From Thermodesulfobacteriota bacterium (GTDB lineage Bacteria > Desulfobacterota_D > UBA1144 > Nemesobacterales > UBA2774), in the NCBI GenBank assembly GCA_041753155.1, contig JBGSVA010000004.1, positions 2,883-66,882 on the forward strand: a stretch of DNA of 64,000 nucleotides. The letters run 5' to 3'. How positions within the stretch are numbered: position 1 is the first letter of the stretch; every line of letters starts with the position of its first letter. Below, one piece after another: positions 1-64,000 of this stretch. The notes beneath the pieces were generated by a model that searched no databases, was not told the origin of the DNA, and saw only the letters and a list, made by a program, of their open reading frames with translations. A program made the translations under genes and the position numbers.

Positions 1-359
1 ACATTAAAACGCATGCTGCTTAGTTAATTCATGCAGTCCCCAGGCTCATTAATCTTCCCGTCTTTTCCTATATACCATCCGGTAAGCTCGTCCATAATAT
101 GCACGTTACCGTCGCCGTCTTTATACCTAACTACAGCTATATAATCACTTCGGTTTGAATTAATAATGGGTAAGCAAATGCAGGCCCCAGACCCGCCAAT
201 GTCAATAGAATGTCAATGAAATACTAGTATATATGAGTTAAAATAAGTTAAAGTAAGGATAGAAATGACCATAAATTATTAGCATAACAGGTTATCAACA
301 TTACTATATTTATTTAATCCTGTTTAACTCACTTTAACCCTATTTGATAGGAGAATCTT

Positions 360-399
360 ATTAGAAGTCCGTTGCTCTATCCAACTGAGCTACGGGCGC
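360..399 (-). pseudogene. 5' half of tRNA-Arg(TCT), truncated just after the anticodon loop
   Basis: Minus strand reads GCGCCCGTAGCTCAGTTGGATAGAGCAACGGA-CTTCTAA-T (acceptor 5' strand, D arm, anticodon 5' stem, loop with TCT). It then continues AAGATTCTCC instead of CCGT; no T arm or acceptor 3' strand found in 1..359. Confidence 0.85.
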
Positions 400-430
400 A
401 AGTTGTGAATCTCGGAGTAAAGAATTGAAA

Positions 431-459
431 ATACTACCCAAACAGCCCCCTCTCTTCAA
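431..459 (-). promoter_or_regulatory. sigma70-type promoter of the tRNA-Arg fragment
   Basis: Minus strand TTGAAG-N17-TAGTAT, about 30 nt upstream of the tRNA 5' end. Confidence 0.55.
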
Positions 460-612
460 TAATGCAGGGGAATGATTGAAAATCGAATCCCTCCCGTCCA
501 ACCCCGTGCGATAGTAGTATCCCAATCATCGTTCGACGTTATCAGGACGCGCGGTGCGGCAAATCGCTGCAGACATATGAATATACCCGCATGGCAGAGG
601 AGTAGCGGAAGA

Positions 613-657
613 ATCGTATATGAGCACACATTGTGTGCCGCACTATGTGCGTGTGTG
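613..657. repeat. REP-like palindromic element, copy 1
   Basis: Core GCACACA-T-TGTGTGC (624..638). Reverse complement of 613..639 matches 9530..9556 at 26 of 27 nt. Confidence 0.75.
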
Positions 658-659
658 GG

Positions 660-2588
660 TTAGAAGGTGAGCTTCAGACCAGCCCTCGGGCTCACGCCCG
701 GCGCGGGGAAGCCCACGAACTGCTCGTACTCCTCGTTGAACAGGTTTTCGACGGCGACGTATGCGCTTACCCTCCCGAATGGCGTCCAGGTGAGGGCGAC
801 GTTGTAAACGTCGTAGGGGTCGAGAGTCGCGTCCCCGGTCGGTATCGAGGAATCGGGGACGCTCCCTGTGAAGACCGCGTCCAGGCTGAACTCGACGGTA
901 GGCGAAGGACTGTAGAGGAGGGAGAGCTCTCCCCACCACTTCGGGCGGTTCCTTAGCTCCTCGCCCGTGCCCTTTATATCGCTGTCGGCGTAGCTCACGC
1001 TCCCGTTAAGCTTAAGCTCGTCCCACGGGCGGACGCTGCCTATAACCTCGAACCCCTTGACCGTCACCCTGGAGCGGTTGACGAGGATAGGCGGGGGCCC
1101 TTCCTCGAAGTCTATGAGGTTCTTGAACTCGTTGTAATAGACGTTGAACTGGGCGCCGATTTTGTCATCCCATAGATTCTGGGTTATTCCGAGGTCGAGG
1201 CTCCTGCTCTCCTCCGGTACGAGGTCGGGGTTGCCCACGATAGGGTTCGCCAGGGAGAAGAAGGACGGGAGCTTGAACCCTTCCCCGAAGCTCCCCCGTA
1301 GTATGGTATCGGTCGCGGCGATTTTATAGGATACGCCCGCCCTCGGGCTGAAGGCCGGATCGAACCCTTCCGGGAAGTCCTCCCTCGCGCCGAGCACGAC
1401 GTAAAGGTTCTCTACCATGCCGAACTGTACTTCGAGATACGGGGACAATATGTATCTGCTGAGGTCGAAATCAGCGGGAAGGGGGAATTCTCCGAGCAAC
1501 GTCCCGCGGCTCGACCCGTCCTGGTATTCCGCCTCGAACCCCGCGACGATATCGAGGCCCTCGTAAGGGGAGAATGTGCTCGTAATATTCGCATCGTAGT
1601 TTTTATAATCGCTGTCTGATTCGTTGGGAGGTATGCCGAAAGGGTCGCGCTCGCCCGGCGCCACGCCCGGGGACGAGAACTTTTCTTTCGTATTGTAATA
1701 ACTCAATTTGATGCCGTACTCCCACCACAGGGCGGGGCTGTGCGTGTAATTGAGCCCAATGAGGAGCTGGTCTATGTTCCTGTCGTCCGTAGTGCGGAGC
1801 ACCGCGAATTCGGGGCCGCCGCTGTCGTCAGGGAAGCTCGTGCTGTCTATGTGCGAATACCTGAAAACGGACGTTATCTCCATATCGTCCCTGTTAAGAA
1901 ATCCCAGGTTGGCGGTCACGCTCGGGCTTTTGAACGTGCTCCCCTCCACCTGCTCCCCGTCGTCGAGCCATGAGCCCGTGACAGAGTAATCGTACCAGGG
2001 TCCCGCGCCCGAGAAACCGCCCAGGAGCTGATACTGCCCGTACCTCCCGGCCATTGCCTCGGCAGTCGCCTTCAGCTTCCCTTTTCCCTTTTTCGTGATG
2101 ATGTTGATTACGCCGCTCAGCGCGTCAGAGCCGTAGAGGGACGACATCGGGTCGCGCACGATCTCGATACGCTCGATGTTGTCGGTGCTCAAGGCCGAGA
2201 AATCGAACGACCCGCCCCGGCTGTTCGTGGGGTCGTTCACCTTCACCCCGTCGATGAGGACGAGTGTGAAGTTAGGGTCGCCGCCGCGTATATATACCGA
2301 CGTCACCCCTCCCCTGGACGCGGGCTGATCGACGTAGAGCCCGGGGACCTGTTCCAGAAGCTCGCCCACGCTCACCGCGTGGCTCGCCTCGATCTCCTCC
2401 CCGGTTATGACGGTGACGCTCCCCGTGCTCTTGCTGAGCTCGGCCGGGTACGCAGTCCCGGTTACGACGACCGGGTCGAGGGTCTCCGGGTGGGAGAGTC
2501 CGGGACTTTCCTCCTGCCCTGCAGAAGTGGCAGTATAGAGGATCAGATAGCCCCATAGTACCGTGTTGAGCAAATATTTATTTCTCAT
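660..2588 (-). CDS. TonB-dependent outer membrane receptor (BtuB-like)
   Basis: Signal peptide, TonB box-like DPVVVTG, plug motifs (YIRGG..., LVLIDGV, IERIEIVR...SSLYGSDALSGVINIITK), NPDLVPE, VENLFNE and C-terminal Phe. Confidence 0.9.
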   Translation of the reverse strand: MRNKYLLNTVLWGYLILYTATSAGQEESPGLSHPETLDPVVVTGTAYPAELSKSTGSVTVITGEEIEASHAVSVGELLEQVPGLYVDQPASRGGVTSVYIRGGDPNFTLVLIDGVKVNDPTNSRGGSFDFSALSTDNIERIEIVRDPMSSLYGSDALSGVINIITKKGKGKLKATAEAMAGRYGQYQLLGGFSGAGPWYDYSVTGSWLDDGEQVEGSTFKSPSVTANLGFLNRDDMEITSVFRYSHIDSTSFPDDSGGPEFAVLRTTDDRNIDQLLIGLNYTHSPALWWEYGIKLSYYNTKEKFSSPGVAPGERDPFGIPPNESDSDYKNYDANITSTFSPYEGLDIVAGFEAEYQDGSSRGTLLGEFPLPADFDLSRYILSPYLEVQFGMVENLYVVLGAREDFPEGFDPAFSPRAGVSYKIAATDTILRGSFGEGFKLPSFFSLANPIVGNPDLVPEESRSLDLGITQNLWDDKIGAQFNVYYNEFKNLIDFEEGPPPILVNRSRVTVKGFEVIGSVRPWDELKLNGSVSYADSDIKGTGEELRNRPKWWGELSLLYSPSPTVEFSLDAVFTGSVPDSSIPTGDATLDPYDVYNVALTWTPFGRVSAYVAVENLFNEEYEQFVGFPAPGVSPRAGLKLTF

Positions 2589-2749
2589 AATATCGCGATA
2601 AGCGGAGCTGCACAGGAATTCGGCAACACCGGTTACGTCCGCATGATGATATTTAGTAAACCAATATTAGTAAAGGTGCGTGCGGACGACGCGGGGAGGG
2701 TTACCGCCGCCTTATTTATATAGTATGCATCTGCATTCGAGCGGAGGAT

Positions 2750-4552
2750 CTATCTCCGCCTTTTTACAAATGTGTAGCCGCCCGCGATTACAAGGGCTAT
2801 GGCAAACCCCAGGAGAAAAGAATAGACCAGATACCGGTACCTGAGCATCGGAATCATTTTTTTGAATTCGATACGTACACGCGTCAACGGGTCGGGCGCC
2901 TCGGGAACAAGGTAAGAGGTAATCACTTCCGCTTCCTCTTCGCTCACGCCGAGATTCGGCATACCCGAATCAGGGTTATCGAATTTGGGCTCCATGATAT
3001 GGTACTTTATCCATGCTCTTACCTTCTCGATACCGTTTTTTTGCATAACGTCGGCTCTTTCTTCCCTGTAGCTTTTATAAGGTTCGGCGTCGAGCGAGTC
3101 AAGCTCCCGAACGCGGTCTCCGTACATGCCGTCGTCCAATCTTTCGCTGACCCTCGTGACGAGCTCCTCGGAATCGAGTTTCGGGCCTACTGTTCCCCAG
3201 CCTATCTCACCATAGGTATGGCAGCCGTAGCAGCCGAACTCTTCGAGGAGCATCGGCGCACTCTTATCGTTGGCTAGGGTATAACTGTGTTTTGTTTCCG
3301 GGTCGTATGACACCTTGAACACGACGCTCCTGCCGTCAGAAATGGGCAGAATAGGAACGAAGTAAAGCCCGTCCGGGCCGATTGCGAGCCCCACGAGCGA
3401 TTGCAGACCCGACCCCCTGTACCTGAGAAACCGAGAAGGCGGGCTGATAAGCTCGTTTCGCTCGAAGCTGAAATCCAGCACGTCCACACCCCGTCCCTTG
3501 ATCAATATCGGATCGTCATCGGGGCTGCCGCAGAGGGCCTGGTAGAACTTCCCCCTGTACCTTTCGGGGAAGATGCTCAGGTCCTCCGGGTAAAAATCGA
3601 GCTGCGTCACACCGATAGCAGGCACGAATACCACGTCCGCATTCGTACCTATACTCAGATCCGAACCGTCCCAGAGGTAATTACCCCCTTTGTGAACTTC
3701 GACGAACCTGTCCACGGAAGGACCGTTGTCCGCTACGAAAACGCGCCCGTCGACTATCTTGAGCCCGAAGGGATTCCTGAATCCGACCGCCCACACGTAG
3801 TTCCGCGCTTTCGTTATATCGTCGTCGACGTAATACGGGTTCGACCTTACGGGTTTCCCGTCGAGGGTCATGCGGAGAATTTTTCCGAGGAGTGAATTTT
3901 TATCCTGACTTTTTTCGTAATAATGTTCCTCGGAATGCCTTACATCGAATCCGTCGCCGACCCCCACAAAGAGATTGCCGCCGGAAACCTGACAGGGCCC
4001 TATCTGGTGGGAGGGGCTCGAGCCTTCCCTGGAGAATATGTCAGTGAACGCGGTCATCGACTGCGGCTTCAGGGAGAATGTGCCGGGAGTGGAATCGAAC
4101 CTCGCGATATTATTCCGCAGAATGTTATTCTCGTCCTGATAGACGAAAGTAACGACGACGTAGCCGTTTTCGGGATCGAGGCATATGCCCGCAAGCCCGT
4201 TCTCACCGGAGAATGAAGGGAGTTCCTGGGCGGGAGTGAATTTGAAGAAATCCTCGGCGAACGTATAAATGCTCCTGTCGTTCGTAACGACCTTCACCTT
4301 GCCTCTCAGCTCGAGGACGAAATATAACGGGTCCTTGGGGCCTTTCCCCGGATCGGGGACAAACGCTATAGCCGAGGGCAGACTGTACCCTTCGGTATCG
4401 ATACTTATATCGAAATTATCGTCGAGGGACCATTCGCTCCTCCAGTCATTACTTTCATCGGCCCATAAGCATGAAGGACGATACTGTAATAACAAAAGTA
4501 AGAAAATGAAAACCCCGGCCCGGAGAAATGTGGAGTACTCACCTGTCTTCAT
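2750..4552 (-). CDS. PQQ-dependent sugar dehydrogenase-like (GSDH) beta-propeller with c-type cytochrome and C-terminal membrane anchor
   Basis: Signal peptide; GSDH motifs LFVGVGDG, LLGKILRM, GFRNPFGL, ADNGP; heme motif CYGCH; distal MPNLG; C-terminal hydrophobic helix plus basic tail. Confidence 0.8.
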   Translation of the reverse strand: MKTGEYSTFLRAGVFIFLLLLLQYRPSCLWADESNDWRSEWSLDDNFDISIDTEGYSLPSAIAFVPDPGKGPKDPLYFVLELRGKVKVVTNDRSIYTFAEDFFKFTPAQELPSFSGENGLAGICLDPENGYVVVTFVYQDENNILRNNIARFDSTPGTFSLKPQSMTAFTDIFSREGSSPSHQIGPCQVSGGNLFVGVGDGFDVRHSEEHYYEKSQDKNSLLGKILRMTLDGKPVRSNPYYVDDDITKARNYVWAVGFRNPFGLKIVDGRVFVADNGPSVDRFVEVHKGGNYLWDGSDLSIGTNADVVFVPAIGVTQLDFYPEDLSIFPERYRGKFYQALCGSPDDDPILIKGRGVDVLDFSFERNELISPPSRFLRYRGSGLQSLVGLAIGPDGLYFVPILPISDGRSVVFKVSYDPETKHSYTLANDKSAPMLLEEFGCYGCHTYGEIGWGTVGPKLDSEELVTRVSERLDDGMYGDRVRELDSLDAEPYKSYREERADVMQKNGIEKVRAWIKYHIMEPKFDNPDSGMPNLGVSEEEAEVITSYLVPEAPDPLTRVRIEFKKMIPMLRYRYLVYSFLLGFAIALVIAGGYTFVKRRR

Positions 4553-4731
4553 CGTTTAAACGTTCATTATTATAAGGGGGTCGGGATAAAACCAGTACCG
4601 CCGCGTTATATCCGTAATCCTCCAATATCGAGATCCCTAGCCGGGATTCAATATGAACTATTCTGTCGAATGTTGCAAATAATCAAAGCCCCCGTATTCC
4701 CGGGCAGACGCTGAATCCGCCTGTCGAAGGA

Positions 4732-6594
4732 TCAACGGCGCGCTCTTTTTCGAAACACCGAATAACCGCCCAGAAGGAGGAACGACAATGAAAAACCGAG
4801 CGCGAAGGAATATACGAGATACCTGTACTTGAGCCTCGGAATAAAATTCTTCATAAACCTCATTACGCGTATATCCGCTCTGTTTTTATCGACCCTCTCC
4901 TCACTCAGGAGGAAGTCCGCGACCACCTGCGCGTTACGCTCCGTAATACCCATATTCGGCATGCGCGCATGATGGTTGTCGAACCTGGGCTCCATTATAC
5001 GGTACTTCATCCAGGTCCTGATCTTATCGAGCCCCCGCTTCTCCAGTACCTCTCTCCTGGCTTCTTTGAAGCTCCTGTAGGGTTCCCGGTCGATCTTGTC
5101 GAGCTCCCTCACAAAGTCGGAATATTCCGGTGACGTTATCCTCTCCTCTATCCTCGCAATCAAGGACGCTTTATCAAGACCCGGACCGTCTCCACCCAAT
5201 CCGTGTCCTTCAAACGTATGGCATGTGAGACAGCCGCGGTCCTTAATAAAACCGAAGACGTTCGTGACATTCTCCAGACCGAGAGGATAGCGGCTGCCCT
5301 TCTCATAACTGATTTTGAGGACGTAACTCCTTCCCGCGGCATCGGGGTAAAGCGGGAGGAAATAGAGACCGTCCGGGCCCACGGCGAGGCCGACTATCAT
5401 CTGTAAACCCTCGCCCCTGTACTTTAACAGGTAACTCGGCGGGCTGAGCATCTCGTTATCCTCGAATCCGTACCGGAGACTGACTATGCCCCTATCGGCA
5501 TCCCTTATTACTTCCGTGCTCGGGAAACCGCATAGCGTCAGATAAAACCTCCCACTGTACTCCTCGGGGAAAATCGCCGGGTCTTCGGGAAGGTAGTCGA
5601 GCTGTGTCACTCCGGTAGCAGGGGAAAAAACCTGCGCCGAATTAGACCCGATACTCCAGTTGCTCCCGTCCCAGAGGTAGTCCTCGCCTTTACGCACCTC
5701 GGTAAATCTGTCAACAGACGGGCCGTTGTCGGCAACGAACACTCGCCCGTCGACCACCTTGAGCCCGAACGGGTTCCTGAGCCCTTTTGCCCAAACGTAA
5801 TTCCTCGCTTTCCCGGCGTCGTCATCCACGTAATAGGGGTTCGACTCGAGGGGCCTCCCGTCGAGGCTCATACGGAGTATCTTTCCGAGTACGGAGTCGA
5901 TGCTCCGGCTCGTATTTGGTCCGTCCGGGTCCGCGTTATATACTGTATATCCGTCACCTACCCCTACGTAGAGCGTTTCTTTATCGACCTGGCACGGCCC
6001 TATCTGATGGGACAATCCGGTTACCGCATTATAAAAGATCTCCGTAAATGCGAGCATCGAGCTCGGGGAGAGAGAAAACGTTCCCGGCTCTGATTGGAAC
6101 CTGACTACATTGTTCCTGAGGACTTTATTATCGTCCTCATAGGCAAATGTAATAAAAACATATCCGTGAACGGGGTCGAGGCAGATACCGGCGAGCCCGG
6201 CTTCCCCGGACTGGGAGGGCAGCTCCTGAGCGGGTTCAAACCGAAAGATGTCCTCGGCGAAGGTATATACACTCCGGTCGTTTGTGACGACCTTAACCTT
6301 TCCCCTGAGCTCGGATACGAAGTAGAGGGGGTCCTTGGGCCCGCTCCCCGGTTCGGGGACGAATGCGATAGAGGTGGGGAAACTGTAGCCCTCGGTGTCT
6401 ATGACCATATCGAAATCCTCCCGGAGACCCCAATCGTTCCTCCAGTCGTGCTTTTCAGCGGCCGTGCAGGGTTGGTAGCAGGCAGCGAGTACGACGAATA
6501 AGGATGCCAAGACCCCTGCCTTATAAATTAGAGGGCTGTAGTGATTCATATAAGATATCGGTGATGCCGCAACCGGGAGTCCCCTTACCTCCAT
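4732..6594 (-). CDS. Paralogous GSDH-like dehydrogenase with cytochrome c and C-terminal anchor
   Basis: Same architecture as 2750..4552 (LYVGVGDG, VLGKILRM, GLRNPFGL, CLTCH, MPNMG, YRYLVYSF). True start may be about 15 codons downstream. Confidence 0.8.
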   Translation of the reverse strand: MEVRGLPVAASPISYMNHYSPLIYKAGVLASLFVVLAACYQPCTAAEKHDWRNDWGLREDFDMVIDTEGYSFPTSIAFVPEPGSGPKDPLYFVSELRGKVKVVTNDRSVYTFAEDIFRFEPAQELPSQSGEAGLAGICLDPVHGYVFITFAYEDDNKVLRNNVVRFQSEPGTFSLSPSSMLAFTEIFYNAVTGLSHQIGPCQVDKETLYVGVGDGYTVYNADPDGPNTSRSIDSVLGKILRMSLDGRPLESNPYYVDDDAGKARNYVWAKGLRNPFGLKVVDGRVFVADNGPSVDRFTEVRKGEDYLWDGSNWSIGSNSAQVFSPATGVTQLDYLPEDPAIFPEEYSGRFYLTLCGFPSTEVIRDADRGIVSLRYGFEDNEMLSPPSYLLKYRGEGLQMIVGLAVGPDGLYFLPLYPDAAGRSYVLKISYEKGSRYPLGLENVTNVFGFIKDRGCLTCHTFEGHGLGGDGPGLDKASLIARIEERITSPEYSDFVRELDKIDREPYRSFKEARREVLEKRGLDKIRTWMKYRIMEPRFDNHHARMPNMGITERNAQVVADFLLSEERVDKNRADIRVMRFMKNFIPRLKYRYLVYSFALGFSLSFLLLGGYSVFRKRARR

Positions 6595-6708
6595 GAATAT
6601 TAACTATATTGTAATGGCGTGTAAATCGGGGGGCTGACTGATTATACGGCCTGTCCCTCCTGCTTATGAGCGGATAAAAATGGGGGTATAATTGGCAGAG
6701 GCGGCATT

Positions 6709-7053
6709 ATGGGCGAAAAAAGAAAATCCAGGAGACTTCCCTACAGGAAGAGGATAAGGCTGGGTAAGGAGAGCCCGACATACATGGGGTACGCCGTGAA
6801 CATTTCCGAGCGCGGCCTCGAGATAGAAGCCCGAAATATATTCCCCGCCGGTACGAGGATAGTAATAAGCTTCCAGGACGAGAGCGATATTGGAAAGGAC
6901 ATCGAGGAAATACGGGTAAATGCCGTCGTCAAATGGAGCACCCGGCTGGTGGGGAGCCTGTCCGGAAAAATGGGGGTCGAGATAATCGACGACTCGGGGG
7001 AGGCCGTCAAAAACATTTACAAAGGAAAGATCAGTAAGCTTATCAAAGAGTAA
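6709..7053 (+). CDS. PilZ domain protein (putative c-di-GMP receptor)
   Basis: EKRKSRR (RxxxR) followed by NISERG (D/NxSxxG). Confidence 0.8.
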   Translation: MGEKRKSRRLPYRKRIRLGKESPTYMGYAVNISERGLEIEARNIFPAGTRIVISFQDESDIGKDIEEIRVNAVVKWSTRLVGSLSGKMGVEIIDDSGEAVKNIYKGKISKLIKE

Positions 7054-7162
7054 TGCTTCTAAATCATCGCCGACCGTTTACCCTCACCGGGCGTTTTCCA
7101 TAGATATAAGTACATTCGCTTTCGCGCTATAGCCAAAAGCCGTTTCAGGTCCCGCCTGCATC

Positions 7163-7633
7163 CTAAAACCTAGGGGCGTACGCAAGGTTCTGCAGCCAGA
7201 AATCTATCACGTACTCGATCCTCGGAAGCAGCAGCGACCGGTACTTGTCCAGGTCAGGCAGGTGCACCCAGCGGCATTCTATAATCCCCTCCCTGAACTG
7301 TGGGGCTACATCCGAATCCTCGCCGTGATAGTGGACGAGATACCAGTGGGTCTTCTTCAGATATTTTGTCTTCTCGTGCCTCGTGGTATGCCATGTGGAC
7401 ACGAGCTTCCCTTGAATAGTGAGCTTGTTCTTGTCGAGCCCGGTCTCCTCGCTTATCTCCCTGAGCGCGGTCTCGAGAGGGTCAGAGCCCATCTCGAACC
7501 TGCCCTTGGGAAGGTCCCACTTCCCGCGCTTGAATATGAGGAGGATGTGGTAGTTGTCGTTATAAACGAGCCCTCCGGCGGACCTGACACGAGGCAGGTT
7601 TAACGTATTGGCTAATGTAATATCTTCATCCAT
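7163..7633 (-). CDS. NUDIX hydrolase
   Basis: Nudix box GRFEMGSDPLETALREISEETGL; SAGGLV; WDLPKG. Confidence 0.9.
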   Translation of the reverse strand: MDEDITLANTLNLPRVRSAGGLVYNDNYHILLIFKRGKWDLPKGRFEMGSDPLETALREISEETGLDKNKLTIQGKLVSTWHTTRHEKTKYLKKTHWYLVHYHGEDSDVAPQFREGIIECRWVHLPDLDKYRSLLLPRIEYVIDFWLQNLAYAPRF

Positions 7634-8513
7634 TTTGCGGTCCCGTCAGTACGTCCTGAGCGTGGAGCTTCTGCTCGTCGGCCAGTTCTTTCAGCACTGA
7701 GTATTGTAATTTGTTGAGTCCGTCGAACGCGACTCCGCTTATCTCTATCGTATGCGTCTCCGTCACGTCCTCGCCGGTGAGGGGTACGAATTTCTTGTTC
7801 CCGTAGAGCCTGACCGTGTAGAGCATGCAAGTGAGCCTGGACGTTTTCCTCGAATTCGAGTTTATAAGCACCCACGGCGACTTCTCGGACGCCGTATGGG
7901 AGAACATCTGTTCCTTGTACTTCGTGAAAGTCTCCCATTTCTTCCGAGCATTGTAATCGTTTTCCGAGAATTTCCAAAATTTAAGAGGGTCGGTCAGGCG
8001 CTCCTGGAAACGGTAGAGCTGGTGCTCGGGATCCACGGACAGGTAAAACTTCACAAGCTTGAGGCCCCCGTCTATGAGCTCGTGCTCCCAGTCAAGCACC
8101 TTGCCTATGAAATACTCGTACTGTTTCTGCGTACAATAGCCCATTGTCGGCTCTATGAGCGCGCGGTTATACCAAGAGCGGTCGAAGAACACCACCTCGC
8201 CCGGTTCCGGCAGGTGCTGCTCGTACCTGTGGAACCAGTATTTGGACTCTTTTGGCGTCGGCACATCCAGGTCCACTATACGGTAGTACTTCGGCATGAG
8301 GTTCTGTGTAAACCTGAGTATGGTAGAACCCTTGCCCGCGGCGTCGCGGCCGTCAAAGCAAATGCACCACCTCTCCACGTTCTTGGCTATGCTCTGCTGT
8401 ATCAGGAGCAGCTCGAGCTGGAGACGCCTCTTCTCGATATAATAGTCCTTGAGGCTGATCCCCTCATACGGGGATTCGATCATTTCTACTCTGTCACCCA
8501 TAATCTTTTTCAT
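7626..8513 (-). CDS. ppk2: Polyphosphate kinase 2
   Basis: Walker A DGRDAAGKG, FDRSWYNRA, WKFS motif. Confidence 0.92.
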   Translation of the reverse strand: MKKIMGDRVEMIESPYEGISLKDYYIEKRRLQLELLLIQQSIAKNVERWCICFDGRDAAGKGSTILRFTQNLMPKYYRIVDLDVPTPKESKYWFHRYEQHLPEPGEVVFFDRSWYNRALIEPTMGYCTQKQYEYFIGKVLDWEHELIDGGLKLVKFYLSVDPEHQLYRFQERLTDPLKFWKFSENDYNARKKWETFTKYKEQMFSHTASEKSPWVLINSNSRKTSRLTCMLYTVRLYGNKKFVPLTGEDVTETHTIEISGVAFDGLNKLQYSVLKELADEQKLHAQDVLTGPQNG

Positions 8514-8880
8514 GCAGTAACTCCTCCGTATCTTCCCTGACGCCGGTCATTCCCGGAAAAAATTTTCCGAACAGGTTCCGCGAAGCGTACATATATCGAT
8601 TGCAACTCTCCCCTCGTAGTTAAATTCGGGGCGGTGAGTATGATTTAATTTACATACAGACACGGTTTAGTTTCACTTCGGCAGGTTGGATTCGCTGCGT
8701 CAATTATTATATAAAAATACACCTGTTATTTCAATTCCCATCTTGTTCATTCGCAGGCCGACACGCGCAGACCGAGCGTGACCGGCTTCACGCTTTCATC
8801 CGCCCGGGCCGCCGATAAGCCCGGCAATCCGTTGCCGAATCCGCATATAAGCAGTATCATTAGAATTATACGGGTCAATG

Positions 8881-8895
8881 TTAAGGAATCGTTAA
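8881..8895. promoter_or_regulatory. TTAA-N7-TTAA direct-repeat operator candidate
   Basis: TTAAGGAATCGTTAA, 25 nt before the 8920 start; near-identical reverse-complement copy at 52695..52709. Confidence 0.4.
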
Positions 8896-8919
8896 GACGA
8901 TACGAAAAGGAGATTCTAA

Positions 8920-9408
8920 ATGAAAAGTCTATTGGGAACGGCCGGGATTTATGTATGTTTGCTCGTGCTCGGTTCCGGTCTTACCTGTACGGTTAGCGGC
9001 GCCCTGGCCGGGGATTTCGCTCCGGCAGCCCCCGGCGGCGGGATGACGCTCCAGATAGACCCGGAGACGGAAGACCTCGATCAGGTATCGGAGCCGGTGG
9101 GTGATATATCCGAGCAGCCCGTAGGGGTACCGACTGAGCCTCTCGACGAGGTATCGGAAACGGACGACCAGGCCTCGGAAGAGATAGGCGACGACATAGC
9201 CCCCACCGAGCCGCTCGATGAGGTTTCCGAGACCGACGACCAGGCCTCAGAGGAAGTTGGCGCGGACTCAGAGACGGCCGAGCAGGCTTCCGAGATACTC
9301 CCCGCCGCTCCTGAAGGAGAGGAATATCCACTCGAAGACCAGGCGCCCGTTCAGGAAGAGATGCCTCTCGGCGACAGGGAAGCCGAGGGAAGGGGATTGG
9401 GGGAATAG
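8920..9408 (+). CDS. Secreted acidic low-complexity protein with an 18-aa duplication
   Basis: AGGAG RBS, signal peptide. PTEPLDEVSETDDQASEE is encoded twice (9130..9183, 9202..9255) with only synonymous differences. Confidence 0.75.
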   Translation: MKSLLGTAGIYVCLLVLGSGLTCTVSGALAGDFAPAAPGGGMTLQIDPETEDLDQVSEPVGDISEQPVGVPTEPLDEVSETDDQASEEIGDDIAPTEPLDEVSETDDQASEEVGADSETAEQASEILPAAPEGEEYPLEDQAPVQEEMPLGDREAEGRGLGE

Positions 9409-9409
9409 C

Positions 9410-9628
9410 GCACACACTGTGTGTTCTATGATTCTATCCATCTGCAACAGTTAATCCACCTATGGAGATGGTCTGTTCATCCTGAGCTCGTAGAGGGGTG
9501 GAATTAATCCGCTCACACACATACAGTGTGGCACACAATGTGTGCTCAGATACGATCCCACCCTTCCTCCTCAGCTCTAACTATGTTTTCATTTGTCAGC
9601 GGCGACTCGCCGCCCGCTCATCCTGAGC
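9410..9628. repeat. Cluster of REP-like elements between convergent genes
   Basis: GCACACA-n-TGTGTG(C/T) at 9410..9424 and 9531..9545; TCATCCTGAGC-type elements at 9475..9498 and 9616..9628. Confidence 0.65.
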
Positions 9629-9684
9629 AGTGAGCCGGTCGCACTCTATCAGTCCGCCAGGCTTAAATAACTAATCTGAGCGGG

Positions 9685-10158
9685 TTAATTCATCGGTTCC
9701 GAAAAATCGGCCACTACCGGCTTGACGAGCTTCTCGAAATCCCGGTAACTCATCCTTATCATGTCGGTATGTGTCCCGGCATTGAACACGATCTCTTCAT
9801 CGTCCGAGAGCGCCTTTGCTACATAGACCGGCAGGCTGTACAGGTTCCCGAACGGAGGCATCGCGCCCACCTCGCAATCAGGAAACATTTTTTCGAACTC
9901 TTTCTCTTCGGCGATCTCGATATGTTTCCTGGACATAGCGCTCCTCAAGCTTTTCAGATTGATTTTAAAACACGCGGGCAAGACCACGAGAGCGTAGCCT
10001 TCGTCTGTTTTTACGACCACCGTCTTAGCCAGCTCCTTTCCCGGGACGTGCGCGGAAGCCGCTGTCTCCTGCGCTGTAAAGGCCGGACTATGATGAAGCT
10101 TCCGGTAATTGACCGTGTTGCCGTCCAGATAGTCCTCTAATCTTTTAAGCACACCCAT
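9685..10158 (-). CDS. YbaK/EbsC/ProX family aminoacyl-tRNA deacylase
   Basis: LAKTVVV, FPDCEVGAMPPFG, FNAGTH; ATG at 10158 preceded by GGAGG. Confidence 0.88.
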   Translation of the reverse strand: MGVLKRLEDYLDGNTVNYRKLHHSPAFTAQETAASAHVPGKELAKTVVVKTDEGYALVVLPACFKINLKSLRSAMSRKHIEIAEEKEFEKMFPDCEVGAMPPFGNLYSLPVYVAKALSDDEEIVFNAGTHTDMIRMSYRDFEKLVKPVVADFSEPMN

Positions 10159-10264
10159 GTTTATCACCTCCCTCTAACCTCAGCCGTTATCCTAATAATT
10201 ATTATATATCATTTCGCCGCCCCGGCGAAATTAGGAAGTTCCCCTGGGCCGCAGCGAAAAATAC

Positions 10265-11710
10265 TCACCCCTTTACAACGCCTATCGGTCTCAGGCGCGC
10301 GACCTTATTCGCTATGCCTGCGTTGTGGACCACGTCGACGACGTCGTCTATCAGCTTATAGGCCTCGGGCATTTCCTCGAATACAGTCTTCCTGCCCCTC
10401 GCCATGACTATTATCCCCTTCTCCCCGAGCTCCCCGATTATGTCCCTCCCCCTGCCGAGCTTGAGCGCCTTCGTCCGCGAGAGCACTCGGCCCGCCCCGT
10501 GGCAGCTGGAGCCGAAGGTTTCGTCGAGCGCGGCCTCCGTGCCCACTAGCACGTATGACGCCCTGCCCATGTCCCCGGGTATGAACACGGGATGGCCCAC
10601 GTCTTTATATATTTCGGGGATCAGGGGATGCCCCTTGGGGAACGCCCTCGTTGCGCCCTTCCTGTGGACGCACACCTTTTTCCTCTCACCGTTCACCTTG
10701 TGCGTTTCGAACTTGGCGATGTTGTGGCTAACGTCGTAAACGAGGCTGCCGCCGAGCTCGTTAGGCCCGATACGGAATACGGAATAGAAAGAGTCCCTGA
10801 CGAAGGACATAATCACCTGCCTGTTCACCCAGGCGTAATTTACGGCGGCGGCGAATGCCGAGAGGTACCTCCTCCCCTCTTCGGATCTAATATGAGCGCA
10901 GGCGAGCTGTTTGTCCGGGAGCTCGAGGCCTATCTTCCTCATGTATGAAAGCATGACGTCTATATAATCCGTGCAAATCTGATGGCCGAAACCCCTCGAG
11001 CCGCAGTGTATGAGCACGCACACCTGACCTCTGAAAAGGCCGAAGGAGTTGGCGACGGACGGGTTAAATATCTCGTCCACCACGTCGATCTCGAGAAAGT
11101 GGTTTCCCGAGCCGAGGGTGCCGATCCCGTCCTTTCCCCTCTCGTAAGCCCTCTCGCTCACGGCGGCCGGGTCCCCCCCGGCGAATGTGCCGTAGTCCTC
11201 TACCCTTTGAGCGTCCTCCTTCTCGCCGTACCCTTTATCTATCGCCCATTTGATGCCCTTCGATATTATCTGTTTATAATCCTCCTGAGAGAGCTTGATC
11301 TTCCCCCCTTCGCCCAGCCCGCACGGGACGCGCCTGAATATATCGGTGACGAGGTCTCTCAGCTGAGGCTTCACCTCCGCTTCAGTGAGGCTGGTCCTCA
11401 TGAGCCTCACGCCGCAGTTTATGTCGTAACCAACTCCTCCGGGCGATATGATCCCGTCCTCGGCATCGAACGCGGCGACGCCCCCGATAGGGAACCCGTA
11501 CCCCCAGTGTATGTCGGGCATGGCGATCGAATATTTCTGTATCCCCGGGAGATAAGCCACGTTCATTACCTGCTCGAGGGCCTTTTCCTCCCTTATGGCT
11601 TCGAGCATCTTTTCGGTCGTGTAGACCCTCCCGGGTACGAGCATGCCTCCCGTGCGCGGGATCTCCCAGAGGTAGTCGTGTATCTTCCTTACTTCTATCC
11701 TGTCATTCAC
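10265..11710 (-). CDS. rtcB: RtcB RNA 3'-phosphate ligase
   Basis: MPDIHWGYGFPIGG, GVGYDINCGVR, GSGNHF, HCGSRG, HNIAK, HRKGAT, HGAGR, EEMPEAYK. Confidence 0.95.
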   Translation of the reverse strand: MNDRIEVRKIHDYLWEIPRTGGMLVPGRVYTTEKMLEAIREEKALEQVMNVAYLPGIQKYSIAMPDIHWGYGFPIGGVAAFDAEDGIISPGGVGYDINCGVRLMRTSLTEAEVKPQLRDLVTDIFRRVPCGLGEGGKIKLSQEDYKQIISKGIKWAIDKGYGEKEDAQRVEDYGTFAGGDPAAVSERAYERGKDGIGTLGSGNHFLEIDVVDEIFNPSVANSFGLFRGQVCVLIHCGSRGFGHQICTDYIDVMLSYMRKIGLELPDKQLACAHIRSEEGRRYLSAFAAAVNYAWVNRQVIMSFVRDSFYSVFRIGPNELGGSLVYDVSHNIAKFETHKVNGERKKVCVHRKGATRAFPKGHPLIPEIYKDVGHPVFIPGDMGRASYVLVGTEAALDETFGSSCHGAGRVLSRTKALKLGRGRDIIGELGEKGIIVMARGRKTVFEEMPEAYKLIDDVVDVVHNAGIANKVARLRPIGVVKG

Positions 11711-11773
11711 CGGACGCTTCTCTTTAAAAGTAATTTATTGCAATTCCGCCGCCTTTCTTACGCATGTTCGCAT

Positions 11774-12322
11774 TTAAGGCGCGATAATCCCGTATTTCCC
11801 CGACTTCTTTCTGTAGATTACGTTTAAGTTCCCCGTGTCCTTGTTCCTGAAGACGAGAAAAAACCTGTCCTCGTCCTGGAGCACCATCAACGCTTCTTCC
11901 GCCGTAAGCGGTTTCTCGACCGAGAGCTTTTCCTCCGATATCAGCCCCGCCTCGCGGACAGGAGGCTCCTCGCTCCTCCTCTTCGCCTTCTCCCGCGCGA
12001 TGTCCTTCCTTACCTCGATACGCCTCTCCTTGAGACGGTTGAGCTGCTTGTCGATATCGTCGAGTGTGAATTCGAGCGACATGAACGTATCGTTCGACTC
12101 CTCCCATGCGTGGAGCGCCCCGCCGCCGGGTGTCTTGAGGTAGAGGTCAATGTCGACACGGTGCCTCTCCCTGTGCTTCTCCACCGTGAAAGTTACTACT
12201 GCCTCGACCTCTCCCTCTCCCATCTCTTTCAAGTGCCGTTCCAGTTTCGAGAGGCCGTGTTCCGTTAAGCTCCTTATGTCTTCCGAAATCTCGATTCCCT
12301 TTCCAATGAGCTCGATATTCAT
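11774..12322 (-). CDS. hpf: Long-form ribosome hibernation promoting factor (HPF/RaiA)
   Basis: N-terminal S30AE domain (MNIELIGKGIEIS...) and C-terminal domain KPLTAEEA...FLVFRN...NVIYRKKSGKYGII. Confidence 0.88.
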   Translation of the reverse strand: MNIELIGKGIEISEDIRSLTEHGLSKLERHLKEMGEGEVEAVVTFTVEKHRERHRVDIDLYLKTPGGGALHAWEESNDTFMSLEFTLDDIDKQLNRLKERRIEVRKDIAREKAKRRSEEPPVREAGLISEEKLSVEKPLTAEEALMVLQDEDRFFLVFRNKDTGNLNVIYRKKSGKYGIIAP

Positions 12323-12493
12323 ATATTCACCTCTTCTATTGTAGTTAATCGGCGCACATCTACAAACACCGCACCAGTACGTGCACTATTTCCGAATCAC
12401 GTAAAAGCCGTGTACAAATCTCATTTTCTTCACGTCTCCGGTCTAGAACGATGAAGACACAGCTATCATATTACGGTCATCATATTACCGATT

Positions 12494-12509
12494 TGCAAGT
12501 TTCATACCA
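12494..12509 (-). promoter_or_regulatory. sigma54 (-24/-12) promoter candidate for hpf-rtcB-ybaK
   Basis: Minus strand TGGTAT-GAAAC-TTGCA, about 170 nt upstream of hpf, correct orientation. Confidence 0.6.
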
Positions 12510-12765
12510 AACCATTTCTGTACATAACTTATCGATACCACTTTATAAATTCAATGCAGTCGAGTGCCGAGTGTCCTGAAAACTTACACATATATTTTCA
12601 CGGGCAGTGTTAATAATAAAGCAATGTGTATAAAACTGTCTTAATGTATCGGCTGCGATAGGTAGACCGATGAATATCCGATCAGCGACAAAAAGGATGT
12701 CTCGAAAGACATATTGGCACGAACCGCTCAGACGTTTCCAATAGTTCGCAGAAAATAAAACATGC

Positions 12766-13491
12766 TCATCTACTCCCTTCTTTATACCAATCCTCGTTAA
12801 ATTCTATATTCTCGGCCACCTCATAGGCTTTTTCTCTCAATTCGGGGTCTTTTTTCTCATCGACAGAAACATGAAGGAACATTACTTCATAATAAAAGGC
12901 GTTCCTGTCCTTCTCGAGATTGTCATACGGACCCTCGAACACGTAAAATTCGACCACCTCATAGAAATATTTATCGCTCGGCCTGAGCTCTTTATCACGG
13001 AACGTCGTCGTAGGGCCGCCCGCCTTGAACTGGAGGCGCTTGGACGATATGAAATCATAACCGGCCTCGGCGCAGATACCTTCGATACCCTCACACGTTA
13101 CCGCTTCATAATTTACGACCTCGATCCCGAGCTCCTCATTCTTTATTAACTCCCTGTCATGGTAATTCTTAACCCAGTTCCGTAGATATTCGTTGTCGAG
13201 CTTATCGCTCCATTTCCTCAACCCGGTAGTGATGTAGATAAAGTATAAATCCTCCTCGTCCCCGCTCGCGAGCCTGAGCCTGTTCGTGCAAAGCTCGGCG
13301 CCGTAGAGATTCTCGGTCCAGTGCTTGTCCACGTACCACTCCCCTTCCGCGGGGGGGATCATCGATATACAGCCCCTCTCTACCCTCTCCGAAGAGTCCT
13401 CTATCAGCACATATTTTGTGGACGCGCAGCCGAACAAGAAAATAACGGGGGAAATAAGCGACATCAAAATGGAAGCGGCTCTGGTGGTCAT
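12766..13491 (-). CDS. Hypothetical lipoprotein
   Basis: Lipobox FLFGC after a hydrophobic stretch; no family recognised. Confidence 0.65.
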   Translation of the reverse strand: MTTRAASILMSLISPVIFLFGCASTKYVLIEDSSERVERGCISMIPPAEGEWYVDKHWTENLYGAELCTNRLRLASGDEEDLYFIYITTGLRKWSDKLDNEYLRNWVKNYHDRELIKNEELGIEVVNYEAVTCEGIEGICAEAGYDFISSKRLQFKAGGPTTTFRDKELRPSDKYFYEVVEFYVFEGPYDNLEKDRNAFYYEVMFLHVSVDEKKDPELREKAYEVAENIEFNEDWYKEGSR

Positions 13492-13638
13492 GTCATAGCT
13501 TCTGAAAAAGCCTTATCGGTCTCGACCGTGTAAGCCAATCCGTTAAATATGATACGATGCGCCACTTCCCCAATATAAAGCAAACCGCTTTCGGTTGTCA
13601 ATAGTACGGGAACCACCAGGTAAGGAACTAGACAGGTT

Positions 13639-16600
13639 CTAAGATACCCTGCTCTTATACTCGTAATAGAGGAGCGGCACCATAGTTCTGGATATAAGCG
13701 TCGCCGCAACCTCCCCCGCCATAAGAGAGATAGCCAGGCCCTGAAATATCGGATCAAAAAGGATTACGGACGACCCGACGACTACGGCCGATGCAGTAAG
13801 CAGCATAGGCCTGAACCTTATCACTCCGGCCTCTACCACGGCGTCCCCGAGGGCCGTACCCTCCGAAAGTTTGAGCTCTATGAAATCTACGAGAATTATC
13901 GAGTTCCTGACGACTATGCCCGCGCCGGCAATGAAGCCTATCATCGACGTAGCCGTGAAGAACGCGCCCAAAAGCGCATGCCCCGGCAGTATCCCGATGA
14001 GAGAAAGCGGTATCGGGGCCATAATCACCAGAGGTACGACAAAAGACCTGAACCACCCGACGATCATCACGTATATCAGCACGAGAACAGCGGCAAAAGC
14101 TATCCCCAGGTCCCTGAACACTTCATAGGTTATCTGCCACTCTCCGTCCCATTTCATCGAGTACACGTCTTCGAGAGGGGGCTGGACGGAGGAATACTGT
14201 TTCAGTACATATCCTTCCGGCAGCTGGAGGTCATTAATCGCGTCCCCCATCCCGAGAATCACGTAGACCGGGCTCTCCGCCCTTCCGGCGACGTCCCCGA
14301 TCACGTAGACGACCCTCTTCAGATTTTTACTGTAGATCGTCTTGTCCTCGAACGTTTCTCTGACCTCAACAAGCTCAGAGACGCTCACCTGGCCGCCTTC
14401 GGGCGTCGTGACCCCTATCTCCTTCAGGCTTTCTATACCGGCCCTCTCGGGGAGGGGGGCCCTCAAAACGAGCTCGACCGGTTCTTTGTCCCTCTCGGCG
14501 TGAGCGAGTCCGACGGGGCTTCCTGCGAGCAGTATCCGGAGCGTTCTCGCAATATCCTCGGAGCTTATGCCGTTCCTGGAGGCCTTCTCCTTATTCACCT
14601 CGAATACGGCCTTTTTCTGATCGTCCTCGACGTACCAGTCCACATCGACGACGCTTTCGGTTCCTTCAAATATCTTCATCACTTCCCGGGCAATCTCCGT
14701 CTGTCTTTCCGGGTCCGGTCCGTATATCTCGGCGACGAGAGTGCTCAGCACAGGGGGTCCGGGCGGCACTTCGGCGATCTTTACCCTGGCGCCGCGTTTA
14801 TCCCCTATCTCCTTAATGCGGGGCCTTATCCTCTTGGCAATGTCGTGGCTCTGGGCGCCCCTCTCGCCCCTGGGAACGAAATTCACCTGTATGTCGGAGA
14901 CGTTGCCGCCTTCCCTGAGAAAGTAGTGCCTCACGAGGCCGTTGAAGTTAACGGGGGCGGCGGTTCCGGTGTATAGCTCATAGTCCAGGACCTCAGGCAC
15001 CGTCCCAAGGTAATCCCCTATCTCCCGGGATACGGCGGCTGTTTCCTCGAGTGTGCTCCCCTCGGGCATGTCTATTATCACCTGAAGCTCGCTCTTGTTG
15101 TCAAAAGGCAGCATCTTCACAGTGACGGCTTTGAAGAGTACGAGAAGGCATGAGGCCGCAAGCAGTATGGCTACCAGGGCGTAAGCCTTGACTCTCTTTT
15201 TACCGCTTCCGAGAAGCCCTCTCAAATTCCCCTCGTATATCCGGTTAAGCCTTTTCAACAGCCGGCCCTCTTCCTCTTCCGGCTTACCCGACTTCCTGAC
15301 GCCCCTGAGCACGATGTAGCTCAGCCACGGGCTTATTATGAACGCGATGAAGAGCGAGATGAGCATCGCTGCCGACGCCCCTATAGGTATAGGTCTCATG
15401 TAGGGGCCCATGAGACCCGACACGAAAGCCATCGGAAGGAGCGCGGCGATGACCGTGAACGTCGCGAGTATAGTCGGGTTCCCCACTTCGTCGACCGCTT
15501 TTACCGCGACTTCGGCGCTCACGCCTGACATCTTGAAGTGTCTGTAAATGTTTTCCACGACAACGATTGCGTCGTCGACGAGTATGCCGATCGAGAATAT
15601 AAGCGCGAAGAGGGTCACTCTGTTGAGGGTGTAGCCGAATATGTATGTCACGAATATCGTGAGGGCTAGAGTCACCGGTATCGCAACGAGCACGACGATA
15701 GATTCCCTCCATCCGAGGGCGAGGGCGATCAGGAATGTAACGGAAAGGGCTGCGATAAACATATGCTTCAGGAGCTCGTCCGACTTCTCTTTCGCCGACT
15801 CGCCGTAATTCCGCGTCGTCTCTATCTCCACTCCCTCGGGTATGACGCCCCCTTTCATCGCTTCGAGCTTGTCATGCAGTCTCTCGGCTATATGTGTAGC
15901 GTTCGTGCCCTTTTTCTTAGCGAACGATATGGTGACCGCTTCCGAAATCCCTTTCCTGTGTTTTTCCGATGCGCTGCCGAACCCTATGAAGACGTACTCG
16001 GACGGCTCTTCGGGTCCGTCTGTTATCGCCGCTACGTCACGGAGATATACCGGGCGTCCGTCACGGACACCTACCGTTACCCCGCCTATTTCGTCCGCGT
16101 TCCTGAGAAAACCTTCCGTCTCGACCACGTACTCCCCGCCTGCGGAGGGGAAAGTGCCGCCTTTCAGTGTGTAATTATCCTTATCGATCGCGTCTGCTAT
16201 GCCTAAAGGGGCGAGCGAGTACGCCTTCAATTTAACAGGGTCGAGAGTAATGCTTACCTGTCTTTTCTGTCCCCCGATCACCTTGTATTCCGAGACTTCG
16301 CTGTCCTTCTTGAGCTCCTCAGCGACTTCGTAAGCTACCCTTCTCAGCTCATAACCGCTGTACCTGTCGCTCCACAATGTGAACGTCAGGATCGGCACGT
16401 CGTCTATGGATTTCGGTTTTACGAGCGGCTCGGATACTCCGGGAGGTATCATGTCGTAATTGGACATGAGCTTGTTATAGAGCTTTACGATACTGTCCTC
16501 CATGTCCTGGCCGACGAAGAACCTCACCGTCGCAATGCTCATCCCCGGTTTGGACATGGTATAGAGGTATTCGACGCCTTCGACTTCCCATAGAAGCTTT

Positions 16601-16818
16601 CCCATGGGTCTGGTAACGCGCTCTTCCACCTCGGCGGACGAAGCTCCGGGGTAGGAAACGAAAACATCTACCATGGGGACGACAATCTGGGGTTCTTCTT
16701 CGCGGGGAGTGACGATTACTGCGAATATTCCGAGGGCGAGGGACGCGATTACAACCAGCGGCGTGAGCTTGGACTCTATAAACGTGCGGGCTATTCTGCC
16801 TGCTATTCCCATATTCAT
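13639..16818 (-). CDS. RND efflux transporter permease (AcrB/CusA superfamily)
   Basis: 1059 aa; [45 protein letters not shown]. Confidence 0.95.
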
Positions 16819-16823
16819 AACAG

Positions 16824-17921
16824 TCAGTTGCCTTCGACAATTCCTCCGTCGGTCGCTCTTTCGGCCCCTTCCACTATCACGACGTCGCCGTCCCTGAGCC
16901 CGGACAGCACCTCTATACCGCCGTCATATTCCCTTCCCGTACGGACGAGTCTGTAAGTCGCGATCCCGTTTTCATCCACTGTGTAGACCCCTTCGAGCTG
17001 ACCTTTTTTCACGACGGCCGGGCCGGGAACGAGTATCGCATGCCGTTTGCCCGACGGTATGAGGACCGAAGCATAGAGTCCCGTCTTCAGGGACTCGCCG
17101 CCGAGTCCGATCTTCACGAGGAAGGTCCTCGTAGCGGGGTCGATCGCCGGAACGACTTCCGTAATAGTTCCCTCCGTCCGAGTGCCGAGGGCGTCTATGT
17201 CCGCATACACGGTCACGTCGGGCTCGAGTTTGCCAACCATCTTCTCGTCAACGTTCACGTCGAGCCTGAAAGAAGAATTGTCTTCCACCCTGAGAAGCAC
17301 CCGGCCGGGCACCGCCATGCTGCCGACTTCCGCGTCCTTCCCGGTCACGATCCCCGGAACAGGGGCCTTTATCTCCGTGTACCCGAGGTTTATCTCGGCT
17401 TCCTCCATGTTCGCTTTGGCCCTGCCGAGGGCCGCGCGCGCACGCTCGAACTCGGACGCCGCTACTTCCTTCCGGGTCTCTATCTCGTCCATTTCATGAG
17501 CGGAGATCGCTCTGTCGTCGTAAAGGCTTTTATACCTGCCGTATGTGAGGCCGGCCAGATCTTTATTCTTGGCGGCGGCGTCCAGGTAATGCCGCGCCTC
17601 TCCGTATGCTTCCCTCGACGCGAGAGCCCTCTGCTCGAAGTCCCTGTCGTCGAGCGTCATCAAGACGTCCCCTTCGGCTACCCGATCGCCTTCCTTTACG
17701 TTTACGGACGTCACCGTGCCCATGACCCTGCTTGCGACGTCGCTTACAGTTTTAGCCTTCACCGTGCCCGATGTCCTGTAATACTCATCGACCTCAGTTC
17801 TTCGGACGGTTTCCGTCCTCACACCCTTGATGATTTCCCTGTCGGCGCCCTTTTTATCGGAGCCGTCTCCGCAGGACGTAAATAATAGAATCAGGATTAA
17901 AAGCGCTTTTATATGTTTCAT
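16824..17921 (-). CDS. RND periplasmic adaptor (membrane fusion protein), lipoprotein
   Basis: Lipobox FTSC, VKEGDRV lipoyl-like motif, [25 protein letters not shown]. Confidence 0.92.
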
Positions 17922-17936
17922 GTCGTTAGGATGGGT

Positions 17937-19292
17937 TTAATCCGTTATTCCTAAATCCTCCATGATCGTTCCGCTCTCGAACGACAGTCTCGCGACGGAG
18001 ATCAGATACCCGTTCCGTTTCGCGACGAGATTGGCTCTCGTCCTGTCGAGGTTGAGCTGCGAGTCCAGGAGGTCGAAGAAAGGCGAGAGCGAGTTCTCGT
18101 ACCTCTTCCTTACGAGCCGGGTGCCTTCCGAGGCCGTCTCGAGTGATTTTTCCGCAAGCTCTACGTTCTTCTTCGCTTCCTCCACGGCCAGATATGATTC
18201 ATACACGCTGAGGGATACGCTTTTTTTCATGCCTTCGAGACTCTGCTCTATCTGCGAGGCGGCGTGGCTCGCCCTCGCCCTCTCGTATTCCCTCCTTCCC
18301 CCGTTGAATATCTCCCATCTCAGAAAAGCCGCTACGAACCAGCTGTCGCCCTCGGAGCCGAAGGGTACGTCCCTGTCGTTGAGCTGATACGTCCCCCTAA
18401 CGCCGATCCTGGGGAGATATCCCGCATCGGCTATGCTCACGCTCGTCCTGGCGCTTTCATAACGGTACCGGAGGGAGGTCACGTCCTTCCGCGAAAGGGA
18501 CTTCTCGGTGTAGTAGTCGAATTCCCTGAGCGCTATCTCCTCCGTCACGCCTTCCGTGTCAACGGATTCGTCGAGACCGAGGAGGAGTCCGAGTGAGCGC
18601 TTCGCGACTTTCAGATTCTTTTCCGTGCTTACGAGCTGTTGCTCGGCTTCCGTTACGGCGGTCTCCGCCCTGAGAGTGTCCGAGTAAAGACCCATACCCG
18701 ATTTGAATCTCGAATTAGCTATTCTCAGCTGCTCCCTCGCGTCCTCGAGCGCCTTTTGCGCCACACGGACGAACTCCTTTGCAGTCCCGACCTGAACGTA
18801 GGTTTCCACCACCCTGAAAGCGACGTACTCCCTCTGTCTGCCGTACTCTTCTCTCTTTGCCATATACTCTTTATTAGCGGACTTCAGCGCGAGCGCCTCC
18901 TGCACCGCCAATATGGGCTGCTCAACCGAAATGTTCGTTTCGAAATCGCTCACGGGATCAGGGTTATTGAGGCTCGATATCTCGAAGTCGGACTCCTTGA
19001 AGCGCCCCTCGTTCAGCTTTATCGAAAACACCCCTGTCGGGTTGTTCGTGCGGACGAAGCTTTCTTCGAGATTGATTTGCGGAAGCAGATAACTCCGCGA
19101 TATGCCTATGTCCGCTTTCTCCGCGGAAACGGAGCTCTCGTATGACTTGAGCTCGTTGTTGTTCTCGAGCGCGGTGCCGACCGCGTCCCTGAGCTTGAAC
19201 ACGACCTCATCGGCAATACTGATGCGGGCGAGGAGAAAAAGGAAAAGAAAATAAACCGTCAAATTCGCTATATTTCTTATGTCTATCCTCAT
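17937..19292 (-). CDS. TolC-family outer membrane efflux protein
   Basis: Signal peptide, ALENNNEL, YLLPQINL / YLPRIGV repeats; first gene of an OMF-MFP-RND operon. Confidence 0.9.
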   Translation of the reverse strand: MRIDIRNIANLTVYFLFLFLLARISIADEVVFKLRDAVGTALENNNELKSYESSVSAEKADIGISRSYLLPQINLEESFVRTNNPTGVFSIKLNEGRFKESDFEISSLNNPDPVSDFETNISVEQPILAVQEALALKSANKEYMAKREEYGRQREYVAFRVVETYVQVGTAKEFVRVAQKALEDAREQLRIANSRFKSGMGLYSDTLRAETAVTEAEQQLVSTEKNLKVAKRSLGLLLGLDESVDTEGVTEEIALREFDYYTEKSLSRKDVTSLRYRYESARTSVSIADAGYLPRIGVRGTYQLNDRDVPFGSEGDSWFVAAFLRWEIFNGGRREYERARASHAASQIEQSLEGMKKSVSLSVYESYLAVEEAKKNVELAEKSLETASEGTRLVRKRYENSLSPFFDLLDSQLNLDRTRANLVAKRNGYLISVARLSFESGTIMEDLGITD

Positions 19293-19524
19293 CGTTTGAT
19301 TTTCATTGACTTCGTCGAATAATTCAAGCCCGTTACTTATAATTTACCGAGCGCATTCTCGATCCTTTTTCTCACCTCTTTTGCTATTTCGTCCATCTCG
19401 GGGTTGCCTTCGAGCTTCAATGCTGACTCCGGATTCATGGCGGTATTTAAAAAAAACATCAATTATGATGCACAGGCGTATATGCAGAATGCATAGATAA
19501 CGCTATTCAATACTAAACTGAATG

Positions 19525-19539
19525 GCAAGACAGGTGCCA
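19525..19539 (-). promoter_or_regulatory. sigma54 (-24/-12) promoter candidate for the RND operon
   Basis: Minus strand TGGCAC-CTGTC-TTGC, about 230 nt upstream of the TolC-family gene. Confidence 0.6.
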
Positions 19540-19696
19540 TCCATCTATATCGTATATTAACAGGAAGTTATAATAAATTTACGGGCACCCGCGAGTGTAA
19601 GATTATAGGACAAACGACATATAGCTGTCCTAACCACTTAAGCGAGGGATATTCAAAGCCCGTAATGAATTGAGGTGTGACAAGGGGTAAGGAATG

Positions 19697-19741
19697 TGGT
19701 CGGGGTGAGAGGGATCGAACCTCCGACCTCGGCGTCCCAAG
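19697..19741 (-). repeat. att site: displaced 45-bp 3' fragment of tRNA-Pro
   Basis: Identical to 21900..21944; begins at the first base of the anticodon loop (CTTGGGA) and runs to CCA. Confidence 0.95.
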
Positions 19742-19788
19742 TGAAAAGTAATGCTTGTGTGGATTTGGGACATTTTGCATGACTTTAC

Positions 19789-21477
19789 CTATTGTTCAAC
19801 ATCTTGAATCATCAAAACGTGATCTGCCGAAATGGCTATGTGTTCGGCAACTTCTTGCGCGTTTCGCGAATTATTACCCCTTGCTGCTATTCCAATCACA
19901 TTATTATGGTTGTCGAATACAGGACCGCCGCTGTTTCCCTCAATAATTTGTTCAGTTATATAGAATCGATTTATAGTCGATTTTACATTTGTTGCATAGA
20001 TATGTCCCTTTTTAATCGCAATTGTATCACCCGGCGTAAATTTAGGCCAACCAACTAAGGTGATCACCTCATCAGTGTTTGGTGCTACAAATGGTTTTCT
20101 AAGCTTTAAAGGTTTATGAGCGCTATGGTCCGCAAAAAAACTTTCGGGATCTTGTAAATCAAGTATTGCAATATCAAATGGATCACCCCTCCTTATCCTG
20201 ACCATCAATGGATATGGTTTACTCGGTTCTTTAGGATGAATCAACCAAAAGTCGTCACAATCATCTCTTATATCAGGATTAGGGTCTTTATCCAGAACGT
20301 GATCGCAGGTCACAAACCCGCCAACATCTTCAAGATAAAACGCTGTACCCATACGCATTCCTCCACCGAAGTCACGTGAGTTTTGGATAACAAATACATT
20401 CTGGTTTATGAGATCTAAAAAGCTATCTGTGGGCACGGGAAGTTTCTTTATAGACGGTTCCCTAAGATCATTATATTTTTTTGCCAAAGTAATATACGTC
20501 GAAAAACCTATTCCACGGATGGATTTAATAAATTCTAGCCTGCCACGCACAATTTTCTCAATATCAGGCGCTGTTTTAAAATCCGGTATGTAATGTGATC
20601 GGTTATTTTCAAAATGTTTCTTAGTGGCTATTTCTAACTCCTCATTTTTCCATGAATTCAACATGGCACGGGTTGTCCGAATAAATCTACGATTTACATT
20701 ACGCTTTTTGTTTGTAACTAGTCCGGTTACTTCTTGTCTACTCGAACGGGTCTGTAATCTAGTCTTACTCTCGTTAATTTTAAATCCATTCTTTTCTATT
20801 ATATGCTGTAATTCACGTCCTACTACGAGTTCCTTTCCTTCAGTACCATGAATTTTGATGTATGCGATAGCACGCGGCAATTGAGGGATATTCGTTGAAA
20901 AAGTAATATCATCCGCATATCTGGTGTAGCGACAACGAAATTTCTTGGCGAGCTTACGCAAATCACTATCCATCTTACTACACAGCATGTTAGAAACTAT
21001 TGGCGATGTAGGTGCGCCTTGAGGTAATGCATTATTATTACAGCATATTTGTGCAATTACTGTGGCTAATTTTTCAGGTAGGTTGTAGGGCTGGGCCATG
21101 AACAATCCACGAACACGGCCAAAATTAATAGTGCCGAAAAAATCAACCAAATCGATATTCAAGACATAGCGCCGAGATATATGCTGATCCGCATTTGTAA
21201 TAATGCTTTTGGATAATACAAATCCGTGTGCTGGGTTCTGTGGAACATATATATCTGCAAGTTTTTTAGCCAAATGGCGTTGGATGGTTTTTAAATGCGT
21301 TGCAGGGGATGATATTATCCTAGTTCCGCCTGAGCGTTTGGGGATTTCGAAATTCATGTATCTTCTTTCTGCTGGAACTCGGTAGATATGATAAATAAGG
21401 TGCTTTTGATATTGTATTCCTAAAAAAGATGCTAATTCACGCGGAGTTTTTATATCAGTTAATTTTTTTGTCATCAT
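19789..21477 (-). CDS. Retron reverse transcriptase fused to C-terminal trypsin-like serine protease (type XI-like retron)
   Basis: RT motifs IPKRSGGTRII, region X NADQH (NAxxH), IDLVDFFGTI, LPQGAPTSP, YTRYADDITFS, region Y QEVTGL. Protease triad VTCDHV / DIAIL / GNSGGPV. Confidence 0.92.
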   Translation of the reverse strand: MMTKKLTDIKTPRELASFLGIQYQKHLIYHIYRVPAERRYMNFEIPKRSGGTRIISSPATHLKTIQRHLAKKLADIYVPQNPAHGFVLSKSIITNADQHISRRYVLNIDLVDFFGTINFGRVRGLFMAQPYNLPEKLATVIAQICCNNNALPQGAPTSPIVSNMLCSKMDSDLRKLAKKFRCRYTRYADDITFSTNIPQLPRAIAYIKIHGTEGKELVVGRELQHIIEKNGFKINESKTRLQTRSSRQEVTGLVTNKKRNVNRRFIRTTRAMLNSWKNEELEIATKKHFENNRSHYIPDFKTAPDIEKIVRGRLEFIKSIRGIGFSTYITLAKKYNDLREPSIKKLPVPTDSFLDLINQNVFVIQNSRDFGGGMRMGTAFYLEDVGGFVTCDHVLDKDPNPDIRDDCDDFWLIHPKEPSKPYPLMVRIRRGDPFDIAILDLQDPESFFADHSAHKPLKLRKPFVAPNTDEVITLVGWPKFTPGDTIAIKKGHIYATNVKSTINRFYITEQIIEGNSGGPVFDNHNNVIGIAARGNNSRNAQEVAEHIAISADHVLMIQDVEQ

Positions 21478-21482
21478 TAAAG

Positions 21483-21635
21483 TGCCAGACAGGAAAAATT
21501 CTTACCTATCACGAAAACAACAATGTGACCTAGATAAGCGATCAAAGTTGAGAGGCCACTCATCGCGTAAAGTTAACTTTCTCATCGTGCGAAGCAGGAT
21601 CAACCTCGCTAGAGCAATTTTGATCCTGTCTGGCA
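21483..21635 (-). ncRNA. Putative retron msr-msd non-coding RNA
   Basis: Perfect 12-bp inverted repeat TGCCAGACAGGA (21483..21494) / TCCTGTCTGGCA (21624..21635) enclosing hairpins at 21595..21628 and 21501..21538, directly upstream of the retron RT. Confidence 0.8.
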
Positions 21636-21643
21636 TACCATTT

Positions 21644-21671
21644 TTCAAATCTACTATCGATTATATTTGAA
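21644..21671 (-). promoter_or_regulatory. Candidate -10 box for the retron transcript, inside an inverted repeat
   Basis: TATAAT on the minus strand (21660..21665) flanked by TTCAAAT/ATTTGAA; no convincing -35. Confidence 0.4.
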
Positions 21672-21899
21672 GAACCCAAATACTCCGGTCATACATATTT
21701 TCTCCCTTTCATTGCTGAACATCTACAAACATAATTGATCTAATTAGGTTCAATTTTGTTTAATATTTTACTTGAAGACATCAAAAAGAAAAAGTTGTTA
21801 TCGGTTAAGCGATGTAGTTGAAAATAGGCTTTTTCAAGAGGAAAGTGTTACGCATAACGACAGATTAAAACTATAAGAAGAGCTAAAATTCAATGATTC

Positions 21900-21976
21900 T
21901 GGTCGGGGTGAGAGGGATCGAACCTCCGACCTCGGCGTCCCAAGCGCCGCGCGCTACCAGACTGCGCTACACCCCG
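21900..21976 (-). tRNA. tRNA-Pro(TGG)
   Basis: 77-nt cloverleaf CGGGGTGTAGCGCAGTCTGGTAGCGCGCGGCG-CTTGGGA-CGCCGAGGTCGGAGGTTCGATCCCTCTCACCCCGACCA with encoded CCA. Confidence 0.97.
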
Positions 21977-21990
21977 ACAGAGGAAAAATG

Positions 21991-22018
21991 ATTATACCCA
22001 TGCCGGTGAAAACAACAA
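21991..22018 (-). promoter_or_regulatory. sigma70-type promoter of tRNA-Pro
   Basis: Minus strand TTGTTG-N16-TATAAT. Confidence 0.55.
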
Positions 22019-22097
22019 GCCGCAAAACGGACGCCATCATAAGGCCCTGAAGGCTATTCTTATAGGCGGAGTAAGAGTCCCTCCGTCAGGACACCCG

Positions 22098-22400
22098 CTA
22101 CCCCAGATACTTGTCGTAAACGTCCTTCGCCCAGAATATCTCCGTCCCCGATGAGAGAAGGGCCGTCTCCATTATTGCCTCGCTTATCTCCTGCTTGCTG
22201 ATGCCGAGCGCGAGCGCCTTCTTTATCCTGGACTCCGTGCAGTGAGGGCACCTCCCGTGCACAGCCACCGACACCGCTATCAGCGCCTTGGTCTTCTTGT
22301 CGAGCACGGTCTCCCCTTCGACCGCGTTATAGAAGCTCCACCAGCCTTCGGCCATCTTGGGGGCGTTCTTCTCGAACCATATCTTGTTGTCGTCAGCCAT
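22098..22400 (-). CDS. Carboxymuconolactone decarboxylase / AhpD family protein
   Basis: LDKKTKALIAVSVA...CPHC...ALALGISKQEISEA; GGAGG RBS. Confidence 0.85.
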   Translation of the reverse strand: MADDNKIWFEKNAPKMAEGWWSFYNAVEGETVLDKKTKALIAVSVAVHGRCPHCTESRIKKALALGISKQEISEAIMETALLSSGTEIFWAKDVYDKYLG

Positions 22401-22473
22401 TTCGCATGTCCTCCTTCGTGATATTCGGCATTCATTCTACAAAGCTCACCCGGGGAGGGCGGGGAATACGCAT

Positions 22474-23016
22474 TTACTTCATATTCTTCATATGCTCTAT
22501 ATACCTCTCCCTGCCGGAGCCGACCTTGTAGTGTGAGTAACCGATGGGATTTTTCTCATAATATTTTTGATGGTACTCCTCGGCGGGATAGAATTCCATT
22601 GCGGGCCTTATTTCCGTCACTATAGGGGCCTTATACCTCCCCGACTCCCCGAGCTTCCTCTTCGACTCCTCGGCTATTTTTTTCTGCTCCTCGTTATGAT
22701 AAAAGATAGCGGTCTTATAGTGCCTGCCCCTGTCGACGAACTGCCCGCCGTCGTCCGTAGGGTCGACGTTCAGCCAGAACACGTCGAGGAGGCTCTCGTA
22801 CGAGACCCGCTCCGGGTCGTACACGACCTCTATCGATTCCAGGTGTTCCGTCATGCCGTAGCAAACCTCGTGGTAGTTCGGGTTTTTCTCCTTTCCGCCG
22901 GTATATCCGACCGTAGTGGATATAACACCCTCAAAATTGTCGAAAGGCGGCTGCATGCACCAGAAGCAGCCCCCCGAAAAGGTGGCCTTCTCATATTTCT
23001 TATCGGTCATTTCCAT
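22474..23016 (-). CDS. msrA: Peptide-methionine (S)-S-oxide reductase
   Basis: GGCFWC, GYTGG, DPTD..GQF.D.G..Y, FYPAEEYHQKY. Confidence 0.95.
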   Translation of the reverse strand: MEMTDKKYEKATFSGGCFWCMQPPFDNFEGVISTTVGYTGGKEKNPNYHEVCYGMTEHLESIEVVYDPERVSYESLLDVFWLNVDPTDDGGQFVDRGRHYKTAIFYHNEEQKKIAEESKRKLGESGRYKAPIVTEIRPAMEFYPAEEYHQKYYEKNPIGYSHYKVGSGRERYIEHMKNMK

Positions 23017-23278
23017 AGTATTCGTCTCCGTAGTATTTGTCTCCGTGAGAAACTGACGGTCTTTATGTAAAAAAGTATACGTTGTATGAAGCGGGTAAAA
23101 AAGCCGTGCCCGGCATTTACTTATACGCTGAGACCGGAGGAAGGGATTCAGGATATTTTTGATATAGGGAATAAATAAGGGCCGGGGCAGGAGACGTCCG
23201 GGCTTACATGGGACTTTCCCGCATGTTGAGGTCTTTTATCAGCAGATAAACAAACCGAGTATCTTCCTCACGGTCTCC

Positions 23279-26200
23279 TTATCCCGCCCCTGACCTGTCC
23301 TCGTACTCGGGACGTTCGGGCTTTTGGGGAGGATTCTTTTTTAGCAGGTCCGTGATTATCTCTATTGCCTTGTCGAGCTGGGGGTCAGCCGAACCCTTGA
23401 TATTAGGCGGCAGGTCCTCGATCTTGTAATCCGGGTCGACTCCGTAACCCTCGACCTCCCACTTCCCGTGGGAGTTCCAGAAGGCATATCCCGGCGCCGT
23501 AATGTACCCGCCGTCTATGAGACCCGGGTTCCCGCTTATGCCTATCAGCCCGCCGAGCGTCCTGGTCCCGACGAGCGGACCGAGCCCGGCCTTTCTGAAG
23601 TAATAGGGGAAGGCGTCCCCTCCAGAGCCCGACCATCCGTTTATCATCATAACCTTGGGCCCGCTATTCGTGACTGTCGGGGTCTTCGAATCCTTAAAAT
23701 CGCGCACCGCCCAGTAATTGAGAAGAGGCCTGTTGAGAAGCTCTATGAAGCGGTCGGGCACCTGCCCCCCGCCGTTGAACCGCTCGTCTATAATCATTCC
23801 CTCCTTCTCCGTCTGAGGGGTGAACTGTCGGACGAGCTCGTTCTGGCCGAAAAAACCGGTGTCCGGGACGTAGACATATCCCACCTTCCCCCCCGTGGCG
23901 TTATCCACCTTCTTCTTATTCTCCGCGATGCGGTCGAGGTATCGGAGCTTTTGCTCCTCGGTTTTCGATATGACCTTTACAGTAACCTCCCGCGCGTTTT
24001 TCATATCGGGTGCGGAGTTAACGGTAAGGGTCACGGGGCCCCCGTTAAGTCCCTGAAACGCCTCCCAGGGGTCCTTCGCGGGATCGAGGGCTTTGCCGTT
24101 CACGGCGAGAATATAGTCCCCTTCCCCGGCCTTAACTCCGGGCTCCGCGAGAGGGGAATATATATCGGCGTTCAATTCCCCGCCGCTGTAAATCTTCTTT
24201 ATACGGTACGCCTTATTCTTTTTGTCGAGCTCGAAATCTATCCCCAGGAGACCTACCGGCACAGTCTCTGGTTCATCCATGTCGCCGCCGCCCACGTAAG
24301 TATGAGAGGAGTTGAGCTCGCCCACCATCTCGCTTATCACGTAATTCAAGTCTTCCCTGTCTACGACGAACGGCAGGAGCATCCTGTACCTTTCCTTTAC
24401 CGCCTGCCAGTCAACCCCGTGCATACCGGGGTCGTAGAAAAAGTCCCTCTCTATCCTCCAGGCGTCGTTGAATATCTGAGCCCATTCCTTCCTCGGGTCG
24501 ATAAAGGCCTTCATTCCACCCGTATCGATCTTCCCGTCGCCGGGATTTTTCCCCTCCGCGACGTCGATTATGCCGTAGGTATCGCCCGACCTGTAGAGCG
24601 CTTTCGCGCCGTTCGATGAGAGGGCGTAATCGTTTATACGGGGCATCACGGTCTTTTCCTTCCTGTCCCCAAGGTCGAAGAACTGGAGTGTGCCGTTAGG
24701 CGGGTCCTGCGAGCTGCCCGCGGGAGGGAACCTCAGATAGACGATCCTGCCTTTCGCGGCATTGAGGGGCCCGAAGTTCCCCGCGTCGACCGGTATCTTA
24801 ACCGCTCTCCCCTCTACGCCGTCGAAGTCGATAAGGACAGCGCCGTCCTTGCCCGCGTCCTCCTTTTGCGCGTCCTTAGCCGGGGAGTATTCCTCGTCGC
24901 TCCGGGGAACGAGAGGGGATGCCGCGTCTTTTCTCAGGGTGAGGGCATAGACCTGGGTCGAGTTCGGATATACCCACGTATCGTCCATGTCGCCGTAAAC
25001 GGGTGAGAAGCTGCGGTCGGAATAGAAATAGAGGTATTTCCCCTCGGGGTCGAACACAGGGCCGTTGTCGTTATAAAAATCGGTCGTGACCCTGCGGGTG
25101 ACGCCGCCCTTCGTATCGTATATAAATATGGATTTCAGATTATTCGGGGTGTTCTTCGAGTATGCAAGCCACCTGCTGTCGGGCGACCACGAATATGTGC
25201 CGATGTTCTCGAATTCGTCCTTATCCACTTCCTTGGGAAGTTTCTCGCTCGTATCCACGATAAAAAGCCTTCCGGTCTTGTCGCTGAACGCGAGCTTTTT
25301 GCTGTCGGGGGACCAGACGGGGTGATATCGGTAGACTTTTCCGTCCTTCGTTATCCTCTCCTCCTGTCCCAGGCCGTTACTGAGTCTCATGTAAAGCTCG
25401 TACTCGCCCGACCTGTCGGAGAGATATGCGACGTATTTTCCGTCGGGAGACCACGCGGGGAAACGCTCCGCTACTCCGGATGTATTCGTAAGGTTGCGGA
25501 CGCTCCCCTCACCCGCCGGGACTGTCAGCACCTCGCCGCGGGTCTCGAAAAGGGCCCTCTTCCCGTTAGGGGAAATAGACATATCCGAGATATTGCCCGA
25601 GAGGTCCTTTTGCCGCGGACGCACCTCGGGCAGGTCGTAGGGGACCTCGACCGAAACCTCGCTCACAGTCTCGCCCGAGAGGCTCAGCAGGTAAAGCCTG
25701 CCGCCGTTCTCGAAGACTATGTCTTCCGGACCGAGGCTCGGCCACTTCACGTCGAATTCGGTAAAATCCGTGACCTGTCTCGTCTCCTTCGTCCCGGTCT
25801 CGTAAACCCACAGGTTCAGCTTCTTCTCCTCTCCTCTATCGGAGAGGAAATAAATCCTGTCCCCGTGCCACATCGGGAGCGTGTCGGTGCCGGGGAAATC
25901 GGTCAGCTTATCGAGCGCGCCGGTCGTGAAATCGTATATCCATATGTCGCTCGCCATGCCGCCCCTGTACCTTTTCCATACGCCCCTCATGGGTGACATG
26001 TATTCGAATGCCAGCTTCTTACCGTCCGGGCTGAAGCTCCCGAGCTCGCCGTAGGGGAGCGGCAGGGCATCGGGCATGCCGCCCTTTTTCGACACCTTGA
26101 AGAGCCTGTTGTAGCGCTGTGTCGGGCTCAGCATGTTCGAGCGGAAGAGTATGTGTTCACCGTCCGGGTACCACTCCGCGACGAGGTCGTCGTCCGGGTG

Positions 26201-26554
26201 GTGGGTGAGCCTCTTAGGGACGCCGCCCCCGGCCGGGATGACGTATATGTCGGTATTGCCGTCGTAGTTGCCGCTGAATGCGATCCCTGTCCCGTCGGGA
26301 GAGAATTTCGGGAATAGCTCCCCGCCCCTGGGCGAGCTCAGTCTGCTCGCGACACCGCCTGATTTCGGGACGACCCATATGTCCCCTGCGTAGACGAAGA
26401 CTATCCTGTCAGCGCTCACATCGGGAAAGCGCAGCATGAGCGCGTCGGGCGTTGTATCCTTCCCCTTCCCCTTCCCCGCCCCCTCGCCTGCGGGCTCGGC
26501 CGAGGCGGACATGATCCCTAATAATAAGCACAACAGCAGTGCCGGCAAAATCAT
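23279..26554 (-). CDS. Tricorn-like S41 protease (beta-propellers, PDZ, catalytic domain)
   Basis: Repeated WSPD propeller motifs, GELNSSHTY, DERFNGGG, SGSGGD, GTRTLGGLIG, GVDPD. Start placed at the signal-peptide ATG (ORF track extends to 26644). Confidence 0.9.
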   Translation of the reverse strand: MILPALLLCLLLGIMSASAEPAGEGAGKGKGKDTTPDALMLRFPDVSADRIVFVYAGDIWVVPKSGGVASRLSSPRGGELFPKFSPDGTGIAFSGNYDGNTDIYVIPAGGGVPKRLTHHPDDDLVAEWYPDGEHILFRSNMLSPTQRYNRLFKVSKKGGMPDALPLPYGELGSFSPDGKKLAFEYMSPMRGVWKRYRGGMASDIWIYDFTTGALDKLTDFPGTDTLPMWHGDRIYFLSDRGEEKKLNLWVYETGTKETRQVTDFTEFDVKWPSLGPEDIVFENGGRLYLLSLSGETVSEVSVEVPYDLPEVRPRQKDLSGNISDMSISPNGKRALFETRGEVLTVPAGEGSVRNLTNTSGVAERFPAWSPDGKYVAYLSDRSGEYELYMRLSNGLGQEERITKDGKVYRYHPVWSPDSKKLAFSDKTGRLFIVDTSEKLPKEVDKDEFENIGTYSWSPDSRWLAYSKNTPNNLKSIFIYDTKGGVTRRVTTDFYNDNGPVFDPEGKYLYFYSDRSFSPVYGDMDDTWVYPNSTQVYALTLRKDAASPLVPRSDEEYSPAKDAQKEDAGKDGAVLIDFDGVEGRAVKIPVDAGNFGPLNAAKGRIVYLRFPPAGSSQDPPNGTLQFFDLGDRKEKTVMPRINDYALSSNGAKALYRSGDTYGIIDVAEGKNPGDGKIDTGGMKAFIDPRKEWAQIFNDAWRIERDFFYDPGMHGVDWQAVKERYRMLLPFVVDREDLNYVISEMVGELNSSHTYVGGGDMDEPETVPVGLLGIDFELDKKNKAYRIKKIYSGGELNADIYSPLAEPGVKAGEGDYILAVNGKALDPAKDPWEAFQGLNGGPVTLTVNSAPDMKNAREVTVKVISKTEEQKLRYLDRIAENKKKVDNATGGKVGYVYVPDTGFFGQNELVRQFTPQTEKEGMIIDERFNGGGQVPDRFIELLNRPLLNYWAVRDFKDSKTPTVTNSGPKVMMINGWSGSGGDAFPYYFRKAGLGPLVGTRTLGGLIGISGNPGLIDGGYITAPGYAFWNSHGKWEVEGYGVDPDYKIEDLPPNIKGSADPQLDKAIEIITDLLKKNPPQKPERPEYEDRSGAG

Positions 26555-26817
26555 TTTCACTTGATAGCCTCGCGGAGAGGCCGAACATGCACTAAGCAGT
26601 TTTTGCGCCAATGGACTCCCGCCGATATATAAATATATTCTCAAAATATAAACTCAATATCATTAAAATATACCTCAGGAAACCGGACGCCCCGGTTCCG
26701 AAGCTATAAAGGATACGGACTCAGCCCGTAGTTTGAAAGCATATTTCCTGGAAAATGTATTCTTGGATGAAGGAGGATTCAACTAATAATGGGGGCGGTT
26801 ACGCCCATGAAACGGCT

Positions 26818-27936
26818 TTAGTCCTTCCTGCCAATCTCAGAATAGTCCGATTCGAGACTGTCCGCCCGCCTCCGTCTCTCGATCGCGAGCTCGATGAGCC
26901 TGTTCACGAGCTCGGGAAAGCTCACACCGCTCGCCCCCCATAGGCGCGGGTACATGCTGATCTGGGTGAACCCCGGAATCGTGTTTATTTCGCTCACGAA
27001 TATTTCGTTCGTTCCGTCTTCGAGGAGGAAATCCACCCTTCCCATACCGCTGCAGTCAAGCGCCCTGAACGTGCGCACCGCGTAGTCCCTGAGCCTCTCC
27101 GCGGTCTCCCGGTCGAGCTCGGCGGGGGCGATGAGCCCGGTCCCCTCCTCGAGATATTTTGCGGTGTAGTCGTAGAACTCCCTGTGGGGTACGACCTCGC
27201 CGGGGCAGGAAGCTTGCGGGTCGTCGTTCCCGAGCACGCTCACCTCTATCTCCCTCGGTTTTTTCACAGCGCGCTCGACGATGACCCTCTCCGAGAACCG
27301 GCACGAATAATCGACCGCGCCCGGAAGCTCGTCCCCTGACTTGACCTTCGTTATGCCCACGCTCGAACCGAGGTTGGCCGACTTGACGAAACATGGGAGC
27401 CCGATCTCTTTAAGTATCCTCGCCCTGAGCTGCTTCTTCCCGGATTCCCAGTCGTGTTTATAAAAACCCAGATACTCCGGAACGGGAAGCCCCGAGTCTT
27501 TAAGCAGGGTCTTCATCACTATCTTGTCCATACCCACTGAGGAGCCCAGCACCGATGCGCCTACATATGGAATCCCCATAAGCTCGAACATGCCCTGCAC
27601 CGTACCGTCCTCCCCGTAAGTGCCGTGGAGGACAGGGAAGATTACGTCGACCTTGTGCTCGTTAACTAGCTCCCGCCCTGAGATCTCGTAGAACGCCGGG
27701 CTTGCCGGATTTAAAGAGGGGGTGAGGAAAGAGTCGCCCGAGAACTCGAGCCCGCCCTCTTCGAGCCACGAAGACACGGACGCCCTCCGCCACATCCCGC
27801 TCTTTTCTATAAATATAGGGAATATCGCATATTTTCCGGGATCGATGTTCCTGATTATTGACCTTGCAGAAAGGAGCGACACCTCATGCTCCACAGACCT
27901 CCCGCCGAATATCACTCCCACAATTATTTTTGACAA
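26818..27936 (-). CDS. ddl: D-alanine--D-alanine ligase
   Basis: FGGRSVEHEVS, LHGTYGEDG, GSSVGI, EINTIPGFT. Confidence 0.95.
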   Translation of the reverse strand: MSKIIVGVIFGGRSVEHEVSLLSARSIIRNIDPGKYAIFPIFIEKSGMWRRASVSSWLEEGGLEFSGDSFLTPSLNPASPAFYEISGRELVNEHKVDVIFPVLHGTYGEDGTVQGMFELMGIPYVGASVLGSSVGMDKIVMKTLLKDSGLPVPEYLGFYKHDWESGKKQLRARILKEIGLPCFVKSANLGSSVGITKVKSGDELPGAVDYSCRFSERVIVERAVKKPREIEVSVLGNDDPQASCPGEVVPHREFYDYTAKYLEEGTGLIAPAELDRETAERLRDYAVRTFRALDCSGMGRVDFLLEDGTNEIFVSEINTIPGFTQISMYPRLWGASGVSFPELVNRLIELAIERRRRADSLESDYSEIGRKD

Positions 27937-28104
27937 GTATGCTATACTCCTGGATATATAGATTATCAGCTAAAATTTACTAACGGGTTACCCAAACCCC
28001 GTATCATTGTCAAGACCGGGTCCCGCTTGCTTGCAAATAAAAAGTCTTAATGTAAAATCCAGTCACGGCATTGGAAGGGAATAAAAATCAAGGAGGCTAG
28101 AAAT

Positions 28105-29301
28105 ATGCAGAAAGTCGTAATTAGCGAACCGCTAAGAACTGCTATTGGGGCTTTTGGCGGCACATTGAAAGAAATAAGTCCGGCAAAGATGGGAGCTACG
28201 GTAGTAAAGGAAATTCTCGACCGTACAGGTATCGATCCGAAAGAAATAGACGACTGCATAATGGGGAACATCCTGAGCGCGGGCCAGGGAATGAATATAT
28301 CGAGACAGATCGCAATAGAGGCGGGACTCCCCGTAGAAACCCCGGCATTCACCATAAACAGGGTGTGCGGGTCAGGCGTCCAGTCAATTGCGCTGGCCGC
28401 ACAGGCTATCAAGGCAGGGGACGCCGAGGCGATAATCGCAGGCGGCTCGGAGAACATGAACCTCGCCCCCTTCTATCTGCAGAAAGCCCGTTACGGGTAC
28501 AGGATGGGCATGCCTAAAGACGAAATCGTAGACGGCATGGTGTACGACGGCCTCTGGGACATATTCAACGATTACCACATGGGCGTAACCGCGGAGAACC
28601 TCGCGGAATCCTACAACATTACAAAAGACGAGCAGGACGCATTCGCATACAAGAGCCAGATGAAGTGCAAGGCCGCTCAGGATGAGGGGAAGTTCAAGGA
28701 CGAGATCGTTCCGATCATGATCCCTCAGAGGAGAGGCGACCCCATCGCTTTCGAAAGGGACGAGCACCCGAAGGGCGATACGACCCTTGAGACGCTAAAG
28801 GGTCTCCGCGCGGTGTTCAAAGTGGGCGGGACCGTGTCCGCGGGTAACGCGTCCGGCATCAACGACGGCGCTGCGGCCGTACTGGTCACGTCCGAAAAGA
28901 AGGCGAAAGACCTGGGACTCAAGCCCGTGGCATCCATCATTGCCTATGCCGTGGGCGGAGTAGACCCTTCGATCATGGGCATCGGCCCGGTTCCCGCGAT
29001 TCAGAAAGCGCTCGACAAGGCCAAGCTATCGCTCGACGACATCGACCTTTTCGAGCTTAACGAAGCCTTCGCTGCGCAGTCCTTAGCGGTGCTGAGAGAC
29101 CTCCCGATACCCGAAGAGAAGATCAACGTGAACGGCGGCGCGATAGCGCTCGGCCACCCGATCGGCGCTTCAGGTACGAGAATCCTCGTCACGCTCTTAC
29201 ACGAGCTCGGAAAGAGGAAGAAGGCGAAGCGCGGTCTCGCCGCCCTCTGCATCGGAGGCGGTATGGGTATCGCGATCATAGTTGAAAAGGAAAAGAGTTA
29301 A
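28105..29301 (+). CDS. Acetyl-CoA C-acetyltransferase (thiolase)
   Basis: INRVCGSG, NEAFA, GHPIGASG, LCIGGGMG. Confidence 0.95.
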   Translation: MQKVVISEPLRTAIGAFGGTLKEISPAKMGATVVKEILDRTGIDPKEIDDCIMGNILSAGQGMNISRQIAIEAGLPVETPAFTINRVCGSGVQSIALAAQAIKAGDAEAIIAGGSENMNLAPFYLQKARYGYRMGMPKDEIVDGMVYDGLWDIFNDYHMGVTAENLAESYNITKDEQDAFAYKSQMKCKAAQDEGKFKDEIVPIMIPQRRGDPIAFERDEHPKGDTTLETLKGLRAVFKVGGTVSAGNASGINDGAAAVLVTSEKKAKDLGLKPVASIIAYAVGGVDPSIMGIGPVPAIQKALDKAKLSLDDIDLFELNEAFAAQSLAVLRDLPIPEEKINVNGGAIALGHPIGASGTRILVTLLHELGKRKKAKRGLAALCIGGGMGIAIIVEKEKS

Positions 29302-29318
29302 CTCAAGACAATCAACCG

Positions 29319-29344
29319 GGGGAGGGTAAACGCCCTCCCCTTTT
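29319..29344 (+). terminator. Intrinsic terminator after the thiolase gene
   Basis: GGGGAGGG-TAAACG-CCCTCCCC followed by TTTT. Confidence 0.75.
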
Positions 29345-29387
29345 ACCTTCCCCTTCATACTGTAACCAGTTCAGCGTTTTTTTAATC

Positions 29388-29548
29388 TGTCTTTGCGAGA
29401 AACGAAGTGACGAAGCAATCTCGTTTTCCATACCGCGCCCTCCGCTCAGACTAACAACTGCGGTAATATCGTATGCCTGCTGCGGTCCGCAGCCCCGTTC
29501 GCACTGAGCAGGAGCCTGTCCTGAGCTAGTCGAAGGGTCGAAGTGCGG
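29388..29548. repeat. REP/RPE-like miniature elements, one nested in another
   Basis: GTCTTTGCGAG...GAAGCAATCTC (29389..29422); GTTCGCACTGAGC...GTCGAAGTGC interrupted by CCTGTCCTGAGCTAGTCGAAGG (29497..29548). Confidence 0.6.
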
Positions 29549-29589
29549 TTGTATATCGCTATTGTCGATCTATTTTCAATAATTGAAGA

Positions 29590-30042
29590 CTAAGGCTGAA
29601 TCTCCAAAAAATACCCCTGCTCTTTAAAAAGCTTCTTGAACTTCCCGGGAATGGGAACGACCTTCCGCTCGGCGTAATCCATGAACACGATCCCGGTTTT
29701 GGCGAGCGCGACCTCCCTCCCCGTCTCCTTCTCGCTCAATCTGTAAACGAGGTCGCAGCCGTACTTGACGAAATCGCACACAGCGACCTCTACGGTCATG
29801 GTCTCACCGTAGAAGCTCTCCGATTTATAGACGATCGCGACGTCCGACAATATGATCCCGGGCCCGTCCACATCGAGCTCGGAGAAGCCGAAATGTCTGA
29901 AGAACCTGACCCTCGCCTCGTGCGTGAGGGAGAGTATCGAGTCATGCCCGAGATGCCCGCCGTAGTTTATATCGCTTATCCTCAGGCCGATTTCCGTAGA
30001 GAACACCGAGCCCCCGGGGAATTCCATCTTTATCCTTGCCAT
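29590..30042 (-). CDS. 4-hydroxybenzoyl-CoA thioesterase (4HBT) family thioesterase
   Basis: LRISDINYGGHLGHD, HEARVRF, AKTGIVFMDY. Confidence 0.85.
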   Translation of the reverse strand: MARIKMEFPGGSVFSTEIGLRISDINYGGHLGHDSILSLTHEARVRFFRHFGFSELDVDGPGIILSDVAIVYKSESFYGETMTVEVAVCDFVKYGCDLVYRLSEKETGREVALAKTGIVFMDYAERKVVPIPGKFKKLFKEQGYFLEIQP

Positions 30043-30152
30043 TAGAGTTTCCTTTTAAATATCGATTATCTATTCTCGGAGCCGATTGCGGACAGGGATA
30101 CACGTCAGGCCGCCGATTTATTTCCATTTTCACGGACTGCTTAAATTACCGG

Positions 30153-30182
30153 TTGACATCCTGCCGAATCATTTGCTAAATT
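30153..30182 (+). promoter_or_regulatory. sigma70 promoter candidate
   Basis: TTGACA-N18-TAAATT with extended -10 TG, upstream of 30224. Confidence 0.5.
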
Positions 30183-30223
30183 TGTAGTATACTCAAAGTA
30201 GCGACACGGGTGTAGAACAAGCG

Positions 30224-30772
30224 ATGACGATCAGCAAAATCAACTCTGCTTCCATAAAATCGTTCTTCGGGAACCTCGTCCATATGAGCTTCCTCGACCT
30301 CGGCAAGGAAAAGGACAGGGACGCGGCCGGGTACCTGATCGACATGCTGACCGAATTCGCCCGGACCGAGAGCCTCTATAAACTCCACGACTCCGAAGGT
30401 AAGAATATCCAGACTATCGTAGAAATCCTGCTCGAAAGCAAAAACACTCAGGCCGACAACTCCGGGTATGAGAGGGAAGTGAGGAAGTACGTGGGGGATT
30501 TCGCACTGTTCATGAGCGGCATATTCAGGGACCATGTGAACAGGGGCTCATACCTCCGCTACTACCTGAACGAGGGGATGAAGTCATACTTCGTCGTATC
30601 ACAGCTCGACCTAGAGAGGGGCGAAGGGAACCCCATCATGTTCAGCAAGCTGTCGAGGGAGTTCGAATTCTATTCGGGCGCGCTCGATTACATGAGGAGG
30701 GTCTATTTCGGCCCCGAACATCAGGATCCTTACAGGAGCTTCGCCGCCCAGCTTTCCAGGATCAGGCACTGA
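30224..30772 (+). CDS. Conserved-looking hypothetical protein
   Basis: Host-like codon usage, upstream promoter, motif RKYVGDFALFMSGIF; function not recognised. Confidence 0.7.
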   Translation: MTISKINSASIKSFFGNLVHMSFLDLGKEKDRDAAGYLIDMLTEFARTESLYKLHDSEGKNIQTIVEILLESKNTQADNSGYEREVRKYVGDFALFMSGIFRDHVNRGSYLRYYLNEGMKSYFVVSQLDLERGEGNPIMFSKLSREFEFYSGALDYMRRVYFGPEHQDPYRSFAAQLSRIRH

Positions 30773-30820
30773 GGCTTTTCAGATATATACCGACCCGCGC
30801 GCCGGTAATATTGCCGTCGA

Positions 30821-31870
30821 TCAACTTCTGAAATACGGGATTATTTCACCGGATATTGCATTCATCGACGCTTCTCTATCCGGGCTGAAGTCCCTCATTA
30901 TGAAGTGCTCGACGCCCGTGTCGGCATACTCTTCCAGTCTCCCTATTACGTCCCTCACCGAGCCGGCAGCTACGAAATCGAATACGATTTCGCGGGAATA
31001 ATATTTATCGCCCATCTCCCTGAACCGCTTCAGCATCCCGGTATCGTTGGGCATGATTTTCGTGTATTCGAGTCCCTTGTATTCGTCGTCGATCTTGATA
31101 TCGTACCCTGCCTGCGTGAGGAGCTCGGGCCATATCAGCGCGTGCTTGATAGGCTCGAGAGACTTGTAGGCCTCGTCCTTGCTCCCCGCAATGGAAGTGA
31201 ATATATAGAGCGTCTTCTCCGGGCCCGCCGAACCGTCCTCCCTCTCCCGCGCCCCCTCCCCGACCGCGCGGGCTTTCTCGGCGAAGAGCCCGGGCGGCAT
31301 GGCGTTCGTCACCCATCCGTCACCGTATTTTCCCGCGATCCCGAGGGCCCTCGGCCCCGTGGCGGCAACGTATATCGGGACCCGCTTATCATTCACGGGC
31401 TGTATCCTGAGCTCCGCGTCTTTAAGCTTGTATATCTCTCCGTCGAAATTCACGGGCTCCCCGCTCCAGAGCGCGCGCATAATTTTGATCGATTCCTCGA
31501 CGCGGGTGAGCGGCCTGTCCCACGCTATGCCGTAGGGATCGAGGTTCATCTTTTCCCCGTACCCGACACAGACGAAAATCCTTCCGTTCGAAATCCTGTC
31601 CACGGTCGCAAGCCTGTGAGCGAATACCGCGGGGTGCATCCTGTGGGCGTCGCCGACCGTGCCCATTTTTATTTTCCCGGTTTTCATTGCCGCAGCGGTC
31701 ACCACCGACCAGACCTCAGGGGTTATTCTATTGGCCATGAATACGATATGGTCCGGGAACCAGAGTGTGTCGAACCCGGCGTCCTCGGCGGTTTTCGCGA
31801 ACCGGATCAGCCCCTCGACCGATTCTCCGGGGACGGGCGCAGTAATGCCGAACCTGATGTTTTTAGCCAT
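30821..31870 (-). CDS. LLM-class (luciferase-like) flavin/F420-dependent oxidoreductase
   Basis: AEDAGFDTLWFPDH, TVDRISNGR, PIYVAATGPRAL..AGKYGDGW. Confidence 0.88.
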   Translation of the reverse strand: MAKNIRFGITAPVPGESVEGLIRFAKTAEDAGFDTLWFPDHIVFMANRITPEVWSVVTAAAMKTGKIKMGTVGDAHRMHPAVFAHRLATVDRISNGRIFVCVGYGEKMNLDPYGIAWDRPLTRVEESIKIMRALWSGEPVNFDGEIYKLKDAELRIQPVNDKRVPIYVAATGPRALGIAGKYGDGWVTNAMPPGLFAEKARAVGEGAREREDGSAGPEKTLYIFTSIAGSKDEAYKSLEPIKHALIWPELLTQAGYDIKIDDEYKGLEYTKIMPNDTGMLKRFREMGDKYYSREIVFDFVAAGSVRDVIGRLEEYADTGVEHFIMRDFSPDREASMNAISGEIIPYFRS

Positions 31871-31937
31871 TTTTAGAGCCCCCTTTTCTTCACATAAAGC
31901 TCAGGAATTATACACAAAAGTATTTTAAACTATTAAC

Positions 31938-31966
31938 TTGATTTTTGTAAAACCAAGAGTTATTAT
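31938..31966 (+). promoter_or_regulatory. sigma70 promoter candidate for the PUR-domain gene
   Basis: TTGATT-N17-TATTAT. Confidence 0.5.
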
Positions 31967-32038
31967 TTCCTACCCAAATACACCACAACATCGAATTCCC
32001 CCCAAAACGAGCGGGAAAGAGGCGGAGGTAGACAGATA

Positions 32039-32278
32039 ATGGACAGACTTGAGAAAGACGAGAAGGAACATGCAAGCAAGCACGTCGACATAGAATCGAA
32101 GCGTTTCTTCTTCGACGTGAAAGAAAATCACAAAGGCAAATATCTGAGAATTACGGAGCTCAGCGGCGGCAGGTCCTGCATCGTAATCCCGCTCGGCGGA
32201 ATCAACCTCTTCAAAGAGAGGCTGGGAGAAGTGATTCAGGAAGCCGAGAAGCTCATCGACACTAACGGCAGCATGTAG
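32039..32278 (+). CDS. PUR-domain (Pur-alpha-like) nucleic-acid binding protein
   Basis: SKHVDIESKRFFFDVKENHKGKYLRITE...RSCIVIP fits the PUR repeat pattern; GGAGG RBS. Confidence 0.8.
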   Translation: MDRLEKDEKEHASKHVDIESKRFFFDVKENHKGKYLRITELSGGRSCIVIPLGGINLFKERLGEVIQEAEKLIDTNGSM

Positions 32279-32389
32279 TCCCCTCGGTCGGCAATATCCG
32301 CAAGGGAATTTGCCCGTATCTGCGTACAATCGAAATATGACATTTCCGGCCGTTAGAGCGGAAGGGAGGGTTATATACGGAGTTATGTA

Positions 32390-33652
32390 CTAATCCTTAA
32401 ATTCCGGAATCGTTTCCCCGCTCAGCATTTCGTCGTAGGTCTCCCTCTTCCTGACTATTCGGAAATCACCGCCTTTTACCAGGACTTCGGGCACTCGGGG
32501 CCGCGTGTTGTAGTTGGAGGACATAGCGAAACCGTATGCGCCCGCGCTCATGACCGCAAGCAGGTCTCCGTTCCTTACCTTTGGGAATTTTCTGTCCTTC
32601 GCGAGGAAGTCGCCTGACTCGCAGATAGGCCCGACAACGTCGACCTTTTCGACGGCCCCGGCGGGTCCCCTCACCGTAAGGATCTCATGGTATGACTCGT
32701 AGAACGCAGGGCGTATGAGGTCGTTCATCGCCGCATCGACTATAACGAACTTCTTCGCCGTCCCTTCCTTCAGGAACAAGACCTTCGTCACGAGCATACC
32801 GGCGTTGCCTACGAGCGACCTCCCCGGCTCGAGCACGAGTTTGTAGGGCTTTCCGCCGACGAGCCCCGTTATCACCTGGGCGTACTCCTTCGGATGGGGC
32901 GGCACCTCGTCCATTTTGTAGCTTATGCCGAGGCCGCCCCCGATGTCGATGTATTCTATACCGACGCCTTTATCTATGAGATCGTCAGCCAGATTCACGA
33001 GCTTCGTTAAAGAATCGACGAAGGGAGTGAGCTCGAATATCTGGGAGCCTATGTGAGCGTCTATGGCGGTGACGCGAATACCGTCCATAGAGCTCGCTTC
33101 CTCATAGACTTCGACCGCCTTTCCTATCTCGATACCGAATTTGCTCTTTTTAAATCCGGTAGAGATATAGGGGTGCGTCTTCGGGTCTATGTCCGGGTTC
33201 ACGCGGAGAGCAACGGGCGCTTTCCTGCCGAGCTCTTTCCCCACCCTGTTCAGAAGGCGAAGCTCCTCGACCGATTCCACGTTAAAGAACAGTATCTCCG
33301 CCTCGATCGCGGCCCTCATCTCCTCCTCTGTTTTGCCCACGCCTGAAAATACGACTTTCGACGTGTCGCCCCCGGCGCGCATCACCCTGACGAGCTCGCC
33401 CAGAGAAACGATATCGAACCCCGCCCCGAGTCCGGCGAACGCATTCAGTATGGCGAGATTGGAATTCGCCTTCACCGAATAGCACATCAGCGTATCGATC
33501 CCGGAAAAGGCGTCCCTGTAGCTCAAGAACGCGTCCCTCAGCACCGCGTAGCTGTATATGTAGCAAGGGGTCCCCGCGGCCTCAGCGATCTTTCTTACCG
33601 GGACGTCCTCGACGTAGAGCTCACCGTCTCTGTATTGATAGGAATGGTGCAT
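32390..33652 (-). CDS. lysA: Diaminopimelate decarboxylase
   Basis: YSVKAN, THPYISTG..SKFG, HIGSQ, EPGRSLVG, GPICESGD, GAYG..MSSNYN.RPR. Confidence 0.95.
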   Translation of the reverse strand: MHHSYQYRDGELYVEDVPVRKIAEAAGTPCYIYSYAVLRDAFLSYRDAFSGIDTLMCYSVKANSNLAILNAFAGLGAGFDIVSLGELVRVMRAGGDTSKVVFSGVGKTEEEMRAAIEAEILFFNVESVEELRLLNRVGKELGRKAPVALRVNPDIDPKTHPYISTGFKKSKFGIEIGKAVEVYEEASSMDGIRVTAIDAHIGSQIFELTPFVDSLTKLVNLADDLIDKGVGIEYIDIGGGLGISYKMDEVPPHPKEYAQVITGLVGGKPYKLVLEPGRSLVGNAGMLVTKVLFLKEGTAKKFVIVDAAMNDLIRPAFYESYHEILTVRGPAGAVEKVDVVGPICESGDFLAKDRKFPKVRNGDLLAVMSAGAYGFAMSSNYNTRPRVPEVLVKGGDFRIVRKRETYDEMLSGETIPEFKD

Positions 33653-33765
33653 TGTACGAATTCTCCTTGGAGCAAACTGGGAAAAATTTACACAAACTAA
33701 TTTAAATGAAAACAGGGATGATTAAAGCCGGAATCTATCCGGAATTAGCAAATAGCCGCGGCGTT

Positions 33766-34359
33766 CTACAGCTTCCCCTTCAAATAATCGTCCACGTAAT
33801 CGAGCCTGTCGTTCCCCCAGAACATCTTTTCCCCTATGAATATGGTGGGAGCCCCGAACGCCCCCCGCGCAGCCGCTTTCGAGGTCTCCTCCCTGAGCCT
33901 GTCTTTAATATCCTGCTCCCCTATGCGCGCGATAAACCACTCGGGGTCGATGCCTATCCCTGCGACCGCCTCCTTGAGCGCGTCGTCCTTGCTCAGGTCC
34001 CGTCCCTCGGTCCAGTATAGCCTGAACAGTTGATGGTTATACTCCGCTAACTTACCCTTTTCGGCGGCTGCGAAAGCCCCCCTCATTGCCTTTACGGTGT
34101 TCAGGGGAAATATTGCGGGGAATTTGAATTCCACACCGAAATGTTTGGCGGAGTCCCGGGTATCCTGTTTTATATATGCGAATTTGTTGCCGATCTCAAT
34201 TGCCGGCTTCACACCGGTATCGTTGAAGAGTCCGCCGAGTAAAAAGGGCTTCCATTCGAGCTCTGCGCCGTTGTCCTCGCATATTTTCTCAATCCTGGTT
34301 GAGGCTATATATGTATAAGGGCTGCTGAAATCATAGTAGAATTCGACCCTCTTACCCAT
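33766..34359 (-). CDS. 2-hydroxychromene-2-carboxylate isomerase / DsbA (GST-kappa) family
   Basis: FYYDFSSPYTY, GAFGAPTIF, FWGNDRL; start moved to MGKRVEF (ATG at 34359). Confidence 0.88.
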   Translation of the reverse strand: MGKRVEFYYDFSSPYTYIASTRIEKICEDNGAELEWKPFLLGGLFNDTGVKPAIEIGNKFAYIKQDTRDSAKHFGVEFKFPAIFPLNTVKAMRGAFAAAEKGKLAEYNHQLFRLYWTEGRDLSKDDALKEAVAGIGIDPEWFIARIGEQDIKDRLREETSKAAARGAFGAPTIFIGEKMFWGNDRLDYVDDYLKGKL

Positions 34360-34522
34360 TCTTCGTCTCCGGTACGCGTTAGTGTAGATGGGATTATATG
34401 AAATAAGGGGTTTAATATCAAGCCTGCGGGAATCCGTTCGGGTTCCGCATCTTCCGCCCCCTTTCCGATTGACCGAGCCCGCTCCTGTGATAAACTCAGA
34501 TATATAATTATAACCAGCCAAA

Positions 34523-36478
34523 ATGACGAGCAATTTTTCATTCAACGGACTGAGGGTCACGGCGTTTGAAAGCCGGAGGGCGAAGGAGATAGAGAAGCTG
34601 ATACTCTATCACGGAGGGGTGCCGAGGGTTGCGCCTTCGATGAGGGAAGTCCCCCTGTCGGAGTCAGGCGACGCCCTCAAATTCGCCGGGAATCTTATCC
34701 ATGGCAAATTCGACATCGTAATCCTCATGACAGGCGTCGGTACGCGCTCACTCGCGGAGGCCGTTTCGAAAAAATACCCGCTCGATGAATTCACGAAAGC
34801 CCTGTCTAAAACGAAAGTAGTCGCACGCGGTCCGAAACCCGTGGCCGCCCTAAGGGAGCTCGGGCTTACTCCCGACATCACGGTCCCCGAGCCCAACACA
34901 TGGCATGATATCCTGACCACTCTCGACAACGAGCTCGGGGTCAGCGGCAAAAACGTCGCCGTCCAGGAGTACGGTATCTCGAATGAAGAGTTCATCGAGG
35001 AGCTCAAGAAGCGGGGTGCTATTGTAACAGCCGTGCCTGTATATAGATGGGCCCTCCCCGAAGATACAAAGCCGCTCCGCGAGGCAATCAAATCGATAAC
35101 TGCTATGAATGAAGATATTTCGCTCTTCACTAGCTCCCAGCAGATTTACCATCTGTTCGATGTAGCGGCTGAAGAAGGTCTCGCCGACCGCCTGAGAGAG
35201 GGCTTTAAAGAGGTAGCCATAGGCTCCATAGGACCGACCACGACGGAGGCGCTCGCGAGGTTCGGACTCGCGGCCGATTATGAGCCTGACAGCCCGAAGA
35301 TGGGGAACCTCATACGCGAGATGGCGAGGAGCGGCGGCGAGCTTCTAAGAAAAAAGAGGACGGCCCACAAAAACGGCGTGGACACCAACAGCTGGCGCCG
35401 CGTTCGGATGATATGGAACGGGGACAAGGCTGAAACGAGAAAGAGCATTACAGATAACTCGGCGTTCATGAAGGCGTGCCGCAGGGAAAAGACCGGTTTC
35501 ACGCCGGTATGGCTCATGCGCCAGGCCGGGAGGTTCATGCGGGAATACAGGGAGCTCCGGGCGAAGGTGTCCTTCCTCGACCTCTGCAAGACACCCGAGC
35601 TTGCGGCCGAGGTTACGCTGAGCGCCGTAGACAGGCTCGGCGTCGACGCGGCCATAATATTCTCGGACATTCTGCTCATAATCGAGCCCCTCGGAATAGA
35701 GCTCGAATTCTCTAAAGCGGAAGGACCCAGAATATTAAGGCCGGTCCGCTCTGGAAACGCAGTCGACCGCTTGCGGGATTTCGAGCCTGAGACCATGGGA
35801 TTCGTATACGAAGCGGTCGGCACCACGCGCCGGGCGCTCGACCCGGAAAAGGCGCTCATCGGATTCGCGGGCGCGCCCTTCACTGTGGCGTCCTACGTGA
35901 TAGAAGGAGGGGGCTCGCGGAATTACGAGAACACGAAGCAGCTCATGTACAGGGACCCCGGGGCATGGCACACGATCATGGAAAAACTGACGGATGCAAC
36001 CGGGAAATACCTCAACAGACAGATAGCATCGGGCGCCGACGCCGTTCAGCTCTTCGACAGCTGGGTCGGCTGCCTGTCGCCTGACGATTACAGGGAATAC
36101 GTATTACCTCACATGAAGAAGCTCATTGGCTCGATCGAGAAAGGAGTCCCCGTGATAAATTTCGGCACGGGAACGTCGTCACTACTCGAGATGATGAAGG
36201 AATGCGGCAGCTCCGTTATGGGTTTTGACTGGAGGGTCGACCTGGCATCGGCCTGGAAGAGGGTCGGATACGACGTAGCGGTACAGGGGAACCTCGACCC
36301 GGTAGTCCTCCATGCGGGTCACGCAGAGATAAGGAAAAAAGCCGAAGACATCCTCGACAAAGCCTCGGGAAGGCCCGGGCACATATTCAATCTCGGCCAC
36401 GGCATACTCCCCCGGACGCCAGTAGATAACGTGCTCGCGCTCGTGGACGCCGTTCACGAATACACAGCCGGGAAATAA
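34523..36478 (+). CDS. hemE: Uroporphyrinogen-III synthase (HemD) - uroporphyrinogen decarboxylase (HemE) fusion
   Basis: N-terminal FESRRA, MTGVG, ARGPKP, VYRWALP, SIGPTT (HemD); C-terminal PVWLMRQAGR, AAIIFSDIL, IGFAGAPFT, VQLFDSW, QGNLDP, FNLGHGI (HemE). Confidence 0.9.
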   Translation: MTSNFSFNGLRVTAFESRRAKEIEKLILYHGGVPRVAPSMREVPLSESGDALKFAGNLIHGKFDIVILMTGVGTRSLAEAVSKKYPLDEFTKALSKTKVVARGPKPVAALRELGLTPDITVPEPNTWHDILTTLDNELGVSGKNVAVQEYGISNEEFIEELKKRGAIVTAVPVYRWALPEDTKPLREAIKSITAMNEDISLFTSSQQIYHLFDVAAEEGLADRLREGFKEVAIGSIGPTTTEALARFGLAADYEPDSPKMGNLIREMARSGGELLRKKRTAHKNGVDTNSWRRVRMIWNGDKAETRKSITDNSAFMKACRREKTGFTPVWLMRQAGRFMREYRELRAKVSFLDLCKTPELAAEVTLSAVDRLGVDAAIIFSDILLIIEPLGIELEFSKAEGPRILRPVRSGNAVDRLRDFEPETMGFVYEAVGTTRRALDPEKALIGFAGAPFTVASYVIEGGGSRNYENTKQLMYRDPGAWHTIMEKLTDATGKYLNRQIASGADAVQLFDSWVGCLSPDDYREYVLPHMKKLIGSIEKGVPVINFGTGTSSLLEMMKECGSSVMGFDWRVDLASAWKRVGYDVAVQGNLDPVVLHAGHAEIRKKAEDILDKASGRPGHIFNLGHGILPRTPVDNVLALVDAVHEYTAGK

Positions 36479-36511
36479 TATAATCTCGGAAATAAAGGAA
36501 GATCGATAACG

Positions 36512-37435
36512 ATGGGGAATAAATTCGACGCCGTACTGCTGATAGGATACGGCGGTCCCGAAAAACCCGAAGATATTCGCCTGTTCTTGGACATTGTGGC
36601 AATGGGACGTCCGATACCGAAAGAAAGGCTTGAGGAAGTCGCTCACCACTACGAACTTATCGGTGGAAGATCCCCGTTCAACGAACTTACGTTCAAACAG
36701 GCAAAGGCCCTCGAAAACAAACTTTCCGAAGAGGGTTACAGAATTCCCGTATATGTCGGGATGAGGAACTGGGATCCGCTCCTGGGAGACACAATCAAGG
36801 AAATGGCCCAAAACGGAGTCAAAAAGGCTCTGGGGATGATAATGTCGGCGCACCAGTGCGAAGCGAGCTGGGAAAGATACATGCTGAACGTAAGAGAGGG
36901 TCAGTTTGAAGCCGCGACCCACATCGAATTCGAATACACGGCGCCCCTATTCGAGCACCCTCTTTTCATCGAAGACTCCGCCGACCGTGTAGCGGAATGC
37001 TTCGAGCAGATTCCGCCAGGAGAGAGAAAGGATACGATGATACTTTTCTCCGCGCACAGCATCCCCGTCCCGATGGCGGAAAGCTCTCCCTACGTGGAGC
37101 AGCTAATGACCACCGCACGTCTCATCGCGGAGAGGCTCGGTCACGATAAATGGAGGCTCGTATATCAGAGCAGGAGCGGACGACCGCAGGACCCGTGGCT
37201 CGAGCCCGACGTATGCGATGTCATACGAGAGGTCGCAAATGATGGTGTGCGGTATACGATAGTACAGCCGATCGGGTTCCTCTGCGACCACGTGGAGGTG
37301 CTTTTCGACATAGGGATCGAGGCGAAGGAAGCCGCGGACGAGGCGGGGATAACACTCATCCGCGCCCAAACCGTGAATGACGACCCCAAATTCATAGCGG
37401 CCATGGCAGACGCGGTGAAAAAAATAATCGGCTGA
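36512..37435 (+). CDS. hemH: Ferrochelatase
   Basis: GGRSP, YVGMRNWDP, FSAHSIP, YQSRSG...WLEPD, PIGFLCDHVEVLFD. Confidence 0.92.
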   Translation: MGNKFDAVLLIGYGGPEKPEDIRLFLDIVAMGRPIPKERLEEVAHHYELIGGRSPFNELTFKQAKALENKLSEEGYRIPVYVGMRNWDPLLGDTIKEMAQNGVKKALGMIMSAHQCEASWERYMLNVREGQFEAATHIEFEYTAPLFEHPLFIEDSADRVAECFEQIPPGERKDTMILFSAHSIPVPMAESSPYVEQLMTTARLIAERLGHDKWRLVYQSRSGRPQDPWLEPDVCDVIREVANDGVRYTIVQPIGFLCDHVEVLFDIGIEAKEAADEAGITLIRAQTVNDDPKFIAAMADAVKKIIG

Positions 37436-37495
37436 TCCGGCCGACGCCCGAAACCGTAGTATAGATATATTCACATCGCTCAGGTGAGAAGAGTT

Positions 37496-37975
37496 ATGCC
37501 CGCTTATGAATTCGTGACAACCTGGCGCATTAAAGCCCCCCTCGATAAGGTTTGGAATGAAATTTACTATTCGGAGAAGTGGCCCGAATGGTGGAGGGGG
37601 GTCGAAGAAGTCACGGAGCTTAAGAAGGGAGACGACCTCGGCATAGGCAGCGTCCGCCGCTACACATGGAAGAGCATGCTGCCTTACAGGCTTACGTTCG
37701 ACATGGAGACGGTGCGTGTCGAGCCCATGACCGTCATTGAAGGGATCGCGCAGGGAGAGCTCTCCGGCCGCGGGGTCTGGAATATAAAAGTCGAGGGCGA
37801 TTACGTCACAGCCCGCTACGACTGGCGAGTGGATACAACGAAAGCCTGGATGAACCTGTTAGCGCCGCTCGCGAGGCCGCTCTTCAAGTGGAACCACGAC
37901 ATAGTGATGAGCTGGGGTAGAGAAGGATTAGCAAAGAGGCTCGGCGCAGTCGTAATTGAAGAAAAAGGGGGCTGA
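37496..37975 (+). CDS. SRPBCC / polyketide cyclase family protein
   Basis: [30 protein letters not shown]. Confidence 0.82.
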
Positions 37976-37998
37976 GAGTATAATCCCCTGCCCCGCAT

Positions 37999-38430
37999 AT
38001 GAACACCGTACAGAAAGAAATCACGCTCTCCCCCAAACGGCGCGGGTTCCATCTCGTCACCCGCGAGATCGTCGAGCACCTTAAAGAGCTTTCCGAATAC
38101 TCGGCCGGCATCGCGCATATATTCATATGCCACACCTCCGCTTCACTCACGATAAACGAAAACGCATCCCCGGAAGTAAGGGAGGATTTCGAAAGCCATT
38201 TCAATGAACTCGTACCCGAAGAAGCCCCTTACTACGAGCATACGCTCGAGGGCCCGGACGATATGCCCGCTCATATTAAGGCGTCGATACTCGGAAGCTC
38301 GGTGACCGTCCCGGTGAAGGACGGCGGGCTCAATCTCGGCACGTGGCAGGGTATCTATCTATGCGAGCACCGGAACCACGGCGGACCGAGGAAGTTGATT
38401 GTTACGATTATCGGTGAGAGAAAGGTATAG
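37999..38430 (+). CDS. yjbQ: YjbQ (UPF0047) family protein
   Basis: HTSASLTINENA, EGPDDMPAHIK, LGTWQGIYLCEH. Confidence 0.92.
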   Translation: MNTVQKEITLSPKRRGFHLVTREIVEHLKELSEYSAGIAHIFICHTSASLTINENASPEVREDFESHFNELVPEEAPYYEHTLEGPDDMPAHIKASILGSSVTVPVKDGGLNLGTWQGIYLCEHRNHGGPRKLIVTIIGERKV

Positions 38431-38469
38431 TGAAGCGTGGCGATAGTGATATGAATCAATAAGTCGAAT

Positions 38470-38814
38470 TCATCTCCTGCCGATAAAAAAACCGGCGATA
38501 AAACCGAGAGCCAGGAGCGCGGCATACTTTTTCCCGTCGCAACAGGGAATGAAGCGGGTGTCCTCTTCGGTCACCTCGATAACCCCGACGGGCTTTGTCC
38601 GGACCCCAGCCCCCGCGCCGCCGCCCTCTCTGTCAGCACCCTCTTTCTTATCTTTTCCGGTCTCCCCGAACCCCCCGCCGAAGCCGTATATGACCTTGGC
38701 TACCGGGATAATCGTCTTCCCCTGTGCCTCTATAGGCTCTCCGTAAACGGCCTTGACCGCCGCTCCACCGTAGAGCCGCTCCGTTATAGAATCAAAAAAT
38801 TCCTTTAACCTCAT
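38470..38814 (-). CDS. YtfJ/GerW family protein
   Basis: VYGEPI...TIIPVAKV.YGFGGG.G, GGGAGAGV..KPVGVIEV. Confidence 0.8.
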   Translation of the reverse strand: MRLKEFFDSITERLYGGAAVKAVYGEPIEAQGKTIIPVAKVIYGFGGGFGETGKDKKEGADREGGGAGAGVRTKPVGVIEVTEEDTRFIPCCDGKKYAALLALGFIAGFFIGRR

Positions 38815-39002
38815 ACATAAATCATAACACCATAATTATAAAATATCTTCCGGCGTCAGCCGAACGGGATAGATCGACGAGATAGTTCAATGTACCTGGC
38901 GTGAACGTTACGAAATTGTTGTTATGTAACTGTCAAGACAGTATAGTTAATAGCGCATTATCAATATCCGAACGAGAAAAAAGCACATTCCGGAGTATAA
39001 CC

Positions 39003-40223
39003 ATGGCGGAAATAACACGGAGTAAGACCAGGGTCAGAGGTTTCGAGAACGATGAAATGGACTTTCAGCTCATGCGGCAATTGGGCTCCGCGTCGTTCGG
39101 AGGGGCGTCTGTCGGCGAATGCCTCTCTGCCGCAGCGCGCATAAAGGACGGAGACCCGGTAAGCTGGGTGGACGAATTCACGAAGCTCGCCCAGTGGGAG
39201 CAGAAGGACGCGCACAAGCGCGCATCCAAGGGACACACTACGAGCGCCCGCGACCTGTTCTTAAAGGCCTCGAACTCCTTCCGCGCGGCCGAGTATTACA
39301 CCAGCCCCCTCGACCCCAGGCACAGGGACCTAGGTGTAAAATCCCGCGACTGCTTCATCGAAGCCATGAAGTACGTCTGGCATACGTTCGAGGAAACGAT
39401 GCTTACATATAAGAACATCGACCTCCCCGTCTATGTCATGACCCCCAGCCCGGAGGCGCAGAAGAGGAAGACCCTTCTCATCGTGAGCGGCTTCGACGGA
39501 ACGCTCGAAGAGGAATACCTGATGCACGGATACCCCGCCCTCGAGAGGGGATACAACGTCGTCCACTACGCAGGGCCCGGACAGATGGACCTTTACAGAT
39601 TTTTTACGAACACGCATTTCGAGCCCGATTTCGAGAACGTCACAAAAACTGTAATAGATTTTATTATCGACAGGCCGGAGGTAGACCCCGCAAGGCTCGC
39701 CCTCATGGGAATAAGTGTAGGCGGATACTTCTCCACGAGGTCTGCAGCGCACGAGCCAAGAATAAAAGCCCTCATCCCGAATTCCCCTATATTAAACCTG
39801 CACGATTACCTGAGCGCCTTTATCGGATACGACCCCGCGGAGATACCGGACGAGCAGAATTTCACGGTGGAGGATATACCCAATATACCCGACGAAGTTT
39901 TTCCACCCGAAGCGAAATCGAGGACGACGAACCTGATTGTGCGATACGGACAGACTACGTTCAGGGACACGTTTATCTATTTGAGGGAATTCGCCGTAGG
40001 CGACGCAGTAAAGAACATCAAATGCCCCTGCCTTGCGCTCGTGGGCTCGGGCGAGGGCGGAGAGCCCGAGAAGCAATTTAACGAGTTCGCCGAAAAAGTC
40101 CCGGGTCCCGTAACGAAATACCAGTTCACGGAATTCGAAGGGGCCGACACGCACTGTCAGGTAGGGAACCCGTCCTACGCAGCTGCCGTCGCTCTTGACT
40201 GGTTGGACGATACTCTGGACTAA
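39003..40223 (+). CDS. Alpha/beta hydrolase (FrsA / 2,6-dihydroxypseudooxynicotine hydrolase-like)
   Basis: GFDGTLEE, GPGQ, nucleophile GISVGG, GADTHCQ; start moved to MAEITR. Confidence 0.85.
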   Translation: MAEITRSKTRVRGFENDEMDFQLMRQLGSASFGGASVGECLSAAARIKDGDPVSWVDEFTKLAQWEQKDAHKRASKGHTTSARDLFLKASNSFRAAEYYTSPLDPRHRDLGVKSRDCFIEAMKYVWHTFEETMLTYKNIDLPVYVMTPSPEAQKRKTLLIVSGFDGTLEEEYLMHGYPALERGYNVVHYAGPGQMDLYRFFTNTHFEPDFENVTKTVIDFIIDRPEVDPARLALMGISVGGYFSTRSAAHEPRIKALIPNSPILNLHDYLSAFIGYDPAEIPDEQNFTVEDIPNIPDEVFPPEAKSRTTNLIVRYGQTTFRDTFIYLREFAVGDAVKNIKCPCLALVGSGEGGEPEKQFNEFAEKVPGPVTKYQFTEFEGADTHCQVGNPSYAAAVALDWLDDTLD

Positions 40224-40360
40224 AAATAAGCAAAGGAGTTCTCAACGAGCCTGAGTGAAAGTTCCAAAGTTCAAACAAAAACGGCAGATTTACTAGTATG
40301 AAAAACCAATTTATACTATTTCTTATCGAGAGTAACGGACAATAGAACCAAGGTAGGATC

Positions 40361-40573
40361 ATGAATAACGTTTATAACGCAGTAATAAAACAAGACGGGG
40401 ATTGGTGGATTGGATGGGTAGAAGAAATTCCCGGCGTCAACTGCCAAGAACCGACACGCGAAGAGTTATTGGAAAGTTTGAAAATAACGCTCGAGGAAGC
40501 GTTGGAGTTTAATAGACAGGACGCTATCGCAGCAGCAGGAGATAAATATCAGGAAGAGCAAATTCCTCTATGA
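40361..40573 (+). CDS. hicB: HicB-family antitoxin (short, no DNA-binding domain)
   Basis: YNAVIKQDGDWWIGWVEEIPGVNCQ..TREELLESL, partial RNase H fold pattern. Confidence 0.85.
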   Translation: MNNVYNAVIKQDGDWWIGWVEEIPGVNCQEPTREELLESLKITLEEALEFNRQDAIAAAGDKYQEEQIPL

Positions 40574-40758
40574 AGCGGGATCAGTTAGTCCGCTATCTGC
40601 GAACAAACGACTGCATCCTGCTTAGAGAAGGCGGACGGCATTCCTGGTGGTTCAACCCCACGCTAAATAAGAGATCAGCTGTTCCAAGACACACGGAAAT
40701 AAGTGACATTCTTGCAAAGAAAATCTGTAAAGACCTTGGGATCCCGCCTATTAAATAG
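40570..40758 (+). CDS. hicA: HicA-family toxin
   Basis: LREGGRHSWW...AVPRHTEI...LAKKICKDLGI; ATGA overlap with hicB. Confidence 0.88.
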   Translation: MKRDQLVRYLRTNDCILLREGGRHSWWFNPTLNKRSAVPRHTEISDILAKKICKDLGIPPIK

Positions 40759-40839
40759 AAAGATTCAACTAGGAGTCGTTAAATTCAAACAATACAAATA
40801 CGGGATGAGTGAATTCTATATGTATCCGGACATACCCCT

Positions 40840-41685
40840 ATGAGAAAGATCAAACTCACTTCACATACTTATCAAATTATTTTAACTATAATCATCACAT
40901 TATCGAGTTTCCACTTCTCAACTATCACAGGTGCCCAAGCCGATTCGGAGAAAAACATGACCGAGGTCATCAAGCTCGGTAAATGGACGGAGCGAGGCCT
41001 TACCGAAACAGTGACCGAATCCTCTAAACTCGGGGGCGAGAGCATACGGATCAATTTTATATCGGAGAAATTTCTAGGCACGCCATATGTGGGCTCGACA
41101 CTCACCGGGGACGTCAACACTCCCGAGGTCTTTACGATCGACCTCGAGGGCATGGACTGCTTCACGTACATAGATTACGTCGAGGCGATGAGCCTCTCCG
41201 GGTCGTTCCCGGAATTCAAGGACACGCTCAGGAAGATAAGGTACCGTGACGGCGTAATAGCATTCAGGAACAGGAATCATTTCTTCTCCGATTGGCCCAT
41301 TAATAACTATGAATTTGTCGAGGACGTGACTTCCGCTCTGGGCGGAGAAAAAACGATGGAGGTTTCTAAAAACCTGAACCTGAAAAGCGACGGTACATAT
41401 TACCTGCCCGGAATCCCGGTGATAAACAGGACCGTTTACTATATCTCCTCGGACGCACTCGACTCCGCCGTATTGAATAAGCTGATGTCGGGCGACTTCG
41501 TCGGCATATACACCGATAAGGAAGGTCTCGACGTCTCCCATACAGGGATCATAATCAAAAAAGACGGCAAAGTTTTCTTAAGACACGCTTCCTCAAAAGA
41601 AAAGAACCAAAAGGTCGTCGATGAAAATCTCAGCGAATACATGAAAAATAAACCGGGTCTGGTCGTATACAGGCCTGTAAAATAA
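40840..41685 (+). CDS. DUF1460 (AmiA-like, NlpC/P60 fold) peptidoglycan amidase-like protein
   Basis: Signal peptide, FLGTPY..STL, MDCFTYIDYV, RNHFFSDW, GLDVSHTG, RHASS. Confidence 0.85.
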   Translation: MRKIKLTSHTYQIILTIIITLSSFHFSTITGAQADSEKNMTEVIKLGKWTERGLTETVTESSKLGGESIRINFISEKFLGTPYVGSTLTGDVNTPEVFTIDLEGMDCFTYIDYVEAMSLSGSFPEFKDTLRKIRYRDGVIAFRNRNHFFSDWPINNYEFVEDVTSALGGEKTMEVSKNLNLKSDGTYYLPGIPVINRTVYYISSDALDSAVLNKLMSGDFVGIYTDKEGLDVSHTGIIIKKDGKVFLRHASSKEKNQKVVDENLSEYMKNKPGLVVYRPVK

Positions 41686-41695
41686 CGAAATACGA

Positions 41696-42028
41696 ATGAT
41701 ACTCGAACGCCTGAAACCCGATCTGAATACTCCCGAAAAAATCGTAGACGCATACTCGATCTTCTCCTCATGGCTGCTTTCCAATTTTTTATTTTTCTTC
41801 GTAATCTTTTATGCCGTTTACATATCCAAGCGGCTTGGAAGCAACATAGGCTCGAACTCGTTCCTGATAGTCATAATCATCGCCATCGCCTTTCTGTACT
41901 TTTCCAGGAAATTATCCCGCGGCTTTCTGAAAGACCGGTCGGTGAAGGCCAACCATATCGTATTCTACGTAATGTGCGTTATGAATCTGGTCCTCTTGAT
42001 CCGGATAGTACTATTGGCTCTTTCGTAA
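41696..42028 (+). CDS. Small membrane protein
   Basis: Three hydrophobic segments, in line with flanking + strand genes. Confidence 0.55.
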   Translation: MILERLKPDLNTPEKIVDAYSIFSSWLLSNFLFFFVIFYAVYISKRLGSNIGSNSFLIVIIIAIAFLYFSRKLSRGFLKDRSVKANHIVFYVMCVMNLVLLIRIVLLALS

Positions 42029-42099
42029 ACCCTGCACGACAAAGCAGCCAGGGTGTGAGCCGATACATTAATATGAAAACAAAGTGATGGGAGTATAAG

Positions 42100-42765
42100 T
42101 TGAAGCCCGAAGATTTCGTATTGGAAGCGACAGATTATTATTACAAGGGCGAATTCGACCGCGCGATCGATGCGCTCGATAAAGCGATAGAGCTTAAACC
42201 CGATTTTGCGGAAGCCTGGTACAACAAGGGAATAACGTTCTCGGTCATGGGCCGGGTGGAAGAGGAAATAATGGCTTACGATCACGCGTTAGCAATAAAT
42301 CCGCGTTACGCCGAGGCCTGGAACAACAAAGCCTCCTCTCTGGGAAGGCTCGGCAGATACGAGGAGGCGCTCGAAGCGGCCGTAAAAGCGGTAGAGTTGA
42401 ATCCGGGGTTCCCGGTTGCATGGTGCAACAAGGGAGCCGCCCTGAGCGCGCTCGGAAAAGACCTCGAGGCTATCGAGGCATACGACAGGGCCATAGCGAT
42501 ACAGGGGAATTACGTCGAAGCGTGGTATAACAAGGCGGTTTCGCTCCACAATCTGGACAAGCCGAAAGGCGCCCTCAAGGCTTACGACAGGACGCTCGAG
42601 CTCAACCCCGATTACCCGGACGCGCTATATAACCGTGCGGGCCTTCTCTTGAATGCGGGTGAACGCGACAAAGCCGCCTCCGACCTCAAAAGAGCCCTGA
42701 AGCTCGATCCGTCGCTCGGAGAAAAGGCCCTGGCAGATGAGGAGCTAAAGGCTCTCCTCCCTTGA
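42100..42765 (+). CDS. Tetratricopeptide repeat protein
   Basis: Repeated AEAWYNKG...YD.AL..NP 34-aa units. Confidence 0.9.
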   Translation: MKPEDFVLEATDYYYKGEFDRAIDALDKAIELKPDFAEAWYNKGITFSVMGRVEEEIMAYDHALAINPRYAEAWNNKASSLGRLGRYEEALEAAVKAVELNPGFPVAWCNKGAALSALGKDLEAIEAYDRAIAIQGNYVEAWYNKAVSLHNLDKPKGALKAYDRTLELNPDYPDALYNRAGLLLNAGERDKAASDLKRALKLDPSLGEKALADEELKALLP

Positions 42766-42835
42766 TCGAAACTGTTATTTTCGATAAAAAATGCTAATCT
42801 TATAATTCCCACACGATATAGAAAGGAGGCATATA

Positions 42836-43258
42836 ATGGCCCTTAACGCAAAAGAGCTGACAGACCTTTCGAAAGAAAGCATGAAAGCCAGACTCAACGC
42901 AGATAAAATCCTCGATTTTGTTGACGTAATCAATAAAAACGCGGAAGAGCTCGAAGGCGATCTGGTTCAAGCCTCCGAGGCCATAAAGGAGCTCGCCGAC
43001 AAGATAGGCCCATATATAGAAGAAATTAAAGACCAGATAGAAACACAGCTCGACAAGCTCCAGGTCGACCCGGAAGAGGCCAAGGACGCTGCAGAGAAGC
43101 TCCTCCTCTATCACGGAACCATACATCAGGTGATATCATGGGCGGACGTCCAGAAGAACGCGCACAAGCAAAACTCCTACTGGTGGCGTTACTGGGTGGA
43201 CGTGCTCGAGAACGTTATGCAGCTTGAAACGGCGAAGCAGGCGAGCGGGAAGGAATAA
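42836..43258 (+). CDS. Hypothetical helical protein
   Basis: AGGAGG RBS, host-like codons, C-terminal SYWWRYW; no family recognised. Confidence 0.7.
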   Translation: MALNAKELTDLSKESMKARLNADKILDFVDVINKNAEELEGDLVQASEAIKELADKIGPYIEEIKDQIETQLDKLQVDPEEAKDAAEKLLLYHGTIHQVISWADVQKNAHKQNSYWWRYWVDVLENVMQLETAKQASGKE

Positions 43259-43380
43259 CGCTCCATACACCCATTTCATACCAACCTGTCAGCATAAAGT
43301 TATTGCAGTGAACGTTGAATTGGACAAGTCGAATGCGATATAGCCTGTTTAGAACACTTATTCCGCATATCATTTGATAT

Positions 43381-43729
43381 CTATCTCTTAATCTCGAACG
43401 AAATATTTCCAAGCCCTCCGTATCGCGCTTCGTAGCGTCCCGGATTCGCGGGCACAACCTTACCCAGCGCGCCCGTTATGAGAATATTCCCTTTCTCGAT
43501 TTTCCAGCCGTTCCCGAGCACCGAATTCACGAGCCAGAGGAGCGCCTCACGCTGACCGCCCATTGCGTCCGGTCCCCTGCCCCGATAGAGAGTCTCCCCG
43601 CCCGAGATGAGTTCGACTGTGAGACCATCCAGATCGTCGTTGGCGAGCGGCTTTCGCGACTGACGCCGAGATAAACAGGAACAAAAAGGCGAACGCAACC
43701 AATCCAGTGAGTCTATTATTAATTCTCAT
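43381..43729 (-). pseudogene. Internally deleted, frameshifted 2-keto-4-pentenoate hydratase / FAA-hydrolase family gene
   Basis: Signal peptide MRINNRLTGLVAFAFLFLFISASVAKA (from 43729) in one frame; C-terminal hydratase motifs (GRGPDAMGGQ..ALLWLVN, ILITGALG, YEARYGGLG) in another; middle of the protein absent. Confidence 0.6.
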
Positions 43730-44696
43730 TTCGGGAAAAGAAATCCTCCGCAAGCTTAAGCACTTCTTCGGCGCAGCCCCACGATAGCGTAAACCCGGCC
43801 CCGCCGTGGCCGTAGTCGTGAATCAGAGCCCTGCTGCCGGGCAGTTCTTCGAGCTCCAGCCTTACCTCCGTCCTTCCCGGGCGGAGCCCGACCCTATGGT
43901 CGAGAATCTCCGCATCCGCTAACGAGGGCTCGATCGCAATACACTTGTCCAGGATTTTTTCAGAGGTATCCGGGTCTATACTCAGGTCCCAGTCATTCTC
44001 TTCTGCTGTCCCACCGAGAACGCAGTCTTCGTTCCGGGGCATGATGTAGATAGGGGCGAGCTTCCCGGATTCGACGCTGATGATACGCTTGAAGCCAAGA
44101 TTCTTCACGATGACTATCTGCCCGCGGATCGGAAACGCATTTCCGTCATGACATAATTTCCCTGCGCCGAGGCCGGTGCAATTAATGAGTAACGGCAGTT
44201 CTCCCGAGATTTCTTCGAGGGAAGCCGCTTCCCTGTCGAGCTTGTCCAGTACCCCTCCCAACTCTGTAAATCTATTCAGGAGATACCGCATGTATACCGG
44301 GGTCTCTATTCGCGGCACTTCAATGACGAACCCGTCGACGTAGCCCGGAGGAAGCTCTCCCGGCTCTGCCCTTCGGAAAGCGCGTACAGCGGATTTCCAG
44401 AACGGCTCGTCAACTTCCTGATCGAATATCTTGAGCAGAGGGGACATCGAGATGCCGCTCTCGGGGATAAGGCTCAGATCGACGAACTTACCGTACGAAA
44501 ATGCCGCCCAGCCGAGAACCCTGTTTTGAGGCGCGACTTTATAGGGGTACCAGTACGCGGGCGCGACGTTCGAAGTTGTATTCGGGGGGAGCGAGTGGGC
44601 AGCTATCCTGACATCCACCCCCTCCTCCAATAGCCTGACCCCGCATGTGAGACCCGACACCCCGGCGCCCAGTATCATCGCGCTTCTTTCTCTCAT
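43719..44696 (-). CDS. D-amino acid oxidase family FAD oxidoreductase
   Basis: GAGVSG, TTSNVA, INCTGLGA, PIRGQ, GLRPGR, HDYGHGGAG.T.SWGCA. Confidence 0.9.
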   Translation of the reverse strand: MRERSAMILGAGVSGLTCGVRLLEEGVDVRIAAHSLPPNTTSNVAPAYWYPYKVAPQNRVLGWAAFSYGKFVDLSLIPESGISMSPLLKIFDQEVDEPFWKSAVRAFRRAEPGELPPGYVDGFVIEVPRIETPVYMRYLLNRFTELGGVLDKLDREAASLEEISGELPLLINCTGLGAGKLCHDGNAFPIRGQIVIVKNLGFKRIISVESGKLAPIYIMPRNEDCVLGGTAEENDWDLSIDPDTSEKILDKCIAIEPSLADAEILDHRVGLRPGRTEVRLELEELPGSRALIHDYGHGGAGFTLSWGCAEEVLKLAEDFFSRNEN

Positions 44697-44702
44697 ATAC
44701 GG

Positions 44703-45500
44703 CTACGCTCCTGCTCTCGCACGCTTCACCATCTCCACGATCACTTCCCTCGCCTCTTCCTTGCTGCGAGCCTCCCTGATAAAACCGATCCGCCTGCTGA
44801 ACACCTCCGAGCCCGCTCTGAGGCGTACATGGAACCCAAGCCTGTCGATAGACGTCATCGAGGCCTCATCCGCGCCGCCGCCGGTAAACCCCTTCGCGAG
44901 CAATAAGAGCGCGTCACGGTGGTCCTCGTTCATATGCCTGATTATCCCCTGAGAGTCGTCGGCAAGCGGATCGACTCCGGCCCCGTAATAATCGTCCGCG
45001 GTCACCCACCCCATGGCGCCGAAGCCGCCCACGAAATATATATCGGCGATATCCATGCGGTAGAAGAAGAAATCGTCGAAATCGACCCAGTAACTCGCGT
45101 TCCCGTAGCGTGAGAGATAAAGCCCCCTCGCCTCTCCACGCTCGCCCTCGGGGACCTTCGACACCCCGCCGATCAGCGTAACGCGCGACGCGTCGAGCGG
45201 GTCTCCCTGGGAGTCCGTCTGCGATACGAAAAGACTCGCGCGCGGGTCGCGCTCGAGGTTTTGAGTATGCACGGCCATTGTGCTTATAAGGAATATGGGA
45301 CGCCCTTTGCCGTCGAGCCCGTACGGCATGAGCGAGCCGAATGGCGAGCCCGGGTGCTTCTTCGAATTAGTCGAAAGCGTCCCCATTCTGTTCCTGTAAA
45401 CGAGAGTCCTCACCCGCTCCGCATACGAAGGCTCGGGCGCAGGCTCCCGGATTTCCGAAGACGACGTCCATCCGTGCTGTCTCGAAGTGGGTTTGGACAT
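44703..45500 (-). CDS. HugZ-like pyridoxamine 5'-phosphate oxidase fold protein with DUF2470
   Basis: GTLST...PFGS, HTQNL..DPRASL, FVGGFG.MGWV, IIRHMNEDH, IDRLG. Confidence 0.85.
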   Translation of the reverse strand: MSKPTSRQHGWTSSSEIREPAPEPSYAERVRTLVYRNRMGTLSTNSKKHPGSPFGSLMPYGLDGKGRPIFLISTMAVHTQNLERDPRASLFVSQTDSQGDPLDASRVTLIGGVSKVPEGERGEARGLYLSRYGNASYWVDFDDFFFYRMDIADIYFVGGFGAMGWVTADDYYGAGVDPLADDSQGIIRHMNEDHRDALLLLAKGFTGGGADEASMTSIDRLGFHVRLRAGSEVFSRRIGFIREARSKEEAREVIVEMVKRARAGA

Positions 45501-45673
45501 TTTGTTTCTCTCCCGAAGGGTTTCATTTTATGAATAAACTTCAAGCTGCGCTATACAGCCTGCTCTCCCAAGAGCATTCTAAATTATACATCACCGTTTG
45601 AGACGCTTTCTCCGTGACGGCGCAATTCGTTCCACTCCGGAATATTTTTATTATTCGATTATAATATCAGCCC

Positions 45674-46681
45674 ATGGTCAAGTTCATCGATGAAGCGAAG
45701 ATATACGTGAAGTCAGGGGCAGGAGGCAGAGGCTGTGTCAGTTTCAGGAGGGAAAAGTACGTCCCGCGCGGAGGTCCGAACGGGGGCGACGGCGGAAACG
45801 GGGGCGATGTCTTCATGATAACGAACGAAAATATGTCCTCCCTCCTCGACCACAGGTACAAGCAGCACTATAAGGCGAAAAGGGGTGAGCACGGAAAGGG
45901 AAAGGACATGCACGGTAAGAACGCCGACACCCTCTACATCCCCGTGCCTGTGGGAACGATCGCCAGGGACTTCGATACGGGTGAAGTTCTGGGGGACCTT
46001 ACCGAAAAGGACGAAACGCTTCTCGTCGCGAAGGGCGGCAAGGGCGGGAAAGGGAACGCCCGGTTTGCGACGTCGACCAACCAGGCGCCGAAGATAGCCG
46101 AGCCCGGAGGCGAAGGCGAGGAGAGGACACTACGCCTCGAGCTGAAGCTCCTCGCGGACGTGGGCATAATAGGGTTTCCGAACGCCGGGAAATCCACGCT
46201 CATATCCAGGATATCGGCCGCACGGCCGAAGGTCGCCGATTACCCCTTCACGACGCTCGTGCCGAACCTCGGGGTGGTCAGCTACGGGGATGGAAAAACA
46301 TTCGTTGTCGCGGATATACCGGGCATTATTGAAGGCGCTCATGAGGGCGCGGGACTCGGCATCCAGTTCCTGAGACACGTCGAGCGCACGAAGCTCTTGA
46401 TTCACCTGCTCGACCTTTCACCGGCCACCGGGAGGGACCCGCTCGACGATTACGAGACCCTGAACAGGGAGCTCGGAGCTTACAGCATAGAGCTTTCCAA
46501 GAAGCCCCAGATCGTAGCGCCGAATAAGATAGACATTACCGAGGCCAGAGAAAAGCTCGTAGAGGTTAAGAGATATTTCGACAAGAAGGTTATCACGATT
46601 TACCCGGTTTCATCCGCGACGGGAGACGGATTAAAAGAGCTCGTCCTCGCGGCTGTGAAGGAGCTGGAAGGAATGAAATAA
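45674..46681 (+). CDS. obgE: GTPase ObgE/CgtA
   Basis: FRREKYVPRGGPNGGDGG, GFPNAGKST, YPFTTLVP, DIPG, NKID. Confidence 0.97.
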   Translation: MVKFIDEAKIYVKSGAGGRGCVSFRREKYVPRGGPNGGDGGNGGDVFMITNENMSSLLDHRYKQHYKAKRGEHGKGKDMHGKNADTLYIPVPVGTIARDFDTGEVLGDLTEKDETLLVAKGGKGGKGNARFATSTNQAPKIAEPGGEGEERTLRLELKLLADVGIIGFPNAGKSTLISRISAARPKVADYPFTTLVPNLGVVSYGDGKTFVVADIPGIIEGAHEGAGLGIQFLRHVERTKLLIHLLDLSPATGRDPLDDYETLNRELGAYSIELSKKPQIVAPNKIDITEAREKLVEVKRYFDKKVITIYPVSSATGDGLKELVLAAVKELEGMK

Positions 46682-46683
46682 TA

Positions 46684-47823
46684 TTAATATGAGCCAGCAT
46701 CCGGTATATACCCAGTTCTAATTCTATCTGATAAAAGATTCGCGGCATTAACTAGTGAAACCTCGTTATATCTTAAAGCAATTGACTTTGCTTCTTCCAA
46801 TAATCTCTTAGCTTCCTCCGTTTCTCCAAAGTTCCTTAGTTGATTAGCAAAGTTATAATATGTATATGCGATTTCTAACTCATCATTTGCAGAAGCATAT
46901 ATATTTTTTGATAACCTAAAAGCTCTCTTAGCAAGTTGTTTCTCACCTTCAGCCATACCAGCACCAAAAGCCTTAAGATGGATATATCTATGTCCTGCAG
47001 CCACACTTATTTGTCTATAAACAAATCCTAATGCTTTGTAACTGTTAATTTCTTTTGCTAATTTCTCTGCTTCTTTAAAACATTTATCAGATGATTCATA
47101 TAAAGAGTTCAACTTTCTAACAACTTCATCATGTTGCTCTTTTGTAGTCAATGAGATACCAACTTGATTTGCGATTAAATTGCTAGAAGCTGTCTCAAAG
47201 TCGAGGTTCGAAAATTGTATCGATATGAAATTTCCCTTATAAGCAAGTAAAACAGCTTTTTCTTGCTTCGCGTTTATTTCATCCGCAAGCGCGATCCCTT
47301 CATCACATAAGGCTATTAAATCTTCCTCATTATCCTCCTGTGGCATGTACCATTCAGCAAGTAACAGGATAATTTGTATCTGGGCGACCTTATCAGTAGT
47401 TGTATAATATAAAGCTCTTAATCTTGCTTTGTTTTCTAAAGATTGACCGCTTTCAAGAATGTCTAAAACCTTCTTATATTCCTCCAAATTGACCCTAGAT
47501 TGCGATACATCAGAATCAACCTGATCATGTTCCAGTCTGTTTGTCACTTCTGTCAAATTTGCTTCCATTTCTTCTACTTGTTTTTCTAGACTAGTCTTGC
47601 TACTATCCAATATTATTGTGTTATTATTTCCGATAACTATATGACCTTCGGCTTTAAATTTGCCCTTCACATCAAAAGAAGGAGTTTGCTTTTTATCAAA
47701 GAATTTTCTGAAAATCCATTTAAATAGTCCACTAATCCAACCAAAGAAAATTAATAGAATAGGAATAATTATAGTAAGTAGACCTTGATTCTCATTAGCC
47801 CATTTCCCAATATCGTTTAACAT
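46684..47823 (-). CDS. AT-rich hypothetical protein: N-terminal TM helix and TPR-like helical C-terminus
   Basis: 379-aa ORF in a strongly AT-rich block; GLLTIIIPILLIFFGW segment; TPR-like IAYTYYNFANQLRNFGETEEAKRLLEEA. Confidence 0.75.
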   Translation of the reverse strand: MLNDIGKWANENQGLLTIIIPILLIFFGWISGLFKWIFRKFFDKKQTPSFDVKGKFKAEGHIVIGNNNTIILDSSKTSLEKQVEEMEANLTEVTNRLEHDQVDSDVSQSRVNLEEYKKVLDILESGQSLENKARLRALYYTTTDKVAQIQIILLLAEWYMPQEDNEEDLIALCDEGIALADEINAKQEKAVLLAYKGNFISIQFSNLDFETASSNLIANQVGISLTTKEQHDEVVRKLNSLYESSDKCFKEAEKLAKEINSYKALGFVYRQISVAAGHRYIHLKAFGAGMAEGEKQLAKRAFRLSKNIYASANDELEIAYTYYNFANQLRNFGETEEAKRLLEEAKSIALRYNEVSLVNAANLLSDRIRTGYIPDAGSY

Positions 47824-48166
47824 GGTTATTGCTTAGAATCACTCTTGACTAATTTTTTGCTATGATTTCAATTAATTCATTCTATAATAGAATTTATACT
47901 ACTTTCCCCATGATTAAAAACAACTCCTAAAAATAGAATTTAAACCTTATGACATTTTGGCTTACAACGAGTTATTGTTCTTTAATAATCTGAAGTGTTC
48001 AAGGGGGGTTAAGCTATCAGTTTAAATTGATGGTTCAGGAATAGAACTTTTAGTCGTTACTATTGATCTGCAACAACTAGAAAACCTTAGTCCCGAAGAA
48101 TCATTATATTTCTGGTGGAATAGCTGCCAATCTTAATCCAACATGTAAGATCAGATCCGGGCGCTA

Positions 48167-49636
48167 TTACATCTCCTCGGGAGGGCAATCGTCGGCAAAA
48201 CAGGCCTCGAACACAGCCATCATGCCGTTATCCTCGTGCTGCCCGATGTGGCAATGGTAAACAGCCTTGCCCTCTATGATCGGGTTCGTGAAATCGATAA
48301 CCACCACGACTTCGCCCGGCCCTTCAAAGTCCGGGTCCTGTCCCTGATAAGGCAGGTTCACCGTATCCTGATGTCCAACGAACGGCTGCTCCACACCGTT
48401 AATCTCGCACACCTGAAAGTCAGTGAGGTGAATGTGGAACACGTGGAGCTCCTGCGACGTATTTTGAAGCGTCCACCTCTCGAGGTCTCCTATCCTGACG
48501 ACCGTATCGACCCGTTCGGGATCGAATTCCTGACCGTTAATAAAGAATGTGTCCCCGTCCTCCGTTTCTGAGAATACGAAATTCCTGCTCCTCTGGACCG
48601 GCTGATCGCAGAGATTCTCCACGACCGGGAATTCGGCTTGCGAAATAGGCAGCTCGATCGGGTCCTCGACAGGGTCGCCCTCGACGACCATTGTCAGCAC
48701 AGTCTCACCGCCGTACTGGTCACCCTGGGGCCCGGTGCTTATCTTCTTCGCCCTGAGCTTGTAAGTCCCCGGTTCGCCCCCCTGAACCAGTACCCCCACC
48801 CGGGAAGCGGTCGGCATATATTCCTCGTCCTTTACCACTGTCTGGTTATGCCTGTTCCCGTCTCGTTCAATTTCATAGAACATATGGCCGTCGAGCACGA
48901 GGTTATAGTAATGGTCAGCGCCGATGTTGGCGATGTGCCAGAACTGCGTCTCGCCCGGGCGTATAGTAAGCACAGGGTTCGTCTGTCCGTTGACCGTAGG
49001 GTTCGTAGGCGCGCTGATATCTATATCAGCCCCCTGCGGCACCACGCCGTCTATTATCTGCACGTCCTTCAGATACATGATCTGCTGCTTGATGCCCTCT
49101 AGCTGAGGGAATGGGGCGAGCACTCCGTTAACGATGAGCCCCCCCGAAAGCCCGCTCATGATCTGATATTCCGTGAGACCGAAGAGGTGGGCGTGGTAAT
49201 AGAACATTCCTTCCGGGTGGTCTTCGGGGATTTCGACTTCGTAGTCGAAGCTTCCCGAGGGCGTTATCATGATGAATATATCGTCAGAAGGGCTTAAGGG
49301 GCTTACGTTCATGCCGTGATAATGGACGTTGGTCATCTGGTCGATAAAGTTTCTCACCCTGAGCCTTATCGTGTCTCCAGGATTTACCCTCAGCACGGGG
49401 GGGGTATAGAGACCGTTATAAGTGGGGCTCATGAATTCTTTACCGTTCACCTCATTCTGAGAAAACAGGACATCGAATTCTTCGTCGATCACACCCCCCA
49501 CGCTGGATATGATGGGAGGGTTCCGGAAGGTCTCTCCGAGAGGCTTATGCTTGTTGTTCTCACAGCCGCTTACCGACAAAAATGAAATAAAGAAAACAAT
49601 TAACAGTGTGACCGCAACATTGGAATAATTTCGCAT
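48167..49636 (-). CDS. Multicopper oxidase (lipoprotein)
   Basis: Copper motifs HYHG, YHAH, HVFHIH, HCHIGQHEDNGMM; lipobox VSGC. Confidence 0.93.
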   Translation of the reverse strand: MRNYSNVAVTLLIVFFISFLSVSGCENNKHKPLGETFRNPPIISSVGGVIDEEFDVLFSQNEVNGKEFMSPTYNGLYTPPVLRVNPGDTIRLRVRNFIDQMTNVHYHGMNVSPLSPSDDIFIMITPSGSFDYEVEIPEDHPEGMFYYHAHLFGLTEYQIMSGLSGGLIVNGVLAPFPQLEGIKQQIMYLKDVQIIDGVVPQGADIDISAPTNPTVNGQTNPVLTIRPGETQFWHIANIGADHYYNLVLDGHMFYEIERDGNRHNQTVVKDEEYMPTASRVGVLVQGGEPGTYKLRAKKISTGPQGDQYGGETVLTMVVEGDPVEDPIELPISQAEFPVVENLCDQPVQRSRNFVFSETEDGDTFFINGQEFDPERVDTVVRIGDLERWTLQNTSQELHVFHIHLTDFQVCEINGVEQPFVGHQDTVNLPYQGQDPDFEGPGEVVVVIDFTNPIIEGKAVYHCHIGQHEDNGMMAVFEACFADDCPPEEM

Positions 49637-49682
49637 ACATCCTCCTGTCCAAATCCTTGGTTATCTACATTTTAGGGACATT

Positions 49683-50312
49683 TTATTTTTCACGCAATAC
49701 TTTTTTTATATCGCTTGCGATACTTGCGGGCTCGAGGAGATAGTGAGGATAAGTCAGAAGCAGCGTCCCGTCCCTGTCAATGAGAAATACGGTGTTCGTG
49801 TGGGTCACGAGATACCTGTCCCAATGGTCCTTCTCGCTCCTCCCGTAGACCTCCTGGTGCTTTACAACCGTTACGCCGTAATCCCTGGCGGCCTTCTTAA
49901 TCCCCTCCGGAGAGCCCGTAACTCCGATGAAGCTCTTATTAAAATATGGCACATATGTTTTGAGCCTTTCCGCCGAGTCCCTCTCCGGGTCGACCGTAAT
50001 GAACAAGACCTGCACGTCTTTCGCTTTATCCCCCAGATTCTCCATCACTTGATTTAGCTTTGAGAGGGTTACCGGGCATACGTCCGGGCAGTTCGTGTAC
50101 CCCCATTCTATGAGGACCACCTTATCGCGGAACCTTTTGAGGGATATGGGGCGTCCGTCCTGATCGACCAGATTGAATTCGGGGGCCTGCCTCTTGTAAG
50201 TCTTACCGAAGTATTTCTCCGCAAGGTCGTAATTTAGAAGCACGTACGCAAGGAAAGCCCACCCGACGACTGCAGCTGCAAGTATCGATAGTAACAGGAG
50301 TTTCCGTTTCAT
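49683..50312 (-). CDS. SCO1/SenC copper chaperone
   Basis: GYTNCPDVCP, FITVDPERD, THT; upstream of the multicopper oxidase. Confidence 0.92.
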   Translation of the reverse strand: MKRKLLLLSILAAAVVGWAFLAYVLLNYDLAEKYFGKTYKRQAPEFNLVDQDGRPISLKRFRDKVVLIEWGYTNCPDVCPVTLSKLNQVMENLGDKAKDVQVLFITVDPERDSAERLKTYVPYFNKSFIGVTGSPEGIKKAARDYGVTVVKHQEVYGRSEKDHWDRYLVTHTNTVFLIDRDGTLLLTYPHYLLEPASIASDIKKVLREK

Positions 50313-50426
50313 AGAGTAGAATTCAGTACATTATAACCCAGTGTCCGTAAACAATGGAGGGCTGATTTATATGCCCGGAATATATTATTGTGGAATATAC
50401 AAACGACATTGATTAAACTTTATCAT

Positions 50427-50867
50427 ATGAAAAAGAGGGGATATTTATTATTTGCTTTGATGATCACGTTCATCGGTATGGAGTCTTACGCCCAGAACCC
50501 GAACGATTCGGATAAATTCAGCTATGACAGCAACCAGGTCCTTCACCCGGAATGGTACATAAAAATAACGGACTGGTCGTTCTATACGGCTGCGAGGGTC
50601 GCAATACTGAGCTCCGTCACGATTGAAAACACCGCCGACGTGACGTACAAAGACGTACGTGTCAATCTTATATATACCTCATATTCAGCGCCCGCCGCCG
50701 GTATAATAGCCACATCGACCGGAATGCTCCCGGTCACCCTTCCCCCGAAGAGCAAAATGACCTATTTAAAGGGCGGACAAACTATGGGTGCGGGCAACCA
50801 GAACTACAAGCTAAGCGATATAGTTGTGTTGTCCGCGACACCCGTCAAGCCCGGACAAGAATATTAA
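50427..50867 (+). CDS. Secreted hypothetical protein
   Basis: Signal peptide MKKRGYLLFALMITFIGMESYA. Confidence 0.65.
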   Translation: MKKRGYLLFALMITFIGMESYAQNPNDSDKFSYDSNQVLHPEWYIKITDWSFYTAARVAILSSVTIENTADVTYKDVRVNLIYTSYSAPAAGIIATSTGMLPVTLPPKSKMTYLKGGQTMGAGNQNYKLSDIVVLSATPVKPGQEY

Positions 50868-50873
50868 TTTGCG

Positions 50874-51506
50874 ATGAGAGATATTATCAAAATTTCAAGA
50901 CTCGGCACATCGTCTCTTTATTCCACTCTGATCGGGACAGCGGCGATAGCCCTGCTTACTCTACCTGCATTTTACATTCCGGCATCCGGGGCTGACTTAT
51001 CCGCAGGATCCGAACGGCCTTTTATTCAATATGACGAAAATGACATTGCTATTCCGCCCGAAGGCCAGGCTATGGACGAAACCGAGCCTTATATTGCTGA
51101 GCCCGATCCGTATGGATATGAATCCGAATATTATCCGGACGAAGAAATACCGGAGTACAGCCATCAGGAGGAAGAATTTTTATCGGACGAGCAACGGCCT
51201 CTAGTGGAGCAAGACGACCCTCTCGTCGACCAGCCCGCGCCGCTTGTCGATATGCCTGATCCCCTTCTCGACCATCCGGCGCCGCTAGTCGAGCAATCCT
51301 ACCCCCTTGTCGATCAGAACCCGCCGCTCGTTGAACAACCGGCCCCGCTCGTAAATCAGCCCGCACCCCTGGTACGTCAATCAGCCCCGCTTGTTAACCG
51401 GCCTGCGCCGCTGGTGCGGCAATCGGCCCCGCTCGTTAACCGGCCCGCGCCTTTCGTACGCCAGCCGGCTCCGCTCGTCAACCGTCCTGCGCCCCTGGTG
51501 CGCTAG
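50874..51506 (+). CDS. Secreted acidic / proline-rich heptad-repeat protein
   Basis: Signal peptide followed by about 15 xPLVxxx units. Confidence 0.7.
   Translation: MRDIIKISRLGTSSLYSTLIGTAAIALLTLPAFYIPASGADLSAGSERPFIQYDENDIAIPPEGQAMDETEPYIAEPDPYGYESEYYPDEEIPEYSHQEEEFLSDEQRPLVEQDDPLVDQPAPLVDMPDPLLDHPAPLVEQSYPLVDQNPPLVEQPAPLVNQPAPLVRQSAPLVNRPAPLVRQSAPLVNRPAPFVRQPAPLVNRPAPLVR
51195..51503 (+). repeat. Coding tandem repeat, 21-bp period
   Basis: RPLVEQD DPLVDQP APLVDMP ... APLVRQS APLVNRP APLVR; third codon positions vary. Confidence 0.85.
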
Positions 51507-51572
51507 GAAAGCCGGACTCAACGACTTGATGACACCCGGAAGTTTTTACGTGAGATGTATGTCAATGCCCTA

Positions 51573-51601
51573 TTGACAATTTTGCAAAAGGTAAATATAA
51601 C
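51573..51601 (+). promoter_or_regulatory. sigma70 promoter
   Basis: TTGACA-N17-TATAAC, supporting the ATG at 51630. Confidence 0.65.
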
Positions 51602-51629
51602 AACTAAAAGTAACAACAGGAGAGAAAGA

Positions 51630-52106
51630 ATGAAAAATACCCAACCCGGAATGTTACCGGGAAGCAACGTATTAATGTTATTGGCCCTCATAGGCCTTAC
51701 CGCGTTAACCATGAGCGCCGATATCTCCTATGCGTCTGTCTTTTCATCCGCTAAAGAGACGCCGCTCATACAATACGACGACGATGACATGGTCCCCCCC
51801 ATGCCGGACATGCCTCAGGCCCCGGGGCCCGGCGATATCGATGACCCGGCGCTGTCACCGGACAGCGTCATCACAGAGCCCGACCCGCCCATCGACCAGA
51901 CCGAGCCATACATCATAGACCCCGAGCCCGAGGTCGTCGATGAGCCGGTAATTAACGATGACGTGAACGTGATAAACGAGGGCGGAGGCGGCGATAGCGA
52001 AGCAGTCGAGGACGAGCCGGGACCCGCCATCGAAGAGCCCGAAGCCGTCGTAAACGAGCCGGACCCCGTAGTTAACCAGGACACGCCGATAGTGGATGAC
52101 GAGTAA
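51630..52106 (+). CDS. Secreted acidic proline-rich protein, paralog of 50874..51506
   Basis: AGGAG RBS, signal peptide, shared P(L/F)IQYD and TEPYI motifs. Confidence 0.7.
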   Translation: MKNTQPGMLPGSNVLMLLALIGLTALTMSADISYASVFSSAKETPLIQYDDDDMVPPMPDMPQAPGPGDIDDPALSPDSVITEPDPPIDQTEPYIIDPEPEVVDEPVINDDVNVINEGGGGDSEAVEDEPGPAIEEPEAVVNEPDPVVNQDTPIVDDE

Positions 52107-52234
52107 TCGTTAGTGCCCCCGGGCAGTCCTTTACGCGGCCAAGAAGCAGAAGAAGGTATATAAGTTAGTAGTAATTCCTTAAAAACCTGTTAAATTCTCT
52201 ACACATCGGAAAACGATAAAGGAGGTACGGAATA

Positions 52235-52582
52235 GTGCTATTCGATAGAAAGATTGAATTCAGCGATTCAAAAAAAGAAGAATGGGAGCTTCTGAGATCA
52301 AAAATCGGAACAGGGATCGAGCTGCCCCTGCCGGATTCCGAGCGCTGGTTCCATGCGCACGTCGACGGGGACGACATTATTGTGGAGAGCGCCAAGCTGA
52401 ACGTCCGCCCCTTAATGATCCATGACCCCATAAGAATAGACTTTCATGAATTCGGTATTGTCGCCAGACACTACAACAGCTTCCTCGAGCTCCAGGTCAG
52501 GACCATGAGCGACACACACGAGGTCAGGGACAAAGTGAAAAACCTCCGGTATGTATTCATGCTCATCTATCATTTGATATAA
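52235..52582 (+). CDS. Hypothetical protein
   Basis: AGGAGG upstream of GTG; no family recognised. Confidence 0.6.
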   Translation: MLFDRKIEFSDSKKEEWELLRSKIGTGIELPLPDSERWFHAHVDGDDIIVESAKLNVRPLMIHDPIRIDFHEFGIVARHYNSFLELQVRTMSDTHEVRDKVKNLRYVFMLIYHLI

Positions 52583-52774
52583 GATCTATAGACCTTCTTC
52601 TAACCTCCGGGGGATATACGAATATATCCCGGAGACGGAGGAGGTTCCGCCGCTCCAAAACTATATGAAGCGCTAATAGTATTTTAACACTGCTTTAACG
52701 GTTCCTTAATTTTTCTCATATAGTGTAATTATTCGCTGAAATTCTGAGAACCCATATCCCCGGAGACAGAGCCG

Positions 52775-53476
52775 ATGAGAAATATCGCAATACTGATAAT
52801 ATCCGCCGCTTTAACCACGATATATGCCGGAGTAATATCACACGCGCAGACGGAAGGCTTCAATGTAAAAACCCCAGTTCAGACCATATCCGACAATACA
52901 TCTAAACTGATCGACGAAATTTCGGCTGATGCGAAGAGAGAGCCGAAGACTTCCATTCCTCAAAATGTTGTATGCAGCGCCGCGTGTTATCTGGTCATTC
53001 CGTCCATCCAGGTCGTTTCCGGCAGGGACGATTTTGCTGGCACCGGCCTCCTCGGGTGCCGCCATGCGGATTCCGGGAAGCCGGCTCCTCCCATATTCTT
53101 CCAAATCGCGAACCTCGATTCGTTCAATGAAAACGGCGGGGGGCTCGTGATTTTCGTCATGGACAGGGCCGGAGTCAAGTCGATTCTTGGCGATCAGCTG
53201 CAGCTGACGTCAGGCAACACGAGCAGCGGCAAAGTCGGGGCTGAACCGGACGTTAAAAGCATGAAATCCTTCTCAGCATACTCCAGGCCCACAGACGGGA
53301 CGGTACAGCCGTTCGACGCGTCAGGCAGCACGCTCGTCTATGCCAGCGGGGATACTTTCAATGCGTATCAGCAGGACATAGACCCCGTAGACATAATGTT
53401 ATTCGGCATAGACGTCCCTCCGGTGCTGAGGGGATTCAACGATGCCCTCGAAGAGTGGAGAAAGGGGTGTAAGTGA
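52775..53476 (+). CDS. Secreted protein, divergent Ysc84/SYLF-like domain
   Basis: Signal peptide; SIPQNVV..A.C.LVIPS, G.GLL.CR, LVIFVM resemble the Ysc84 pattern. Confidence 0.55.
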   Translation: MRNIAILIISAALTTIYAGVISHAQTEGFNVKTPVQTISDNTSKLIDEISADAKREPKTSIPQNVVCSAACYLVIPSIQVVSGRDDFAGTGLLGCRHADSGKPAPPIFFQIANLDSFNENGGGLVIFVMDRAGVKSILGDQLQLTSGNTSSGKVGAEPDVKSMKSFSAYSRPTDGTVQPFDASGSTLVYASGDTFNAYQQDIDPVDIMLFGIDVPPVLRGFNDALEEWRKGCK

Positions 53477-53541
53477 GAACCGGAAGAACCGGCTCGCAGT
53501 GAGAAGTGATAGCCGATTACACTACCGCGCCTCTAACGCGC

Positions 53542-53745
53542 CTATTCAAAATAACAGACCCCTTCGCCGTCCTCTTCTTCGGGGTTAGACTGGCAGTAGC
53601 AAACCTCGATTTCCCCGCAGTCGAAGGAAGTGTTGCATTTCTTACCCTGATTGCAGTCGTCGCACTTAACGGGTCGAGCGCTTAAGTACATACCCGCGGC
53701 GGCAATTACAATCATGAGCGAGAGAGTAACAAATAGATATCGCAT
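53542..53745 (-). CDS. Small secreted Cys-rich protein
   Basis: GGAGG RBS, signal peptide, 7 Cys in about 40 residues. Confidence 0.6.
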   Translation of the reverse strand: MRYLFVTLSLMIVIAAAGMYLSARPVKCDDCNQGKKCNTSFDCGEIEVCYCQSNPEEEDGEGVCYFE

Positions 53746-53782
53746 ATCATATCCTCCCCTATTTATCCGATCATTATGCCGG

Positions 53783-55015
53783 TCAACGTCGCGACCTTCT
53801 CCGGAGCATCACGGCAAACGCCAGTGCCGGCAGGACCATCAGTATCTGAGAGCTGTCATCCGCGCTATGAGCAGCGAGAGCGCAGCTTGAGCCCCCGCTA
53901 TTTTTCCTCTCCCCGCAGAGAGTGCCGTTTATATCGCACTGGGGCGTTATCCCTACTTCCCTCTGTCTCTTGTTAAGACCGAACACAACCTCGTCGGTTT
54001 TATTACTCGCTTCGCACCCGCATATCTGGCTCGCGCAGCAGCTGCATCCGACCTCGGCTTCGAGCTTTACTATCTCGGAAATGTCGCAGCCCTGAAGCCC
54101 CGAGCACGCTTCCCCAACCAGATTCCTGTCGTTACAGCGCGACGTGCATAATGTCGCGTCGCAGGTGTATCCGGCTTGAACGTCGTTAGAGGTCAGACAT
54201 CCGCTATATTCTTCGCATACCTCGCCGCAGTCCACATTCGGCGGAGGAAGCGGAATATCCTCGGTGATCAGCGGACATCCGCCGAGGGATTCAGGCGCAT
54301 CGGGAATACAGCCTCCCGGCGGAGGGACCGGAGCGGTGCCGGTAATATTGGGGTTGTACGCGGCTGACCAAATGTGATCGTCCTCCAGCAGGCAGGCCTG
54401 ATCGTCGAGTCCCACCTGATATGGGCCGTCGTAGGTCGGGCACGTGCATTCGACGATCCCCTCTTCTCCTGTCCTGAGGCAGGGGGCCGTCATGCATCCT
54501 GCGTAGAGGGACTGCGGACAGTTCGTATCCCCTATCCCTTCTTCCGGAACGCAGTCGAAGCTGAAGACGGATATGGTGTCTGATCCGGGAATGAAGTTCC
54601 CGCTGTTTATCGATGCGCAGACGGGCGCCGAGTTCGTATCCTGACATCCGCTCCCGTCATCGCCGCAGGCATCGACGGTTTCAAGATACTCGTCGAGATC
54701 GAGTATCGCGTTTATATCGACGAAATATTTCCCGTACGCGATTTCGAAGCATTTGCAATTTGCGAACGTACCGTCTCCGGTAAGCACGCATGATTCGGGA
54801 TCGGGGCCGGAATAATAACATAGAGCGAACGGCCCGCCCTCGCACGGCAGGAAATTCGTGGGTTCGAGCAGTATGTCGGCAAATGCGGGGCCGAACGGGG
54901 TAGTCATCAAATCGTTAGGCACGAAGCTAAATCCCGCGTATGATCGCGGGATAAAGAAAAACTGGACGGCAAAAAGAACCACTATAAAAGAACGCAAAAA
55001 ATTCATGACTCGCAT
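53783..55015 (-). CDS. Secreted Cys-rich protein with C-terminal sorting signal
   Basis: Signal peptide, very many Cys, terminal GGSSCALA...hydrophobic helix...RRRSRR. Confidence 0.75.
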   Translation of the reverse strand: MRVMNFLRSFIVVLFAVQFFFIPRSYAGFSFVPNDLMTTPFGPAFADILLEPTNFLPCEGGPFALCYYSGPDPESCVLTGDGTFANCKCFEIAYGKYFVDINAILDLDEYLETVDACGDDGSGCQDTNSAPVCASINSGNFIPGSDTISVFSFDCVPEEGIGDTNCPQSLYAGCMTAPCLRTGEEGIVECTCPTYDGPYQVGLDDQACLLEDDHIWSAAYNPNITGTAPVPPPGGCIPDAPESLGGCPLITEDIPLPPPNVDCGEVCEEYSGCLTSNDVQAGYTCDATLCTSRCNDRNLVGEACSGLQGCDISEIVKLEAEVGCSCCASQICGCEASNKTDEVVFGLNKRQREVGITPQCDINGTLCGERKNSGGSSCALAAHSADDSSQILMVLPALAFAVMLRRRSRR

Positions 55016-55358
55016 CTCCTTATGACATTGAATTATCGAAATTAATCTCTTGCCGTCCGTCTCGATCGCGGTTCACATCCGGCGCTGATTAAACATTTCC
55101 CAAATTATCGGTCTCTTTCAATTTTATGTCAACACGGTCAATGAAACGGCTTCATTTCAGAAAGTGGATCGGAAGGTTTAACTTGCTCCGTCTAATAGAG
55201 AATTCGTAACGCCCGGTATATTTGTCTTCAAGTCACGACTGAACTCCCGGTTGTTGAAAATGCCTGGTGAATTATATACTGTATAATCTCCGATTCGACA
55301 CCCGGAGGCTTTACAGAGGTAGAATACGTACCTACTATTAAGAAAAAGGAGGGGTATT

Positions 55359-56195
55359 ATGATCATAACCGCACAAACTTTACTAAAGAAGCTGAGTCCA
55401 ATCTCGCTCTCGATAGTCATCACCGTGTTATTCGCAAGCTGCTGCTTATTCTTGCCGAATAATAAAGCCTTTGCTCAGGATGTAAATCCCAATATAGACC
55501 CCAAGGCTGCAGGCATTCTTCAGGACATGAGCTATTACATGGGCAGTCAGTACGAATACACATACAAGGCGGATATGATGTTCGACGACGTGCTCGAATC
55601 AAAGCAGAAGATTCAATACAACGGGGAAGAAACGGTATACTTGAAGAAGCCGGACAAATTCTACGCCGGCTATGTAACCGACCTCGGGGGATATAAGCTC
55701 TGGTATGACGCGGGACAGGCAACGCTCCTCGAAGTTCCGCTCAACGACTTTTCACTCGCAACGCTGCCACCTTCCGTTGACCAGGCCCTTAACAAGCTGA
55801 AAGAGGAATATCAGTTTACCCCTGCCCTGAGCGAATTCCTTTTTATAGACACGTACAAAGTCATGACGGCCAACGTAATTTCAGGCGCATATTTCGGTAT
55901 AAGCAAGGTGATGGGTGCAAACTGCCACCATCTGGTATTCGTCGAGAAGGAAATAGACTGGCAGATATGGATCGAAGTCGGTAAACGCCCGGTCCCGAGA
56001 AAGCTCGTGATCACGTATAAAAACATGGCGGAATCACCCCAGTTCATCGCGTTGATAAAAGACTGGGTCTTCGGGAAGCCGATCACGAACTTCGCCTTCA
56101 AGCCCGAAATACCCGACGTAAACAACCGCGTCGAATTCAATCAGATCACAGGAAACCAGAAGTTTAAGATCGGTAGTATAAGAGCGTTTGACTAA
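55359..56195 (+). CDS. DUF2092 periplasmic protein
   Basis: KIQY...KKPDKF, CHHLVF....IDWQIWI..G..PVPRKLVITYK. Confidence 0.82.
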   Translation: MIITAQTLLKKLSPISLSIVITVLFASCCLFLPNNKAFAQDVNPNIDPKAAGILQDMSYYMGSQYEYTYKADMMFDDVLESKQKIQYNGEETVYLKKPDKFYAGYVTDLGGYKLWYDAGQATLLEVPLNDFSLATLPPSVDQALNKLKEEYQFTPALSEFLFIDTYKVMTANVISGAYFGISKVMGANCHHLVFVEKEIDWQIWIEVGKRPVPRKLVITYKNMAESPQFIALIKDWVFGKPITNFAFKPEIPDVNNRVEFNQITGNQKFKIGSIRAFD

Positions 56196-56213
56196 GAATG
56201 GATACTAAAGGAG

Positions 56214-56247
56214 TAGTGAGCCGGGTACTCCGGCTCACTATTTTTTT
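56214..56247 (+). terminator. Intrinsic terminator between convergent genes
   Basis: TAGTGAGCCGG-GTACT-CCGGCTCACTA followed by T7. Confidence 0.85.
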
Positions 56248-56251
56248 ACCG

Positions 56252-56461
56252 TTAAGCCAGTACTACGTTCTGAGCCTGGGGACCTTTCTGTCCCTTTACA
56301 ACGGTGAACTCTACGCGCTGACCTTCTTCCAGCGTGCGGAACCCGGTCGCCTTGATTTCACTGTAGTGTACGAAAACGTCATCGCCGTTCTCGACTTCAA
56401 TGAAACCGAAACCTTTTGTAGAATTGAACCACTTTACAGTGCCAATTGTACGTTCAGCCAT
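56252..56461 (-). CDS. Cold-shock protein
   Basis: GTVKWFN..KGFGFI, DVFVHYS, GQKGPQA. Confidence 0.95.
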
Positions 56462-56677
56462 TTAGGGTGCTACCTCCTATTTTAAATTGGGTTGTGCAAG
56501 TGGTTCAAAATCGCTTTCAGATGGTGATCTTACATTTGACAAGAACTACTGCAACCTTAACTTTATTTTAACTTGTTTAATTCTGGCCGTCAACCTTTGT
56601 TAAAAAATCGGCCTGATGCAAACCGGAACGCGTCCCCCTCCCGTTCCGCGGTAAGTATCTTTAAGTGCTGTATTTCT

Positions 56678-59524
56678 TCAGATGGTCAGGATGCGCTCCC
56701 CGCTGTCGTAAACCGTAATCGGACCGTCCTGGGAGACGGTAATTGCGAGACAATGGGCCTCGGCGCTCATCTTGGACGCGCTCGAGTGCCTGGCTCCCTT
56801 GCCGATGCCGATCTCGGCCTGGGTGTCAGCGCTCGGACGGAGGAGCACCATGCAGCCCCTGAACTTGCCTTCTCGGGAATCGATGATCGTCGCCCCGTCC
56901 TGTTTCGCATAATTTATGATCTCGTTGTCCGTAAGCTTCGCTATATCCGTATTGGAGATAGTGGCATAGGGGCTGATCTCGGGAGGGTCCGATTTTTTCA
57001 ATATCTTATCGGATTCCCCCAGGACGAAAATCGCCCCCAGGTTCCTCTCCGACATGAGAAACGCGCAGCGGAAGATACGTCTCAGGAGCTGGACGTCGTA
57101 CTTTTTTTTCAGTGCGAGCCTGTCCACGGTCTCATCGATTTGCGGGAGGTTCTCGGCCATCCAGTTCCCGTTCGAATACCGCGCCACCATCTCCCCCCCT
57201 GAAAATACCCGGACCTGCCTCCCTCCCACCGGCACGAAAAATACGATCGCGTCGCATTTGCTCGATATCGCGGCGTGCTTCCTGAACTGCGGACCGAGGA
57301 GGAAATTCGCCGGACCGTCCGTATCTATCTCCAGCTTATGCACCCTGCGTAAATACCCGTACCTGTCTATGCCGTAGCCCAGCACCACACCGTCCACAAT
57401 TTTCGCGAGGGCGATTACCACCTGCTGCATCCGCCTTATGTGGTCGAACCGGTGAAACTGGATCTCGCTATCGGGCAGCACGCTCGATATGTGCGTCGGG
57501 TCACCGACGATAAGCGCAGTGGAGATCGGCTTTTCCTCACTCTGCATCTGCGCTATGCTGGCCGCGGTCTCGCAAATATTCACCATCGACAGCGCGTCTA
57601 TCCCCTTCGAGCGCGCCAGGTCGAGCAAAAACCCGATACCAGCCTCTTCCATCCACGCCGTCAGTATGTCCTGTTTTTCGAGAAGGTCGCGGAGCTGGTC
57701 CGGATCGAGCTGTACCAGCGTTATATCGTCTTTTTCGATCCGGTGAGTATCGGGATACATCGCGTCGATGTATAACGAGTATTTCCGGAGTATCTCGGCG
57801 CGGTCATTCCGTTCGAGCTCCCCGGTATCGGAGCCGTACCCGCTAAAAGGCTTGTCGATCAGCGTGTATGCCTCTACCCTCTCCCAGACGTTCAACCGGT
57901 TATTCACATCGGAAACCGAACTGTCGATTATCGCTTTAACCTCCGGATGGAATGAATCGAGCGGCTGGCCGCCGTTCCGATGAGACGGGTTATTCTCGGC
58001 CAGACGCTCCCCGATCGCCTGAAAATTCGGAACGATCAGCGCGGATACGAATGATTTACCTTCGCCGAAGATAAGGGCCTGCGTAATATAAGGACTGTCG
58101 GCGAGATAATTTTCAATCTTGGACGGAACTATTTTATTCCCGCGGGACAGGAGGAAAATAGACTGTTTGTGTCCGGTCAGGAACAGATACCCGTCCTGAT
58201 CGAACCTTCCCAGGTCGCCTGTGCGGAACCATCCGTCGGGGTCGAATAAGTTCCCCGCGTCGTTGGGGGTATTCCAGTAGTCGGCTGCGACCGTCTCGCC
58301 CCTGACCAGAACCTCGCCCTCGTCCGATATCCTGATCTGAAACCCGGGCGCCACCTGTCCGCAGGAACCCGTCCTTCTCGCATACGGGCGGCTGACGGAG
58401 AGAAAACCGCCCGCCTCGACCACCGAATATACGTTCAGCGGCAGAAGGCCTATCGCCTCGGCAAAACCCGAGAGCTCCTTCGTCAGATGTGCCCCCGCGC
58501 AATAGATACGCTGGAGCCTGCCTCCCAGGATAGCTCTCATCCTTCCGAAGAAAACCATGTCCGCCCTCGTATACCGCTCGCGGAGCTCCTTTGATGCCGT
58601 GGATTCCGTGGAACGGTATTGCCTCCCGAGAGCGAGCGCCCACTGGAAGATCTTGCGTCTCGACTCGGGCATCTGGTCAAGCTCGTCCATAATACGCCTG
58701 TAGATGTTCTCGAGCGCGAAGGGGCTCGTCATCGTTACGGTGGGGCTCGTTTGCTGAAGGCCTTCAAAAACAGTGTCCACACCCCCGGCAAGGGCGTTCC
58801 CGACACCCGAGAGCAGGTACCTGAAAGCCGTCACGAAGCTCGTGAAATTACTCCAGCTCAAGGTAGTAAAACCGAGGTCGAATTCATCGAGCGTCAGCCA
58901 TTCGGAAACATGCGTGAGCGAACGAAGAATACGGTCGTGAGAAAAGAGAGCGCCCCTCGGGGTTCCGGTTTCCTTTGCGGTGTAAAAAATGAACGCGGGC
59001 GATTCCGGCTCTATGCCTTCGGCGCGGGATTTCAAAGCCTCGAAGTCCTCCTCCGTGAATGCGCCCCCGGTGAGGGAAGCTAAAGGGATCAGCGGACTGC
59101 CGCCTCCCTCGAATTTCTCCATAACCACGATTGCCGGGCGGTTTTCGCACATAGCTTCGATGCCCAGGGCCTGATCCATGTCCTCTGCGAATATCAGCGA
59201 CGCTGACGAATCTTTCAGTATGCGTCCCAGGAGCTCGGTTTTAACGTTCGTGTCAACCGGTATTACGACTCCGCCCGAGAGGAGTGAGGCGATGCACGCT
59301 GCCATCCATTCAGGAGAATTTTCCGCAAGGATTATCACACGCGAGCCCGGAGCGAACCCCCGGTTAGAAAGGTGCAGGGAAAGCCGCAGGGCAAGATTCT
59401 TTAACTCCTCGAATGAAATGTCCCTGTATTTTCCGTCGCGTTTGCTCTTGAAGCAGACCCTCGCCGGATAGGCTTCGAACGCCCGTATGACCGCTTGACT
59501 CAGGTTCCTGGGACTCTTTTTCAT
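56678..59524 (-). CDS. Degenerate long-chain acyl-CoA synthetase (AMP-binding) domain fused to diadenylate cyclase (DisA_N)-like domains
   Basis: N-terminal about 590 aa FadD/Faa1-like (ENSPEW, GEVLVRG, DGWFRTGDLG, GNKIVPSKIEN); C-terminal GAIFVLG, AKQDGATII, GARHSSA, AITVSQDG. Confidence 0.8.
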   Translation of the reverse strand: MKKSPRNLSQAVIRAFEAYPARVCFKSKRDGKYRDISFEELKNLALRLSLHLSNRGFAPGSRVIILAENSPEWMAACIASLLSGGVVIPVDTNVKTELLGRILKDSSASLIFAEDMDQALGIEAMCENRPAIVVMEKFEGGGSPLIPLASLTGGAFTEEDFEALKSRAEGIEPESPAFIFYTAKETGTPRGALFSHDRILRSLTHVSEWLTLDEFDLGFTTLSWSNFTSFVTAFRYLLSGVGNALAGGVDTVFEGLQQTSPTVTMTSPFALENIYRRIMDELDQMPESRRKIFQWALALGRQYRSTESTASKELRERYTRADMVFFGRMRAILGGRLQRIYCAGAHLTKELSGFAEAIGLLPLNVYSVVEAGGFLSVSRPYARRTGSCGQVAPGFQIRISDEGEVLVRGETVAADYWNTPNDAGNLFDPDGWFRTGDLGRFDQDGYLFLTGHKQSIFLLSRGNKIVPSKIENYLADSPYITQALIFGEGKSFVSALIVPNFQAIGERLAENNPSHRNGGQPLDSFHPEVKAIIDSSVSDVNNRLNVWERVEAYTLIDKPFSGYGSDTGELERNDRAEILRKYSLYIDAMYPDTHRIEKDDITLVQLDPDQLRDLLEKQDILTAWMEEAGIGFLLDLARSKGIDALSMVNICETAASIAQMQSEEKPISTALIVGDPTHISSVLPDSEIQFHRFDHIRRMQQVVIALAKIVDGVVLGYGIDRYGYLRRVHKLEIDTDGPANFLLGPQFRKHAAISSKCDAIVFFVPVGGRQVRVFSGGEMVARYSNGNWMAENLPQIDETVDRLALKKKYDVQLLRRIFRCAFLMSERNLGAIFVLGESDKILKKSDPPEISPYATISNTDIAKLTDNEIINYAKQDGATIIDSREGKFRGCMVLLRPSADTQAEIGIGKGARHSSASKMSAEAHCLAITVSQDGPITVYDSGERILTI

Positions 59525-59582
59525 CAGTACTCGTTCCCCGGGATCGAACCCTTACTCTTGATGTCGCAGCTCCATGCCCATA

Positions 59583-62297
59583 TCAGTCACCCAGCGCGGA
59601 AACGGCCTCTTTTATGATATTTTCAAGCTGCCGGACGTTTTCCGACCAGTCGTAAGAATCGAAATTATTCAATACGTGTTGTGAGATGTGTTTTAATTCT
59701 TTCCCGGGCCTATTACCGTATTTCTGTATAAAATGCTGGGTCAGGAGAGGGACGTCCTCCATTCTTTCGTTGAGAGAAGGGAGTATTATCTGCGATCCGC
59801 TGAGCTCATTGTACAGGTCTTCCAGGAACAGTCCGTCCTCAACCGACCCCTCAAGCCCGCCGCTCACCCCGGCGATGACACGTACGTCCGCTTTAATCAC
59901 GCGCGAGCTGCCGGGCCGTACAAATTGCCTTTCCTGTAATATTCCCAGTAACGACCTCTGTGCTTTAAGCGAAAGCCCGTCAACATTCCTTATGTACACG
60001 GTACCTTTATTAGCAAGCTCTATACTGCCTATGGAGAGAGAAAGCGCGTTGCTGTTGACCCCCTTCTCTTCAAAACCGAACAGCCGTTTCTCCGCATGAC
60101 CTTCATCGTTACCATTGAGGCTTATCCTGACGAATGGATTTTCAGCGCGCACCGACATCTTGTGTATGGTCTCGGCGAACAAGTGCTTGCCCGTACCGGC
60201 GCCGCCTTTTATCAGAACCGCTGAATCCGCGGGTGCTAACTGCTCCACCATGAACACCGCCTTCCTCAGCAGGAAGCTCTTGCCGATGATACCTTCGAAT
60301 TTCAATTCACCGGCATCATCCTCGGCCGCATACCGCTCTTTACTCTTTAGCCGCTTCTTGAGCATCTCGACCTCGGACATCGCTTCCTGAAGCGCCCATT
60401 TCTGCCTTGCGTTTCCTATCGCGACGGAGATCTGGTCGCCGACGATTTCCAGCAGCTTCAATTCCTCATCATCGAACGCGCCTGTCTGAAACGAGTTTAT
60501 ATTTATCGTGCCGATTGTCTTTCCGGCGTATAGTATGGGCAGGGATAAATAGCATTTTATTCCGAGCTCCCTGCCCGCGGGCCCGATAGCAGTATCCGTT
60601 TCCACGTCGGGACAGTATCTGGGCTTCTCGTCCATTATTACCTTCCATGCATACCCCCTGGGATACGGGATCCTCGACACCCTGTTTATATACCAGTCGA
60701 CGTAACCGCGGTGGGCCTTAAGCACAGCCTCCTCCCCCTCGACAAAATATATCGAGACGCTATCAGCCTTTTCGATGTTCTCGGATATCGCCTGTACGGC
60801 ATTTTCGAGCACGTTCTCGAGGTTCGTCGATTGGTGGACGCTCCTCGTCACCGCGCTGATTATGGTCTCGTACCTGTTTTTCCGGGAGAGATGGCTGAGC
60901 GTCTCGTTCAGGGCTTCTTCGGCGTTCTTCCGCTCCGTGATTTCCCTGCTGAATATGAGTATCCGGGTCTTTCCCCCCATCGTGACGTAGGGCCTTCCCG
61001 TGGCCTCGAACCAGAGCCAGCTGCCGTTTTTGTGCCTGTACCTGTACACTGCGTGTCCCGAGGTCGAAGTACTGATTATCTTTTGGAACTCCGTCATCAC
61101 CGCCGGGCGGTCTTCGGGGTATATCAGCTCGAATATATCCCTTCCGATGAACTCCTGAGGGTCATAGCCGAGGATATCCTTGTGTTTGGAGCTCAGGTAA
61201 AGGAATTTACCGTCAATGCTCGCTTCGTATATGTAGTCATAAGTATTTTCGACCAGCGTACGGAACTTTTCCTCGCTCTCTCTCAAGGATTTTTCCATTC
61301 TCTTCCGCTCCCTCGCTTCCAAGGCGAGGGAAATCAGGTCTGCGATCGACCCCGCGAAGTTCTGGTCTTCGAGGGTCCAGGTCCGCTGCGGGCCCATATG
61401 CTCATGGCATATCAAACCAATCATCCGCCCCTTAAGCCTTATAGGGGCATCGAGCATCGATGCGATTCCTAACGGTTCCAGATACGACTCTTTAAATTCC
61501 GAAGTCCTCGGATCAGTCGAGGCGTCGTGCGCGGCTATTATCCTTTCGTTCTGCAGGGCCTTAAAGTATGTCGGGAAGTCGGATGCCGATAATTCAGCGC
61601 CGTCCGAGTGCTCTCCGCTCCCGGCTTCATACTGCTCGATACAATGGATCCTGGTCCTGTCCTCGTTGTATAACCATATGTTCGCCCTCTCGACTTCGAG
61701 CGTTTTCGTTACAGCTTCGGTTACTTTTATCAGGATCGCATCGAGGTCTCCCTCTTCGATCGCTTCGCTGTTTGCGAGCTCGAGAAGGACTTCATTTTGC
61801 TTTCGCAGCCGCGCCTCGTCGTGGAGCAGCTTCGCAGCCTTTTTAACGTCGGTCAGGTCCCGCACCGCGGCGGTAAAGAACAATATTCCGTTTATCTCCG
61901 TTTCGGTTATGCGGATCCCGAGAGGAAAAACCGACCCGTCTTTTCTGAGCCCCTCCAGCTCAAGCCTTCTACCCAGGACTACCGCCTCTCTCGTGTCGAG
62001 ATAGCGCTTCATTCCGGCTTTGTGAGCGCCCCTGTACTTCTCGGGCATGAGGACGGCCAGGTCCATACCGATTATCTCGTCGCGTTTATATCCCCAGATG
62101 TTCTCGAACTCCCTGTTGACCATTATGACCGTGCCCACGGAATCGATAGTGACGATCCCTTCCCCCACGGTCTCCAAAACCGCCGCCAGATGATATCCCG
62201 AATCCATGACGGAGTCCCTGGATTTACCGCGTTTATTTTTAGGCCACGTATTCATATCGTCTTTTACTCTTTTGATAGTAATCCGGGCATAGGTCAC
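59583..62297 (-). CDS. PAS-GAF-PAS-GAF sensor with degenerate sigma54-activator AAA+ domain, no HTH
   Basis: FixL-like PAS (LMPEKYRGAH..GM.RYL, RKDGSVFP), GAF (YLEPLGIASMLDAPI), PAS (IYPEDR, RHKNGSWLW), GAF (AFDDEELKLL), AAA (GTGK, DVRVIA, LNERMEDVPLL, NVRQLEN). Start could be 62255. Confidence 0.85.
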   Translation of the reverse strand: MTYARITIKRVKDDMNTWPKNKRGKSRDSVMDSGYHLAAVLETVGEGIVTIDSVGTVIMVNREFENIWGYKRDEIIGMDLAVLMPEKYRGAHKAGMKRYLDTREAVVLGRRLELEGLRKDGSVFPLGIRITETEINGILFFTAAVRDLTDVKKAAKLLHDEARLRKQNEVLLELANSEAIEEGDLDAILIKVTEAVTKTLEVERANIWLYNEDRTRIHCIEQYEAGSGEHSDGAELSASDFPTYFKALQNERIIAAHDASTDPRTSEFKESYLEPLGIASMLDAPIRLKGRMIGLICHEHMGPQRTWTLEDQNFAGSIADLISLALEARERKRMEKSLRESEEKFRTLVENTYDYIYEASIDGKFLYLSSKHKDILGYDPQEFIGRDIFELIYPEDRPAVMTEFQKIISTSTSGHAVYRYRHKNGSWLWFEATGRPYVTMGGKTRILIFSREITERKNAEEALNETLSHLSRKNRYETIISAVTRSVHQSTNLENVLENAVQAISENIEKADSVSIYFVEGEEAVLKAHRGYVDWYINRVSRIPYPRGYAWKVIMDEKPRYCPDVETDTAIGPAGRELGIKCYLSLPILYAGKTIGTININSFQTGAFDDEELKLLEIVGDQISVAIGNARQKWALQEAMSEVEMLKKRLKSKERYAAEDDAGELKFEGIIGKSFLLRKAVFMVEQLAPADSAVLIKGGAGTGKHLFAETIHKMSVRAENPFVRISLNGNDEGHAEKRLFGFEEKGVNSNALSLSIGSIELANKGTVYIRNVDGLSLKAQRSLLGILQERQFVRPGSSRVIKADVRVIAGVSGGLEGSVEDGLFLEDLYNELSGSQIILPSLNERMEDVPLLTQHFIQKYGNRPGKELKHISQHVLNNFDSYDWSENVRQLENIIKEAVSALGD

Positions 62298-62515
62298 CGG
62301 AGGCGATTCCTCGCCGTCGGTGTCTCAAACCCCGAAATATTATAAGTGATTCCGGTAAGGTTGTTAATAATACCCCGGAACCTTTTTATGTTCTTTACAT
62401 ACAAGAGCAGTAACGCCCCCTATAACAGGGCCGGGAAGTGGTTGTACGACGAAGCGGGCGGCAGGGTCGGAGATATTCCCCGCGCGCTGTCGCGGTTCTT
62501 GAACCCGGGCGTGAC

Positions 62516-63205
62516 CTATTCCGAAGTACAGTTGGAAAGAAAATCGGGCAGGCTTTGCTGTACCCCCGGCAGGTCCGTCCAGCAGTCCTCATCGGGCGTG
62601 CATTCGAGCATAAACGCCCAGTGGGTGACCTGGTTCGAAGAGGTGCCGGAAGCCATCTGCATGTTGAATGTCCAGTCGTTTCCCTTGAGCACCATTTCCC
62701 CCGTCCCCGTCGTGAGCGAAGGCGAGCCTACGGGCGGATCGGTGAGAGAATTGAAGGACATATAAACGCTCCCGCTCGGCGTTATGGAGCCTATGAAATA
62801 CTGACACTGCGGCGGATGCAGACCGAGCTGCGCAACGACGGTCCCGAAGAAATATCCGCCCTCGTAATTCTCTATATGCCAGACGGTCTGGTCCAGAATA
62901 GGCGAATAATTCTGGGGGTCGGACGAATCCCATTCTACGGCGGGCAGGTTAGCGTTGGGTACGTACCAGTAAGTCCCCTCCCCCTCTCCGAGCCACCTCC
63001 ACCGCGGGGGCTTGACCCCCGGAGCCTGGGCGATGCCGCTCAGATCTACAACAATCTCATTGGGCTTGCATTCCTCGGGACGGAGCTTTACGATTCCGCT
63101 TTCTTTGTTGGCGCAGAGCACCTCCGCGCTCGCGCTCAGCGGCCCGGAGGAGACAGAAATTATCAATATTGAAAACAAAACCAGCGAATAATTCCGAAAG
63201 CCCAT
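62516..63205 (-). CDS. Secreted hypothetical protein
   Basis: AGGAG RBS, signal peptide; no family recognised. Confidence 0.7.
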   Translation of the reverse strand: MGFRNYSLVLFSILIISVSSGPLSASAEVLCANKESGIVKLRPEECKPNEIVVDLSGIAQAPGVKPPRWRWLGEGEGTYWYVPNANLPAVEWDSSDPQNYSPILDQTVWHIENYEGGYFFGTVVAQLGLHPPQCQYFIGSITPSGSVYMSFNSLTDPPVGSPSLTTGTGEMVLKGNDWTFNMQMASGTSSNQVTHWAFMLECTPDEDCWTDLPGVQQSLPDFLSNCTSE

Positions 63206-63485
63206 AGTTTTCTCCTTTAAACGTTCATTCTGCAGAATTTCATCCCATTACTCAGTTCAAAATATACTGCCGAATCGAATCCGCGACCCCGGCCGGGGCA
63301 AATTTCTAGAATTCGGATAATATTTATCGTGAAAATTAACTCCCCCGGATGTTTACAAAAATCAGGCGTTAATTCGAATCTTTCTTCGGTTTAGGTAATC
63401 TTTAAATGTTTTCAATGGCTTGAAACGGGAATGAAAAGTCCTCACTTCCCGCTTCCGGCAACACATCCTTGGAGTGAGATCGGTC

Positions 63486-64000
63486 ATGACGAAAAGGCTT
63501 CTGCCAGTGCTCATTTATCTGCTGACCGTTATAAGCGGCTGCGCCGCGAAGAACGCCGTTCAACAGAACCCGCCCGAAGAGGAGCAATTCACATTCAGCT
63601 GGGCATACTCCGAGGTAGGTACCATGAAACCGAGAGGGGGCGTGACTACGGGTGCGCCTGTAACCCTGGACAAGTCTCCCAACCCCGGCTTGATCGCCAT
63701 TCGGGAGCCGGGAATTACGAAGTACGAGCGTGACAGGCGCGCTATACTTTCCATGGCCGGAATATACAGGGTCACGTTCAATTTCATTGAAACCATACCG
63801 CTCCGTACCGGATACAAAGTCGACCGCCCCTATCAGTCTTGGGCGACGGAATACATAAAGGTGATCGAGGACAAGGGGAACTTTATAAGCCTCCAGCATA
63901 TACTCGTAATGTATTTCCTCGACGAGGAGGGGAACGTAGAAGGCCCGGCGGTAACCAAGCACTGGCGTCAGGACTGGACTTACGAGGACGTTGAGATACT
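63486..64000 (+). CDS. DUF6607-like lipoprotein (partial, runs off the window)
   Basis: Not in the ORF track. Reads MTKRLLPVLIYLLTVISGC...DRRAILSMAG.Y.V.F.F.ET...ISLQHILV...KHWRQDWTYE. Confidence 0.75.
   Translation, partial: MTKRLLPVLIYLLTVISGCAAKNAVQQNPPEEEQFTFSWAYSEVGTMKPRGGVTTGAPVTLDKSPNPGLIAIREPGITKYERDRRAILSMAGIYRVTFNFIETIPLRTGYKVDRPYQSWATEYIKVIEDKGNFISLQHILVMYFLDEEGNVEGPAVTKHWRQDWTYEDVEI

Follow-up and report, generated by a model that had tools for sequence, protein, structure and literature searches.

The islet and its tRNA gene occupy positions 19697-21976 of the window, the 64,000-nucleotide stretch of DNA analysed here. At the right-hand end lies an intact tRNA-Pro(TGG) gene on the minus strand (21900-21976), found by ARAGORN and by the Rfam tRNA model (65.5 bits). 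The 3′ 45 nucleotides of this gene (21900-21944, minus strand) form the proximal att copy, and a distal att copy, running from the anticodon loop to the CCA end of the same tRNA, is located at 19697-19741, also on the minus strand. The interior between the two copies (19742-21899) has a GC content of 37.7%, against 52.1% for the genome. It consists of one long open reading frame on the minus strand (19789-21477), which Pfam and PADLOC identify as a reverse transcriptase (RT)-trypsin-protease fusion of 562 amino acids, followed by a predicted msr-msd ncRNA gene (21483-21635, minus strand) and by 264 nt of non-coding DNA beside the tRNA (21636-21899). According to the sequence and the ORF table, the stop codon of the retron gene is separated from the distal att copy by a 47-nt spacer (19742-19788). 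An initial annotation of this DNA had described an AT-rich interior with a retron as sole cargo and about 260 bp of non-coding DNA, and this description was borne out.

A direct-repeat search showed 19697-19741 and 21900-21944 to be an exact direct repeat of 45 nt with a spacing of 2203, confirming that the last 45 nt of the tRNA gene are duplicated without mismatch, as first claimed. Identity breaks off at either end of the 45 nt, which are the exact limits of the tRNA 3′ part. The cmscan alignment places the start of the repeat at the first base of the 7-nt anticodon loop, again as the initial annotation had it, and its end at the CCA end. A repeat starting in the anticodon loop is consistent with recombination of the integrase type, as had been proposed; the sublocation scheme is reportedly that of Williams from 2002. 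Exactly two copies of the 45-mer are present in the 3.34-Mb genome with up to three mismatches allowed (none for the reversed control), and a search for the exact 45-mer in viral contigs gave no match.

The repeat could in principle be a product of chance or of assembly. The genome is a metagenome-type assembly in 109 contigs, and the distal repeat is nowhere covered from end to end by one Logan contig. A chance exact repeat of 45 nt is, however, impossible in 3.3 Mb, as the empty reversed control also indicates. Furthermore, the Logan contigs of three sequencing runs (X1-X3), made with another assembler, reproduce the islet with no differences, as well as the passages from left flank into repeat, from repeat into islet and from islet through the tRNA to the right flank; record 22 of X3 crosses the islet, the tRNA and the right flank in one contig. 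X1-X3 may be the source sample of the window itself, and they are therefore not counted as an independent sample. The contigs of these runs and of a fourth, X4, were built with k=31 and cannot phase a 45-nt repeat, and joints are not reported for them; the loose ends that they show at the repeat borders were read as tRNA contexts of other organisms. Finally, the limits of the islet match empty sites in two other genomes to the base, as described below. We therefore regard an artefact or a chance repeat as very improbable.

The cargo was identified from its domains and conserved residues. Pfam places RVT_1 at residues 45-253 (E 1.7e-23) and Trypsin_2 at residues 377-530 (E 1.8e-11), while the PADLOC model RT-Protease_XI covers residues 5-548 (E 3.5e-171); the type XI models were matched over their full length. 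Among 30 homologues, the RT residues N95, H99, Y187, D189, D190 and V250-T251-G252 are invariant, and at least 90% retain A96 and A188. The ORF in the islet has the catalytic YADD box of a retron-clade RT together with the NAxxH and VTG motifs, to use the names given in a 2026 survey (PMC13712802). H393, D435 and S516 of the protease are likewise invariant among the 30 homologues and constitute an intact H-D-S triad. A single ORF in which a retron-clade RT is fused to a trypsin-like protease is what Mestre et al. (2020, PMC7736814) describe for type XI retrons.

The predicted msr-msd gene is bounded by the repeats a1 (21624-21635) and a2 (21483-21494), the latter ending 6 nt before the RT start codon. 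They form a perfect inverted repeat of 12 nt with arms 129 nt apart, and are paired in both the MFE and the centroid fold. Among 32 other full-length RT-protease genes, 13 have a comparable layout of repeats on the upstream side; on the downstream side the count is 0 of 29. The predicted msr-msd matched no Rfam family, and only the tRNA scored above the Rfam threshold. In the account of Mestre et al. (2020, PMC7736814), type XI is a type without recognisable ncRNA, and the survey cited above (PMC13712802) places it among the types without a validated msr/msd; the islet differs in having a clear a1/a2 pair directly upstream of the RT. Judged by its sequence, the cargo is one canonical and complete type XI retron, of which the ncRNA part is predicted. 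An RT-protease retron would be expected to work as a one-gene abortive-infection defence, in which the RT would use the upstream RNA to make msDNA, the fused protease would be kept inactive by the RT-msDNA complex, and interference by a phage would release the protease. We infer that the retron in the islet defends the cell in this manner.

Protein relatives of the RT-protease were found at 59-90% identity, and the closest homologues in named genomes are approximately 35-45% identical. Scanning genome, metagenome and viral contigs with a profile gave distant retrons only: in the best segment, identity did not exceed 50% for genome contigs or 58% for metagenome contigs, in both cases over the RT part only, or 47% for viral contigs, and the full-length matches reach only 31-43%. 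A search of genome contigs for close relatives, using a single protein as query, produced 23 pattern matches, none of which was confirmed. At the DNA level, the islet has no match among phage records and three weak matches among plasmids, all limited to the RT. The retron is present in one of 101 genomes of the order.

The 264-nt stretch that adjoins the tRNA (GC 0.32-0.36) contains no ORF with a family match, and presumably represents the promoter region of the retron plus a leftover of the element's att arm. A consensus scan of this region for promoters and terminators gave nothing useful; it found no minus-strand promoter, and such a scan is not informative for this phylum.

The tRNA-Pro locus was compared between sister genomes. 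Two of them (G008 and G001) have a base-precise empty site at tRNA-Pro, and the distal att copy in the window abuts the native left flank exactly at the position where the tRNA starts in these empty sites. Because the empty sites are precise to the base in both genomes, the 2203 bp are an insertion, and we conclude that the segment is a genuine, precise and foreign insertion of the tRNA-integrating type. The same tRNA gene holds other cargo elsewhere: in G009 an integrase-less unit of 3.8 kb with a 36-nt repeat, encoding glycosyltransferases; in G007 an integrase-less unit of 7.1 kb with a 37-nt repeat containing two mismatches; and in G003 other DNA, likewise without an integrase. Empty sites and alternative cargo in relatives, both of which the initial annotation had proposed to look for, were found.

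The islet encodes no integrase, as the initial annotation had recognised: PF00589 has no match in it, and a tblastn comparison of the islet with four integrases of the genus gave nothing at E≤1. Integrase-bearing islands of the presumed parent kind occur in two sister genomes. At exactly the same tRNA-Pro, G005 encodes a 355-residue tyrosine integrase (PF00589, E 2e-39), the gene for which stops 39 nt short of the tRNA 3′ end; the contig ends within this element, and its second att copy was not found on the available sequence. In G006 a 14.5-kb island is present at tRNA-Met, with an integrase 61% identical to that of G005 and the same convergent layout. A further integrase, in G013, lies 10 kb from its tRNA-Pro and was set aside, no repeat of 11 nt or more having been found. 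The G005 element comes close to the larger integrase island in relatives which, it had been proposed, would mark the islet as a remnant only: an integrase gene lies beside the same tRNA, and the far limit of the element is missing from the contig. The integrase end of this element shows no similarity to 21636-21899.

A search of the islet's own genome for an integrase of the G005 type revealed no close relative, the best match having 36-38% identity. The initial annotation had advised a search of the genome for an integrase matching tRNA-Pro and had suggested that the event might still be reversible; the result lends that suggestion no support. Nor were the shared arm-type repeats that had been suspected at the two ends of the islet convincing, since the best matches (17 of 22 and 16 of 21 nt) are not distinguishable from chance.

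The islet is one of many such units in its genome. Repeats of the 3′ part were found at 10 of the 46 tRNA genes, where they bound 16 units. None of the 16 has a PF00589 match, and two retain C-terminal remnants of an integrase (E 1.7e-9 and 7.7e-9). Where units form arrays, perfect repeats lie next to the tRNA and decayed ones farther out; the proximal units vary between species and the older units are common to them. Proximal units are 0.6-4.8 kb in size with one exception of 18.7 kb, and all eight of those with perfect repeats are without an integrase. Genes of defence type are present in four of the ten tRNA-proximal units, comprising the retron, two restriction-modification sets and a Schlafen/AlbA_2 protein. 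The contents of the 15 units other than the retron islet include restriction-modification systems, an ion channel and hydrolases among others. No sequence is common to the retron islet and these 15 units, and no arm-type repeats are common to the islets of different tRNAs. The first two units at tRNA-Met have in common 86 nt beyond the tRNA-derived repeat, at 97.7% identity. We note that about seven tRNA sites are located at contig ends in this 109-contig assembly, so that integrase-bearing islands may be under-assembled. The lineage is an uncultured one from hot springs.

These units also bear on the idea that the retron drove its own insertion, its RT, perhaps primed on the tRNA 3′ end, having made both the insertion and the repeat. 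The cargo does encode an RT, and the 3′ end of tRNA serves as the primer for some retroelements. However, none of the 15 other units, which have the same architecture, encodes an RT, and that architecture is also seen around the units at tRNA-Pro in sister genomes. This explanation is strongly disfavoured, to the point of being scarcely credible.

Among the contigs of run X4, the islet differs from that of the window at 7 of 1335 nt and the left flank at 6 of 173 nt (Fisher p 0.0018); X4 lacks cover over parts of the stretch, the right flank included. The pattern is a hint that the unit has recently moved laterally, with the reservation that the flank is intergenic and the sample small. An arrival in this lineage without an integrase is another reading: the unit could have formed in another strain and entered by homologous recombination, either through replacement by way of the conserved flanks following uptake of DNA or through a Campbell-type insertion of a circle via at least 45 nt of homology. 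Anchors for such recombination exist, because the tRNA is identical at 77 of 77 nt to that of seven sister genomes and identity in the flanks is 85-91%. The additional 86 nt (97.7%) of the tRNA-Met units can be seen as duplicated homology longer than an att core, and a nearly identical islet occurs in an organism of another study. Against this, identity stops exactly at the limits of the tRNA 3′ part, as expected of an att site carried by an element rather than of an exchange of flanks, and an integrase-mediated origin elsewhere would still be required. Moreover, a RecA-dependent crossover requires a homology not much shorter than 45 nt. We consider arrival by this route rather unlikely.

The explanation that we favour, and think probable, is that the segment is a CIME-like islet which a small integrase-bearing island left behind, as its residue or as an abandoned passenger, and that it was made by recombination of the tyrosine-integrase type. 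Such recombination would have joined tRNA-Pro(TGG) to a circular element carrying the last 45 nt of the tRNA. The functional tRNA would now owe its last 45 nt to the copy brought by the element, the chromosomal original having been displaced to the far end. The integrase part would then have been deleted, or would have been excised alone after a tandem integration, leaving the two att copies and one retron with no gene for integration, excision or transfer. The islet would be immobile in the present genome unless a helper with a matching integrase arrived. The tyrosine type of the recombinase and the manner in which the integrase disappeared are presumed here. One observation against the islet being such a residue is that it has no trace whatever of an integrase, from which it follows that a deletion would have had to end within a few bases of the att copy.

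A tentative alternative, which we hold to be clearly less probable, is that the 2.2-kb unit is itself an active non-autonomous cassette for a single defence gene, excised as a small circle and inserted by the integrase of a helper acting in trans, or in cis and later gone. The perfect repeats and the lack of any integrase remnant in the islet are as this would predict; none of the 16 units has an integrase, the small proximal units differ by species, and four of ten carry defence-type genes. The lack of integrases in all eight proximal units with perfect repeats would also fit cassettes that had never carried one. The islet in X4 is more alike than its flank. In addition, the four nearest protein relatives (71-90% identity) lie on contigs of only 1953-2247 nt each, close to the 2248 nt of the islet from repeat to repeat, which would fit repeats breaking the assemblies; short contigs are, however, usual in the collection that holds them. 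No circle, empty-site variant or joint was seen among the k=31 contigs, which cannot show them. No integrase resembling the tRNA-Pro type closely is encoded in the genome, the 47 nt between the retron gene and the distal att copy leave scant room for an att arm, and arm-type repeats are common neither to the islet ends nor to islets of different tRNAs. When 160 other retron loci were surveyed for tRNA flanks, only two (L086 and L118) had tRNA-derived repeats. The integrase remnants in two of the 16 units mean that decay is demonstrably at work, and these remnants, together with the integrase element at tRNA-Pro in G005, lead us to conclude that, of a trans-mobilised cassette and a reduced island, the latter, or an abandoned one, is somewhat favoured.

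Several known systems resemble the islet. CIMEs, as ICEberg 2.0 describes them (PMC6323972), have lost the genes for integration and transfer and have an intact attL and attR. The islet corresponds in that its att copies are identical at 45 of 45 nt, it has no integrase, excisionase or transfer gene, its tRNA gene is also the apparent site of an integrase-bearing element in a related genome, and tandem arrays exist at other tRNAs. It differs in belonging to an uncultured lineage with no known conjugative helper, and mobilisation by accretion is hypothetical here, with the G005 enzyme as no more than a candidate match for this att. Described CIMEs are not known to be nearly as small as a one-gene islet of 2.2 kb. 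With islands placed in tRNA genes by tyrosine integrases the islet has in common the 3′ insertion, a repeat that restores the gene, the empty site and a foreign composition, but not an integrase gene inside the island.

In the literature on Dehalococcoides, islands at ssrA are attributed to a serine recombinase and have a 20-bp repeat (PMC3146451), and tycheposons, which are defined by an integrase and replication modules, are reported to build the tRNA islands of Prochlorococcus (bioRxiv 10.1101/2020.12.28.424599). As these sources present them, both kinds of island resemble the islet and its fellow units in direct repeats of a tRNA or tmRNA 3′ end, in serial insertion at one RNA gene with partial gene copies at the junctions, in units without an integration module alongside scattered integrase fragments, and in low-GC, strain-specific cargo that includes defence genes. 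In contrast, the islet lacks an integrase, the candidate enzyme is a tyrosine integrase seen only in a sister genome, and, where a tycheposon would carry an integrase and a replication module, its only ORF with a family match is the retron. Integron cassettes provide an analogy only, the repeats of the islet being tRNA 3′ parts and not hairpins of the attC type.

A counterpart in the retron survey is L118, on a contig of a Proteobacteria MAG, a 5.5-kb island at tRNA-Ala with a 45-nt repeat and a retron RT. It is similar to the islet in its insertion at a tRNA 3′ end, its 45-nt repeat and a retron as main cargo, and differs in having a second large gene and, beside the tRNA, a weak integrase-like ORF (PF00589, E 4.4e-4, below the family cut-off), neither of which the islet possesses. 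L118 could be a picture of the intact parent element. Taken as a whole, the islet belongs to a known class of stranded mobile islets and illustrates it cleanly; this genome contains many of them.

As a natural example of a complete defence system reduced to about 2 kb between intact att sites, with the empty site present in sister genomes, the islet is unusually clean, and it therefore marks out the smallest functional unit of a canonical type XI retron in terms of its limits, its upstream region and a candidate ncRNA. A broader proposal, in our judgement unlikely, is that single-function modules bounded by tRNA 3′ ends, many of them anti-phage, are the true units of exchange in the genus. They would be inserted at 10 or more tRNA genes by rapidly retargeting tyrosine integrases, such as the 61% identical enzymes at tRNA-Pro and tRNA-Met, which then leave, and would accumulate and turn over in the manner of integron cassettes. 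That a fifth of the tRNA genes have integrase-less units is relevant to the way in which defence genes are stored and passed on in settings with few plasmids and prophages. Should the islet prove to be a mobile cassette, such units would be a tRNA-based analogue of integrons; if it is a remnant, it would be a textbook illustration of the decay of an island down to the selected gene.

A tRNA-Pro(TGG) gene lies at 21900-21976 on the reverse strand (ARAGORN; Rfam 65.5 bits) and is the only tRNA that ARAGORN finds in 17000-25000. The repeat search identified a direct repeat, 19697-19741 and 21900-21944, with an exact part of 45 nt, a start-to-start spacing of 2203, and mismatched adjoining outer bases at both ends. 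The 45-mer occurs exactly twice in the 3.34-Mb assembly with up to 3 mismatches allowed, while its reversed control does not occur, and the cmscan alignment shows that the 45 nt start with the first base of the anticodon loop, which has seven bases, and extend to the CCA terminus. The interior between the two copies is 2158 nt long with a GC content of 37.7%, compared to 52.1% for the genome, and contains one long ORF and, adjoining the tRNA, a very AT-rich non-coding stretch of 264 nt (21636-21899). The initial annotation, which described a perfect 45-nt duplication of the tRNA 3' end at 2203 bp, identity starting at the anticodon loop, and an AT-rich interior holding a retron plus about 260 bp of non-coding DNA, is therefore right in every particular.

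The 40 nearest genomes were searched with the tRNA and the right flank, and matching sites were fetched and aligned; the relatives compared are species representatives, with flanks about 85-91% identical. In sister genome G008 the left-flank alignment stops at base 7740 and the tRNA begins at 7741, making this an empty site, and in G001 the left flank likewise directly abuts the tRNA. The empty sites that had been suggested as a check are thus present in two relatives, at base precision: in the base-level alignment, the left flank of the window passes into the 45-nt copy precisely where the sister genomes carry the whole tRNA. The retron islet is a precise insertion at tRNA-Pro(TGG), and the comparison shows insertion of 2.2 kb of foreign DNA directly behind the tRNA, with the last 45 nt of that gene duplicated and the retron as the sole coding content of the segment. 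The neighbouring genes are ordinary: an OEP/HlyD efflux pair borders one end, and genes for a CMD-family protein, MsrA and a tricorn-like protease lie beyond the other.

Twenty sequencing runs contain part of the stretch, all as k=31 contigs, and three hot-spring metagenomes of one study contain 83-91% of its sampled words. Over 19300-22300, the contigs of X1-X3, runs that may be the source sample, reproduce the islet with no differences and bridge from left flank to repeat, from repeat to islet, and from islet across the tRNA to the right flank. No joints are reported over this region, where such contigs are blind to an empty site or circle as distinct from the integrated form because the 45-nt repeat exceeds the 31-nt word size. 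In X4, a run from another study, pieces of the islet show 7 differences over 1335 nt and, at 20617, a gap of 4 nt, and the left flank has 6 differences in 173 nt (Fisher p 0.0018 versus the islet). This hints that in the X4 organism the islet is younger than its surroundings, in a comparison limited by an intergenic flank, depths of 3-7 and the lack of any X4 contig joining the islet to a tRNA. The gap at 20617 falls in the retron gene and would shift the frame; depth there is 3.5 and it may be an error, the copy being otherwise 99.5% identical.

The sole long ORF (19789-21477, reverse strand) encodes 562 residues, with matches to Pfam RVT_1 (E 1.7e-23) and Trypsin_2 (E 1.8e-11), and to the PADLOC RT-Protease_XI models over the full extent of those models (E 3.5e-171). 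When 29 homologues are aligned with it, no variation occurs at N95 and H99 (NAxxH motif), at Y187, D189 and D190 (YADD box), in the VTG motif or at H393, D435 and S516 (protease triad), and A96 and A188 are kept in at least 90% of the sequences. The islet retron is a canonical member of type XI. Within the order, the protein was found in one of 101 genomes at E<=1e-20, that of the window itself; G009 has just a 39%-identical RT at another location. By analogy with other retrons, we infer a function in phage defence via a released protease: msDNA made by the RT would restrain the fused protease until phage interference frees it, and the freed protease would kill or arrest the infected cell. The four nearest homologues (P0001-P0004, 71-90% identity) each come from a contig of 1953-2247 nt, and the repeat-to-repeat length here is 2248 nt; this would fit flanking repeats breaking the assemblies, in a collection where short contigs are common.

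Upstream of the RT there is a perfect 12-nt inverted repeat (arms 21483-21494 and 21624-21635) with 129 nt between the arms, the near arm lying 6 bases ahead of the start codon. In the predicted fold the two arms are paired, and the arrangement is the a1/a2 layout of a predicted retron msr-msd gene (21483-21635, reverse strand). The same layout was sought in 32 other full-length RT-protease genes, from 300 nt upstream to at most 30 nt into the RT gene, as a perfect inverted repeat with a spacing of 90-170 nt that was reached by none of 100 shuffles. Such repeats, 11-18 nt long, are present in 13 loci (L050, L056, L063, L073, L081, L122, L133, L163, L179, L195, L215, L259 and L269), as against 0 of 29 downstream control regions.

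In other sister genomes the same tRNA-Pro site is occupied differently. In G009 it holds 3.8 kb of DNA with three glycosylation-type genes, delimited by a copy of 36 nt; in G007 it holds 7.1 kb, delimited by a copy of 37 nt that has two mismatches; and in G003 it holds about 3.4 kb, with a copy of 21 nt. Neither an integrase nor a PADLOC match is present in any of the three. The tRNA of G004 and of G006 adjoins other genes, with no left flank within 12 kb, and the G002 contig breaks off 940 nt from the tRNA.

Tyrosine integrases were surveyed using PF00589 in 33 genomes of the family. The window's own genome, G000, has eight matches (two of about 300 aa, a Xer-like size; two upstream of tRNA-Arg(TCT) on contig C96; two on C27; and two short fragments with in-frame stops), and none is in or adjoining the islet. 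A tblastn search of the islet with four genus integrases was also empty at E<=1. The sister genome G005 encodes a 355-aa integrase (PF00589 E 2e-39; L019:166-1233) that ends 39 nt from the 3' end of the same tRNA-Pro(TGG) and reads towards it; the contig stops 165 nt upstream of the gene, and no second att copy was found in G005. G006 has a 14.5-kb cargo island at tRNA-Met with its own integrase (L295:17087-18184) in the same convergent layout, bounded by a 36-nt copy with one mismatch. The two enzymes are 61% identical and end 6-39 nt from the 3' ends of their tRNAs, reading towards them, and look like members of one family whose tRNA target changes within the genus. The closest relatives of the G005 enzyme in G000 are the two on C96, at 36-38% identity. 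The 264-nt region of the islet has no similarity to the end of the G005 integrase gene.

All 47 ARAGORN genes (46 tRNAs and tmRNA) were then compared with G000 using blastn-short. Ten of the 46 tRNA genes (Pro-TGG, Gly-CCC, Arg-CCG, Leu-TAA, His, Ser-TGA, Pro-CGG, Arg-TCT, Met and Thr-CGT) are accompanied on their own contig by direct, partial copies of the 3' end. Between them these copies mark off 16 units, 0.6-19 kb in size; twelve are shorter than 5 kb, and GC is mostly low. PF00589 has no match in any of the 16. Besides the islet, sites are at C5:76749-80370, C6:12510-17684, C31:44503-45257, C62:55015-56104, C105:38879-40681, C17:57134-58492 (Leu), C41:39519-79798 (Ser), C96:13674-31685 (Arg) and C101:40853-54596 (Met). 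Cargo includes a methyltransferase-plus-specificity pair, a NotI-like restriction enzyme with a D12 methylase, a Schlafen/AlbA_2 protein, a pentameric ion channel, TetR with a hydrolase, a glycosyltransferase and an HD-domain protein, among others; genes of defence type occur in four of the units next to a tRNA, namely the retron, two sets for restriction-modification and the Schlafen/AlbA_2 protein. Within arrays, the copy nearest the tRNA is perfect and distant copies are decayed. Across the genus, the unit adjoining the tRNA is species-specific, and older units are common to species at 79-97% identity. G000 is an assembly of 109 contigs with about seven tRNA sites at contig ends, and integrase-bearing islands may therefore be under-represented.

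Two of these units retain integrase C-terminal stumps. The first tRNA-Met unit starts with about 140 nt corresponding to the last 38-44 integrase residues (C101:54377-54519; E 1.7e-9 against the G006 enzyme); its first 86 nt, part of the integrase 3' end, are 97.7% identical to those of the second unit (C101:52424-52509). The tRNA-Leu unit ends in 33 integrase residues (C17:57171-57269; E 7.7e-9). Integrase loss by deletion has therefore occurred in G000.

Several further repeats were observed. Window 360-399 is a displaced, reverse-oriented copy of 40 nt from the 5' half of tRNA-Arg(TCT), with 100% identity to the C96 gene; it may mark the distal limit of the tRNA-Arg element array on the other side of a contig break. 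A 48-nt copy of tRNA-Thr(CGT) lies immediately beyond the window (C4:1834-1881). A repeat of about 130 nt (75-89% identity) is found at the att-distal ends of the three tRNA-Ser units on C41 and, in three copies, within the tRNA-Arg 3' unit (C96:26860-31638). At C75:10569-10851, an internal stretch of 38 nt from tRNA-Arg(ACG), positions 26-63 of the tRNA, recurs about 170 nt past the higher-coordinate end of the gene, departing from the 3'-end pattern of the other sites.

We infer that the islet arose by a tyrosine-integrase crossover near the anticodon loop. An identity block starting there fits such a crossover, because the element must carry the part of the tRNA downstream of the crossover in order to restore the gene; a tRNA sublocation scheme for integrase crossovers was reportedly set out by Williams in 2002. 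Insertion driven by the retron itself is excluded in practice, as 15 units without an RT have the same architecture. The unit could alternatively cycle as a 2.2-kb circle with integrase supplied in trans, a reading favoured by the complete lack of integrases in all perfect-repeat units; we consider it less likely, given that G000 has no cognate integrase, that the distal arm is just 47 nt, and that the repeat comparison showed no shared arm motifs.

The most likely origin is a small island from which the integrase part was lost or departed, because the same tRNA carries an integrase-bearing element in G005, because integrase stumps persist in two sibling units, and because a 5.5-kb island at tRNA-Ala on a Proteobacteria MAG contig (L118:4704-10351) has 45-nt repeats that enclose both a retron and a weak integrase-like ORF. 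A 4.2-kb retron island at tRNA-Asn on an Enterobacteriaceae MAG contig (L086:4396-8707) has a 21-nt repeat and no recognised integrase. Our preferred version is the accretion model for cis-mobilizable elements (CIMEs), as outlined in PMC6323972 and PMC3146451, in which a helper integrates beside a unit and the composite transfers. Here a helper would integrate adjoining the retron unit, the composite would transfer, and the helper would later excise alone, leaving the retron unit with clean ends and no integrase stump.

In structure the islet fits the definition of a CIME, and it fails those of a self-sufficient tRNA island or tycheposon solely through the missing integrase. Reports on Dehalococcoides ssrA islands (PMC3146451) and Prochlorococcus tRNA islands (bioRxiv 10.1101/2020.12.28.424599) describe tandem arrays whose junctions carry repeats, units that lack an integration module, and fragments of integrases. 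Given these precedents, the CIME fit and the canonical type XI retron, the islet is a very compact case of known kinds. The candidate type XI ncRNA is of some interest and matters slightly beyond the islet, because published work describes type XI as having no recognisable ncRNA (Mestre et al., 2020; PMC7736814) and places it among types without validated msr/msd (a 2026 survey, PMC13712802). The density of integrase-free units, at 10 of 46 tRNA genes, is also of some interest, as is a minimal one-gene defence unit with its empty site at hand.

What the first reader, a model, noticed from the sequence alone, without database searches (positions are those of the whole stretch)
19789..21635. Self-contained retron whose RT is fused to an intact trypsin-like protease effector
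Seen: a 562-aa ORF with retron-specific RT signatures (NAxxH region X, YADD, VTG region Y) joined by a short Pro-containing linker to a domain with the full chymotrypsin triad (CDHV, DIAIL, GNSGG). A structured ncRNA lies directly upstream. Established: retrons are ncRNA/RT/effector anti-phage systems, and RT-protease fusions are the type XI class of the retron classification, with little experimental characterisation that I know of. Inference: msDNA bound to the RT keeps the protease inactive, and phage interference with msDNA releases proteolysis and abortive infection. No partner gene is present in the islet, so the substrate would be a host or phage protein, or the fusion itself.
Basis: partly seen in the sequence, partly recalled or inferred. 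Interest (0 to 1): 0.88.

Follow-up and report, generated by a model that had tools for sequence, protein, structure and literature searches.

The report
Type XI retron on tRNA-Pro islet
This is an intact single-gene bacterial anti-phage retron whose reverse transcriptase is fused to a protease; it belongs to a known but mechanistically unstudied class and sits on a tiny horizontally acquired islet beside a tRNA gene.

Summary
Window 19789..21477 (-) is a 562-aa ORF with RVT_1 and Trypsin_2 domains. It matches PADLOC RT-Protease_XI over its full length at E 3.5e-171. NAxxH, YADD, VTG and the His393/Asp435/Ser516 triad are invariant in 38 homologues. The nearest solved structure is retron Eco2/Ec67.

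The upstream ncRNA is real. It spans 21483..21635 (-) and is closed by a perfect 12-nt a1/a2 repeat. A covariance model built from type XI loci gave 95 matches over about 1 Mb, all on the RT strand; the 84 measured end 5-518 nt upstream of the RT. Its first hairpin covaries.

New context: the retron is the only gene of a 2203-bp low-GC islet flanked by 45-nt tRNA-Pro repeats. The islet has no integrase. The site is empty in two sister species, and no other of 101 genomes of the order has this fusion.

Verdict: a new member of a known kind. The proposed mechanism, an msDNA-restrained protease released on infection, is an inference from Eco2. A predicted homotrimer of the protease domain gives it weak support.

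The parts
19789..21477 (-). RT-protease ORF, 562 aa (stop codon 19789-19791)
   Evidence: PADLOC RT-Protease_XI at E 3.5e-171 over residues 5-548.
20464..21477 (-). Retron RT domain plus helical extension (residues 1-338), with NADQH 95-99, YADD 187-190 and VTG 250-252
   Evidence: Pfam RVT_1 at 45-253. Ec67/Eco2 aligns to 13-275 at 2.9e-61. Foldseek matches Eco2 over about 367 columns. AF2 pLDDT is mostly above 85.
20428..20463 (-). Pro-containing linker (about residues 339-350)
   Evidence: Sequence. The AF2 model has no regular secondary structure at 339-350, between helices 326-338 and 351-360.
19792..20427 (-). HtrA/Deg-like trypsin-fold serine protease domain (residues 351-562) with the His393, Asp435, Ser516 triad
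   Evidence: Pfam Trypsin_2 at 377-530. The triad is invariant in 38 sequences. Deg2, Deg9, DegS and DegP are the nearest folds. A homotrimer of residues 345-562 is predicted: score 0.80, best control 0.00.
21483..21635 (-). Candidate retron ncRNA (msr-msd), 153 nt, ending 5 nt before the ATG
   Evidence: CM R1 matches 21484..21633 at 58.5 bits, E 1.2e-10, and this is the only match in the 64-kb window. Fold z = -2.92.
21624..21635 (-). a1 arm of the closing inverted repeat (TGCCAGACAGGA)
   Evidence: I7. It extends by AAAATT/AATTTT after a 2-nt bulge (read).
21483..21494 (-). a2 arm (TCCTGTCTGGCA)
   Evidence: I7.
21589..21609 (-). Conserved msr hairpin 1: a 6-bp stem (GCGAGG/CTTCGC) and a 9-nt loop (TTGATCCTG)
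   Evidence: 80.9% of cells are paired and 6 of 6 pairs have compensatory changes on the unfitted MAFFT alignment. 96% are paired on the 84-sequence CM alignment.
21505..21572 (-). Proposed msd stem-loop. Its base is formed by the conserved CTTTACGC (21572..21565) and GTGATAGG (21512..21505), followed by AGAAT next to a2.
   Evidence: 69.9% of cells are paired across 84 sequences in columns the model did not constrain. Pairs are listed. This is a comparative structure and it differs from the single-sequence MFE fold.
21636..21899 (-). AT-rich leader between the tRNA and the ncRNA. The promoter is not identified.
   Evidence: The scan found no consensus promoter here. A TATAAT hexamer at 21665..21660 without a -35 box is read.
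21900..21976 (-). Intact tRNA-Pro(tgg). Its 3' 45 nt (21900-21944) are the right-hand repeat.
   Evidence: ARAGORN. Rfam tRNA at 65.5 bits. Repeat D1.
19697..19741 (.). Left-hand direct repeat: an exact 45-nt copy of the tRNA-Pro 3' part. It marks the far end of the 2203-bp islet.
   Evidence: (D1). Empty-site sequences from G008 and G001 join the left flank directly to the tRNA.

Best explanation
This is a complete, canonical type XI retron: one ncRNA gene and one gene for a retron RT fused to an HtrA/Deg-like serine protease. It was acquired horizontally as the sole cargo of a 2.2-kb integrase-less islet at the 3' end of tRNA-Pro.

Proposed working. The ncRNA folds with its a1/a2 ends paired. 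The RT domain recognises the conserved first hairpin and reverse-transcribes the msd stem-loop, about 70-80 nt by position. The resulting msDNA stays bound. The RT-msDNA complex, probably an oligomer, holds the protease domains inactive. A phage factor that degrades, modifies or binds the msDNA lifts the restraint. The protease then cleaves host or phage proteins and stops the infection, probably by abortive infection.

Shown here by computation: class membership, intact catalytic motifs, a conserved and covarying ncRNA, the islet boundaries and the empty site. Inferred only: msDNA synthesis, restraint of the protease by msDNA, the trigger, the substrates and the defence phenotype. My odds are about 0.9 for the identity and about 0.45 for the mechanism as worded. 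The confidence figure given for this explanation (0.8) is for identity and architecture.
For: Class.
- PADLOC RT-Protease_XI matches the full length at E 3.5e-171. Pfam finds RVT_1 and Trypsin_2.
- Retron motifs and the protease triad are invariant in 38 homologues.
- Ec67/Eco2 is the best solved relative, by sequence at 2.9e-61 and by fold at 7.4e-31.
- The AF2 model is confident: pLDDT 88.7, pTM 0.78.

ncRNA.
- The a1/a2 repeat is a perfect 12 nt.
- CM R1 gave 95 matches at E <= 0.1 over 160 loci plus the window, about 1.03 Mb on both strands. All are on the RT strand. The 84 measured end 5-518 nt (median 56.5) before RT residue 1.
- 28 of 36 RT-protease loci are matched. Two of the 8 misses have too little upstream sequence.
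- Hairpin 1 covaries.
- 64 of 84 matches have a perfect terminal complement of 8 nt or more, against 3.7% with permuted partners.

Mechanism by analogy.
- In Eco2, msDNA cages the fused TOPRIM in a trimer and phage DenB releases it. The authors suggest the same for types XI and XII (PMC12916289, passages).
- The protease domain (345-562, three copies) scores 0.80 in complex prediction, with the best of 3 controls at 0.00. This mark was reached by 20 of 30 proteins solved as pairs of one chain and by 1 of 23 solved as single chains. The runs agree in at least 62% of contacts and the partner's pLDDT is at least 83.
- That result supports self-association but does not show it. Solved HtrA/Deg trimers exist, so the pass may be from memory.

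Horizontal acquisition.
- GC is 0.37-0.42 in the islet against 0.52-0.61 in the flanks.
- The site is empty in G008 and G001.
- Only G000, of 101 genomes of the order, has a full-length match.
Against: - There is no experimental datum for this locus. msDNA, protease activity and defence are all untested.
- The simple scan found no sigma-70-like promoter upstream of the ncRNA, and no Shine-Dalgarno-like sequence is obvious in the 5 nt between a2 and the ATG. Expression in this host is therefore not shown.
- The branching guanosine could not be assigned.
- The comparative msd stem is only 69.9% paired, and it differs from the single-sequence MFE fold.
- Hairpin 1's 96% figure comes from an alignment fitted to that hairpin. 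The unfitted figure is 80.9%.
- Three seed sequences (L017, L021, L035) were not recovered by the model with default filters.
- The Eco2 analogy crosses effector types, a nuclease versus a protease.
Confidence: 0.8

Rival explanations
1. The retron is real, but the protease is not a host-killing effector. It might act in cis, by autoprocessing of the fusion. Or it might cleave a specific phage protein directly, giving defence without abortive infection.
For: The fold is HtrA/Deg-like, a family of regulated and often substrate-selective proteases. A flexible Pro-rich linker could be a cis-cleavage site. Nothing seen here bears on substrates.
Against: Characterised retrons, including the closest one, Eco2, act through broadly toxic effectors (PMC12916289, passages). 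Sister RTs carry TIR, Toprim, Mrr-like and Schlafen/AlbA_2 domains in the same position. These are typical abortive-infection effectors.
Confidence: 0.2
2. This is a silent passenger: an intact-looking but unexpressed or non-functional cassette, left behind at a tRNA hot spot after decay of a larger mobile element.
For: - The scan found no consensus promoter.
- GC is 15-20 points below the host's.
- The islet has no integrase.
- One run of a related organism (X4) shows a 4-nt deletion at 20617. It is a single contig at depth 3.5 and may be an error.
Against: The 562-codon frame is open. Every invariant residue of the family is kept. The a1/a2 repeat is 12 of 12 complementary. The ncRNA scores 58.5 bits, fifth best of the 39 matches. 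The simple promoter scan does not cover non-sigma-70 promoters or read-through from the tRNA-Pro gene 264 nt upstream on the same strand.
Confidence: 0.12
3. It is not a retron. It would be another defence RT (UG/Abi/DRT), a group II intron RT or a DGR RT that happens to be fused to a protease.
For: None found.
Against: All 25 best PADLOC families are retron RT models. Retron RTs lead the PDB matches by more than 20 orders of magnitude over the group II RT, and Drt2 is at 8e-3. NAxxH and VTG are invariant. An a1/a2-flanked ncRNA is present.
Confidence: 0.01

Closest known systems
[quoted passage not shown] 2020, PMC7736814)
   Same: The architecture is the same: a single ORF with the RT at the N terminus and the protease at the C terminus, and no accessory gene. 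It matches the PADLOC RT-Protease_XI models over their full length.
   Different: The window protein belongs to a distinct, well-supported subclade of 9 rows (SH-aLRT 100). That subclade has extra protease loops and is 50-90% identical within itself, but only 37-44% identical to other type XI proteins. Mestre et al. state that type XI lacks a recognisable ncRNA module (passage). Here an ncRNA is found and modelled.
Retron Eco2 / Ec67 (type I-C, RT-TOPRIM fusion; PDB 9i2f, 9lm3, 9s1f)
   Same: It is the closest solved structure and the closest mechanistically characterised relative. It is also a single-protein retron, with an RT-effector fusion downstream of the ncRNA. The ncRNA model built here from type XI loci also matches upstream of RT-Toprim relatives such as L113 and L020.
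   Different: The effector is a tRNA-cutting TOPRIM nuclease, not a protease. Identity is about 35% and is confined to the RT part. Whether the trimeric msDNA cage carries over to type XI is unknown.
[quoted passage not shown]
   Same: They share the RT clade. That paper reports de novo ncRNA candidates with a1/a2-like ends upstream of the RT (passages).
   Different: Those lineages lack the protease and carry separate WYL or DnaB_C genes. The paper models ncRNAs only for them, not for the canonical protease fusions. I could not compare the models.
HtrA/Deg (S1C) serine proteases such as DegS, DegP and plant Deg1/2/9
   Same: They share the chymotrypsin fold and the His-Asp-Ser triad, and they are the nearest folds to residues 351-562. 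This family is regulated by oligomerisation and loop ordering (recalled knowledge).
   Different: No PDZ domain was found. Sequence similarity is weak, at E 3.5e-5. The predicted interface (residues 467-512 and 545) was not compared with the HtrA trimer interface.
tRNA-flanked genomic islets without their own integrase (cis-mobilisable elements; term recalled, not checked in a paper)
   Same: Direct repeats of the tRNA 3' end bracket foreign low-GC DNA, and sister species have an empty site.
   Different: It is only 2.2 kb with a single defence gene. Mobilisation in trans is unproven. The genome has 8 Phage_integrase matches on other contigs, and none is linked to this site.

Membership tests
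Type XI retron | Retron-type RT with region X (NAxxH), YADD and region Y (VTG) | tested here: met
   NADQH 95-99, YADD 187-190 and VTG 250-252. All are invariant in 38 homologues. Retron RT models and structures are the best matches.
Type XI retron | Trypsin-like serine protease fused to the RT C terminus in one ORF | tested here: met
   Pfam Trypsin_2 at 377-530. PADLOC RT-Protease_XI covers profile positions 2-496 of 506. The His393/Asp435/Ser516 triad is invariant.
Type XI retron | Single-gene system with no accessory effector gene | tested here: met
   The islet (19742-21899) holds one real ORF. PADLOC describes the family as 'single gene'.
Type XI retron | Adjacent ncRNA (msr-msd) closed by a1/a2 inverted repeats | tested here: met
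   A 12-nt perfect a1/a2 repeat, a CM match at 58.5 bits, and family-wide covariation and a1/a2 statistics. This is computational evidence only.
Type XI retron | Production of msDNA branched from a guanosine 2'-OH | not testable with these tools
   All runs holding the locus are DNA contigs, which carry no local depth. The branching G was not assigned.
Type XI retron | Anti-phage defence dependent on RT, ncRNA and protease | not testable with these tools
   This needs a bench assay. Two searches found no paper reporting defence by a type XI retron.
Type I-C retron (Eco2-like) | C-terminal TOPRIM nuclease domain | tested here: not met
   RT-Toprim_I-C models match only residues 13-342. The C terminus is Trypsin_2.
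HtrA/DegP family | Protease domain followed by one or more PDZ domains | tested here: not met
   No PDZ match at E <= 1. The protein ends 32 residues after the Trypsin_2 match.
Integrase-borne tRNA genomic island | Direct repeats derived from the tRNA 3' end, flanking foreign DNA | tested here: met
   An exact 45-nt repeat with 2203-nt spacing. Empty sites in G008 and G001.
Integrase-borne tRNA genomic island | Tyrosine or serine recombinase gene inside the island | tested here: not met
   The islet has no such ORF. The 8 Phage_integrase matches in the genome are all on other contigs.

The most novel reading that the evidence does not exclude
Canonical type XI retrons do have an ncRNA. Two surveys say none has been modelled computationally. 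The ncRNA belongs to a single family shared by a whole 'chassis' of clade-8 RTs whose C-terminal effector is freely swapped: protease, TIR, Toprim, Mrr-like nuclease, Schlafen/AlbA_2, or none.

In this genome the chassis travels as a minimal 2.2-kb att-flanked cassette. A recombinase encoded elsewhere would insert it at tRNA-Pro. That would make it one of the smallest self-contained mobile defence units.
Probability: 0.4. Interest if true: 0.55.

Novelty: new member of a known kind. Interest (0 to 1): 0.4.

Why it matters
Type XI is one of the retron classes with no published mechanism, substrate or structure. Authors of the Eco2 work name it explicitly as a candidate for the same msDNA-caging logic.

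This copy is compact and intact, and its ncRNA is now delimited. The runs that hold it are labelled hot-spring metagenomes. That makes it a convenient candidate for expression, msDNA mapping and cryo-EM.

The family-wide ncRNA model gives a way to annotate the RNA part of type XI, type XII and related loci that published models miss. It includes a conserved hairpin loop TTGATCCTG, a GGTTAGCYTTAYGC box, and TAAGNNGAAT next to a2.

The empty-site comparison gives a clean example of a defence gene arriving alone at a tRNA hot spot.

Tried and rejected
- **Close relatives in genome contigs.** A scan with the single protein found no relative. The allowed second scan, with alignment A1, gave 80 loci.
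- **Close relatives in metagenome contigs.** The scan with subclade alignment A2 returned nothing closer than 43% identity. I therefore could not examine the flanks and ncRNAs of the 50-90% relatives P0001-P0012. The look-up of encoding contigs is closed and was not called.
- **Contig lengths.** Many homologues sit on contigs of about 2.0-2.3 kb. I considered this as a sign of repeat-bounded islets and rejected it as evidence. Fragmentary assemblies that must still hold a 1.7-kb ORF would give the same lengths.
- **tRNA association elsewhere.** Among 15 distant RT-protease loci, only L014 has a tRNA nearby, and none has a flanking direct repeat longer than 16 nt. The tRNA association is not general.
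- **Rfam.** At E <= 1 over 18500-23000, Rfam gave only the tRNA and two chance-level matches, YrlA and GcvB.
- **RNAalifold.** On both alignments it predicted only hairpin 1. A second small hairpin, AAAG/CTTT around a GTTA loop, is only 65% paired, and I do not claim it.
- **Promoter scan.** No site upstream of the ncRNA.
- **Sequencing runs.** No RNA holder is listed. The four runs laid are contigs. They showed no joints, no excised or circular form, and no usable depth. They say nothing on expression, msDNA or excision.
- **Ec67 locus.** I looked in 'phages' for an Ec67-like locus to test model R1 against an experimentally mapped msr-msd and found none. The relation of R1 to the published TypeIC1_IC2 model is untested.
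- **Literature.** A search for 'retron' plus 'RT-protease' found 0 papers.
- **Supplements.** Supplements of Khan 2024, Mestre 2020 and Toro 2026 were not seen. They may hold type XI ncRNA and RT-DNA sequences that bear on the novelty of the ncRNA.
Full report
**The object.** Window 19789..21477 on the minus strand is an open frame of 562 codons. Pfam finds RVT_1 at residues 45-253 (1.7e-23) and Trypsin_2 at 377-530 (1.8e-11). A linker LREPSIKKLPVPTDSFLDL lies at 338-356.

**Class.**
- The two PADLOC RT-Protease_XI models match residues 5-548 against profile positions 2-496 of 506, at E 3.5e-171. RT-TIR_XII (7.6e-130) and RT-Toprim_I-C (3e-118) match only the RT part, and all 25 listed families are retron RT models.
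- Against all PDB sequences the best hit is retron Ec67/Eco2 (2.9e-61, residues 13-275). Next come Ec86 (6e-31), Ec78, Ec83 and Eco8. A group II intron RT is at 7e-9 and Drt2 at 8e-3. The C-terminal domain hits plant Deg proteases at 3.5e-5.
- An AlphaFold2 model built on 38 sequences is confident: pLDDT 88.7, pTM 0.78, with only 535-543 below 50. Foldseek ranks the Eco2 cryo-EM structures first (7.4e-31, about 36% identity over about 367 columns), then other retron RTs, then Deg1, Deg2, DegS and DegP for the protease part.

**Family and conservation.** A protein search returned 7813 proteins at E <= 1e-10 among 8000 scored. Nearly all of the 120 listed carry both domains. The nearest are 90, 89, 74 and 71% identical, down to 50% for P0012.

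In an alignment of 38 of them, N95, A96, H99, Y187, D189, D190, V250, T251, G252, H393, D435, G514, S516 and G517 are invariant.

An RT-domain tree of 163 rows puts the window in an all-protease clade of 9 rows (SH-aLRT 100). Across the tree the protease label needs 14 changes, at least 3 of them forced by well-supported branches. I dropped HSPs shorter than 240 residues and exact duplicates before building it. Effector swapping on this RT backbone is therefore frequent.

**The ncRNA.** Directly upstream, 21635..21624 and 21494..21483 form a perfect 12-nt inverted repeat with 129 nt between. The second arm ends 5 nt before the ATG. The stretch folds at -51.2 kcal/mol, z = -2.92.

To test whether this is more than one locus's accident, I collected loci elsewhere: 80 from one-genome-per-species contigs and 80 from metagenome contigs. 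Of these, 36 encode RT-protease fusions. Most of the 36 have a perfect inverted repeat of 8-18 nt, with the first arm about 170-205 nt and the second about 30-50 nt before the RT start.

A MAFFT alignment of 27 such stretches showed these conserved features:
- a 5' ATT box;
- a hairpin with loop consensus TNGATCCTG;
- a GGTTAGCYTTAYG box;
- TAAGNNGAAT next to the second arm.

On that unfitted alignment the hairpin is 80.9% paired, and all 6 pairs show compensatory changes. The covariation score for the two hairpins tested together is 0.435, against 0.21 in shuffles (0 of 500 reach it) and 0.11-0.19 when the partner is slid by 1-3 columns.

A covariance model built from the alignment was run over the window and all 160 loci, about 1.03 Mb on both strands.
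- It gave 95 matches at E <= 0.1, every one on the RT strand.
- For the 84 matches at E <= 0.01, the match ends 5-518 nt (median 56.5) before RT residue 1.
- The window's only match is 21484..21633 (-), at 58.5 bits and E 1.2e-10.
- 28 of the 36 RT-protease loci are matched. Of the 8 that are not, L087 and L109 lack upstream sequence, and L017, L021 and L035 were seed members that the filtered search did not recover.

On the 84-sequence alignment the hairpin is 96% paired, for example CG:43, UA:31, UG:4, GC:3 and AU:2 at one pair. This alignment is fitted to that hairpin, so the figure leans towards the structure. A further helix that the model did not constrain joins CTTTAYGC to GYRRTAAG at the base of the variable msd region. 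It is 69.9% paired.

The ends of the matches carry a perfect complement of 8 nt or more in 64 of 84 cases, against 3.7% when 3' ends are permuted among loci. The mean is 9.9 against 5.2 nt. Since the arm sequences are not conserved, this is covariation on a large scale.

In the window, the comparative msd base pairs C64-G131, U65.G130, U66-A129, C69-G126, G70.U125 and C71-G124. In run X4 the only difference inside the ncRNA (21511 A>G on the plus strand) turns G70.U125 into G-C, and would break an A-U pair of the single-sequence MFE fold. It is one contig at depth about 7, so this is a weak hint.

I could not assign the branching guanosine.

**What print says about the ncRNA.**
- Mestre et al. 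2020 list the type XI ncRNA as not determined and call the type 'lacking recognizable ncRNA modules' (PMC7736814, passages).
- Toro 2026 repeats that published models do not detect type XI msr/msd. It reports de novo candidates only for two protease-less lineages (PMC13712802, abstract and passages).
- Khan et al. 2024 say that some of their experimentally validated ncRNAs come from 'clade 8, type XI' (bioRxiv, passage). The sequences are in supplements that I could not open.

The ncRNA model here may therefore be new as a family description, but not as a first sighting.

**The model reaches beyond type XI.** Of the 84 matches, 56 lie upstream of RTs without the protease. Examples:
- full-length RT-Toprim_I-C types: L113, L020;
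- RT-TIR_XII: L066;
- RT fused to Schlafen/AlbA_2: L005;
- RT fused to an Mrr-like nuclease: L024;
- RTs of about 360 aa with no extra domain: L003.

One ncRNA family thus serves a set of RTs with interchangeable C termini. This fits the modular picture of Mestre et al.

**Genomic setting.** The retron lies in a low-GC stretch, 0.37-0.42 against 0.52-0.61 on either side. A tRNA-Pro(tgg) gene is at 21976..21900 on the same strand. Its 3' 45 nt (21900-21944) recur exactly at 19697-19741, 2203 nt away.

- In two genomes of the same genus (G008, G001), the left flank runs straight into the tRNA. This is an empty site.
- In G009 the same site holds a different 3841-bp low-GC islet, bounded by a 36-nt version of the repeat. 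It encodes a family 2 glycosyltransferase, a GH130/43-like protein and a PMT_2 protein.
- G003 and G007 have yet other content there.
- None of these islets has an integrase. The window's genome has 8 Phage_integrase matches, all on other contigs.
- Among 101 genomes of the order, only G000 has a full-length RT-Protease_XI match. The five other matches cover only the RT part, at most profile position 273.

The retron was therefore acquired horizontally, by an event with the footprint of site-specific integration. How a 2.2-kb cassette without a recombinase got there is open. It may have been mobilised in trans, or a larger element may have decayed around it.

**Mechanism.** The steps from sequence to function are inferred. 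The closest characterised system, Eco2, assembles as a trimer on branched msDNA that cages the fused TOPRIM. The phage nuclease DenB degrades the msDNA and frees the nuclease, which cuts tRNAs. [quoted passage not shown]

Here the effector is an HtrA/Deg-like protease without a PDZ domain. A prediction with three copies of residues 345-562 gave a score of 0.80, with the best of 3 controls at 0.00.
- This mark was reached by 20 of 30 proteins solved as pairs of one chain and by 1 of 23 solved as single chains.
- The runs agree in at least 62% of contacts, and the partner's pLDDT is at least 83.
- The interface residues are 467-469, 478-499, 506-512 and 545.

This supports self-association of the protease domain but does not show it. 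Trimeric HtrA structures are solved, so the pass may reflect likeness.

My best reading is an msDNA-scaffolded oligomer in which the protease is held inactive until a phage factor damages or sequesters the msDNA. I put about 0.45 on that wording and 0.9 on the identity of the element.

**What remains unshown.** Expression in this host is not shown. The scan found no consensus promoter, and the only hexamer I see is TATAAT at 21665..21660 without a -35 box. Read-through from the tRNA gene is possible. Also unshown are msDNA synthesis, protease activity and substrates, the trigger and any defence phenotype. The runs that hold the locus are DNA contigs, three of them labelled hot-spring metagenomes from one study.

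**Verdict.** The finding is real and correctly interpreted. It is a new, divergent member of a known class rather than a new kind of system. Its added value lies in three things: the delimited and family-supported ncRNA, the clean islet and empty-site picture, and its suitability as a test case for an uncharacterised retron type.

Noticed in passing
window 19697-19741 and 21900-21976; L172 (G009), L175 (G008), L176 (G001), L173 (G003), L174 (G007): The 3' end of tRNA-Pro(tgg) is a variable insertion site in this genus. It is empty in two species. It holds the 2203-bp retron islet here, a 3841-bp glycosyltransferase islet with a 36-nt repeat in G009, and other genes (LMF1-like, DCC1-like, unknown) in G003 and G007. 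No integrase is present in any of them.
   Followed up: partly
L005:3462-5045, L024:2329-3906, L113:1038-2774, L020:3417-5243, L066:3372-4901, L003:3447-4526: RTs close to the type XI RT carry other C termini behind the same ncRNA family: Schlafen/AlbA_2 (L005), an Mrr_cat nuclease (L024), Toprim I-C type (L113, L020), TIR (L066), or nothing (L003, 359 aa). I did not find the Schlafen and Mrr fusions named in the passages of the retron papers that I read.
   Followed up: partly
window 20617 and 21511, in run X4: A run labelled 'organism A' holds near-identical pieces of the islet. It has a 4-nt deletion at 20617 that would shift the RT-protease frame. This is one contig at depth 3.5 and may be an error. 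It also has a single ncRNA change at 21511 that strengthens the comparative msd stem.
   Followed up: partly
L101:2831-2979 and L101:3223-3344: One metagenome locus has two matches to the ncRNA model in tandem upstream of a single RT gene.
   Followed up: no
window 19512-19671 (-) and 19519-19543 (-): The 390-nt low-GC intergenic stretch lies between the left repeat and the outer-membrane efflux gene. It is native, being conserved in the empty-site genomes. It carries a terminator-like hairpin and a chance-level GcvB match. Its function was not examined.
   Followed up: no
window 16824-19292 (-) and 22098-26644 (-): The flanking host genes look ordinary. On one side are an efflux membrane-fusion protein and an outer-membrane factor. 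On the other are a carboxymuconolactone-decarboxylase-like small protein, MsrA and a long tricorn-like protease. These names are read from the translations only and were not searched.
   Followed up: no
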